A stretch of DNA of 58,004 bases, filler included, from Sphacelaria rigidula (taxonomy: Eukaryota), in assembly GCA_964200075.2 (NCBI GenBank). It is 6 parts of 6 records of this genome, joined end to end, with 100 filler letters (N's around TTAATTAATTAA, not from the genome) between each part and the next. Parts side by side here need not be neighbours in the genome. Positions count along the whole stretch, not along the records: positions 38,738 to 48,321 come from CAXNAA020008157.1; 5 more parts are not named here. One strand, written 5' to 3'. The notes below the pieces were generated by a model, which saw only the letters and a list, made by a program, of their open reading frames with translations, made no database searches and was not told the DNA's origin. Position numbers and translations under genes: made by a program. This document shows positions 1 through 58,004 of this stretch, in pieces. Position 1 is the stretch's first letter. Each line of letters opens with the position of its first letter.

Positions 1-506
1 TCGCAACTAGTCCCGGCAGCTGCCGTTGAAGAATCTACCGTAGTACGTGAAGACTCTACAGTTTTGGGGAGATCTGACTCTACATTGGTACGTGTATCTG
101 ACGTTACACTGGCTGGCGAATCCGCGGGAGGTGTATGTGACCTTACAATGTAGGGCGAAACTACAGTACTTGAGGGAGTCGAAACTACAGTATTCGAGGG
201 ATCAGGCTTCCTAACGATGTACGGGCGAAGACACGTCGCTATCTGTGATGAAATCCACGATTTGCGGTCAAATCGTAATCTGCCACTGAACAAATGTATT
301 CCAATGGAATTCAAAGCGATATCCTGCCGCTCCTGCATGTGGTGAAGGGAGAAAATATTTAACTCGACACCCTCCACGACGTAGACATCGGTCAACTGTA
401 TTGGGAAGTCACTTGGGGGGACTGAGACATCCAAAGAGCTCATGTGAAATGTCAAGTTCAAGTTACCTACTGCCTTCACGGGAAGTGTGGTCCCGTCACC
501 CGTCAC
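1..506 (-). mobile_element. Ty1/copia pol remnant (C-terminal half of protease, then S/T/P-rich linker), running off the window start
   Basis: Hand translation of an open minus frame: VTGDGTTLPVKAVGNLNLTFH...IQLTDVYVVEGVELNIFSLH, matching the copia GDG-x5-G...L.DV.YV....NL.S pattern. It is absent from the ORF track because no stop occurs inside the window. Confidence 0.55.
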
Positions 507-829
507 CCGTCGCTCGACGATCGTCAATTACAAGACTCTTTCGTACAGAGCGGTGCTCGAGATGACCAACTGCGAACGTATCGAAACGACTATCCGCAAA
601 GGCAAACTCTGGTTGTCGGGAGCCCTTGTCCGGTAGAAGTACACACGCCTGCCTAAACGCGCCATGAGCGGCCGGCTTTCCACGCGAGGACCCAAGGAGG
701 CCGGCCGCCCCCCAAAGCAATGGGAGGACACCCTAAAGGAGAACGTATGTGCGCTAGGGGCTCCCGCATAAAGGAGTCCGGCAGAAGTAGTTCGTCTACG
801 GTGTAGAATAGTTAACGATGCATACGATT
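507..829 (+). mobile_element. Non-LTR retrotransposon (RTE-like LINE) ORF C-terminus, 5' part, 5'-truncated and decayed
   Basis: Translates to YKTLSYRAVLEMTNCERIETTIRKGKLWLSGALVR*KYTRLPKRAMSGRL...GRPPKQWEDTLKEN, the typical post-RT RTE motif series (RLPK...G.R..GRP...W.D.L). It is interrupted at 829 by the Gypsy element. Confidence 0.7.
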
Positions 830-995
830 TATAGCCTCTGCCAGACGATCTGGACAAGAGGGCTATCCACGAGGGACTCCTCCAGTAGGACTGGCCTCGT
901 GCTCGAGAAGTCCTTTCTTCTCACTTGTTATTATCACGGAGTTCTTCTCAACCGACCACATCAAGAGCCAGACAGCAAGGGGCCACACAGATGAG
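830..995 (-). repeat. 3' LTR (partial; lacks the first ~86 nt, no PPT visible)
   Basis: Aligns without gaps to 5200-5365 with 10 mismatches in 166 nt by hand count (~94%). Homology stops abruptly at 995/5365. Confidence 0.8.
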
Positions 996-1087
996 CGAGT
1001 TCAAGACAAACGAACAAGCTTGACAACCGCAAAAACCAAGGCGAGTTCGCATGCGCCAGATCACAAAAAAATACCATACTCCGACGC

Positions 1088-2431
1088 TTAGTTACTGGTC
1101 GGCGCCCGAGTCAACCGCAGTTTACGCAGTTCCTTCAAAACTAATTCAGGCGCAAAAAAATGAATCTTGCGAAGAGACTCCCTCGTACGTTCTTCAGCAC
1201 CGAACCCATCCCAATCGACCAAAACAATGACGTCATCATTGCCATCCTCAGTGACCTGCACCGCAGCATTCATCCGACATTCACCTTGAGCATACAAATG
1301 CTGAAATACATTTTTTAGTTCCGCAATGATGTGTAACTGCGAGTCAGCATAGAAACGCAAACGAGCGACATGGGCCGAGTGCACGGCGCTAGAAACAATG
1401 TTCTGCATCGAATACACGTGAGCGTGATCGGCTCCGACCACTCGCCTCGGACCTGTCCACGTGGACATCAACTTTGGCGTCACACCTTGTCTACGAACAC
1501 GGGCATACGAGACGAAATCGCCAACAGCAAACTTGGGCAGCATAGCCTGGCCCTGAACAAGCTTGCTTTTGGCTTTGCGAGATACCGCGACAGCAGCTTG
1601 CACTTCGTTACAAGACCGCACTTGCTCGTCAACCACGCCTCGAACCTTGTCACGCAACGTATCAGCCTCCATGACATCGACGTTCCACTCGCCGCCAGTG
1701 ACAGAAGTCAGCGCGGAAAACGCGGTACGCGGCGCACGCCCAAACATCACACAATACGGAATGATACGGTAGCGCCAACGAAAAGAAGAATTCAACGCCC
1801 ACTGAGCGGCTGGCAAAACATCAACTCATTCAGACACCGGCCGTCGCTGTTCCGACAAAATAGGCCGCAACGCACGAATAACCTATTTCACCATGCATTC
1901 ACAAGCACCATTTGACCAAGGGGTATACGCAACAGCAAATTGGTGTTGCACCTTGAGCGCGTCGCTCAGCTGTGCGATCACTTGATTCTTGAAGTGCGTG
2001 GCGGTATCACTTACCCAAACACCTGGCACCCCCAAAGTCTTGCACCAATGCAGCAAGTGCTTGGCCGTCACCTCGGCGGTACAAGCCTCGGTCGGCTGCA
2101 AGCAAAAAAAATTGGACAAGTCGTCCATGATAACCAAAACGTATCGAAAACCATCCTCATCAGGCAAACCTTTAGCACCTTTAGGTCCGCTACTCGCGAC
2201 GTACAGGAAATCGAAGTGAACAACTTCACGTGGTGCAGTGTCATGCACAGTGTCGCCATACGGATGAAGTACAATCGCACCAGCACGAGTGTCTACACAA
2301 TGCAAACACTGGCGAACGAACTCGCGAACGTGGGAATCCATGTAAGGCCACACACAGTATTCTTTCAAACGAAACAGAGTCGGCGCCACACCACGGTGAC
2401 CAGCCGACCGCATGCGAGCGCACATCATCAA
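1088..2431 (-). pseudogene. Gypsy integrase (HHCC zinc finger, DDE core, GPY/F-like motif, C-terminal chromodomain), disrupted
   Basis: ORF 1883-2431 has GHRG...WP.M...VR.CLHC, VVHFDFL and WVSDTATHF...NGACE. ORF 1088-1816 has WTGPRRVV and the chromo-like VLVDWDGFGAEERTRESL. Confidence 0.85.
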
Positions 2432-2465
2432 GTGAGGTTGTGTAGAGCCTTATCATCCGACGGAA

Positions 2466-3989
2466 TCAACAAAAAACATCACTACTGCCAACACGCACGC
2501 GAAACAAACCATCGTCAGTCAAAGTATCTTGACCGAAAGTGGAAGGAAAAAAATGAACACCGTCGTCGACTGTTTTGCGCTGCGCGGTACGAATAACATC
2601 TAACGAGGGCAGCGAATCATCGCCATCACACGGGCTGTACACGGCAACAGAACGAAGAGGCATGGTAGTAACGTTCACCAAGTGAGACAACAAATCTCTC
2701 CAAAAAATGCGCTCTCCAGGAGTGTGTTCACTGACATACCGATACTGTTGGGCTCCCAGCAACTCCCGCATGCGTTCTTGGCTTGGCATCACCCCCGGAG
2801 ACTGTTCCACTTGCGCGTTCTCCGCCTGGTAGTCGCTGACCAAACGGAATGTGTCCCGCTTCGGCACAGCCATCGCCGCACTCGCCCACACAGTCTCGAT
2901 GTTCCTAACCAACAGACCGAATGCCACCGAAACTGCGATGCATGAAGCAAGCCACACGGTCTTCACCGGATCGCAGCGGCGAGGCTTGGCCTTTACAGTC
3001 TCTTTCATGGGCTCTACGCGCGCTGGCGGATCACCACGCAGCGCACGACGAAATGAATTTACGCGGCGAGCCAACATATCGCGCAGACAATGTGAGCCAT
3101 CGACGCTCAGGTCCTTCTGCTCGGCCTGCCGCACACTATCCTCAAGCGCACGTTCTCGTGCACCTCTCTCCTCTGCTGAGTCCATAAACATATCCGGCCC
3201 CCGATCGACCAAGCGCTCTACCGCTTTATCAGCAAGAGCCTCCTCCTCATTGGCGCTCTGGAATGACCGTATGAATGCGATCACATGCCTTGCAGCAAGG
3301 TAACTGGGGTTCTTCACGCCGGCTTGCACCGGCACAGCACGCGGACGTAACTTCTCCAAAGCCAGCGGGTATAGATCAATCCCAAGCTCCATCATTGTCG
3401 CCATCCCAAATAGAACCACGTTGTCCCTACCGGGCATGACAGCGAAAGTAATAGACTGCAACTGCACAGCCTCCCACGGCGTACGCATGCTAACAGTAAT
3501 TGGCACCGTTGTGTGTGTAACCGTCACGGGAGCACCCGTGGCGGTCTGTGCCGTTTGCGGTCCGTTCTCGAACGGAATCTGCAGCTGAGCGCCGCCAAAC
3601 TGCGAAGACGTTTGTTCTAGCAACTCCACATCGATCGACGTGAGCGTGAATCCAGAATCCAGAATAACGTGCATGAACGAACCTACAGAACCAAGCAAGG
3701 CTAAATCTGCGCGTAAGCATTTAGCCTTGCGATCGACAGGTACCATGCCTGCCGAAGAACCCTGTTCGGTACCAAGAGCCACCTGACGCCAGGGCTGCCC
3801 TCCAGCACTTGGTATCGATAGCTGCGAATCGTCGGTCCAACCAGACCAAGTCGCCGAATATGCAGACGGCGCTGTTACAGCCGTCGCAGCAGTAGGGAAT
3901 GCACCAGGCACGGATCCTGCCTGGCCGAGGGGTTGCGAGCTATTCGCTCCAGCACTCCCGACCGAGGTATTTGCATTTCCCACGTACAC
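2466..3989 (-). pseudogene. Gypsy aspartic protease plus RT N-terminus fused directly to the end of RNase H
   Basis: Protease VILDSGFT...VLFGM and RT start WASAAMAVPKRDTFRLVSDY...N are followed at once by QYRYVSEHTPGERIFWRDLLS (RNase H end). No YxDD motif is present. Confidence 0.85.
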
Positions 3990-4186
3990 TGTCCGCCCCG
4001 ACGCGAACGAACCATAACATCCAGAGTCACTACCTGATGACGTGGTGGAAGAAACAGCAGCGGAGGAACCCCACCATCCGCCGCCGATTGGTTGCTACCG
4101 CGGCCGCCGCGCCCGCGTCCCTGATTGGCACGGCCCCATTCACCGTGACGACCGCCTCGAGATCCTGATAAATCCCGTGCATTGCC

Positions 4187-5100
4187 CTATGCAGCGCGTT
4201 GAGCGCGAGGCCTGGGGCAGTCCTTGATCATATGTCTGGTGTCGCCGCAGTTGCAACACGCGCGAGTGGACGACTCCCGCGAAGACGGCTGCTGTTTCTG
4301 TTGCTGTAGGTGTTTGCGGCGCATACCACCTGCACTTGTTTCAGAGTCGCGCCGATCATGTGCTTCAATAAACTTCCACTGGTCGGCCGCCTCAAATATT
4401 GTTTTGAACACCACCGTCGGGTTATTTTTCCAGCCATCAACATACGTTTGTACCCTTATAACATACGCCTTGAATTCCGGGGGCGAAATCCCGTCCACCA
4501 AAGCTATGGAAACCGACTCGGCCGGGCCTGGTAATTAACTCCTGTTCTCCGCCCGGTATATGGCTTGCAACATCAGGCTCTCTACGAAAAACCGTTCCAT
4601 ATCTGAACTGACCATCATAGCACGATCCCTGACAGATTTCCTCCCGTTTTGCTTCATTATAAGTACCCTACGCAGGTCTGGTGCAGCCCGCGCAGCGTCA
4701 TGCTTTACACCGGTTGTAGTACACCCGGCATGCTGTTTCACAGCATCAAGCAATTCATCGGGGGTCATAGCCCGACCGTCCTTGTACATGTCTTCGAAGC
4801 AGCGGTGAATGTAGACAGGAGTGAGTTACCCTATGCTTACTCTCTCATGCCGTGAAGTTCCTTCTTCATTAGCGAGACTCAGACGCTGTATATATTCAAG
4901 ATATGCTAGGGGAAAAACCCGTGATGCCTCCTCTGTCCATACTTCATACTTTGACGGCTGTAGTGGCTCAATTAACACCAGCGGCGCTGCCGCCGCTTGA
5001 GCCATGTCGTCTATGCTCCAAACACTTCACGGAGAGACTCTTGCCTGACTTGTGCGTCCTTCAGCTCATGGAGTGTCCCCCATTGCTGTGCGCTTCAAGC
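4187..5100 (-). pseudogene. Gypsy gag with CCHC zinc knuckle, broken by stops
   Basis: ORFs 4535-4789 and 4187-4501; the latter has CCNCGDTRHMIKDC (CX2CX4HX4C) and is followed by an RG-rich tract. The 5' limit is approximate. Confidence 0.7.
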
Positions 5101-5199
5101 TGGTCTCCTCCTGTCTGCGGGCTAAACTGGCTCTTAGCTGCTGCCCACCTCTCCTCAGCCAAACTCCTCTAACAGAGTGCCCGAAGAATATCTAGATAT

Positions 5200-5451
5200 T
5201 GTACCCTCTGCCAGACGATCTGGACAAGAGGACTATCCACGAGGGACTCCTCCAGTAGCACTGGCCTCGTGCTCGAGAAGTCCTTTCTTCTCACTTGTTA
5301 TTTTCACGGAGTGATCCTCAACAGACCACATGAAGAGCCAGACAGCAAGGGGCCACACAGATGAGGGTCATCAATCCAGGATCCCCTGTCCCCTACGACT
5401 GCTCCAGTCATGCATGCGATTATTCTGAAACCTACGTATCATTTGGCTACA
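5200..5451 (-). repeat. 5' LTR, 252 bp
   Basis: TGTA...TACA termini, repeat of 830-995, and the TSD directly after 5451. Confidence 0.85.
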
Positions 5452-6492
5452 GATTGGATCACTGCGGCGAAGAACATGCGCAAATGGCACATTGGAGTCG
5501 AAAAAGGAGCGGAAATTTTGAGGACACGTGGCGACGCGCGGACAAACGAAAATCAGCCTATCGTCACAAGCGAGAGGCTGCTGCGTCGAGGGCTGCCAAT
5601 AGAAGTATCCTGTCTGCTCGTATCGGTTGTTGATTATGTCTTTAGTTGGTGGCTCTGCGATGCCCACTGATGTGTGTCTGTATCTACTCTGCTGACCTGA
5701 ATCCCTTGGGCTTTTCCCTTTTTAATTACTTTATTCCAACTTTTTTCTGCTCCTTTATTTTCATTATAACTATCATCATTATTTTTTTAGGTCGGCCATC
5801 TTTTTCTGTGCTTTGTTTATGTCGGTTTCGTTCTTTCTTTCTTTCTTTCTTTTCACGTCTTAGACCGACTCTAATGGGAGTCGTTCAGAATTCTTGTTTT
5901 AAACTGCATTATTGGCCCTCCCCAGTCGTTTTACGCCTGAAAAAAGGGCTCGGTCGATGTTTACGCCTCGGAGTGACTTGCTTTACTCATTGAGGCCGTT
6001 CCAGGGCAACTTTGCATTTTCCGCTGGCCGCACTTTTATTTTTGGCCAAGCACAGATTTTCAAGAAAAAGCGGTCAAGTGATCAAAACACTGAGCGAAAT
6101 TTTAATCACCTGGCCGTTTTTAGTATGAATCCGTGTTTGGCCTCATTTGGCCAAAAACAACAGTGTGGCCAGCGGGAAATGCAAAGCTGCCCTAGAATGG
6201 TCTCAACGAGTGTAGCAAGTCGTTCCAAGGCGTCAACACCCGCCTAGCCCATTTTTCGGGCGTAAATCGACGGACAAGGGATCTAAAGGCAGTTTCCGAC
6301 AGGAATTTTGAAGGGCTCCCATTAGAGTTGGCCGCAGTCTATTAGAGTCTACGTCGCTATGTTTGACTTTTCTCTGCTCCTTTTTCTTGAACGAGTGTTC
6401 CAGTTTTGCTTTTCTTGGGTACGTCTATCACGCGACCACGGCTGAACCCATGGATGATCAGTTGAAGTGCAACAATCAATCAATCGCAATCA
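5452..6492 (+). mobile_element. LINE 3' part: ORF end, T-rich 3' UTR (interrupted by a MITE) and (CAAT)n tail
   Basis: DWITAAKNMRKWHIGVEKGAE continues in frame from VNDAY(D) at 811-829 once the Gypsy is removed. It ends in tgcaacaatcaatcaatc near 6468-6492, and similar tails occur at ~20132-20152 and ~29431-29450. Confidence 0.7.
5863..6333. mobile_element. Foldback MITE with long imperfect TIRs (PIF/Harbinger-like), copy 1
   Basis: Ends are GACCGACTCTAATGGGAG / CTCCCATTAGAGTTGGCC and the arms are inverted over ~190 bp. A second copy lies at 27837-28315. Confidence 0.8.
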
Positions 6493-7172
6493 AATATGTT
6501 CCGTTAACGAGAAAAGAAAGAGAAGGCGTCATTTCCCCCCCGCCCGCCTTATACTGCGAGTCTTGCATCCACATATTCTTCTATTTTTTTTTGGTTTGAA
6601 TTGAGAAACGTGCATGTTTCCCCCCAATCATGGCGCTGTACATTGCGCATTTCGAAATTGATTGGAAAGTGGGGACCCTCCCGGACATGTGCTGCTTGTT
6701 TCTTGCGGTTCGAGGCACACACGGCCCAGATACTGCACACACACCATGGCTACACTCCATGCATATATATATATATATATATATGCAAATCTGGTAATCA
6801 GATCGTATCAATTAAATAAGCGCGCTGGTTTGACACGGTGTGTGTGATGTGATGTGAAAAACGTGGACATGAGCAGCCCCACACAATGTGCTACAGCAGC
6901 ATAAAACAATGGCGGGGTGATTACGAAAAGTTAACCTTGACTCGGGAGGACTTTTTCGTAGGCCCATCTTCGGGAGGTGCAGTGACGTGAACCGATGGTC
7001 AAACTCCACGGCTGAATTGTGCTGACTTTTGGTTATTCCACGTAGTAATACCCTGTAGTTCACACAACAGCAGCTATTATAGATACACCAGTAGTACGGG
7101 CTTTTCGGGGACACACAACCCCACGAATTCGTCAGCTTGGCATTTGAGCGTTTTATTATGTAGACCTAGTGC

Positions 7173-7499
7173 CACTGGTCGCCCCGGTGGCTCAGTTGGT
7201 AACCTCGAAACCTGCTGGCGGTTGGGTAGTGGGTTCAATTCCCGGTCTGGGATTTTTTCTCACACCATGCCCAACAGTGGAGAGCGACTATGTCGTGGGT
7301 GCACAAAATTCGACCTGGTGGTCGACGAGGGAAGGGGGCTGCTGAACCCCTCTCGCGATAAAAAAGGAAAGTCAAGCACCGCAGAAGGAAGGTGGGATAC
7401 TAAGGAAAAAACTCCTGTGTCGACCTTCCTCCTGTGTGATCCCGGTGCGCCCACATATACCGAGAAGTGCAGACTGGCGCCCAGAATAGATGAGACAAC

Positions 7500-7564
<65 letters not shown>
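7173..7564 (+). mobile_element. tRNA-derived SINE with (CA)n tail, copy 1
   Basis: Pol III A box TGGCTCAGTTGG 7188-7199, B box GGTTCAATTCC 7232-7242, body shared with 7755-8123, and a (CA)n tail ending at 7564. Confidence 0.8.
7501..7564. repeat. (AC)32 microsatellite (SINE tail)
   Basis: Seen directly. Confidence 0.95.
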
Positions 7565-7567
<3 letters not shown>

Positions 7568-7754
7568 GCTGCCATCAATCGTCGCTTGGGGTATCGATTC
7601 GAGCTCTGCCAACAATGCACGATTTGCCTGAGGCACTCTCTCTTTCTCTTTGCAACTTCTACAGAACACAAATCATCGAGTAAACTCGGAAACACGATCT
7701 CACCAGTTTGTTGTTTAGTTGTTGTTTTGCAGGGTATATGATATCCACCCGTGA

Positions 7755-8123
7755 GCCGGTCGCCGTGGCGACTCAGTTGGTAACCTCGAAACCTTATTCT
7801 GACGGTTGGGTAGTGGGTTCAAATCTCGATGCGGTCACACGATCTGGGATGTTTTTTCGTACACCATGACCAACGCAGTGGAGAGCGACTATGTCGTGGG
7901 TACACAAAATTCGAGTTCACGGTCGACGAGGGCAACGGACCGCCGAGCTCCTCTCGCGAATAAAAAATAAGGTAAGCACCACAGAAGGAAGGTGGAGTTA
8001 TCGAACAGAAACAAAAAACTCCTGTGTTAGCCTTCCTCCTGTGTGACCCCGGCTGATACGCCCACATATAAAGGCCAAAAGGTGTAGACTGGCGTCCAGA
8101 ATAGATGGGATGCCAACAAACAT
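7755..8123 (+). mobile_element. tRNA-derived SINE, copy 2 (diverged, short tail)
   Basis: A box ..ACTCAGTTGG, B box GGTTCAAATC, shared blocks such as CAGTGGAGAGCGACTATGTCGTGGGT and CAGAATAGATG. Possible TSD ACCCGT at 7747-7752 / 8124-8129. Confidence 0.75.
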
Positions 8124-9511
8124 ACCCGTACGCCACCCACCCGCCATTCGTGGTAGCGCGCTGACGATTGCATGCGGGATAAAACACCCGACCATTCTGA
8201 AGACTGAAAGTCATATCATGTGTAAATAGAAAATGAAAAAGATTATCGTTCGCAAATTTTTCATTTCTTGGGGGGAGACGGATTTTCTTGTCCGGCAATG
8301 GCATTCATTCGTTATTCCTCTGGCTTTTATTCTTGTATCTTGGCTCGTGCTCGAGGATCAGAGCAAGTCACCACAACAATACCAACGCTTGAAGGTGTTG
8401 AAGTCCAACTCCCCTACTCGTGGGGGCTAAGAATTGTATCCCAAGACTTTAACTAATTATCCCGTCTGCGCAGTCACCTCGCGGTTATTGTTGCCATTTC
8501 ACTCTTTTCATGGGTAGGAAATGGAAAAGTGTATCGAAAAATTCCAAATATGCACCCATCGCAAGTTGAAATAACCCTTCGACCCCGGGGATGGGTCCTT
8601 ATGTGGAATCGACATAATATTTTGTGTTCACCTGAAAGAGAGGGTAGTGGAACTTTTTCGGAAATTTGTGGCTTGGAATAAATCTTAGGGCCTTTCTTAT
8701 CGAAGGGGATTTTCCCCTTTTTCAAACCTCCCTTTGTGACTAACGACCGCTGAGTGGTCGCTGCGGCACCATCCCCGGAAAAAATCGCCCAGAAATCCCC
8801 TTCGGGGAGGGGGGAGATTTCAGGAGGTAACAACGCTTCCTGAAATCCCCTTCAAAAATGCCCTTTTCAAAGGGGATTTCTGTGCACCTCGAAGGGGAGC
8901 ATACGTGTCCCCCCCTTGACAGGGGCAGAAGCAAAGGCTTACCATACAACCCAACACAGTCGGTGCTGAACCTGAGGAACTTGGTTTCCCCGCAAACCCG
9001 AGACACACAGCTCGAGTCGTAGCTGCTCACCAGCTGAGCACGTTGTGCGTGACCTCCCTCAAATCTGTCCAGGATTCAGTGATAAATGTTTTGAGTGAGA
9101 CGAGCGTGCAGCACACGTACACAAACCTTCAGCAATGACACGTTTTCGGTTGTTTTCGACACGCGCGCGGGCGCCATTCGTCCAATACAAAACAAATTTC
9201 CGTCAAACAAAGACTGCCGTGTGTGGATTAGCAAAGGCTGGCGGTGCATGGAAGTAACGCGCGTCAGTGGTGGGTGTCTGTGTTGCCGTCAGTATGTTTT
9301 TTCGGAGCTTGGTGTGTTGGTGTTGTGTTGCCTTGTAGCTTGTAGCGTCTTGTCCGTAGCATTACAGAGACCTTGGACCAACGACCACTTCAGTATCCGC
9401 CGCATATTTCTGAACCTGCGTGCTGCGACGAAATAATGCCGTTACGTTGAGTTGGTAGTGATGATCTTGATAATGACCGTTGGTAGTCATGATCTGGATG
9501 ACCGGGGACAC

Positions 9512-9585
9512 TAGGTACAGCAGAAAAAGAAGGAAGTTTGGGAAGGTGTAGTGGAAAAAACGAATGAAGATTTCAATGGCGGTAT
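9512..9585 (+). mobile_element. Possible LINE ORF2 fragment at the contig end
   Basis: Translates VQQKKKEVWEGVVEKTNEDFNGG, resembling the endonuclease-RT linker of LINEs. It is short. Confidence 0.3.
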
Positions 9586-9685
9586 NNNNNNNNNNNNNNN
9601 NNNNNNNNNNNNNNNNNNNNNNNNNNNNNTTAATTAATTAANNNNNNNNNNNNNNNNNNNNNNNNNNNNNNNNNNNNNNNNNNNN
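9586..9685. other. Artificial contig spacer 44N-TTAATTAATTAA-44N
   Basis: Linker with stops in all six frames, identical at five positions 9684 bp apart. Confidence 0.98.
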
Positions 9686-10205
9686 GACGGAATACATAAA
9701 CATGCCTCTTTACATCTGGTTGGATCCGGTTCTTTCCGAGGACCGACCCAATCGGGTGCACCCTGGTGTCCACTCCTTTTTGGAAGTGCGAAGTCTCGAC
9801 ACCACCAATGAGAGAAAGAGAAAAAAAAATCGGCCTTGATCTGTGACCAAGCATATCGTGACGTTCGTCCTGTGTCATTCTACGTTGAACTTACCCACAT
9901 GCTGTGAGCTTACGATTGTTTCAAGAGTAACGGTGAGACAGTAAGGTGTTTGATTCCAGCATCGAGCAGATGCTAGAATGTTGGCATGATAGTAAAATCG
10001 AACTGTGCCAGACGGAATGGTGAAATGTGTAGCCATATGTAATAGTAAAAGTAAGTAATCTTTGCATGAGCTAGCAAAACCTCGTAACCTGCATGACCGA
10101 AATGCTATTGTTGTTCGCTCTAGTACTCGACTTGTACAGTAGACACATGCTTGTGGACGACCACTATGGCCAACTATATTCCGTTTGTATCAGCTAATGC
10201 AAACT

Positions 10206-10425
10206 GTATACAGGCTGTTTCAGGTTTTAAGAAACGCTGCAGAATTGTGTTGTGTTTAGTGTGGTGCACTGTACTCCATAAAATGGGGTCACGTTTGGGG
10301 CAGTTTTTCGAAAAGTTCTGGTTGTTGTTTCAACAGCATTCTGAAAAAATCGAGACAGTTTTCTGTCACAGAAATCTCATGCCGTATCTGGAATGGCCTG
10401 AGACAACAACCAATTTGAAAATTTG
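10206..10425 (-). repeat. Dispersed repeat homologous to 47083-47430 (probable retroelement 5' leader)
   Basis: The 60-nt core 10364-10423 matches 47370-47429 at 54/60, with patchy similarity (GGGGTCACGTTT, TTCAGGTT) upstream. Confidence 0.7.
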
Positions 10426-10489
10426 ATTTTTTTTTCCTTGCTTTTTATTTTTTATATCTGAAGCGTGTCATGACTTTTCCCGTGTTTGG

Positions 10490-11535
10490 CCCTTCTGGGA
10501 CCGGGCCTCTAGAATGACCAACGAGGCTGGTTAGGCATGATGTGTCTGGCGTCTGCACGAAACAGTGGCCTGTTGCTGAAAATTCGCGTATGTAACCGCA
10601 GGGTTATGACGGAAGACCGAAAGTTTCATCCAATCTATTTTCAGGTGCAGGGTGCGCATTAGGTGGTGTACATCTGATGTAGCAAGCAGTATGGGTCGCG
10701 GTAGAGAGCTCCCAACAGGATGCGGCGACCGGCGGGCCGCCCGCCACTTGTGGCTTTGGATCATGCTTTCGTCCCCATCACTTTGCCACACAGCCCTTTG
10801 TGGTCGAGGTGGGCCGCTATTTCTCCCTTTGTTGCATGCGGAAAATTCTCTTCGAACGGTATCAGGGTTGCGGCACGCATGCATGCAACAGTATAATAGT
10901 ACAGTACAGTACAGTGTGGTATGCCTCTCCGACTGAAGCAGCAGCTGCCGCTGCATACTCCCTTGCACGTTCTGGGCAATTCTCAGCTACCTACATCAAC
11001 TGCCTACATACCGCTTCTTCATCCCCACCTACTACATACATATTAACTGCACCCTGCAACTCATCGCCAGAGGGATGAGCAGAACTCATGGTGGTAGATC
11101 CTGTTGTCTTTCCACAGCCCACCTGGTTTTAGGGCGTGGTGAAAATGACCACATGGTAGCATGTACACTCCTTCCCGGCTTTTCCGGTCGACCCCTGTGT
11201 TACTGTAAATTACTACGTTTTAGTAGGGAATTGAGACCCCAAAAAAACACCGGAAAACTCGGGAACGGTAAACTAAGTGTAAGTCATATCATATAACCAA
11301 GCTCCGACCGCCCTGCGCTTGGAAACCTGCGAAGGCTTATCTGGGCCAGGGATAGGGTCCCCACACGATCTTTACAGTGGCATCATACTCGCCAACAACC
11401 CTAGCACTGGTCGTTCAGGTCTGGTCGATAAATTTCGCCTCGCCGTGATTGGGCAGATCGCTCGAAGACTTATTTTTCATTATTTCACCAACACAGGGTC
11501 AACCCTATGTTAGTGAAGGGTCGGTCCCAAAAGGG
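10490..11535. mobile_element. piggyBac-like non-autonomous DNA transposon (~1.05 kb)
   Basis: TIRs CCCTTCTGGGACCG / CGGTCCCAAAAGGG. 11040-11535 is an inverted homolog of 28370-28880, where the CCC terminus follows TTAA. The TSD is degenerate here. Confidence 0.65.
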
Positions 11536-11999
11536 TAAACACACGTTGCACGTCACATTATTATACGTTTGTGACGTCTGAATGAACATCACAACCGTCA
11601 CACGCTCAACTTGTACCACAATCAGTGTGAGATTAGCATATGTAATACTCGCATGATAAAATGCATGGGTTCAAGAAGAGTGTGCATACGTCATCAAAAA
11701 TACGCCCGCGATGTAAGGGCAAGTTCAGCGCCACGCCAGCATGCACCGCCACACCACACCCAACCAAAGAACATAGACGAGCGAATATCGGAATCCAAAA
11801 GTACGAGTTTCGAATCTCTGTTCTTCTGCCGTCCTTCTCTATTCGAACTGTTTTGTGTAAGTTTTTGTCTCTCTTCTTGGCACAATGAGTGGTGATGTGT
11901 TTCTACCTTCATGATGTCCGCCCTGCGAACGCGGCTGGATTCGTACCGGATCATCAGTTTATGTGCATTATATATATATATATATAATATGGATCTTCA

Positions 12000-12410
12000 C
12001 AGGCACCGAAGGTAAGGTAGGTACCCGGTACCGGTATTTAGAACATCTCATACCCTACCGATACCGGTCCAATCGGATATTTTCAAACGTCATACCTACG
12101 ATACCTACGATACCACGGTATTTCGAGATGTCAATACCTACCGCGCCCGCTCGATCGGATATTTTCAAATGTCGTACCTACGATACCACGGTATTTCGAG
12201 ATTTCAATACCTACCGTACGCGCTCAATTGGGTATTTTCGAAACTCAAACCTACAATACCTACGATACCACGGTATTTCGAGATTTCGATACCCACCGTA
12301 CCCGCTCAATCAAATATTTTCAAAACTCATACTCACGATACCCACGCATACCACGGTATGGGATACCCCGGGGTATACCCGGTAAATACCGGACGCGATG
12401 CACTCTCCAC
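12000..12410 (+). mobile_element. MITE-like element built from internal tandem TACCTACGATACCACGGTATTTCGAGAT units, copy 1
   Basis: Starts CAGGCACCGAAGGTAAGGTA, has three ~63-72-bp internal units and is a direct homolog of 13310-13715. Confidence 0.7.
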
Positions 12411-13309
12411 GGTGCAGCAGCTGGTCCCAACTTATGCGAAGGTCAGAAATTTTCGGAGCAGGTACGTCTTGTTTTCACAAGTAGTGATATATACCCCGAT
12501 CAATTCGAATGAACTTCTTACTATGTAGTCTAAAATGCGGTCGAAATTTTGTTTCCCGATCTGATAGGTTTATCGCATTTCTGTTCTTAGAAGGCTTCGA
12601 CTCAAATTTGTAATTAGTGGCGCGCGGGGGAGAACTACAGAACAATAGAGCTAAGCGTCTTAGATCGAAAACATGCGGGCGAAAGGCACGAAGCTGCGAA
12701 GCGGCACTTCACTCCCATCTTACAGACCACCACGCCAGGTAACACCTGTACATAGAACAATGTTAACTCCATCCAACTGATTCTCAGCTACCACCGCAAC
12801 CCTACAGCATCGAGTACCGGTAGAGCACAGTGATAGATACACTGCATTATAGTTGGGTATGCTTTATTTATTTTTTGTTGGCGAAAACGCCCATCTTGTT
12901 TCATGGTAGGATCAACGACGGAACTGCGTGGCACGGTGGGCAACCGAGCTGCGTACACGCTCATGGATACTGCAGGCAGTACGAGGCTGCACGTTGTTGT
13001 GAAGTCCTTTTCACGTCGCATTGTGAGCAGACATCTCTGATAGTCCTGGGCCGTCTGCACTGCACGTTGCCCGCTTCTCTTCAAAATCCTACTGTTGTAC
13101 GAAACACGCACAAACGTACCCAAGACACCCTACTTCCAAGCAGTGCAGACAGTACAGACTGTCTATGCTGTACACGAGTGACCATGTACCGTTTCACGAA
13201 TTTCGCTCAAATCAATTCCTTTCGCCCCTTTCTCTCGATCGAAAAAAAAGGTGCCAAGACACGCCCTGAAACGCTTCTCCGTACTGCCGGATGACAGTTT
13301 TGAAACCGG

Positions 13310-13715
13310 TAGAAAGAGTAAGGCAGCTACCCGGTACTGGTATATAGGACATCTCATACCCTACCGATACCGGTCCAATCGGGTATTTTCAAATGTCGTA
13401 CCTACGATACCACGGTATTTCGAGATACCAATACCTTCTGTACCCGCCCAATCGGGTATTTTCAAATGCCATACCTACGATACCACGGTATTTCGAGATA
13501 CCGGTACCTACCGTACCCGATCAATCAGGTAATTTCAAATCCCATACCTACGATTCCTACGATACCACGGTATTTCGAGATTCCGATACCTACCGTACCC
13601 GATCAATCAGGTATTTTCAACACGCATACCTCCGATACCCACGCATACCACGGTATGGGATACCCCGCTAAATACCGGGGGTACGCTCGGGACGGTACCT
13701 TACCTACGGTACCTG
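13310..13715 (+). mobile_element. Same MITE-like family, copy 2
   Basis: Has the same internal units and ends TACCTTACCTACGGTACCTG, the inverted complement of the start of copy 1 (CAGG termini, hAT-like). Confidence 0.7.
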
Positions 13716-14152
13716 CGTAGATCTTCTGCATACATGCCCTGCTGAGAGAGCAAATAATTGTAACATTACAGCATCGGATTGCCATCTGTTGGGTGTCCTA
13801 CGAAATGCCAAGCGACTACCACGTATCACCATCCTATGATCTGTACATACTTGCGTTTGTATGTGTACATCATGGCCTGCGCACATCTTGGTATCTCGCT
13901 ATCTGATTATCGTCATCAATAACGTACTTATGTGTTCCTTTTAAATTGCAACGTGCGAGTCAGGGACGCATGAGCGATACACTAGCTGAAACGCTTTCTT
14001 ACATGTCAAAATAGCGAGCAGAATGCGCCTCATGCTCGAACAAGGCAGCCACCGTGAACCTCGCGTACCAAGTTGCGGTACATGAAACCTTACAACGTCG
14101 TACGTAGCGTTCATTTTGCCCTCACACGGTCGAAGTGTAACGTTTCATTTTA

Positions 14153-14260
14153 TGTTACACGTCATAATAACGTTTCAAAATACGTTACACGTCACAATAA
14201 ACGTTTCAAAATACGATACACGTCACAATAAACGTTTCAAATACGTTACACGTTACAAGT
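14153..14260. repeat. ~31-bp minisatellite (GTTACACGTCACAATAAACGTTTCAAAATAC) x ~3.5
   Basis: Seen directly; degenerate units continue to ~14320. Confidence 0.85.
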
Positions 14261-14509
14261 GTAACGTATATTATTCGTTACAGGAAACGTTTTAAAATAC
14301 GTTACTGTGACGTGACGTAATTCGGACTGCAACGCAGAAGTTCGGAAAGCTGCCTTGTTGTGTACGCCATGGCACTCGGAGGCATTCGAGAGTCTTCCAG
14401 GTACCTTGCCAGTCCCGAAATTTTCGGAGATCTCCGAAAAAATAATGTCGATGATTATGATGATTACGATGTGCACGGCAACACCCTTTTATACATTTCC
14501 CCCTACTCA

Positions 14510-14781
14510 TGACTCGTACGGTACAACCCTTTCTGACGTACGGTATTTCTTGCTTGTGATTCGTACGACGAGGGTGGTTCGTGAATAACTTCCAATCGAA
14601 TTTCGCGCCTTAAGGTTTCGACATACATTTCCCTGACTCGTACGGTACGACTCTTCCTGACATATCATACGTTATTTCTCGCTTGTGATTCGCACGATAA
14701 GGGTGATTCATGGATAATTTCTAATCATATATCGCGCCTCGTCGTTTGGACATACATCTCTCCCCACCCTTGATTCGTACA
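14510..14781. repeat. ~125-135-bp tandem duplication (two units plus the start of a third)
   Basis: TGA(C/T)TCGTAC recurs at 14510, 14634 and 14771 with alignable bodies. Confidence 0.75.
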
Positions 14782-16694
14782 AGATGAATCGAATGAGCAT
14801 TGTCTCTCAATCATGGTTGGCGCGGGTTGGATGCGAATCATGATTCAACCCACTTGCGATTTTTACGCTGTTCGACAGGATGATGAGCATCGGTATCGAA
14901 ACCATCTGTCGGAGGTAGTCATCACTTCAACAGTACTGAACCCGACCATACTCACAGCAGAAAGACGCAAGGAGGGCACAAAAAATGGCGCCCTCGCCCT
15001 GCTCAACCATGACAAACTACTGATGTCCTGTCTACATGCTCACGCCTTTTTTTCATTTGACATTACTTTTGCCACCCACCCAACTCTTTTCGGGCGTCTA
15101 CCTGCGCCCACGAATGCCCTCCTTTACGGGTGAGAACCCGCGGGGCTGTCCGCGGAAAAAAAATCGGAACGGAATCCCAAGGAGTTCAAACGACTATTAA
15201 CTGTCGATCAGAACTAGTCGGTTTCAGTACCTCCCCACCTCTCGGTCGCTCCATAATCGAAGTCCGGACCCAAGGGGTAGGATGGGTGGTGCTTTACCCT
15301 GCGTATTGTCGGGACCCTTCGAATCATGAATGCCGTGAATCATGCCACGCGAGTCACAAGTTTAAAATACTCGAGACAAATCTGAGTCGGATAAGTAACT
15401 GATACTATGACTTTGTATACGAGAGATGAATATCTACGGATCGTGCTTCAAGTTTGCTTCACGTGCGGGCCGCTTCCAAGTGCTTGCTGAGTCGTGTGCG
15501 GGGCGTTGTGCCGACTTCACACGCGCGAGGCGCATCACAAGTATTGGATTTTCATGTCTTTATTTTCCTTCTCTCCTTCTCACCCCCTTCCAGTCAACCA
15601 TTGCTCTTACTGGAGTGAACTGTGAACTTTGAAGAGTGAACAATTGACAGCGTGACAATTCACCCCCGTATGTGCTCATGTTGCTGTACTACACAGGACA
15701 CAAGCGAACATTTGATCAGTATTACAGCGTTACGTACCCCACAGGTCGCGACGAATCATGTGTGACGCTCGATAGTTGGGTGGGTGCCACTTTGTATGTG
15801 CAGGCACTTTCTGTACACAAAAACCAGAATTAAATTCGCTGGCAAAACGTACCACAGGAACAGCTGCGCTATCATATCAATGGGTGTTTATCTTCAGGTG
15901 GCTGGGGACGGTGCCAACGGTGCCAACGAAACAATCGAGATATCGGCAGCAGCGTAGACCACGTAGGAACAAAGATACGAGCGACAAGAAGACGTCTACT
16001 CTAAACATGGCGGCACAAGCTACATCGACGGCCTGCCCACCAGACGTATGAACTCACACACAATACAGTGCCGTACAGATAACTGCACATCGGTACCGAA
16101 TATACTAGTATCAAGTATCACTTGATGTTATTTCGTTGAGATTTGCCATCATAGTTGAGTACGCGGACCTCTACCGCACAGCGGGATCCAGAAAGACACT
16201 CGTAGATGAGGATGACTCTGTGCCGTAGATACACACACGATGTTAGTCGCACCATCGACGGCCGTCTATCTGCGCAAGCACACCCAATTGTGCGCACCGG
16301 AATCAGGATGGAAACCACTTCAGTAAGTAGCATATATTGCACCGACACTATTATACAAGCAGAAGCGCACGATCGACGCAAATCATGCGGAGCGGAGAAG
16401 AGATTCTGTGTTTCCAGCAAGGGACGACTGCGAGTATCCACATGCTGTCGACACATGAAGCACTGCGCCATCAGATGCACGACGGATACTGGGTGGTCTG
16501 TGCATCGCACCCCAAGCTACGCGCGTTTTGCGACATTTCTGATGCAGTTGTCTGTGTAATGCCACTGGCATGACGACCGACTGTATCCGCTGTAACGGAT
16601 CTCAGTTTTCTGAGGGCAGGTATTCTATACATAGTATAACACCGCAATTTGGTACAAGAGGCGAGCCCGAACGTACGTTTTGAAAACAACCAAC

Positions 16695-16787
16695 CTTGTC
16701 TCGAATCCCGGTCCATAGCGAAGCCCTTCCCAGATAGCTGTGTAACTGCTGCGCTCCACCATCACCACCCGTACTACCACCCGACAT
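16695..16787 (-). CDS. Possible first exon of an unknown gene divergent from COA4
   Basis: ATG at 16787, MSGGSTGGDGGAQQLHSYLGRASLWTGIRDK, donor AAG|GTTGGT. Downstream exons are not resolved. Confidence 0.3.
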
Positions 16788-17152
16788 CGCAAAACACACA
16801 ATTACCTCCGAAGGTGTCGTGTGTGTACCGCGAGCGTCACCTCTTATCTCGTCTGTTCGATCCGGTGGGCGCCCATTCCATCAACTATTATGCTGTTATC
16901 TGTCATATTTGACCAGAATGATGAAACCGGCGGTCACCTTTTGCAGAAACTCTCACGCGTATAAAGCGAGAACCCAAATATGTCAAAATAGATTGAATAA
17001 ATGGAAAATATTTGAATAAAAAGGAGGCGGGGTGCCATACAACACATCATATAGTCGATACACTACATACCGCTTTCTTGACTTCGAAAATATTATCCCC
17101 AGACAACCAAGTCTCTGCCAACGTTATTACTGTGCGGGAAAATACAAGAATA

Positions 17153-17833
17153 ATGGAACATGACCATGACAACCTCAAACCTCGTATTTCCAATATGGCC
17201 GTCCTTGGTGAGTCCACAGCGAAAGTCGATCAGTGCTCTTTGCCCATGGAGCCTGCTGCAGCACCAGCACGAACATCGCCACAAAAACCACCACCGGAAA
17301 AAAAATTAGTAGCAAAAATCACTCAAGCACCTTCTGTGATAGCCGATCAACACCAAGGCTCCAAGAGTGACTTTGGAGGCGAGGTGGACGTTGAGCAGGC
17401 CATAGAGCTGTCCGGCTGCTCCTTGGACTACTACGAGCTGGAGGAGTGCTTAGGCGAGCACGACCGCGATTGGAGGAAGTGCCAAAAGCAGGTATGAGTT
17501 GTGTAAAGTTTGGAGCATGCTGTAAAAGTTCCCGCTTTTTCTCGTGTGTGTATCTGGGGCGCGTTGGAGTATTATACTGGCTTCGTGCCATGTAGCATCC
17601 TTGGCTGTGGAGGTACACTGAACAATTGGTCATGATTGTACCTGATCGAGAGCGGTCTGTGCCGACTTCGCTGGGCAGGACAAGACCGCCCGCAGCTTGG
17701 TGCACAATACCTTTCGCGTTTTGTCGTGACTACTGCTGTCGTGCTGGTAAAACGGCCATCCCTCCCACCTATCGTCTATCCGGAACAGGTCAAGGCGCTC
17801 AGGAAGTGCAACGAAAAAAAGAGGGCAAACTGA
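17153..17833 (+). CDS. COA4: Cytochrome c oxidase assembly factor 4-like twin-CX9C (CHCH) protein; exons 17153-17491 and 17789-17833
   Basis: The spliced product ends DVEQAIELSGCSLDYYELEECLGEHDRDWRKCQKQ|VKALRKCNEKKRAN*, i.e. CX9C-X10-CX9C with the SGC...EC...DWR.CQ.QV signature of COA4. The GT-AG intron 17492-17788 restores the fourth Cys. The start codon is uncertain (17153, 17195 or 17246). Confidence 0.85.
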
Positions 17834-17920
17834 AAGATAAAAAGCGGCTTGGAAGAATACGCGAACACATTAAAGTTCCGATATGAAGCAGGCGCAGGGT
17901 TCTCCACATTTTGGAAAATA

Positions 17921-18255
17921 TTAATATAACACGCTATCCCTCGTAGTTGAAGCTGCCAGCCCCAGAGCGGACCACCGTCTTTGCCGAGCGAGATCTGCAG
18001 ACGGAGAAGAGAAGAAACGCGAGATATGACAAACCCACCATCACCCTATCCGATCCACGTACATCTACATACGGACGCGGGCGAGTGAAAACGGCGGCAT
18101 GAGGTGAGAAGCTAGGACTGTTGGTCGTCATGTTATCATACGCACTCTTTACCAAAACGCATCGAAATTACCTCTCTCGACAGCGCCGGACACATGTGGC
18201 CCTATCGCATGAGCCTTCCTCGCGTCCTTCACCCATTCATTCTTGCATATTTTGA
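17921..18255 (-). CDS. Possible last two exons of an unknown gene convergent on COA4 (~18255-18172 and 17994-17921)
   Basis: Donor G|GTAATT and a pyrimidine-rich CTGCAG acceptor join in phase to give ...KNEWVKDARKAHAIGPHVSGAVER-DLARQRRWSALGLAASTTRDSVLY*. No recognisable homology. Confidence 0.3.
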
Positions 18256-18435
18256 GCTCAGACATCAAATAGTTGGCAGAAGGGCCACTGATGTGTACGT
18301 TCAAAAACGTTGCGGGTTATGTTGCCGGGCTCGATATCGGCCTCTTTTCCTTCTCTATACTGCAGATTGTGTGACCACCTTCTGAGGCCCCTCGTCAGAC
18401 TAGTTTTTATCCAAACGAATCTGGATTTTGTGAAG

Positions 18436-19070
18436 ACCCCAATCTAAGCAAGATCGGGGGGACTCAGATTTGCAAAATTCAGACCCGTGGGGACAGTTGG
18501 CGCGACCCATCGCGGGTGGGGTATGCAAATACGAGCGTGCAGGTCGCGAACGCCTCCAAAACCAAATCCACGACAAACCCAATTTCAAATCGAAATACTG
18601 TCGTTTGTCGTACGTTGTGTCGACTGTACAGTACACATACACTATTTTCCGGCGCATAGGCTGCGGCGGGTGTGAACGGTTGTCAGCACGTAATGGCCCT
18701 CACACATGGCAAATTACATCCGAACACTCAGCTGATGGCCTGTTATTGTGCATGACACCGCAGCAACTATCAACATTTCTTTTGTTCCTTGAGAAATTGC
18801 CTTCAAGAATTGCTCCAAGAAAAAAATGATTCATGCTATGATTCCCAGCAGTATCGAGCAGAGAACTCATCGCCGCCTACGTTATTGATATCCTGCCCTA
18901 CAACGAAAAAAATCAGTCCGGTGGTACACCCCTGCCGTGAGCTGCTGTGAAGTACTACCGTTGTCTCGTGTGCTCAGCATTTGAATTTGGGCTTCTCGTG
19001 GATTTGGTTCTGGAGGCGTTCGCGACCTGCACGCTCTAATTTGCATGCCCCAGCTGCAAATAGGTCGCAC
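18436..19070. mobile_element. TIR-element remnant with ~90-bp inverted arms (18498-18590 / 18980-19070)
   Basis: GTGCAGGTCGCGAACGCCTCCA recurs inverted. The outer motif ATCGGGG.GACTCAGATTTGC also occurs at ~27610-27660 and, inverted, at ~20058-20096. Confidence 0.6.
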
Positions 19071-19269
19071 CGGGACCGTTTTATAGTTTACCGATTTCTA
19101 CGAGCTGGGCCAACCTAGAGGCGGATTTGAAGTTTGCAGGCCCATGCTCTTTTATACATTTAGAGTTGGGCCCTGAAATTTGGTATGGACAGTGCATGGG
19201 GCATAAGAAGAAAAATTGCTGAAGTACCATTTTTTTTTTCATGAGTTAAGGGCATTTTGGTGATACCCG

Positions 19270-19369
19270 NNNNNNNNNNNNNNNNNNNNNNNNNNNNNNN
19301 NNNNNNNNNNNNNTTAATTAATTAANNNNNNNNNNNNNNNNNNNNNNNNNNNNNNNNNNNNNNNNNNNN
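19270..19369. other. Artificial contig spacer
   Basis: 44N-TTAATTAATTAA-44N. Confidence 0.98.
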
Positions 19370-19440
19370 GGTTCGATATTCTAAAAATATCTATCGAACT
19401 TTTTTCTTGGTCCGATATGCAACCCTGCCATCATGTATGA

Positions 19441-19846
19441 GACCCACTTTTATGGCAACGAATCTCGATTTGTACAAGTATGAGCGTTTCACCCCCCGTC
19501 TACAGGCGATTTTCTCCCGTGGATTGAGTTTTCGGACCCCAGTCCGTTGGGCAGTGTTCTTCGGCTAGGTGTGAGCAAACCAGATCAATTCTCCAATTTT
19601 ATGGGGTTGACTTTCGATCCATCACCTTTATGCTGAAATCTGGACACTCCCGCATCTCCCCCGATTTTTATTAAGTCAATGCCCAGAAAATCGGAGGAGT
19701 GATCTGGTTTGCATACAGCTAGCCGAAAAACTCCGCCTAACGGTCTGGGGTTCGAAAAATCATCCCCGGGAGAAAATCGCCTGTATACGGGGGGCTAAAA
19801 TGCTCATGTTTGTACAAATCGAGATTCGTAGCCATAAAAGTGGGTT
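19441..19846. mobile_element. Foldback MITE, almost entirely palindromic
   Basis: ACCCACTTTTATGGCAACGAATCTCGATTTGTACAA is inverted as TTGTACAAATCGAGATTCGTAGCCATAAAAGTGGGT. The arms pair over ~150 bp and the flanks are TGA/TTA (Harbinger-like). Confidence 0.8.
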
Positions 19847-20321
19847 TTACCGCACGGCATTATCGCATACTCTGATTGTAGAGTGTACTGCACCGCATGA
19901 TATACGCTAGGGTACCATGGCACCGCGCTGCTCTTGAAGGATGATTCACTACCTGCTTGTTCTTCGGGCTCTCATTGTGACACCACACCCCTGCAGAAAA
20001 TGATCCCCCGTGTACAGAACAATTCCAACAAAGCTGTGAAGCCATCAAGGGGTGCTCACGGATCTGAGTTTTGCGAATCTGATTCCCCCCGATTTGGCAC
20101 AGACCGATGGTTGTCACATAAGTTGATCTAGTGTGCGACAATCAATCAATCAAGCAGATGGCACAATCTGGTCGTGGAAGAGATGAGGACGGCCTCAAGT
20201 CTGGGAAATAGAACATTCTGAGACGCTTGTGTAATCGATAGAGTGCACGACTTTTATACCGTGTAGTAATCGACCGTTGAGCCGCCCCCCTACCTTTTTG
20301 GAGGCATGTCATGCATTTTAA

Positions 20322-20475
20322 CCTTTCACCCTTACACGCGACCGATTTCTTTGTGGGGGTAAGGCCCCGTTTTATCCACTCGACCGCCAGGGTGGTCTTA
20401 CTTGATTTCTCTGGTCACTTTTCCAGTGAAAAATGATGCCGGGTTGGCGGACAACCCACCCCGACGGTGGAAGGG
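20322..20475. mobile_element. Possible small TTAA-flanked (piggyBac-like) MITE
   Basis: TTAA-CCTTTCACC ... GGTGGAAGGG-TTAA. Confidence 0.4.
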
Positions 20476-20899
20476 TTAAAAAATAATGGAACGATTGTGA
20501 GATTGGAAGATTCGAACGAATAATGACGAACAGCTCACGCCGTGTCTTACCGAGACAAAGCAAGGCAATGCTTGGTCAGCACGATATGAACCCTTGGACA
20601 GCGAGCGTCGCCTCGGAACATTTTCACAGGCTTACAGTCTGAAGACATTCGGGGGTTTCCAGTGACCGGGCGAGGGAAGGTAGTTTGTGACGGGGAAGGG
20701 AGGTAGCGGGTGGGGGGGGGGGGGGGAGGGTCTGTCCGCGGGGCAGCCGAAAAGCTCACCACGTCAACCATGTGTCTGTGGAAGTTTCCCGGGGAATATT
20801 CCAAGCCNNNNNNNNNNGGGGGACCCCGGACACTGACGGGGGGAAAGGCAGGGGGGAGGGGGGGGGGGGTGGCGAGGGGGGGGGGGGGGGGGGGGGGGT

Positions 20900-20942
<43 letters not shown>

Positions 20943-22386
20943 GTGTCTGTCCGCGGAGCAGCCGAAAAGCTCACCACGTCAACCATGTGTCTGTGGAAGT
21001 TTCCCGGGGAATATTCCAAGCCAGGAACAAGCCCCGAGAGGCGCGGAATGACCATTCTGAACAATCACGGTCGTCAAAATAAGCACGTAGTCCCCCTGCA
21101 GGCGGACTACTTCGGCGTCTATTGGCACATTTCATCTTGGTCATGGCAATTCAACCATAGATTACATGGGTTCAAAAAACACGTTTTGAACTCTGCTCGA
21201 GGTCTGTGCCGCCTGTCTGACGCATCGTGTGTTGCCAGCATAGCTTCACACTGTACTTAGTGTTGCTCAACACTCAGCGGAGGCATCAGGAGCATGCAGT
21301 CAATTGTATCCAGTCGAGAGCGATGGCGCACTTATACCGTCTCTCGCCCGTGTATCCAGCGGAGATATACAGCACACATACACACTGATTTTGCACGCAA
21401 CTGAGGGCAGGGGCAAAACTGGTCAGGGGTTGTCCGTGACTATTTTTCATCTAGATGCCAAATATCCACGTGTTGGTGAAAAAGGCGTGTTGTGTAGCGA
21501 GAAAAAAACTGTTCTGAAATCCGAATGTGGCAAAGTTCAACTCAGTCCACCTGCGGGGGGGGGGGTTGCGGTGTAAGGGTCAACTCCCTTAAGAAGAAGC
21601 GACGGCGCCTTTTTCCAGAACTGCTCCGGAATTTCCCTGGCTATTCACCAAGAGGTTCCTGGGTTGTTCGCCACGAAGGGCAACATGAACCAGCGGCGTA
21701 ATAACCCGTGCTGTAGACACACCTGCCAAGCTTTTAGGACCTGAGGCACAAGCTCACATAAACTTCTGATTTCACTCTCCGGAGGTAGACAGTAAACTCC
21801 TCGAGCCGTAGCTATCGGTCAACTGAGTGCGACGCTTTTGGCTCCTGGCAAATTGCTTCAGAATTGAATGAAGGACGATGATTTCTGTCAGACGAGCGCC
21901 GAAAGACACACCCACAAACGGTCAACGACTCCATCTTGAGCACATTTTGTTGCACCAACACGGCCGGCCCTTTCCCAGCACCCAACGGATTGTAGTAAAA
22001 CAACAGAGCAGTGTCCAAAGATGAGCAAGAGCTAGCGCCAGGCGTGATGCACTCATTCATGTACGACTCTCTGCGTGTGTTTGTTCGGCTTGGGTTGTGT
22101 AGGTGAAACGTAGTTGAGCCAAATGTTTCAGTCGCGCCCGATGAGATTTCCAGACCTCTTTTCCGACTGCGTCCAGCGCGGGAAGAAACACCGCTCTTTT
22201 GAGAAAGTCAGTTTTGTGCTTCCTTCTCAGGACCCAATGTGGTTATTGTGAGCAGGTAAGCTGCCTTGCTCGCTCCTTGGTTTTTTTTCTAGTCCCGTTA
22301 GGATGAGGCGACACGCGTGGCAACCACTTCACGTTCCTCTACTCCATTTCATCGAATTGTTCGTTAGTTTCTTGGGCGTTCTTTTA

Positions 22387-22700
22387 CCCTCAGGCCGCGG
22401 TGCGGGTAGTCTACCCGAATCACGCACACTTCTTTCAAGTGAGATTGATGCCGATTCAGCAGGTGACCTACCCTCGCGGTCGAAGGGTTAACCCTTAGAC
22501 CGCGGTGCGGGTAATCCAACTGGATCATCCATACTTTATTCGAGTGAATGCTGATGCCTATTCAGCTGGCGACCTACCCTCCCGGCCAAAACAATCTACC
22601 CTTAGACCACGGTGCGGGTAGTCTATCTGGATCTACTACCCTTTTTCCAAGTGGATATTGATGCCTATTCAGCAGGTGACCTACCCTCGCCGTCCAAGGG
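22387..22700. mobile_element. Three tandem ~100-bp piggyBac-like mini-elements
   Basis: Units start at 22387, 22492 and 22599 with CCCTTAGACCGCGG-type left and CGCGGTC.AAGGG-type right ends. Units 1 and 2 share TTAA at 22488-22491. A solo copy lies at 27687-27784. Confidence 0.75.
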
Positions 22701-23229
22701 TCGAGGAAAAATAGCCGGGGTACGCGGCGGAAACGCGAACATCGATCTGTTCGGTCTACTTCATTTATGTTCCTAGTTTCTTCACCTCGTCTTTCCTCGT
22801 TTCCGTTCTTTGCTACCCAAGACGTCGAAAGCACTAACTTCCGTCTTTTCAGCAGAGAACAGGCGGTGGAGAAGCACGAATGGGACCTTTACTCTCATCT
22901 CGGGGACAACCACACACGATACCACCTGTTTACACATGCACGCAGTTGACTCCACATAATTTGTTTCAAGTTACCACCGTACTCCCGGAGCACGGGAAAT
23001 GGATTGATCTCAGTAGTAAGTGTAATACAAAATCGCTCAGATATCAAGCGACGGAAACAACCCAGACTTCAACGTAGACCTAACGTCGAAGGGAAGCAAG
23101 CGCCCAGGGTTGGCTCAAGGACCTCCAGCCGGCGCGGTTGCTGCGGGTAACGCGGTATTTGCAAGCAACACGGCTGCCGGCACAGCCGTTGGCCCATCGA
23201 CAGGGGCTACGGGTCAGCTGCTGTCGGCA

Positions 23230-26162
23230 TTAGCGCTTCCGGGTCGGTTTGCTGTGGTGACTCGTGCCACGGTCATGATGCACTCGCCCGTTGTTGAATT
23301 TGGAATACAGGAAATGTGGTGAAATGTGATCGGTAGTGTCCTCCAAGTACCGCTTCGCGAATTCCGCATCTTTTTCTCGCTCAACGCTTGCGAATTCGCT
23401 CAGACTAGGGTTGTGCATCAACAGTCAATCACACACCAACATTTTGATTAATAGTGGATTTGAGTGTTTTGTGCTATCAGTCAATCATTCGATCATTCAA
23501 CCTTTACAAAGTTGCATATGTTCCAAAAAATCATTGTTGTGCCTGAATCGAACAACCATCGCTGATTATTTTATGGAGAATGAACCAGGCGCTTGGGGTT
23601 CGAAATACACCAGCAAAGAAATCACGATTAGTTGATCAACCCTTTTGCTACTGGAAATGAAAAAGTGCTGTTTTTGTAACAAAAAAAAGACATGGTCGAT
23701 TGTTTGCAGCTTCCAACGACCACTATTTCGCCCAAGGCGTGTTTTTCAGACCCGCGACTGCTCTCGACTGGCGGTGAATCGCGTAAATACTGCATCACAC
23801 CTCACTCCTTCCACGTGTGGTGAGGGGATTTCTGTGTGCTCGGCCATGCTACTTTGTTTCTGTGATGTGGCTTAGCACGCTTGCCAAGTGTTGGGCGGGC
23901 ACGGCGTACAGAATGCAGCACAACAATACTCCGGTGGGGTGGGTCACCTATATAAATGTGTGCCGCAGTGCCACACAGGACTCAACATGAAAAATATACA
24001 GGTGGTGCTGATGTTTGTTGTATGAAATTCAGAGGTCGCGGTGCTGTTTTTTGCTGTGCACAACGTTGGACATACTTGACCCATTGCGTGCCCTCGTCCC
24101 CTCATTCGATTAAACTAATCCGATTGCACCGGGGTGACATTATTCGTGGAAGCATGACTCACGTCGGTGGATTCTTCCGTGGTCTTCCGCCGCAAAAATG
24201 ATTGTTGGCATATTCTTTTCCCATTTTTTTTGTCAGCGCTTAAAATCATGAGGCGTTTGGACCGGTGACGAGAAAGGAGGGCTCTAAAGGGGTTGAAAAA
24301 TCAAGCTTTCAACCCTACTGTAGATGATTTAAACGTGAAATCAAAATATAAAAACATTCACAAGTTGAGCATAAATTCAAATTCCATGTCAAGTGCGAAA
24401 TCTTTTCCCCTTCAAGTATTCGGGTGTGGCAGGTTGATGCGCAACTCTTGCTCGGACCCAAAATGGTTGCCATGCGTGGGCTATTCATCATTCTCGCTTC
24501 CAAGACGGGGTCTGAGGCGGGCGGTGCAATCACCAACCATCTGTTGTTACTCCTCGGCTGTATCAGGGGGACCCGCCTATGGGCTGGAGAAAACCTGCGG
24601 CATCGGCGACGAGTGGCAAGCCGGAATACCATCCTTCTACTTCATGTCTAGAACATGATTCGAAAGGAGGCATCACCGAATAGTGGCAAGCCCGACGAAC
24701 AGCAGAAGTAATCAATTCCCTGTATTGCGTTCGTTTCGACCGCACCGCACGAAACCGTGGTGGCATCGCACGTACGGTACGGTACTTCCACGCGTTCGAT
24801 GTGCCTGAATGCAGGGTTAGGCGCCATTTTTCACATTCAACATGTGGGATGCACGTGAACATGAAACGCTGTGGGGTCTGACTTGCGCAAAGAAAATGAA
24901 AAGGACTTCGAAAAAGTGTGTGTGCTTTTGCCTTCAGACACACCGGCAGCAAAAACCAAGAAGTCGACAGGCATATATACATGAGCTGGACATGCTCTGC
25001 GAAAGACAAATCCCCTGAAACAGAGGAAAAGGGAATCGTGCACGCGGTGCTGTGCCGACGACTGGGGCTGTCTGTGGTCTGTCATATCAATACAAGTGTT
25101 CATGTCCTCGGCTCTCCTGAGACTCCAAAAGCTACCAAACCCAGATAGCTGCCCTCCCTGTACCACACTGCACTGCACCTTGACTAGCGCTTGTGGACAT
25201 CGTTCTATGCACCCCTCGCGCGTCATTTTCTGGCTTGCTGCGCTGCAAGAAAGAGTGGACGCTTGCATCTCACCATGGAGAAGGCAGGGTAATGGCGACG
25301 ATCGATGGCTATTTTGCAACATTCAAAACCGCATGTATTCGAATCGCCGCAAAATCTCGCGTTTTGTTCACTTTTCGGGATGGACTTCTCAAGTGAAACA
25401 CCGGTGCCCTACACAGATCTTCCCAGGCGAAACAAAGCTTGCCATGGCACAGCCAGTTGTGGTGCAAACACAGGCCGCCGTTCTCTTTCTCCCAGACATT
25501 CACCAAGCTAGAACATGCGCAGTTGATAGGGGTACTCTTACCGTGGTCTCTGGTGCGCTTGGAGCCAGCGCTACCCTCTGTTGGTGTGGCTGTCGGTGTG
25601 TTTCGTAATGGCACATCATAAAGTGTTGAAAACGAAGGTGGGAGTACTGTAGTGAGGAGGTCTGGTCTGACAAAACAGCCCTATATGCACCTATGCTGCA
25701 CACAGGATGCGGATGAAAAGAGGAATTGCTCGTTAGCTTACTACACAGTGGTGGCGGCTGAGCTTCATTCACACGGTTATGGTGGCTTCCCAACCCTCGA
25801 AGTCTTCCTCCATCATGCCTGTGTCCTGCGGCAAAAAGTGGGGCAGTTTGAAATTGCCTAGCGATAAATCAAGTGAAGAGGCGTTCTTCGTTTAAATTTG
25901 GCCAAATTGTGATAAACCTACAGTACTCATGATCAAGAGTAAACCACGACGCCCGCAACCCCCGTGTATTCAACGAACCCAGACAAGATGAACGGACACA
26001 CACGCGCATCCCACCACTCACCTTTGCTCTCTTGATATGTCGAGGGTTATCAGTCCTTGACGGCGGGCTGTTGAGCGACATCCTTCTCAACACTTCCTGC
26101 GCTGACCGCGTAGGGCTGGTAACCGCCGCCGCGGTTCCTGCTCCTGCTTCTCCTGCATCCAT
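23230..26162 (-). CDS. Multi-exon gene of unknown function (model partly resolved)
   Basis: Exon 1 26162-26022 MDAGEAGAG...RHIKRAK with a GTGAGT donor. Phase-compatible exons lie near 25858-25742 and 25590-25543 (GTAAG donors). The likely terminal exon 23404-23230 reads LSEFASVEREKDAEFAKRYLEDTTDHISPHFLYSKF...RKR*. The middle exons are ambiguous. Confidence 0.45.
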
Positions 26163-27233
26163 ATTTTATCACAGCGGAACAAACTGACCACCGGGAAGAA
26201 TTTTTTGACGATGCAATAGAAGCAGTGCTTGCGATCCTTGCCCTGACTAGTAGTTTCTTCTCCCGTGTGGTGGAGCAGTTCAAAACAGCCTTCTCCTTCC
26301 GCGGTAGTAATGCTCTAGATGGTTGCGCTTTGACGCAGTAACGGTCGAGTACCGTTACTGGGTGGGTCCTGTTGCGGTTACGGTAGTTGTTGCGGTTGCC
26401 CGGTATTGCCGTCTTGAGAGAAAAGCGCGCGCACTCCTCTAGTTCTTGATTGTGCAATAGGTATCGTGTTTATTTATACCCAGTGCACACGCCGTACTGT
26501 AGATGCTTCTGTCTAGATTCACTGTAAGAGTATTCAGCCAAGCTTGAATGCTTGTATGAAGTGTTAAGTGGGTTGGTGCAAAACGGCCAACGGGCAGTTG
26601 TGATATGCTCTTCGTGCGTACACATTGTTTTTCAGTCGGACATTACCCAGTGTGTTCAGACCCGCGTTAGAGGGACAGAAACTGAAACTACCCTTCGATA
26701 CTTGTTCCATAGATAGATCCCACGTCCGAAACAATATACGAACGTATATAGGCAGGATATGCGCTTCTATCGTTGTTGAAAAATATCGAAACATGGCAAT
26801 CAATATGCAGTACACTGCAGTAAAGGGCGCCCCCAGTGTTGAAAAGATGAGAACATATTTTCGTATCCTCTTCGTGTTGAAATATGACGTTTTGGGAACG
26901 CAAAGGGAATGTTACATAGCTCGACCCCGCTATTTCGTGGTTTTGTGAAAGGACTCACGCAAAAGGTAGTATGTAGCGTGGAACAGTATACTGAGCTCAT
27001 TGCATTCGGTTTCAGGTAAAGACCATGTAATATTACATTTTCGAAGAATTCGTCGAATGAAGTGCCGCATATACAGCAGAAGGAAGCGATATCTGACTCG
27101 ACAGTCACCGACCGAACAGTCTTTTCCGGTCTGTCTTGAGTCGATTGTGATATCAATAAAAAAGGGAAAGTGCGGCTACTGCCGGCTGGTGACGAAAATC
27201 CACATTTGCATGACTTTGAGAGGTACTAACCAC

Positions 27234-27604
27234 ATGCCGATATTCCGGGTGTCCCTGGATCTCTGCATGATTGCGGCTATTGTCTTATTGCTTGCTGCGG
27301 GCCATGGTTGCAACGGCTTTGTTTCCCACAGAGCCTCTTTGATCAGCAAACGAAGCGGAATCATGCCGCAGGAGGCGCCGGTCAGCAGCCGACTCCGCTC
27401 GCGGATTCCGTCCGGTAAAATCACCGCCAACGCAGAGGAGCGTGATATTTTGCGGCCAGCAACAGCAACGAGGTGCATACTTTTCATTGTGATTGAATTT
27501 TTCATGACCTGTCGCAGGAGGTCGATTGAACACTCTCTACATCCTCTTCCACAGGAATGCAGACCAGCTACAGTATGATGAGGACAAATCCTCGATCTCT
27601 GCAG
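27234..27604 (+). CDS. 5' exons (27234-27472, 27555-27604) of a probable plastid-targeted protein; remainder not identified in this contig
   Basis: MPIFRVSLDLCMIAAIVLLLAAGHGCNG-FVSHRASLISKRS is a hydrophobic signal peptide with Phe at the cleavage site and an S/R-rich transit-like stretch (stramenopile bipartite presequence). An 82-bp GT-AG intron keeps the frame open. Confidence 0.6.
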
Positions 27605-27686
27605 GTACAGGCCCCAATTTCTGGGAAATCGGGGTGACTCAGATTTGCGAAAATCAGATTTGTACGCGTAGGTTTCCTGTTTTTAA

Positions 27687-27784
27687 CCCTTGAACCGCGA
27701 GGTTAGTCTTCTGTTGAATCGGCATCAATTTCAAGTGAAAGAAAGTATGCATAATCCAGAAAGACTAATCTCGTGGTCTAAGGG
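27687..27784. mobile_element. Solo ~100-bp piggyBac-like mini-element (inverted relative to 22387-22487)
   Basis: TTAA-CCCTTGAACCGCGAG...CTCGTGGTCTAAGGG-TTAG with an internal TGAATCGGCATCAAT match. Confidence 0.7.
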
Positions 27785-27836
27785 TTAGAAGACCAAGTGT
27801 CGTGATGAATTTATTAATTTTATTTGTGTGCCCTCA

Positions 27837-28315
27837 CGCCAACTATAATGGGAGCCGTTCAAAATTCCTGTCGGAAACTGCCTTTTGGGCCCTTTTTCTG
27901 TCGATTTACGCCCGAAAAGAGGGCCAGGCGAACGTTGACGCCTTAGAATCACTGGCTCTACTCGCTGAGGTCGTTCCAGGGCAACTTTGCATTTCCCGCT
28001 GGCCGCACTTTAGTTTTTGGCCAAATAATGCCAAACATGAATTTTTAGTAAAAAATGGTCAGGTGATCAAAATTTCCTCCTGTTTTACGATCGCTTGACC
28101 ATTTTTTGTTGGAAATCCGTTTTTGGCCAAAAATGAAAGTTCGGCCAGCGGGAAATAAAAAGTTGCCCTGGAAGCGCCTCAATCAGTAGAGCATGTCATT
28201 CCAATACGTCAACATCCACCTAGCCGTAACCCTCTTTTGAGGCGTGAAACGACGGAGAACGGCCAAAAAGGCAGTTTTGGACATCAATTTTGAACGGGTC
28301 TCTTTAGAGTCGGTC
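27837..28315. mobile_element. Foldback MITE copy 2 (inverted homolog of 5863-6333) with 3-bp TSD TCA
   Basis: TCA at 27834-27836 and 28316-28318, TIRs, and shared TTCCAGGGCAACTTTGCATTT blocks. Confidence 0.8.
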
Positions 28316-28369
28316 TCAGATGTGAGTTTTTCGCAGTACACTGCTACTCATCACTGTAAACGTACTTAA

Positions 28370-28880
28370 CCCTTTTGGGACCGGACTCCCACTTACACAG
28401 GGTTGACCCTGTATTAGCGAAATAATTAAAAATAAGTCTTCGAGCGACCTGCCAAATCACGGCGAGGCGAAATTTATCGACCAGACCCGAACGACCAGCG
28501 CAGGGATTGTTGTCGAATGTGATTCACTGCAAAGATCGTGTGGGGACCCTATCCCTGGCCCAGATACGCCTTACCAGCCAGGTTTCTACGTGCAGCGTGG
28601 TCGCGGCTTGGTTTTATGGTATTACTTACCCTCAGTATACCTACGTTCCTTTTTCCGGAGTGTTTTTTTGTGTCCCAACTCTATACTGAAACGTAGTCAT
28701 TTACACTGAACACAGGGCGGACCGGAAAAAACCGGGAAGGAGTGTACATGCTACAATGTGGTCATTTTCACAAGGCACTAAACTCAGGTGGGCCGTGGAA
28801 AGACAAAAGGAGCTACCGTCATGAGTTCTGAATTCTGCTTATTCCTCTGCCGATGACTTGCACTGTGCAGTTGACATGTA
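28370..28880. mobile_element. piggyBac-like element, one end (homolog of 11040-11535)
   Basis: TTAA-CCCTTTTGGGACCG start and long inverted similarity to 11040-11535. Confidence 0.75.
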
Positions 28881-28953
28881 CTTCCTCTGTCCCATAAGCA
28901 AAGTCCGTTATGGGCTTTCAATCGTTTGTGCATTCAAACTCTTCCGATCATCC

Positions 28954-29053
28954 NNNNNNNNNNNNNNNNNNNNNNNNNNNNNNNNNNNNNNNNNNNNTTA
29001 ATTAATTAANNNNNNNNNNNNNNNNNNNNNNNNNNNNNNNNNNNNNNNNNNNN
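28954..29053. other. Artificial contig spacer
   Basis: 44N-TTAATTAATTAA-44N. Confidence 0.98.
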
Positions 29054-29452
29054 TGTTCGGCCCGAAGCCTACTGATTATCTCGCAATTGGATGACAGCCT
29101 ACAGAGAGATGCATTATTATTTGGTATCGCCACTTCCTGAGACAGCCATTTCTTGTTCCTCGCTCAACTATAAATTTACTATTTTCACCGGATGGTATGT
29201 TTGTGGTCTTGTTGTCCCTTCCGTCTCTCTTCCTCACGTATTATTTACTTTATATGATGTTTCGTTCGTCTCCAGTTTTTGTTCAGTGCACCCCTCTTTG
29301 TTATTTTTTCCCCTCTCTTACTCCTTGTCTTCTTACCCTCCTCGAGTGTCCGTTCGCTAGTGTTCCCGTTGTGTCTAGCTCACCCACGTCTAGCTAACGA
29401 CGACACCTAGATCCCTCGCGAATCAATGAATGTGCGACAATCAATCAAAATC
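29054..29452 (+). mobile_element. LINE 3' UTR with (CAAT)n tail, lying in an AAR2 intron
   Basis: T-rich tract ending TGTGCGACAATCAATCAA, the same tail type as at 6468-6492 and 20132-20152. Confidence 0.5.
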
Positions 29453-29579
29453 ATCAGCCGACGGCGGAACAAAGAGCACATGCTGCGAATATCACAGGTA
29501 TCAAATCCTGCCAAACAAATCAAGGGTCAAGAGCGCCCTACTGCACCCCTCAGCCCACGTCTTGTGGCCGCCTGCTCAC

Positions 29580-32500
29580 CCGAGATTAGCGTCCATTTGC
29601 AAGTGTAGAACCGAGGTTCGCAGTGAACGCAGCGCACCTTCCGGCAAGGCCACCGCCGCGTCCACCAAATCTTCCGCCGAGGCATCCCACTGCGTCGCCG
29701 CCACCGTGCCCGCTCCGCTCCGAAAAAAAAAACACTGACAACCGAAGGAAGAAACCACAACAAATAGATTTGTGAGGCGCTCTTCCCGAGTATCCCGTCG
29801 GGTCCCGTTTCGTGTGACTGAGGGAGGATTGCAAGGTTGTGTTATATAGGGTACGGTATACCCGGAAGTGAGGGACTTTTGGTTGGCATACTAAACCATA
29901 CCAAAATGTGTATCGAACATCCCGATGCGGTTTGAGCGGGTGTCGAGCCCTGTTCCGAGTACCCCAGTCCGGTCCGGAAGGGTATTTGCCGATAAAGTAC
30001 ATATTTTACACTTCTGTAGATACCCAAATTTCAGCCCGTAAACCTTACAGAACATAACCATGGGGAATCGGCTCGGACATTCGGGTGGGTTGAGAGATAG
30101 AGGGTATTGCACCGGTTCGTTCTAGGCGGCCGCGGATAGAGACGTTGCATCGTCTATCGACACGTGAATTTCGGTCGGCGTCGAACAACAACGGAAGCTG
30201 CATGTGGTCAGTGTCAGGTCGGTAGGGTGTTTGATCAGCAGTGACATTATATTGGGCACGAAATATTAAGGCGTGGGTTTGGTTGAGACACAACGAGGGG
30301 TAAAACCACAGTTCTCACATTCCACAGTACGAGTGTATGTACAGAGCAACGTGTGCAAGATGTTCAAAACGTGCGGAATTTTAGTTGCACCCTCTCAGTG
30401 TCGCTGCTCCTTGGCACTTTTCTTCATGCGCCGATGAGCGCCACGGTGTTTTCGTAGAAGATGACAACTATCGCGCGTTTTGTTCTCGATTCTGCTCGCT
30501 TGACCCTAATATCAACTGGGCTACAGCCGTTCAACGAGCACAGGCGACTGTAAAAATGCTCGAAACGTGTGCGTGAGGTAGAGAGCAAAGTGCGGACGCC
30601 GTTTCGGGGTAGTATGAGCTCTGGTGTGTGAAGAGCCAGGCTGCAAATTGTCGCGGATGCTGGTCTTCGTACAGACCGGTATCGTGACGCTGTGAGAGAC
30701 TACCACACCCGTGCTACGGACGAAACCAACGCGAAAAAGGGATCATCAGTAATCTAGAGGAAATGGGCATTTCATTGCACAAAAGGCGGGAATACTTCAC
30801 GTGGACCTCGCTAGTCAAAACGGTGTGGTTTGGAGTCGGAGAACATTCGAACTTTCCGGTCGAAAAGTCGTGCTTGACGTATTGTTGACGCGGGTGGTAC
30901 ATCAGCACATACTCTGGGATATATCGCGGCGTTGACACTCGAGCTTCGTCGCGTGCTATTGCACAAGTAAGTTTCGCGTGGTCTCTATCGACATCATGCA
31001 CTTTCCGACTCGGAGCATGCGACGGCGTTACGTGCATCTCGCCAATGAAACATTTGGACGTCGCCCCCAAAAAGCCCTTGCGTTGCCATCTTCACAGCGG
31101 AATCGGCTCGACCATCGATCGGCATTGCTCGTGTTTGCATCGATTGCTGTATCCCCCTCGCTGAATACACCAGCGTTCCCGACTGCTCAAAACGAAACAG
31201 GCCCCGTGAGACAGCCAAAAGGAGGGAAGAGTGACGGAAAATGACTAAATAAGGAACGAAGATCTACGACAAGGCCCAGGGAGAGCTTGGATTCTTGGGT
31301 AGGAGCCCATGCGGGGCCGAGCATTTGTGCTTCTTATGTCGCATCCAGTGAGTAGTCAGGCCGGATGTTCCACGACGTGTCCCTCATACATCCAACCTTC
31401 ATACAGCCAAGGATATCTCCATCGACAGACCGCGAACCACGTCAATTCCAATCGCTTTGGGTAGCTCTTCTGTGTAGCTGTCACCTTCCTCATGTGTTGC
31501 CACGATGCAGCGTCCGGGCTAAGGAAAATTCTGGGTAAAACAACATAGTATTCATGTAAATACCTACACATCCCAAGAGTCTCGGTCTGGCTCGTGTGAC
31601 TCGGACTCGCTCAAGTCACGATGGAGCCTTCATTTCGAATGACTCTTAGGAACTGAGTTCCATGAGTCATGCGAAAAACTTGACTACTCCTGGGCTCCAA
31701 GTCCTACGGAGTCATTGAATTGGTACTATTATTTCATCAGTATTATTGAAGACGAAGTACCAAAAATCATTTTAAAAAGAAGGGATTAATTGTAGGGTTC
31801 AGGTCCTACAAGTCATGAGATGAAAACGACACTTACAGGACTTGAAGTGCTACGAGTTATGAGAAATATTGATGACTCGTGAAACCTAAATGAGACTCAT
31901 CCTCATGTAGATTTCAAGCTCAAGATGGATGTGTTGGCCCTCTTCTTCTCGATGACCCCCACGGTCGAGCCGATCTCTGAAACTTGAACAATCGGATTCC
32001 GAACTGAACCGTACTGTACTGTACGCGCTCGTACGGCAGTGTACGGGTATGGTACCGTGCTGACTGCACTGTACCGTACTGTGTGGTAGTTCCTGTCCTG
32101 TCGTTACTGTGATAACATGTGCTGCACTGAATATAAGGTGCTGCACGGTACTGTACCGCACTTTCTCTTGCTACGACCAGTGCATGCCCACTGTTTCTTC
32201 TCCGTAGAAGCACGTACAGTGTGGCCGACCGTCTGTCAGACTGACCTTCATCTTTCTCAGTGAGCGGCATGACTTGAGTCAGACTCAGGGTGTCTTCTAT
32301 ATGACTCGTCGGACTTGAGTCAGACTCGTTCTCACTTCTTTTGAAAGGCTCAAACGACTCGGGTCAGATTCATTCGTATTTTCCGCAATGATTCGTGGGA
32401 GTTGAGCGGAACTTGAGTCCCACGAGTCACTAAAAAACCGTTGGCTCGTGGGACCCAGGTGTTGCCAGTCACCAAACAAAGTGGCGAATCGTAGGACTCG

Positions 32501-34159
32501 AGCCTGGCTCGTGCCCATTTTCCCAAATGACCCGTTGAGCATGATTCACCACGGGCCATGACTCATTGGATGTGTGCAAATACCGCATCCTCTGGAATAT
32601 TACTGCCCACGATATGGGTATATGGGTCGTGAATGACGCCTTCTGACATGGGTAGATGGTGTCTTGAGCAACAGTGCGTGACCGTACAACGTAAGTCCTG
32701 TGTGATCACGTTCGAAAATGCTATAATAGAAAGGAAATCGACCACTAGCTTTACACAACAACTACATTTCCTGTGCAAGCTCGGAGAAAGTATCCATCGC
32801 CAGCGTGTGCGCTATGGTGAATAGGGTGGCGTCAGAGGTCTTGGACATCTTTACAAAGGTTGTCAAAAGCTGGATACCAGCAGCCTCGTGGCTGCGTGCA
32901 TTACAGACTCCGTCGACTCAAAGAAGCCTCAGGTTCTTCTCGGAGGGGTGGCGAAAAAACGTAACACACCCGACGCAATGCTGTTCTACTGTACAGTCTG
33001 AGCAAACATCCAACACGCGGTACGTTCCTACTTGAGCATCAAACTGACCGACCTGTAGCCGCATCTCCAGGAAGCGCAACACGTGATCAGACGCCCAGCC
33101 TAGAGAAGTCCGTCGTCTGAAATTTCAGCACGCGCACACTGGGATGCACTGCATGTACATGAGTACTGGTATACCTGTTTTTCTCCTTCGCCTGTGCCGT
33201 AGTGCGCCAAGTGGAGGCCCGCAGGGATCATCTTCACTCCCTTGAACTGTGCTCCCGTCTGACGAGCGCAGATGTTGGAAGGAAAAATAAATAATAATAA
33301 TCAAGGACGCCAGGACACAATCATGTTTCGGTATACTTCTCATGGCTACGACACAACTTTGCATCGTGCTTGAAATATCGGTACGACTGTGAAGTACACA
33401 TGATGCTTCCTCATGAATCGAATTATATGGTTAATGGCATACTGAACCTACTCCCAGCGTCCTCGCCGTCGAGGCGCAGTGCTACGGAGATCACGACGAA
33501 CGCCACAAACCCGAAATCGAGATGAATACCGACAAAGACACTACTCAGCAGCGGGACAGCGTCGGCTGTGACAATTGCCGGGCGAGGACCTCGGAGCTCG
33601 GCGCCCCCGATCGCGTTAAACGAGCTACAGCGGACGACGTTGTTGCGCTGCTGGGACCTTTATGAGGGTGCTGAATAAAAGCGGCCACGGTTCGCTGTCT
33701 TGCTTCAGTCGACGCCATGTACAACAAGGCCACGGTAGACGCACATGAGACGGGTGGTGTACCCGTTCACTGTCGACACGAACATGATACGTCAACGACA
33801 CTTCATGTACTGTGCTCTGTCAATACGTGGACGAAGACTCACAGCCACGGCTAGCGAAGATACTACATGCTATGATATCATGTTTTTCTACTGTACCACC
33901 CGTACACTGTACCATGCTACGCTGCGCGGCCCTGTGCTGTCCTGTAAGATACCATACTCGTACTGTCTGCACTTTGAAGTCAGCTGCATCACCATGCCGC
34001 CATACGGCGAAAACGCTAAAAAGCGTCCAGCAAGAACACGAGTACCTTGTAGCTCTTGAGGTCAACACCAAAGTCCACTCCAGGTGGCACACCAAGGGCC
34101 ACAAAGTAGCCCCCTTCCATTAACCTCTGCCGCGCCTCTTGCTCACTCATTCCGTCCAT
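29580..34159 (-). CDS. AAR2: AAR2 (U5 snRNP assembly factor), first three coding exons 34159-34046, 33258-33175 and 29734-29580; 3' part beyond the contig end
   Basis: Spliced: MDGMSEQEARQRLMEGGYFVALGVPPGVDFGVDLKSYK|TGAQFKGVKMIPAGLHLAHYGTGEGEKQ|CFFFRSGAGTVAATQWDASAEDL...QMDANLG. It carries the AAR2 motifs P.G..FG.D, F.GVKMIP.G.H and WD...EDL. All junctions are GT-AG and in phase. Confidence 0.92.
31567..32574. mobile_element. ~1-kb non-autonomous TIR element with dense subterminal GACTC/GAGTC motifs, in AAR2 intron 2
   Basis: TIRs CACATCCCAAGAGTC / GACTCATTGGATGTG, motif-rich arms at 31570-31900 and 32270-32565, and a central (GTACT)-type repeat at 32005-32160. Confidence 0.55.
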
Positions 34160-35492
34160 CGCAAAGAAAGACTGCTCTCGTGTGCAGCTCCTGCTCCCGG
34201 CCGGAGCTGCCCGGTTTTTATGTTCCGAAAAGTGCAATCCAGGTTTCGACGAGCTTTTCGGACTGATGATCAATCACCGTGTGATGTACTAGAGTTCCGG
34301 GACTATATCTTCGGGATGGTACACGCGATGCGAAAGTGGCCACGGTGATTCGCTGTTGGTGCCAGCTTTAGTGGGTCGGATCCGTGACGAGCACTTGGGC
34401 TGTCGCTGGTCAAATGGCAAGAAATTTGAATTTCAAACTCTGGATATGTGTGCTCGATACCTCTCCTGTCCAGCTGACGAATGAGGTGTTGGTAACGCTT
34501 TTCACATTCAAAACGCAACGGAGAACCTGGCGCACGTGCTCGGGTGGGATCTATCTCATTCGTTTATCTCCTTGCGCCCCTTTTTGCTCGCCCACGCGTT
34601 TCTCCGCACAGCAGGAGACATCCAAATATCATATTTTGGTCATTTTCCAACATTTTTTATCGTCTTTACGGTATAAGGCTTTAGATATTTCAAGATGATT
34701 TCGGGTAACTTTGTGCATAGGGCTGAAGTGGCTGAGGATTTTGGACATGAAAATCTCTGTTCACATAAAGGCTTGCCCGCATGGTGTCGTGGAGCCTTGT
34801 CTAGAGTAGATATTGACACAACAACTAGCAAATATGTGACCTCGGGTCTGCGAAGTCTGATCCTTCGGCGTAGCTGTACCTTCGACTGAAAGGGAGATTG
34901 ATCACTTGACAGATCTTCGCTGTGACAGCGAATACATGCTTCGCACGTTTGCTTCACTGAGTTTCTTAGCCGGCACTTACGCCAGGCACTCTTTCCCTAC
35001 ACCAGTTTTTTCCCGCGCTGCGTTCGCTTCTTCGGTGATCGCTTCATCCACAATTTCCTCTAGAGGGTCGCCTTCTGTGCGTTGTACAAGGTGAAACCCA
35101 GCGCCAGCGGCCGTTGTGCCTCAGGGGCACTACAGTAACGTGTCGTTGTACCGACCAAAACCGACATCATTACATTGATAATTACTTGGCTCTTATGCCG
35201 ATCAGATGATAATCCCAGGCGATCCGCAATATGTCTCACAGGATGCCTGATATAGTGCGTGAGTTGATGGCCTTCGACTACTCCCGAATAGCTTACACCA
35301 TCAGTGTTGAAGTGCCCCACAGGACAAGTTGATATACGAAGGATATGACCGAAGTCTCCCGTCATATCCGTCGTCGAGATACGAGCTACAACTGCGGTAG
35401 GCGAAAAGGCGAACAGTCTTGTGGACAGAAACCAAATTAACCGCGCAACTTCGTGAACGTCGGGCAGGCTCCATCGAGGACGCTCTGCTGCA

Positions 35493-37505
35493 ATGAGCTC
35501 AACACCGGAAAGCGTGGCGGCAACCGAACTGCCGTACCGGTACAGGTGGCCTCGCCCTGCAGTGACGGTTGACTGTCTCATCTATGCACTGGACCAAGGA
35601 GAGCCATGGATCCTGCTCATCAAGCGCAAGAACGACCCTTGCAAGGGTACTTGGGCGCTACCCGGTGAGAGGCCGTTTTCCCACTTTTGTAAATCTGAGC
35701 CGTGCATCGTGCCGAGTATCATCTTGCGCAACAGGCCTCACAAGGATTATCCCTGTGTGCTGCCCAGACGTCCATGACTCCGGCCACTTGAGAACCGATG
35801 TTGACCTTTTGTTTCTGTCGCGCTTCGAACCCCTCCCCTTTCTCAGGACGAGTCCGTGGTGGCAAGGGACCAACCCATATCTCCCCCGTACACGCCTTTC
35901 TGGCATTCTGGTCTCGTGGATTGAGTCAGCACTCACACACCACGTTAACTCTCCTAAAACGACCTCAATCAACTACTTTTTGGTGGATGCCGCATTTCAC
36001 GAAGACCGCGGAAGTGCATGCTTGCATCTGGTGTATTCGCTGTGAGCGATTCCTACCCGGCTCCACGAGCTTTCTACAGTAAATAATTTTCCCGTCGTTC
36101 TCCGTTCTGCTCTTCAGGTGGTTTTGTCGATGAAAACGAGAGCCTTGAGACAGCTGCTCTGAGGGAGCTAGAAGAGGAAACGGGTGTAACCAGCAGCAAA
36201 ATGGTGCAGACAGGAGCATACGGTAAGTTTACGGAGATCAAGTTGTTCGACGGTTGCAATGTGCGTTTCATGGAAAAAGATCGTTTGCTACGGAAATCAG
36301 TCGATAGCGGGAGCACCGAGTCAACTCGAACAGAAGTGGGGTGCGCAGAGATTAGCTTGGCTGCTTTCTCAATCGTACGTTCGACTTTTCTGTTGTTTTA
36401 CATTAATCAGTCCGGGTGAAGTCCGCACTTGTACCCCTTTCATCTTTTGGTTCCGTGACCGTCCACTTCCGTTCGTAAGGTTTTGCGTTTGGATCGTGTC
36501 TGGCAACGGAGATAGACTCGAATCACACCTATCATTAACATGTCGCCTCGGTGGGTCACACCACGGCGCTCTTCTTTGTTACGCCCTGTAGTGAGTAGAT
36601 ATCGACCAACTCTCGGTGTCCTAGACATATCGTGCTGGTGTCATGCATTTTCAACACAGACCACCGACGGAGGGCTAGCCCTACAGGCCCACATTCATCT
36701 CCTTGAGGGACGTCTTCAACCTTTGCCACCGTGCTCTCGTCGATGCGTCCGCAACGTAGGTGATGCTGGGAGGGACCCAAGGGGACACACAGTCACGATA
36801 GCATTCATGGCCTGGGCTCCGTCGAGGGATTCGTGCAACGCCAAGGCGGGAGACGATGCCGCGGAAGCACAGTTCTACCCCGTGAAATCTCTTCCAAAAA
36901 TGGCGTTTGATCACATGAAGGTGCGTAGAGCGTATTGAACATGCCCAACCTAATAAGTGATGTCACAAAGCGAACCCAGACATGTAGGTGCAACCTAAGT
37001 ACCCGATGGGACATCGTCAACTAGAAAGACTCAAAGACTCGGTGTGTACAATGCGCTGGCGCCCCAGACTTGCGATGGAAATTGACACAAGAAAGCAATC
37101 CCGTGGGTGTCACGATACGCTGAGGTAATTTATTTTCGAACACACTGCGACTGACGATTGCCTCTGTGACGTGCCAACTTTAATCGTCACTTCCGTCAGA
37201 GGCAACCATTTTACCGTCTCTTCAATACATGATAGCCAGTCAACTACCCCGGACTGGTATGTGATGCCGAATGTACGCCGACGCACCCATACTTGTTCAC
37301 CTACTTGCTCCTCACGCACCGGTATCATTCCATGCAGATAATTTCCGATTCGTGGGCGAGATGCCGCTTCGAAGTGGGAGCCAATGCGGCCTCAGGGGTC
37401 GTGATAGACAGGGCAACCGATCAAACGCTTGGAGTCTACGAGGTTGAGAAGTCGACCGTGGAGGAACTAGCAGCGCTAATACCCGTGGAGGCGGAGAGCG
37501 GCTGA
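35493..37505 (+). CDS. Nudix hydrolase (ADP-ribose pyrophosphatase / NrtR-Nudix-like), 201 aa; exons 35493-35664, 36118-36222, 36760-36920 and 37338-37505
   Basis: Perfect Nudix box GGFVDENESLETAALRELEEETGV across exons 1-2, with family motifs PRPAVTVD, WALPGGFV, RDPRG, AGDDA and AFDH. Three GT-AG introns are in phase and the exon total is 606 nt. Confidence 0.92.
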
Positions 37506-38637
37506 AAGCAAAGCACTGTGCAAGGCAGGCTGTGGGAGACGCATGGCAATTATCGCTCTCCGTCGGGTGGCATGGAGTATCGGGCAATGCCGACTACGCA
37601 CTGTTATCATCTCCGACCCCGAGAAGTACCACCGGACGTTTCTATATTCGTGCAACATACGGAGAATGTTGTTCAATTTGGCATGCGTACCCCGCACGGA
37701 TTTGCCGCATTTCTCGCTACTATCGCTTTCCACCATTGAGCGTCCAACGTCGAATCGCCCGATCCTCCGTAGATTTCTCTGTGTACCGGACAAATGTATT
37801 GGTGCGGGATAGCATTCCGCTCGTTCCAAGCAAATCGCATGGTGGCGGGAGCTCGAAGCATGACACCCGCGCAATACTTGCCCCCCCTATCGCGTCAGTC
37901 GAAGTAAAGCAGGCGCTACACTCATCACTTTGTTCCAGTAGCTCGGCACGTGAATGTTTCATGTTTTAAAATTGACGTCTTTCTGCATTCGGTGTAAACT
38001 ATGTGAAAGGACGATACAGCTTGTACTAGGCCTCCATGTTCGAAGCCATGATAACCTCATCGAAACCGGCATGCTGTACGATGGCACCCAGGTGCTGCAG
38101 GTCACGCCTCTTCACCAGTTCATGTCTGGCTCTCCCTAACCATCATTAAATATACCTCGCAAGCACATGGGGTGTGCTGATGTCTTGCCTGTGTTGGGAA
38201 GATAGAGATGCCCTCTCAAAAAAATGGCCCATTGCCTTGTTCTTGCATACCGTGTCTTGACTTGGAGCAGGCAGGGCCGAGTGATTCAAACGTTCTCGAA
38301 GTCAGAGCAAGAGGATTCCTCACCCCAAGCTTCTTATGGGAACGGATTTTCCCCAGTCCATCCCCTAAAACACATTGTTGGAACGTGGTACGTTGACGAT
38401 TATGGTGCACACAGTTTTTTTTTACATACTTGCGATTCTCCATGCTAAATGTTCGAAGTACAACGCTTAAAGCCGAGCTGAAAAACTGGTTTTAAACAAT
38501 ATTCTTGTCCCACGCAAACGCCCTCAAGTCATGAAAAACGGGGGAGGGCGAGCGGGGGGGCGGGGGGGGGGGGGGGGAAGGGGGGGGGCCAGCCTAATTT
38601 TTCCTTTCCTTTGTTTTTTGGGCGTCGGAGGGAGGGG

Positions 38638-38737
38638 NNNNNNNNNNNNNNNNNNNNNNNNNNNNNNNNNNNNNNNNNNNNTTAATTAATTAANNNNNNN
38701 NNNNNNNNNNNNNNNNNNNNNNNNNNNNNNNNNNNNN
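38638..38737. other. Artificial contig spacer
   Basis: 44N-TTAATTAATTAA-44N. Confidence 0.98.
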
Positions 38738-38856
38738 GTCGCCTGCCACCCGGACCCTTTAGCACATGGTTTTCCAACGACGCTACGGTGCAAGACAAGC
38801 GACTCGAACGTGGCACACTACGCAAGGTGAATGGGGAAGAAGACTCGGATGCGGCA

Positions 38857-39741
38857 TCATGAGTCATCTGCATCCCAAGCGGTTTCCGTGTTCCGTAGAA
38901 CGGCTGTGTCGAGATCGCCTTGGTCGTGTCGTTGGAGGCACCAGGATCCCCTCCGAGCGGTCTGCACCTTGATGTAGTATGCATTATCCAAGCGAATCTT
39001 TAGGGGGCTCGGGTCATCGAGAAAACGGATAAAGTAGGAGTGGTCAGATGCATGATCGACCGAATCAATTTTACACAACCACCACAATGAATCCAAGGCC
39101 TTATACCAAAAGTACGCCCCCTTCGGCAAGCGTTGTCCGTGAAAAGACTGCATGTACTGTGAACGCGAAAGAAGACGATAGCCTGTTACAACAAACCGCA
39201 CTGAGTGTTCACGTGTCAGTTCCCGAGCGGTAGCTCCCTTGCGCATCGACCAATATCTCTCATTCAACGGGCGGTGTTGGACGGTATCTCCTACCCAGTA
39301 CAACAATATTTCCCGACGAAAATGACGTAAATCAACTTCACGCTCCCATATAAGACGCATGATACCCTTCCAATGTGTTTGATACATTACCGATATCTTA
39401 CCTCCACAACCGCGAACCAGTTGATGGCCCGAAATCCTATCTACCTCAACGTGTTCTAGGGGTGTGTCCGCATCCTCGACCGTCATATGATACGGCGGAG
39501 TTTCGATCGCATACGTGGTCAACACATACTGGCTAAGCCCTAGCGGCAGTTGTCTGGGCATGTCAGAGGAGTCATGAGGGGGGATACACGGTTTGCATCG
39601 TAGCATCAAGACGCGATTTTTCGGTTTCAAACCAGGTTCATCCGTGGGGAAAGCTAAATGCAAAGGTTTCGCTCCCACAGGCTCTTGTCTGGTGCGGTAG
39701 CGCTCGGACCAACAGCTAGCATTTCCCAAGGACCAGTCCAA
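38857..39741 (-). pseudogene. Integrase C-terminal extension: chromo-like domain plus PWWP/Tudor-like domain
   Basis: EVDRISGHQLVRG...MYQTHWKG...WEREVDL, then LPKGAYFWYKALDSLWWLCKI...YFIRFLDDP...GSWCLQ. Conserved in 51217-52560. The domain names are by-eye assignments. Confidence 0.6.
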
Positions 39742-42700
39742 TTCAAGGATTATTTCGTCTTCAACACCTTGTCCAAAGATGATGATTTCGAGCTAGCCCC
39801 TTGATTGATGGTCTCCACATCGTTATACACCCATGCTCATTGGCCTACCTTCCACACCGGGCGGTTATGCACCACACCATCCAACACCGAGTTCGCCCTG
39901 GCCACCTTGGCCAAATTGATTTGGTTCTGTTCTCGTACCACTTCATATGCAAGACGAAGACGATTGCTAACCGACAAATGATACTCTATAACATCACGAT
40001 CCAGGCTCTGATGCCCACCTGTATTTTTACGTTAGAATACCCTTGAAGGTAACCTAGGCATGCGACCAGTATGAATCTCATTCGGCGACAATCCCGTAGC
40101 GACTTTGACTGAATAGTTGTAGTTCATTTGGACAAGGGGCAGGTGCAGATCTCAGTACATCTATCTCTCATTTGCTACAGCAGCAAGCATCTGTGCCATC
40201 GTATGGTTCACTCGTTCCGCTCCACCATTGGTGAAGGGGTGATATGAACCAGTAAAAATGCGATGGGCACCCAAACGGTTACTGACGGCGGCGGGAAGTT
40301 TGCCTGAAAAATGCGGGCCGTTGTCAGACAGTAAGCGTTTGGGCACACCCCACTGTGGGATGTACATGTAGACAAGAATGTTGGCGGTACCTTCCGCGGT
40401 ATAACTACTGGGGGGGGACAGCATGCATAAGCGCATGTCGACTAAACCTATCCGTAAACATTTATCCGAAAACAAAAAAATGAACTTATGACCACTATCC
40501 GTCAGGGGTAAAGGACCGAAAAAGTCCCACGAAACTACTTCACCAGGCCCGTTTGGGAGAGGCACGGAAACAAGCGGCCAACGAACTGTTTGACGAGAAG
40601 GTTTTCGCGCCTGACCCAAAAGACCAAGCCCCACCCACCAACGTACACACTGACTCATACAAATCCCCCAATAGAAACGTTCCAACATCTGGGAGGACCT
40701 AATGGCGCCTAAATTAGTCGATGCCTGTGAATGGCATTCGTGTAGAACCCATGGGCGCAGGAGCATCGGGACATAGATGCGGATGGGTTCATCACCTAGA
40801 AGCGGGCATGGCGACTTGTCGTCTTCAATGGTCAAATGACTAAGGCAAGCAACAAATGAGTACGCCCCCCCTGGGCAGGGCTGCTGTGGGCCTGCGAGCT
40901 AACAGAACTATACCATCACCATCCGTGTACAGCATACCTTTTCTTGAAAGTTCAGTAACTTCATCCTGTGTGAGAGCTTTGAAATTCCCGACGGGCAAAA
41001 GGAATTCGATCTCTGAGAATGGACATGGGTAACCTTTCGAAAGATAATGGATAGCTGATTTACAAGCAGGTTCTGTCTGTTGTTCCCGGGCCCAATCGGC
41101 GTGGCAGAAGAGAGTCAAACGTTCCTTGAATACGCCATCTGTTGAAGCGTTTACTTCGTGTTGGATCGATTCGGGGCGGGGTTGGCATGAAGCGGTGATG
41201 TCGGAATTAAGGGTGAGCCTACCAGTTAGTGTACTCTCAGACGGAACATTAACGTCTACTCCTGCATCGATTAGCGTGGAGGGTATTGTGGTGGTGTTTG
41301 CAATATCATCACCAAGGGATGGGGGCATAGCCGTGGTTTCGGCTATGGTTGGCAGGGGCGGCACGGTCAAGGTCGATATTCTGGGGGCCTTACGCCGTGG
41401 AGGTTGAGGAGGCACAAGGAAACTATCGGGAACCGGGGTGGGGGCAGGGAGGGGAAGGTCAGGACCAAATACGGCTAATTTGGTGGCCGTTTCGGCGGTC
41501 CGCCGTCTACGAGTCCTACTCGAAATCAAATCTCGAACTTGAACTGGTAAGACGGAGTCAGCAAAGGACGGTTCTACACCTTCTGCGAAAACCATGCGCT
41601 GGCCAGTTGCACGAAAATGACCATATCCAACAGTATTCGTAGACAATCCATTCCAAACTGAGTACAACGACTGAGGTTGTAAGCTGCCCAGAAGAGATAC
41701 GTGGGCTGTGGTCGTCAGCCCACCAATGCCTAAAGCCGGCGTTTCTCTCAGTGAAGATGGTATGTAGAGACCTTTATGTCCATTCTGGCTAATGAAATAT
41801 ACAATGTCCTCGGTGGGATCGGCGATATGTCCCATGGGGGATTCATCGATAGGTTGAGCTGGTGTGGGCAAGCGTGACAAGAAGTGGGTGTTCGCACTCT
41901 GGAGACCTGTCGGTACTTTAGTTGAAAGTTGTAAGACGACAGGATTTCGAACCAGCGTTGGACCCTGGTGTTGTGTTCCGCCATTTTGGCGAGGCTTTCC
42001 AAAGACTTATGATCGGTATAAATCACAAACGGGACGTCATACAAATACTGACGCAGACGTCGCACGCCCCATACAACTGCGCCGGGCTCTTGTTCCATGA
42101 CAGACCAATTCTGTTCATTCGGAAAAGTGGTGCGACTCAGATAGACCAGGGGACGAACAGTAGCATCGACTTGCTCCTGTTCTAATGTGCAGCCAAACCC
42201 AATTTTGGAAGAATCTATGTGGAGAGGGAAAGGGCGGGAACCTTGCTCCGCTACCGACCAGTCGGGGAAGACGAGAATCGGCGGGCGCGAAAGGGTATCA
42301 AGAAGACGGCGGACGGTGTTTTCCATTTCCGGTGTAAACACAAATTCCACCCCTCTTTTGAGGAGGGTGGTGGGGGGTTTGAGCTTTTTGGCAAGGTTTG
42401 GCAAGGACTGTTCGTAGTAGCTTAGACCTCCCCACGAGGAACGCAGTGGAGAAATATCCCGTGACAGGGGCAGATCGGCGAGTGCGGCGACCTTGTCGAG
42501 GTTTGGGCTACGACCTTCGGGGGTGATGCAATGACCCAAGAACTCAATCTTCGTGGCGCCAATACGGGATTTGGAGGGGGCGAGTTTCAAGTTGTGTTGT
42601 TCAAACCGATGAAAGAATGATACCAACTGTTCGACGTGTTCAGCCGGTGTAGAGTCGTGGCACACCGCATCATCAAGGTACATATGGCATTTGGGCAATC

Positions 42701-45700
42701 CATTAGTTACACGGACACATTACACGTTGAAACGTACCTGGAGCTCCGGCGGCACCTTGTGGTGTAACCAGCCACTCGTACAAACCTGATGGCGTGCAAA
42801 ACGCTGTCAGTTCAATGTAAATTTAGATCCATCACGAGCTGGTGGTAGCCGGATTACATGTCAAAGTTCAAAAATACCTTACCCCGCCAAGAGAGTAAAT
42901 AATTTCATCAATCCATCGAAGTGGCAGCCGGGCAATTTTGGTGACAGCGTTCAATCGTTAATAATTGACAGTCAGCCTGATTATGCCATTTTTCTTGCGG
43001 ACGACTACTAAAGGCGAGGCCCACGGAGACGTCGAGTGCCGAATTATACCGCCGGATAAGTAACCTTCGAAAACTACCCGGATCTTATCCGCTAAGAGGG
43101 GGTTCGTACGGTACGGGCGCATAGCGATAGGTGGAGTGCCATCAAGGATTTTGGTCTTGAACGGTGTCGTGGTACATCGACCCAAATCCAAGCGTGCAGT
43201 AGAAAACCGTTCAGAATATCGAAACCAATATGCCGTAAGTGAGGGGGGGTGTCATCCCACAACATTTGAAAACTGGCCCGTTGTTCTGAGGAAAATCTAT
43301 TCAGTAATGCAGTTGGTGGTTGAGGTTCAGGCGCATCTGGTGGGTTTGTCACCACCATGGGGTCAGGCATGTGTAGCGGAGGGGGGCCCGTGGATTCCGG
43401 GGGGTCGGTTGACGAGTTGTTGTCCGCAGGGGGGCACACATCTTACAGGGCTGTTCGTATGAGAGGCGCTTGAGCATAACCCAACAACTTACCGTTGAGT
43501 ATATCGAAACATGCAGGGGACGTAAGGTAAATGGCCTGCCTACCTTCGTGGACGAAGACTTCGGTCTATTCAAACGGACCAACCTGTGCTTGGTCAGGTT
43601 TGAGCAGCTCGACCAAATAATGTCCTGTGAGGGCGGGCGATCCATTGCGTCTCACGAGATTCACTTTTATAAGTTGGGGTTCACGAGAAAGCGAGACTAC
43701 AGGTTCACCAATATAGTACAGACGGAAAGCATCACCTGTTTGCGTGGGGTCATCCTCATGGGCGTGAGCTCCCGAATCAGTGTCGAAGTGACCCAGTGAC
43801 GGTTTGCCTGTGACTGGACGGTTCGGGAAAGGTGTGTGCGACGTATACATGTGAGTGGAAAAACGAAACCAACTATCTCGACCCAACAAGACATCAAAAG
43901 ACATGGAACCGTCGGGCACAATTAGTGCCCATACGGACAACCGAGCAGTGGGAGTAGTATCCTGGTAGAATTGTACACTTCGTCTCACCGATTGGTTAAT
44001 CGTAAGACATGTGGAGGAACCAAAACCACCAAAAACACGAGGGTGAACGGTGGACCGACACTGCTCGTCCGCCGCGCCCGCGTTGATCATCTGTTGCCAG
44101 CAGCTGGCTGTAATGAATGTTTGAGGCGAACTAGAGTCTAGTAGCACTAGAACTATCAAATGACAGTTTGCACGCGCTCCACTATGTAAACCTATCTCGG
44201 TCGTGAAAGAAGCATCATCCATAGTTTCAGTACCACTGACGAGATCGGGCCCGAATTCGGGTAAGACATCTGGCACATCCTGCTTTGAATTTTGAACGAA
44301 GGTGCTGAAAGACACCCGTTGATGATCCTGTGGGACAAGCTTTTGGTCGGAAGGATGGTGCGTGCATGGAGTGTCAGTGTTTCTGCCTGAAATGTTTGTC
44401 TCATTAGTCGAGGGTTGAATCTCATGTACTGCAACGGAGGGGCGATGCTGGGGAAAAGCGGTTCCCGTGGTTGGACCCGACAACTATTTTGTGCGTGGTG
44501 TTTCACCCTTATTGGCCAACGGAGGGGGCGAATCGTCGTTGTGCAAAGCGGGATCAATTACATTATCCACCTTGGTCAGAACAGGAGACGATTCATCGGG
44601 GCGCGGTGTTGAGTTTGATGCCAATCAACTCAATACCATCACTAGTTAGGGCCAACATGGGAGGTTTTGGAGACGATTCGTCAGGACGCGGAGTTGGTGA
44701 AGCTGTGCTGTTCGACCCGGCGTCTACTAAAGGGGCCAACGTGGGCGAGTCAGGAGACGTGTCGTAGCTACTGCCGAGATAGCCCCCCCCCGAACCGGCC
44801 AAAAATGTGCACGGAGACGATGATCATAAACGCCGTTAGAGCTGGTTTCGTGTTCCACGACGCGACGTATTTGGGCGTTATAGCTGATTTCGGACTACTT
44901 CAAGCCTTTCATGTTGGTGGAATTGCTGCACACGAGCCCAATAGTGGGATCGCAGCCGGTTTGTCGGACGGTCTCCAGTGCACTTTTTGTGGCGGGGCTA
45001 TCTCGGCATTAGTCTCGTCTTGCGTAACACTTCATCTGCCTGGTGACGAACACACGATTGAGGTGCCTTCATGACTAGGATGCGAACGTCCATGCGTCGG
45101 CGAAGTCTCTGTCCCTACAGACGGCAACGCTTCATCGGAAATGGGTTCTAACGCAGTGCACGGTGGGTGATCAGGGAGCCGTAACGACCTGTTCGAAATC
45201 TGGGCAGTACCGGCCTGTTCCACTGTAAGGTTTTCATCTGTCTGAGCCCACACGCAATCTCTTCCTTGGAGTTCACGTGCGCTTGCTACATCAGGGTTAT
45301 CTACATGATCATCTGGAGGAGCCCGCCTAGGGTGACGCGTATAGCCCACGAAAGGGTCTGCGGCTCCAGGAGCTATTGAAATGAGTTGTCGGACAGTCGA
45401 ACCTAGGTCACGCTCTTGGTGCACCACCTGAGTCGCTGTCACTTGGGGCTCCATTCCAACCCACTGAGCGACGGAAAGCATGGGCTCTTCGCGGTTGCGA
45501 CCCCTCAAGGAATAATTAAGCTCATAAAATATAAGAGAACCGGGTACCGTAGTTTTTGCGGAACTCGGCAGGGGGGTTAGCCGGGCACTCGAGCTGCTGG
45601 GGGGGGTGTTGTGGGGCTTCGAAATTCGTATGCTCCGATGAACGGTCGAAGTGGCAGCGTCTACCGTACCAGAAGATATTTCGGCTCCGGATGTCTTAGA

Positions 45701-47080
45701 AACTGCACTACATGACCTCCTCTCCTCTGAAGGGAAGGGTTTCGATTGAATATGAGTAGTACCTGGTGAATGTAAAACTGGGTGATCAAATCCAGGATTC
45801 AAACGTTGGGTTTGGTCAGTGCTCAACTGATAGCCATGTAACGGTACACGGGCTTCGACTGTCTTGGAATCCTTCAGAGCAGTGTCAGCATATCCAGGGA
45901 AGCCACACCACATGGTTGAACCCCCGGTGGCCGCCGTTGATTGAAGTGTGTGATGTTTATGACCTGACGGAGCGGAAAATAATTGTTGGGTACTTCTGCG
46001 GTGAGTTACCGGCGAACGTTAATTCCTTATTGTGGGGCTATGCCAACGGTTGGGGAACGAACGGTCGTCAGAAGTGTAAAATGATCGCGCAGGTGGTGGC
46101 GTCCAGGTTTTCGGGTCAGTCACACGTCCTGTGTTACCTCACTGCTCGCTGCTCGGTAATGCGGGGGCTTGGTAAACGTTCCCAGAAAACGGTCAGGGGG
46201 TGCGGTGAGCATCAGGGGTGGGTTGTCGGGCGTCTTCCTAGCGTGGGGGACCCGTAGGACTAGGTGCAATCATCAGTGGTCGTCGTCCGTCTTGTGATTG
46301 TACCTGGTTCTGCTGTTGGGAGTTTGCCGGGTCAGACTGTGTCAGATGTAGCGCCGAGTCAGCGGGCCGCGTCTGGTGGTGCGCTGTTTGGTACTGCGGG
46401 TTTTGGTAGCTGGAAGCGTTATCATAAAAGCGATTACCCCGTCTAGGGCGGTTGTTTTGCCCACGCGTGTCGCCGGATTGAGGGCGGCGGTAAGAACGCA
46501 TACGCGCTTGCCAAGTTGGCCAGCACGATGCATATTGCGGATCGTGGAATATGTTATTCAAGACGCCGAATACGTTCACAAACGGTGCCTCGCAGGTGCG
46601 CATGACATGGATGGGAACTCGGCCGTCGGCGGAGTACCCAGTTTGTCCATCGAACCATATTCCGCATTTGAAGCATTTGTCCTTACACTCGCGGATAAGC
46701 TCGTTACGGATGTAGGGTTCGACGTCGCGGGCCCAGAGGGGGGGGTCGTGGTTGTTCATGGAGGTGCTCACGTTGAACACCTCCGGCCAAATTTCGTTGG
46801 CGAAGGGTCAGCGTGGAAATCGACTAGCAAATGCATCTGGCACCTGAATCTGGGCGGTCATCATGACTTCTCCTGCAGAAGTCATTGAGTGGGATATCCA
46901 CGCCGGTTGACTCGATTTCCTGCTGGGTTGCGTTCGTGACGCAGGGGCAACTGGAGTGGGAAGAGTTCCCTGACTAATTACCTGCGTACCGTGTTGGCTA
47001 AGCGCCGAAGTGGTGCCGTCCTGTCTTACTCCTATCGACTCCACAGCCTATGTACGATTCGTACGCAACCTATCGAGTCG
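38857..47080 (-). mobile_element. Decayed Ty3/Gypsy retrotransposon: gag C-terminal part, long linker, protease, RT, RNase H, linker and integrase with extended C-terminus
   Basis: Gag knuckle-like CFKCG...H..RTC (46238-46780); protease VLLDSSS...VLLGRD (43566-44483); RT SPWASPLVVV and MYLDD; RNase H LHIDSSKIGFG and YTDHKSL (41748-43191); integrase VSWDFFGP, LLSDNG and NGGAERVN (40161-40835). Many stops and frameshifts. Confidence 0.92.
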
Positions 47081-47478
47081 ACTGCATACAGTCCTTGTTC
47101 AGGTTCTTGAAAGTTCTAATAACACTGTAGGACTTGTGTGTTGTGTTCAGTGTACTACTCTGTACTGCTATATATACTGTAGGACCTCTGTATTTTAATA
47201 ATAGAGATTCAAGTATGTGGGAGGGGTCACGTTTTGGACAGGTTGTTTTTGAAACGTTCTGGGTGTTGCTTAAACGGTTCTGATTGTTTATTGGAAAATT
47301 CTGATTAGTTATTGAGGAGTTCTGATTGGTTCTGAAAATATATTTTGAAAAAAACAAAATTACGTGTTTTGTCACAGAAATCAAATGCCGAATCTGAAAT
47401 GGCCTGAGTCAACAACCAACTTGAAAATTGGAATAGGTATCAGTAGATGAAGGAGTAGAACTATTTTCGAAGATTTGG

Positions 47479-48244
47479 TGTCGATAAGAAGGTCCTAACT
47501 CTCCGAATTCTTATTCTTGAAAAAAAAACATACCCGATTCGCGAAATCCCGTGTTGTATCCTCTACTACTCTCAATCTCACGAAAACATGGTTGAGGGTG
47601 ATGATAACCTGATCTTTGAGACTCTTGTTCACTTGTGTTTTTTTTTGCGACGGCATCGTGATGTAAATCCGAGAACGAGAAGTACTGAGCAACACTGTAC
47701 GGATGTCAAGATGGAGTTCAGCATACATGTCCTACTGGGACAGCAGAGAAGCTCCAGTTGGAGTTCTATATTCAATGTGCAACACAATGGATACCCGACT
47801 AGGACTGAGAGAGGCAGACGGGATTCCATGAACACTGGTCTACCTCTGTCCTCTCTGATCGAATGTGAACCTTTCCCTCGATTTCCGGCCTCGCGGTCTG
47901 CCCTTGCGCCGCATCGCTTCCGTACTTTCCTCTACTGTTCTCTTCATGTATATCACTCTCTATTTATTTGATAACTTCTCTCGCCGACTCCCTGTTATAG
48001 AGAGCAGTGTTTCGGAGATTGTCCTGTGTCCAGGGTGCTTTCAATTCCAATTTATTCCGGTGTTCGGGACGTTGCCGTCTCGGGTTTCGGCGGTGAAACC
48101 GGAGTGGTCTCGGCTGGGCCCTTCTACTCGAAAGTGACAAGGTCTACCCGTACCTTTGTTTTGTAAGTTGCATGTGATATTTATCTTCAATGGCTCGGAC
48201 GAAACATCGCCGATTTGAATCACCAAATGACACTTTCTACGATA
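47479..48244 (-). repeat. Probable LTR preceded (minus strand) by a G9 polypurine tract at 48246-48254
   Basis: TGTCG...CGATA termini, non-coding, with an adjacent C9 run. There is no second copy in the window to confirm it. Confidence 0.45.
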
Positions 48245-48321
48245 GCCCCCCCCCAAAACGTGTTGCTCCGTCTCGAAAGGGATGCGTGGTCAATGGTCAA
48301 ATGACTAAAGCAAGCAAAAAA

Positions 48322-48421
48322 NNNNNNNNNNNNNNNNNNNNNNNNNNNNNNNNNNNNNNNNNNNNTTAATTAATTAANNNNNNNNNNNNNNNNNNNNNNN
48401 NNNNNNNNNNNNNNNNNNNNN
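48322..48421. other. Artificial contig spacer
   Basis: 44N-TTAATTAATTAA-44N. Confidence 0.98.
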
Positions 48422-48491
48422 GTTGGGAAAGCACTGTTTTAGGCTTGAACTTCATCTCGGAGTTAAGCCTCAATTCGCACAATTTGTTGTT
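48422..48491. mobile_element. Terminal TIR of the AACAACAAATTG MITE family, inserted in Gypsy RT
   Basis: Near-identical to 53283-53349. RT sequence (NAILDAYLGAGLIQHSSSPWASP) resumes immediately after it. Confidence 0.85.
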
Positions 48492-51400
48492 CAATGCTAT
48501 TTTGGATGCATACTTAGGAGCTGGTCTGATTCAACACTCGTCTTCGCCATGGGCTTCACCCCTCGTGGTCGTCCCCCCCAAAAATGGCAACATACGCATC
48601 ACCATGAACTTCAAACGGCTGAACCGCGTCATTGTCGTGGGAAAATTCCCCATACCTCGCATCGACGAAGTCTTCGACTCTCTCAGCGAAGGAAAATATT
48701 CAGCACTTTCGACCTGGCCTCTGGATTTTTGCAAAATGCGATTCACCCCGATACAGTTCCCTTGACGGCGTTCTGTACATCTTCAGGGCTTTCTGAAGGG
48801 CTTCGTATGCCACAAAGCGCTGCCACCGCACCTGCCTGCTTTCAACGCCTCATGCAACGCGTTACTGACGGTCTCGAGCATGTTGTCATATATCTCGACG
48901 GTGCTATTGCTTTTGACACCTCCCCCAAGGCGCATGTTCGCACTCTACGAAAATTCCTCTCCCGCTTGCGTACACACGACTTGAAATTGTCTCCATCCAA
49001 AGCTCGACTCGGAGCCACTGAATTGGATTTTTTGGGACACTATATCTCTCCTACTGGATTGCACCCAGACACGAACAAAGTCAAGGCTATGACTGATCTG
49101 CCCATGTCCATCAATATTTCCAGCTTCGCTCGCTGTTGGGTGGACTTTCCTATTATCGCAAATATTTGCCCAACTTGTCCAAGCGCATCCGGCCCATCAC
49201 AGATTTTTTCAAGAAAAACATCCCGTTTGTCTTCACTGAAGGAATGGAAGCCACCGCCCGCGAACTACTCAAAACACTGACCGAAAAACTGGTTCTTTTT
49301 TTCCCGGATTGGGACGCGGTACAAGACGGCTCACGTCTTTTCCAACTACACACCGATGCTAGCACAGATGGGTTCGGTGCCGTTTTGAACCGGCCCTAAC
49401 TGGACGGCTCTGTCCGACCAATTTTGTACATCAACCGCGCAACACTCCCGAACGAGGCTAACTGGAGTCCACTCGAACTAGAAGGCGGAGTCATAACTTG
49501 GGTGATTAAAAGGCTTCGACAGTACTTATTCCACGTGCCTTTCCACATCTATACAGACCACGGTGCTCTTGAGCAACTCGCTAAGGTTAGAGAACATAAC
49601 CCCCGCGTACAACGGTGACTGGAGTTCTTGACTGCCTACCAGTACACTGTCAAACACCGTTCAGGCAAAACCAATGGCAAAGCTGACCTTCTTTCGCGAT
49701 TGCCTCTGCATCCTACAGCGGTAGATTTCAGTCCCGCTTGCCGCTTGACTGAACCTGATGAACCAGGCGTCTAGCCCATTCGGCGTTTTTCTACGCCCAT
49801 CTACGCGCTTGACCTGCAATGCCCTGAAACGGGTCTGCACATGGGGGGCCTCCGCCCTCTGCCCCCTGATGCAGGTTTGGATGGCTTAGCGCCCACAGCG
49901 GCTGATTCTGCCGACTTCCGCACTTTCGGCCCTCGCGCGAACATCCCGGCGCCGCCACCACCACCTGTTCACCTCGTCTCCGACAACACGCGTTCTCGGT
50001 CGGTAGCTCGCGCAAATTCTTCGCGTGCCATGATACCACCGCCGCCGTCGGCCGCTTCTACCAATGCGTCGCCGCCGCCGCCTCGTGCCCCCACGAGCCG
50101 TGCAACACCTACCGCACCCGACCGTGTGCCCATTGTTGTACCGACAAAGTCCGCGCGCCGATCACGTTCACCAGTTCGCGCTACCTCCCCGTCGCTATCT
50201 GGGAATCTCCCTGCACCTGCGCCTCTGACTCGCGATACACATACGTCAGACCTGCTTCCGGATCAAAATATTGACGTCAGCACCCCCGCTTCTTCACCTG
50301 TGCCACCCCCCCCTGAGCCACCATGTTTGGTTGGCTCTCCGGCTGAAGGACAACTTCGAGAATTTCTCGCTGGCTACTCTCACCGCGATTAGGCTTGCGG
50401 CCAACAACAGGAACCGCTCTATCGCGCGACAATGCGGTACTTACGGCTTAACTGCCCCACCCCTTTCCCGGCTGAGATCCTGACCCCCGTGGGCACTCTA
50501 CCCGCCCCCACCGCCTCTGAAGTGCTCGAGCTGGCATGCAAAGGTACTCTCTTCGCGACTGACGACGACGTCCATTTCTTTGTTCGCCGACCCAACTCCC
50601 ATTGGGGCACAGCTGCCGCAGTGACAACTATTGCTCCGGCACATATGCGTCATGACGCCCCTATCTGCATCTATGTCCCTATCATGATGCGTCCGTGGGT
50701 CACGAAAGGCTGTCACTCTGATTTGTCCTGCCATTTAGGCGTCACGCGCACGTTAGCGCCCCTTGAACGCTTTTATTGGTGGATCGGAATGGAAGCATCC
50801 ACGCGTTTTTGGATCCGACGATGTTTCAAATGTCGGGCTCGCAAAACCTCTCGACATACTGTACGATGGCCGGTGATTTCCATGGAGCTTCCAAACGCTC
50901 CTGGTCACTTCGTATCGTTCGACTACTTCGGCCCTTTACCCACCACTAACCGTGGTAATACCTACATTCTGCTTTTCACCGATCGCTTCAGCCATCACGC
51001 GGCTATGTAGGCCGTTACTGCCAGCGATTTCACTGCTGCCGGCACAGCGGACAGCCTCGTCCATGACAACATTAAGCACTATGGCTGCCCAAAACGGCTC
51101 CTCTTCGACAATGGTAATTTTTCTCCGGAATCTTGGAGGCCTTGTACAAGCTCCTCGTTATTCGCTAAATTGCCACGAGCGCCTACCACCCTAACGGTAA
51201 CGGTGGAACTGAACGTGTGAACCACACGATGGCTCAAATGCTATCCATGATCGTATACGACCGTCAGAATGACTGGGAACTTCATCGTTCGCATGTCATG
51301 CTGTCTTACAACAATGCGGTTGACTCGGCTACCGGTCTTTCGCCCAACGAGCTGCATCTTGGACGCTACCCTCGTCTGCCCATCACCGTTTTCGAAATAC

Positions 51401-52570
51401 ATACCTTCGATGGTCACCAAGGTCTGGAACAGGATCAGATGTCCTACCACGACCTCGCCAGGGCTCGTCAGCGCAAGGCTTTCACTTTGGTGCGCGAACA
51501 ACACGCTATCAACGCCTCACGCCTTGAAAGATCCAATACCGCCCAATACAACTTGATGCACAAACGCGCTACTCGGAAGATCGGCGATTGGGTCTGGATC
51601 TACAACAGTTTGTCCACCATCCGTCAAGGCGCTGACCGCACTGCCCAGGCAACAGTTTTGAAGACGACGCTGTCCCTCAATTGGACGGGTCCGTTCCAAC
51701 TTCTCATTATCGGACCCTCGCCGACGTCTTCTGACGGCAAGCCTGTTGGCGACAAACTCCTCTACCTCGATTTACCTCGTGACCTCCAGGGACACGACGC
51801 AAAATCTCGCGTCTCTGTGCATCGTTGCAAGCCTTGCACGAACCTGCATGACACTACTGGCATGCCTCAATACCTGCCTGTAGGTCTCACTCAATACGTG
51901 CTCAACAGCTACTCAACAAAATCTCCACCGTACCACGTTACCACCGATGACGTGACTGAACAACCTCTCCGCTTGGCCGTGCCCCACAGTTCCGGTCACC
52001 AAATCACTCGAGGTCCTGGCGGTAAAATTGCTGTCATGTACAAGACACACTGGCAAGGTCTTCGGCGTGCATCTTGGGAACGCGAGTCCGACTTTCAACA
52101 GCACCGTCGTGCTATCCTTCTCTATTGGACACAATCCCCACAGCAACAGCTCGCTGACAACAAGGGTTATCGCAACATGAGACGCGGTGCTGCGGCCCGC
52201 GAACTCCACCGCGACAAAGGACTACGTTTTGTAGCCGATAGTTACGAACTCGTACGCACCAAACAATGGGACGAAAAGATTCGCGCGAAACAACAACCGC
52301 TCCGTAAAGGTGCCTATTTGTGGTATAAAGGTAGCGATTACCTCTGGTTGCTAGGGCAGATCCACTCCGTCGATGCCCTCGCGGCTGACGCGTACATTGT
52401 GCGTTTCCTCGACGACCCTGCGCCCGTTCAGCTCAAGCTCCGCCCCGATTTATACACGACTAGCCCCTCCGCACCCCGCGGTTCCTGGTGCCTACAACGC
52501 TTCAAGTCACACGGCCTACGCCGCGGCCTTCAGCGCAACATCGATCGTACCTACGACATCAATGTACCAT
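48492..52570 (+). mobile_element. Decayed Ty3/Gypsy pol (RT, RNase H, P-rich linker, integrase with chromo-like and PWWP-like extension), related to 38857-47080
   Basis: SSPWASP, FDLASG, IYLDG (YxDD mutated), DFLGH, LHTDASTDGFG, CH...CHLG...CFKC, VSFDYFGP, WTGPF and a C-terminus alignable with 38857-39741. Confidence 0.92.
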
Positions 52571-52991
52571 CTTCAGTCCTATCTCTTTGCACTCCCATTC
52601 TCGCGATTTTTTCTCTCTTCTCCCAGTTTGGCTCTGGTAATTCCCTTGTCCCCACTCAAGTACGCTCTTCTCTTCACTGCTTCACGTACAATGGCTCTCC
52701 TATCGCGGCTCATATTTGCCCTCATCGGCCCCTTCGACGACTTCCTCTGGACCCCCTTCGCCCCCTTCCATTGGCCTCTACGCTGCCACCACTTTGTCTG
52801 GCTGACACTCGACCCTATTCGGGTCCTTGGGTTTTTGTTTTCCTGCTTGAGATTGCCACTGTGTCCTCTGCGAGGTTTTCCTTTGCTTTTTATCTAGCTA
52901 GCGCGTCGAAGCATTGTATGCTTTTTCCGTCTGCTGGCTAGCTCGCAGCAGTATTGTGTGCTACTGCGCAGTCAATCGCTATTGCGTAATT

Positions 52992-53349
52992 AACAACAAA
53001 TTGTGCGAATTGAGGCTTAACTCCGAGATGAAGTTCAAGCCTAAAACCGTGCTTTCCCCACACTTTTTCAGCGCAATTCGCCGACTCTGTGAGCTTACAG
53101 CGCTGACCGAACTCGTCATTTTCCCTGATATTACCCCCCTCAAAAAAGGGGTGGAAATGACGGTTTCGGTCAGCGCTATAAGCTCACAGACAGAGTCGGT
53201 GAAATGCGCTGAAAAAGTATCTACGCGATGGAGGGGCATTAGGCCGACAAAAACGTCATCGGGTACCATCGCTGAATGTATGGGGAAAGCGCTGTTTTAG
53301 GCTTGAACTTCATCTCGGAGTTAAACCTCAATTCGCACAATTTGTTGTT
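52992..53349. mobile_element. Complete 358-bp MITE with ~70-bp TIRs and a nested internal hairpin; flanked by AATT
   Basis: AACAACAAATTGTGCGAATTGAGG...CCTCAATTCGCACAATTTGTTGTT, AATT at 52988-52991 and 53350-53353, and an inner inverted repeat at ~53062-53125 / 53155-53219. Confidence 0.9.
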
Positions 53350-55361
53350 AATTCCGCTTTTTGAGGCACCTTTGGGTTTTTCTTGTTTGAGGTGTGGGAG
53401 GATCGGGTACGGGCTGGTCATTGCCCTCTTGTTTCTTTTCGCGTTGTCTCCTCATGACTTGATGGATGAGACAAGCCTCAATTTTAGCTGCTCTTGAGAT
53501 TTCATCGCAACTCAAATAAAGGTTCGTCTGGGTGGGTGAGTGTCATGAGGAAGGAAGATGGAGAGGCGTTATTTGTTCCTGCAGACCATTTTGGGGCAGG
53601 TTGGCTCACATATTATTTCGATCTGTCCATGGGAATACTCCCATGGTTCTGGGGAAGGTTAGTGGCAGACTGTGCGCAGACTGTGTGCAGACTGGTGTAC
53701 CCTAGCCCCGAAAAGGTAAAACGCTTTCTCGGGCCGAGGTCAGATACGTTGCGTTGCATGTACCTCATGCATCCTTGCTCACTCTTTTGAGCTGTCCTCC
53801 CAGCCGAACCATTCTGCTCCTACTGCTTACTCTTGGTGAGAACAGTACGCCAGGCGAGCAAGAGAATAACAAGGGAGAATTACAAGATATCAAGCCTTCG
53901 AACTCTTTTGTTTATTTGCTATTGTTGATCAACAGTCACGAGAACCTGTGTGTGTGAATCACATATCTGCAGCTTGTTCTTCCCGGACACATTGCACTTT
54001 GTCCACCTTACCAAGCCTGCAGCACATTGATCTACCTAGGGAGGTGTGTGGAGCTTGTCCATCCCTATCCTTTTTATACTGGCGTTGACTAATTGGCCGT
54101 GTCTTGCTTGGTTTTTCAGTAGCCGTTCACGCGTATTCTTGTAGCCTTGTTTCCTCGTCTAGCTGTCTCTTTCTGTAGCCCACGTTTGCTGCTTTTCATT
54201 TTTGGTTCACCCTGTACTTTCCCTTTTGTTTGTAGCAGTTTCTTCTTTTTACAGTCCCTCGTTTTCATTCAGCTTTTAGAGTGCTTTCGTTTTTGCTGTG
54301 TTACAGTACTGCAGTTGTGCATCCCTTCAGTTACATCTCAGCCGCAGCCGCCACAATTGTGCCTCCCTTTCTGGCGCACTCGGTCTTGGCCCTTCTCCTG
54401 CTTTACTCGCTCCTGTTGCTGAGCCGCACTTTTGATTTGTAGTGCCCTTGTTCTATTGTCATCGTCCTTTCTGCCCCACATCGCTCGCCGAATATCCCGC
54501 CCAGCGCTATGTCAGATTGCTTGTCGTAACCCCTTGCAAACAGTTGATATTATACCTTATTGGACAGATCCAGAACACGCCGCTTTCATCTTACGGCACG
54601 AGCGACTACCTTTTGATCCTTGCTGGACGTTGACATCTGTGTACCGCTGCTGTGTCTATCGTGCGGTGTCCCCTCACCCTGACTGCTTTAGTGTTTAGTT
54701 CACCGCTTACAACCCACACGCTCATTTTTTCGGTGCGACAACTGTGTAGTAGCATTTGCCGCTCCACCGTCTTGCAGTACTGTAGTGCACATTATCTATT
54801 CTTCCGCAAATTGTCTATTCTTCCGATTACACGACACCTTCCCCGATTGCTACCTCGTATCGGTGCTGTACTTCTGTTACCGCACACCCCCTCGGGTTTA
54901 AACAACACCCCAGCCCCGCTTCTCAAACGTTTTGCCGGGTGTGTACTCCGCGATCGACTTTTGTCTTTGAATTGTGTATCACGCGACGTGCATTTCTATT
55001 AACACCTGTGGTACACCTTCAGTGAGCCTTCCGCGGTCCCCCCCTATACACGGTTGCCTCTACAGGTGCCGTATTTCTGCCGCAGCTTCCTCTCTTTGCG
55101 GCGTTTAGCTTCAGTTCTTCATATTTTGCTCTGCTGTATGCCCCTCCGGTACATAAACAAATTGCCGCGATTATGCTGATTGTTATTATCACCGCAGTTT
55201 ACTCTACTTCGGTGTACCTCCATTTTTAAGTTTTGTAGTCTTTACTACTTCATGTTTTTCGGTACTTACAATCCCCTGCCGAGCCTACACTGCCTGCTAT
55301 TATTACACCAGAATTATTGTACACTAGTGTCCGGCGTCCATTTCTACCTCTTCAATTTAAT

Positions 55362-57750
55362 ATGGCGCAACCACAGAAAATAATTCTCCCCTCGGCCCTT
55401 CCTCCTTACAAATCTTTACGCCGTCAGCGTTTTCTTTCATGACTTCCTTCAAAACCGTTCACTCTTACTTCCCCTGTACACGAAGAAGTAAAATCCGACA
55501 GAGCTTTGGCCCTCCACTCTGACGACTACACGTCTCAAGACTTGGATGCTACTGGTGACCACGACCGCCATTCGTCCAAGACTTCCAACATGATCGCCGA
55601 GTCGCTACGCGCTCGCTCTGTTACGAAACGCACACCGTCCAAGACTCCCGACATGATCGCCGAGTCGCTACGCGCTTGCTCTGTCGCGGACCGTCCACTG
55701 CCCAACACTTCCAACATGATCGCCGAGTCGCTAAGCTCTCGCTCTGTTGTGAAACGCACGCCGTCTTGGAGTTCCAACATGATCGACGAGCCGCTACGCG
55801 CTCGCTCTGTTGTGAAACGCACACCGTCTCGGAGTTCCAACATGATCGACGAGCCGTTACGCGCTCGCTCTGTTGTGAAATGCACACCGTCTCGGAGTGC
55901 CAACATATCTGCCGAGTCGTCACGCGTTTCCGCTGTTGTGCAACGCAAACCGCTTCAGGCTTCCGCCGCGGTTATCGACTCACTCCGCGCTCGCGGTGTT
56001 GACGAATGACACCCGTCTAAGCCTTCCGACGTTCTCGGTACGTCGCGCAAGGGTTCCGATGCCTTACAGCGCCCGCGACGACACGGCATGTACCGTGAGG
56101 ACACTTCTGTTCACCAGCCCTCGCGCCGAATATCCTCCTCGCGTTTTGGCCGCTCAAAAGAGCCTTCCACAGGGCACCTGCCTTTAGTCACGGCTCTTGA
56201 ACACTTGCTCCGTTCATCACCCGCTGTCATTTCTGACGGTCCGGCGACAACTGCCCTTTCACAAGCGCTTGCAGTCGCGTTTCACACAGCCGTTCAACAT
56301 TCAACGCCTTCATATCATGTTCACTTTGACAGTAGTGTGAACCATCAGGCCTCTCCACCAGCGACTGCAGACCATGATGACGAACGTTCGACCCCAGATG
56401 TTCCCTTTGATTCGGATATGGATGGTGACGACACTGTCCACCATGGTGATCGTACCACTCATGTCCATGACGTACGTGCATTGCTATCAGGATTATCATC
56501 GACCACGGGATCCTCACGACCCAAGTCTGTCGATCAGACCCGTGTGAGTTCACGGCTGCCCACGAATGCTTCGTTGACTGACATCCACGCACCCTTACGC
56601 GACGGACAAAGCACTCTCCGTGCCCTTCCGCCCCATCCCGATGCTGCCACTGTGCGTGCGGTGGAACGACAAATCGCAGATCTCCGTCGATACCTGCGAT
56701 CTACTTCTATCATGGCTGACGCCCCGGCACCTTCGACTACCACTCCCATCGCAGCCCCTATACCTACTACGGCTGCAGACATCGATACGGATGCAGAAAG
56801 CACCCGTATCACGCCCTCCGCCCCCCGCGCGGCGACAACTGCGGCTCCCACCACGGCGGATCAGGGTGACACCCCTGTCACGGCCGCTCCGGCGGGATCG
56901 GACCCTTCGCCGCAAGATACTCCGGCCACGAGTTCGGCTCCGGCATCTGCACCAGATGCTTTCACGGACGACCGCCCCCTCTTGGGCGTCGAGCATTGCC
57001 CGCCGGGCCTTCTACCCCGGCTTTGGTTGCGTTGTTCCCACTCAGACGAGGAGCAAATACTTGCTGAATACGAGGCATTTCAACCGGCCACGCTCCCTGC
57101 GCCGCCCTTACCCCGCCAATTGGCGGAGGCCGCTTCTCCGACTCTCCTTCATGATGACCTCACGGCACGTCTAACGCGCCAACGCCAGGCAATTGACTCG
57201 GCGACCAGCCGCCAGCGGCCGGCTCAACAGACTTTGACCGAACGCCTCGCAGCGCTCGACAAGATGCGCGACTCCATCCGGCGCGATGAACACCGTTTGC
57301 GTTAATGTACAACGGCCACGGAGACTGCCACCACGGCTCTACACTCTCTAGAACAGGAGCAACACCTTCCTCTTCGGAGGACCACGCCGAGCGAGCCAGC
57401 GCCTGCACCTTCTGCCGCCATTTCCGGCTCGACGGAAGCACGTCAACCCTCGCGCCCACATGCTGCTGCTGCGGCTCCTACCGCCTCGCCTGCGCGCACC
57501 CCGCCATCGCCACCGCAGGACCTTCAGGCCTCGGCGCCCCCTGCCCTCACACCTGGGCTCCGCCCTCAGGGCAGCCAACGATCTTGGCTTTCATGAACGC
57601 TCCGGCAACTTTCAGGAAAGTACCATCGCCACAACGTCCTCCGCGCTTCTGAGGAGGCTTGGCGTTCGCTTACTCTGCCGATCAACAGCATGATCGTCCC
57701 TTTCCTTCAGCAAGGGGGACAGCTGCCGCACAACGACCCGGTCACCACTG
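55362..57750 (+). pseudogene. Long single-frame gag-like ORF with four in-frame stops, cut at the 3' side by a MITE
   Basis: ATG 55362 and ORFs 55506-56009 and 56088-57305 share one frame, with stops at 55440, 56007, 57303 and 57594 and no frameshift. It has P/T/A-rich and coiled-coil-like tracts. The gag identity is inferred from context only. Confidence 0.55.
55572..56020 (+). repeat. 63-bp coding tandem repeat (~7 units of 21 aa, MIAESLRARSVVKRTPSxxSN)
   Basis: ATGATCG recurs at 55590, 55653, 55716, 55779 and 55842, followed by two degenerate units. Confidence 0.92.
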
Positions 57751-58004
57751 AACAACAAATTGTGCGAATTGAGGTTTAACTCCGAGATGAGGTTCAAGCC
57801 TAAAACAGTGCTTTCCCCACACTTTCAACGATGGTGCCCAATGACGTTTTTGTCGGCCTAATGCCCCTCGATTGCGTAGATACTTCTTCAGCGCATTTCA
57901 CCGATTCTTTGAGCTTACAGCGCTGACCGAAACCGTCATTTCCACCCCTTTATGAGGGGTGTAATCTCAGGGACAATGACGGTTTCGGTCAGCGCTGTAA
58001 GCTC
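57751..58004. mobile_element. Third copy of the AACAACAAATTG MITE (opposite orientation, truncated by the contig end)
   Basis: The TIR and inner hairpin match the reverse complement of 52992-53349. Confidence 0.9.

Follow-up and report, generated by a model that had tools for sequence, protein, structure and literature searches.

Introduction

Four lineages of Gypsy retrotransposons have been described from Ectocarpus (Dinatale et al., 2025; PMC12477816). Three of them carry putative chromodomains, lineage IV among these has a NADAR domain as well, and Gypsy-10_Ec32 ends in a C-terminal Tudor domain. The latter element was called the first transposable element with a Tudor domain, and a homolog was reported from Tribonema minus (PMC12477816). 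According to the accessible text of that study, the brown-algal chromodomain lineages are unrelated to chromoviruses. Of the marks that chromodomains usually bind, H3K27 methylation is reported to be absent from brown algae and H3K9 methylation to be mostly absent; H3K36me3 and H3K79me2 are present (PMC13076208).

The landing sites of retroelements are set by integrase targeting domains, which are also candidate components for steering insertion. An initial annotation of a locus from Sphacelaria rigidula, made from the DNA sequence alone, had proposed a Gypsy integrase that carries a chromo-like domain and, behind it, a second chromatin reader of the PWWP/Tudor type. The element is not a chromovirus proper, the brown-algal chromodomain lineages being reported as unrelated to that group (PMC12477816). 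The two-domain tail itself is real and conserved, and as an architecture it has apparently been overlooked. In the following, its fold, distribution and selection are described, and its possible roles are weighed.

Results

The window, i.e. the whole stretch of DNA analysed (58,004 nucleotides), consists of six contigs of ~9.6 kb each, separated by N spacers, from the 244 Mb host assembly. The element of interest, element 1, lies at the end of contig 8157 (CAXNAA020008157.1; window positions 38738-48321) and is a decayed Ty3/Gypsy pol on the minus strand with the order protease, reverse transcriptase (RT), RNase H and integrase. Both this order and a GPY/F region, as expected for Ty3/Gypsy, are found in the element 1 family. 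By comparison with relatives, the decayed protease region was placed at 43209-44429 (minus strand). It is followed by decayed RT and RNase H (41716-43221, minus; Pfam RVT_1 and RT_RNaseH, 47-53% to the related pol P0179). The integrase (39663-41109, minus) is disrupted by stops and frameshifts in this copy; its H2C2 zinc finger, DDE core and WTGP (GPY/F) region at 39743 were recognised by weak Pfam matches (rve, Integrase_H2C2) and by tblastn (51% to P0179). No NADAR match was found upstream of the protease region of the element 1 copy. An insertion of ~250 bp at 44765-45014 is missing from other copies of the family. Similarity to these copies stops at 38763, close to the contig end; element 1 is truncated ~100 bp past the pol stop, and the window yielded no pair of LTRs.

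Some further features of the window were recorded. A long Pro/Ser/Thr-rich stretch between RNase H and integrase (40900-41900, minus) is poorly conserved and present in relatives too. A short genomic repeat of very high copy number with C-rich loose ends lies within pol just ahead of the integrase (40825-40872). The preceding contig contains a host gene split by an intron (35490-37506, plus), Nudix hydrolase-like by eye and unrelated to element 1.

The motifs quoted for the tail in the initial annotation are genuine and are all located in a single stop-free frame of the minus strand (38857-39792). The tail had also been placed behind the DDE core and the WTGP motif. This is correct for relatives, but in the element 1 copy a frameshift separates the two, WTGP (39743) and DDE core being in another frame than the tail, and stops are present. 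The fusion to integrase therefore rests on relatives: P0005, P0006, and P0008 have the integrase core and the complete tail in a single frame, and the same holds for full pols, P0179 and P0192 among them.

An AlphaFold2 model of the tail, built from 51 sequences, was confident across both domains (pLDDT 88.7, pTM 0.79). It predicts three strands and a helix (residues 13-63), helices (74-113), five strands (123-185), and two short helices at the end. In the numbering of P0002, residues 10-63 form a chromo-like domain (39292-39453, minus), as judged from predicted strands and helix, structural matches, and a residue census. Residues 64-113 form a basic spacer (39142-39291, minus), delimited by predicted helices, its charge, and a conserved Arg-rich helix. 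Residues 117-186 form a Tudor-like five-stranded barrel (38923-39132, minus), placed by the AlphaFold2 model, Foldseek, a PDB profile search, and dN/dS. A short helical tail, placed by the model and the alignment of copies, and the pol stop codon (38857-38859) complete the protein (38857-38922, minus).

A Pfam scan of the window tail returned no family at E up to 10, a profile search of the PDB that used the complete alignment gave no match, and single-sequence PDB searches gave unrelated matches only. Nothing at E ≤0.001 was found in a viral fold library, and a scan of IMG/VR found no relatives of the tail. In the ESM Atlas the best scores were 0.80 and 0.85; clusters labelled Chromo, KIF2A-N, PWWP, and Spin scored 0.79-0.80, and all of these are leads only.

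The host genome holds at least 150 close copies, since all of the 150 candidates scored, out of 1140, matched the 207-residue tail (62-87% identity, element 1 itself excluded). A second subfamily with the same tail is 41-49% identical. It includes element 2 on the next contig of the window (48493-52593, plus), in which RT, RNase H, integrase, chromo block, spacer, and barrel follow each other, the chromo block near 51973 and the barrel at ~52300-52500. As copies within the genome, the second subfamily, and element 2 all carry the tail, it is not a product of chance. Among proteins with a full chromo match and ≥130 residues behind it, 80 of 83 have the barrel, although this set, collected by family profiles, is biased toward such co-occurrence, and 33 further proteins that end ≤60 residues past the chromo block were excluded from it. 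Of the three exceptions, two seem to be frameshifted; in P0171, the remaining one, the barrel is divergent but can be aligned by profile (probability 97.8).

Named relatives with the tail come from S. rigidula, Ectocarpus sp. CCAP 1310/34 (P0214), and Nemacystus decipiens, a taxonomic range drawn from few named records. Two predicted proteins, P0108 and P0136, join the tail to unrelated N-terminal parts (TIMP and WSC in P0108, from Nemacystus) and may be gene-model chimeras or captures.

Selection was assessed by net dN/dS between the subfamilies (Nei-Gojobori; between-subfamily values minus the mean within subfamilies; 62 of 70 copies used). Values of 0.06, 0.05, and 0.07 were obtained for the barrel, the fourth of four pairs being saturated; the spacer gave 0.05-0.24, the chromo block 0.06 (one unsaturated pair), and the integrase core 0.04, 0.08, and 0.01. 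With dS near saturation and several values saturated, these ratios are rough. The barrel is constrained as strongly as the integrase core and is under purifying selection. A neutral read-through product with a chance resemblance to a barrel is excluded by the low dN/dS.

For the first module, the model shows strands at 13-23, 29-37, and 43-47 and a helix, i.e. the three-stranded sheet with C-terminal helix of chromodomains. Residues 8-83 resemble the chromodomains of Chd1, Chp1, HP1, Oxpecker, and Rhino (Z 6-7.4), and 10 of the 51 members had a weak match to the Pfam Chromo model (E 0.0025 at best). Conserved positions were counted in a census of 117 non-redundant rows from 188 matches. Aromatic residues occupy the first cage position in only 5 of 86 rows and the third in 8 of 96, compared to 84 of 98 for the middle Trp. 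The loss of the two outer cage aromatics, noticed earlier in element 1, is thus family-wide; the three-residue cage of group I is absent, and the sole remaining cage Trp is encoded at 39370-39372. Module 1 is a chromodomain of the group II-like kind.

The spacer is predicted to form helices at 74-90 and 106-113, and its Arg-rich helix is conserved (R80, R86, E87, and R90 in 73-78 of 86-88 rows). The mean net charge over 45 rows is +3.7 for the chromo block, +6.3 for the spacer, and +1.3 for the barrel.

The predicted fold, Foldseek, and the profile search agree on a second small beta-barrel of the Tudor/SH3 type behind the chromodomain, as had been supposed. With the whole model, Foldseek ranked the PHF19/PHF1 Tudor first (E 0.005, 29% identity over 48 columns), and did so again with the barrel alone (E 0.02). 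In an independent PDB sequence-profile search, PHF19 filled the top three places (E 0.1). The SH3-like barrel has the strand order of Tudor domains and a D-G-x-W-x-x-G-x-I hairpin; its structural matches are weak and, by Z, tied with SH3 barrels outside the Royal family. Folded alone, the barrel reached a pLDDT of 74 with a weak last strand, the alignment being shallower (25 versus 51 rows). For the isolated barrel, RimM scored Z 5.6, and Spindlin, PHF20L1, UHRF1, one PWWP, SETDB1, SMN, and a designed SH3 scored 5.2-5.5; TraI (Z 5.9) and KOW barrels were level with Tudors, and every match remained at Z <8. As no structural match is significant and RimM, TraI, and KOW tie with the Tudors, Royal-family descent is likely rather than proven. 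Taken together, module 2 is predicted to fold as an SH3-type barrel, and its descent is most probably from Tudor domains.

These ties also bear on a different role. C-terminal domains of retroviral integrases are SH3 folds that serve in intasome assembly, in binding of viral RNA or DNA, or in particle packaging, and the barrel might be an additional accessory domain of this kind that plays no part in target choice. Besides the generic barrels, which equal the Tudors (RimM Z 5.6, TraI Z 5.9, KOW), the weak Pfam matches within the 51 members would fit this explanation, the myosin SH3 model being hit in 7, Agenet in 4, PWWP in 1 (E 0.12), and Tudor_2 in 1. However, the barrel sits behind a recognisable chromodomain and folds together with it in the model, searches that take sequence into account prefer chromatin Tudors, and another brown-algal Gypsy lineage has a clear Tudor at the same place. 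We consider a purely accessory role unlikely.

The PWWP label of the initial annotation was not sustained. In place of P-W-W-P the family has L-W-W-L (59 of 70 rows share the Leu of position 135), and the motif prolines are missing. Position 131, which we take to be the PWWP cage Tyr/Phe just before the P-W-W-P motif, is aromatic in 0 of 72 rows. No PWWP entry was present among the Foldseek matches listed, in which the PHF19/PHF1 Tudor ranked first. A PWWP domain could be argued for from the tie of one PWWP structure (6kco, Z 5.3-5.4), the single Pfam match (E 0.12), and the two short helices behind the barrel; this possibility, even combined with that of neutral read-through, is very remote. 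The tail is of Tudor-like and not of PWWP type, and it is probably no canonical reader of H3K36me3.

The cage of PHF19 consists of W50, Y56, F74, and Y80, and the exchange W50A abolishes binding of H3K36me3 (PMC7105160). In the alignment to PHF19, W50 corresponds to A128, Y56 to W134, and F74 to F153; the HMMER alignment stops just short of the Y80 equivalent, for which counting gives 159 or 160 (P159). The W50 position is aromatic in 0 of 75 rows, being Ala, Ser, or Gly in the family, and the Y80 position in 0 of 65 or 0 of 63 rows. The Y56 and F74 positions are aromatic in 59 of 70 (W134) and 58 of 68 rows (F153), so that two of the four cage residues are kept. Further well-kept residues of the barrel are D155 (58 of 67 rows) and Y126 (aromatic in 62 of 75). 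The expectation that the barrel aromatics are conserved across the family was thus borne out for W134, F153, and Y126. The most divergent relatives, P0171 and P0065, have Gln at the W134 position and retain W133.

Of the proposed second Royal-family reader of H3K36me, the Tudor-like barrel stands. The reading of H3K36me is doubtful, since no row has an aromatic residue at the W50 or the Y80 position, and canonical H3K36me3 reading is unlikely on the basis of these residues. Nevertheless, the barrel could truly read methyl-lysine by means of a rebuilt pocket, formed by W134, F153, D155, and perhaps Y126. It would then recognise H3K36me, H4K20me, or H3K79me2, steer insertion, and replace a chromodomain whose usual marks the host has lost. 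The H3K36me3 readers PHF19/PHF1 came first in two independent searches (26-30% identity over ~48 residues), the F-x-D pair is conserved in the barrel, and Tudor cages are variable, with 3 to 5 aromatics and often an Asp (PMC13285377); two of the candidate marks, H3K36me3 and H3K79me2, are present in brown algae (PMC13076208). Against this, only two canonical cage aromatics are left (W50 position 0 of 75, Y80 position 0 of 65), the most divergent relatives, P0171 and P0065, have lost W134, and LTR elements of Ectocarpus, taken as a class, lie mainly in distal intergenic regions rather than in gene bodies, which the authors ascribe largely to selection (PMC12477816). A rebuilt reader is possible but, on this evidence, doubtful.

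The integrase cores were compared in a tree of 38 hand-thinned rows, which comprises three lineages, has no outgroup, and does not include the published Ectocarpus family sequences. Element 1 is on the 28-row side (support 98/98), and all five NADAR-bearing pols of the tree lie there within one subgroup (100/99). Its family thus groups with NADAR-bearing pols, the feature that marks lineage IV. Pols with the order NADAR-PR-RT-RH-IN, which resemble lineage IV, carry the same tail (P0179, P0214, P0253, P0260, P0284, and P0287), the chromo part of P0214 being partly deleted. Within the host genome only two NADAR matches (L131, L132) were found, both on contig C4 and outside the tandem-tail Gypsy family; the stronger one is similar to P0179 in the NADAR part only. 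The element 1 family is a NADAR-less relative of lineage IV and not a member. As the NADAR pols nest in the tandem-tail clade and the host families are without NADAR, this domain was either gained later or lost in this host.

A separate lineage of the same genome has a PTM/DIR17-type Tudor at the pol end (76 matches among 150 scored). Pfam PF21743 matched 8 of 8 of its members versus 0 of 51 of the tandem-tail family, and its integrase, 20-28% identical to that of the tandem-tail family, forms its own branch of the tree. In these elements (L071-L100, e.g. L079:1201-1650, plus) the Tudor aromatics are intact, and the block before it resembles, by eye, a chromodomain without a cage. Profile comparisons between this tail and the tandem tail gave no match, but neither did the positive control, in which a recognised chromodomain was compared with module 1. 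Speculatively, since a chromo-looking block precedes the Tudor in this lineage too, Gypsy elements of brown algae could even have acquired a tandem of degenerate chromodomain and Tudor on two occasions.

A third Gypsy lineage (L104-L130) has a single terminal chromodomain whose three cage positions are Phe, Trp, and Phe; an integrase at window positions 1421-2440 (minus) groups with it.

Discussion

From the model, the last ~200 residues of pol would be a single folded appendage on the integrase, composed of chromodomain, basic helical connector, and Tudor-like barrel. We propose, at a probability of roughly 0.5 for the whole reading, that this appendage is a chromatin-tethering unit that acts via basic contacts to the nucleosome and its DNA, or via a host chromatin protein, and not via a canonical trimethyl-lysine cage. 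Judging from its position, the tail would remain attached to the integrase after processing of pol. By analogy to chromodomain integrases, it may then tether the integration complex to host chromatin, where basic surfaces would grip nucleosomal DNA or a host chromatin protein. Such surfaces are preferred over a trimethyl-lysine cage because both cages are half-missing. Tandem Tudors can indeed bind nucleosomes via DNA with no methyl selectivity (PMC13285377). On the other hand, a non-canonical pocket could be made up of W134, F153, D155, and Y126, all of them well conserved. What the data show directly are the sequence, its fusion to integrase, conservation, selection, the predicted folds, the cage residues, and the charge; any partner in binding and any influence on insertion sites are inferred.

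A bolder version assumes that the lineage built a two-domain reader, in which the Tudor barrel reads H3K36me, H3K79me2, or H4K20me via the rebuilt pocket in hosts devoid of H3K27 and most H3K9 methylation. This is speculative, with the odds well against it. If true, this would be the first integrase known to read such a mark, equipped with its own equivalent of the LEDGF-PWWP tether, which HIV takes over from its host.

For a tethering tail as for a reader, the finding concerns a conserved two-domain tail that escapes Pfam in a lineage abundant across brown algae (Sphacelaria, Ectocarpus, and Nemacystus). It is relevant to what chromodomain-type modules bind in genomes that lack the classic marks of heterochromatin, and to the mode of action of group II chromodomains, which have no cage. 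Chromatin maps exist for Ectocarpus, in which the function of the tail is directly testable.

The initial annotation was not aware of any description of this architecture. In the literature covered, which did not extend to subscription journals and Repbase, no description of a tandem of chromodomain and Tudor or PWWP on an integrase was found, and the accessible parts of four further reports contain no such tandem (10.1101/2021.11.30.470311; PMC11541908; 10.64898/2025.12.07.692804; PMC5348765). The impression of novelty holds to this extent, but a Tudor-carrying Gypsy integrase from Ectocarpus, of another lineage, is in print, with no tandem mentioned in the accessible text (PMC12477816).

That element, Gypsy-10_Ec32, is similar to the present family in that it is a Gypsy element of brown algae whose pol ends in a Tudor-type domain. 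It differs in forming a lineage of its own, apart from the NADAR and chromodomain lineages, a comparison made by description only (PMC12477816). The PTM-Tudor lineage is likely its counterpart in S. rigidula; that Gypsy-10 belongs to the tandem-tail clade instead seems quite improbable. Lineage IV (e.g. Gypsy-12_Ec32) is connected with the family through NADAR-bearing pols, yet as published it has a putative C-terminal chromodomain only, and the accessible text mentions no barrel behind it (PMC12477816).

Outside brown algae, the barrel is closest to the Tudors of the Polycomb-like proteins PHF1, PHF19, and MTF2, which gave the best structural and profile matches in the same strand register over ~40-48 residues. 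Two of their four cage residues are missing from the barrel and the matches are below significance; direct descent is not claimed. Chromoviruses, Chronos, and ECR elements are described, in the text accessible, with a single chromodomain and nothing like the barrel behind it, and ECR-1, unlike the tandem-tail family, has kept all three cage aromatics. With group II chromoviruses (Tekay, Reina, and Galadriel) the family shares a chromodomain behind the integrase from which the first and third cage aromatics are missing, a pattern known from the chromoviruses of plants (PMC3605345).
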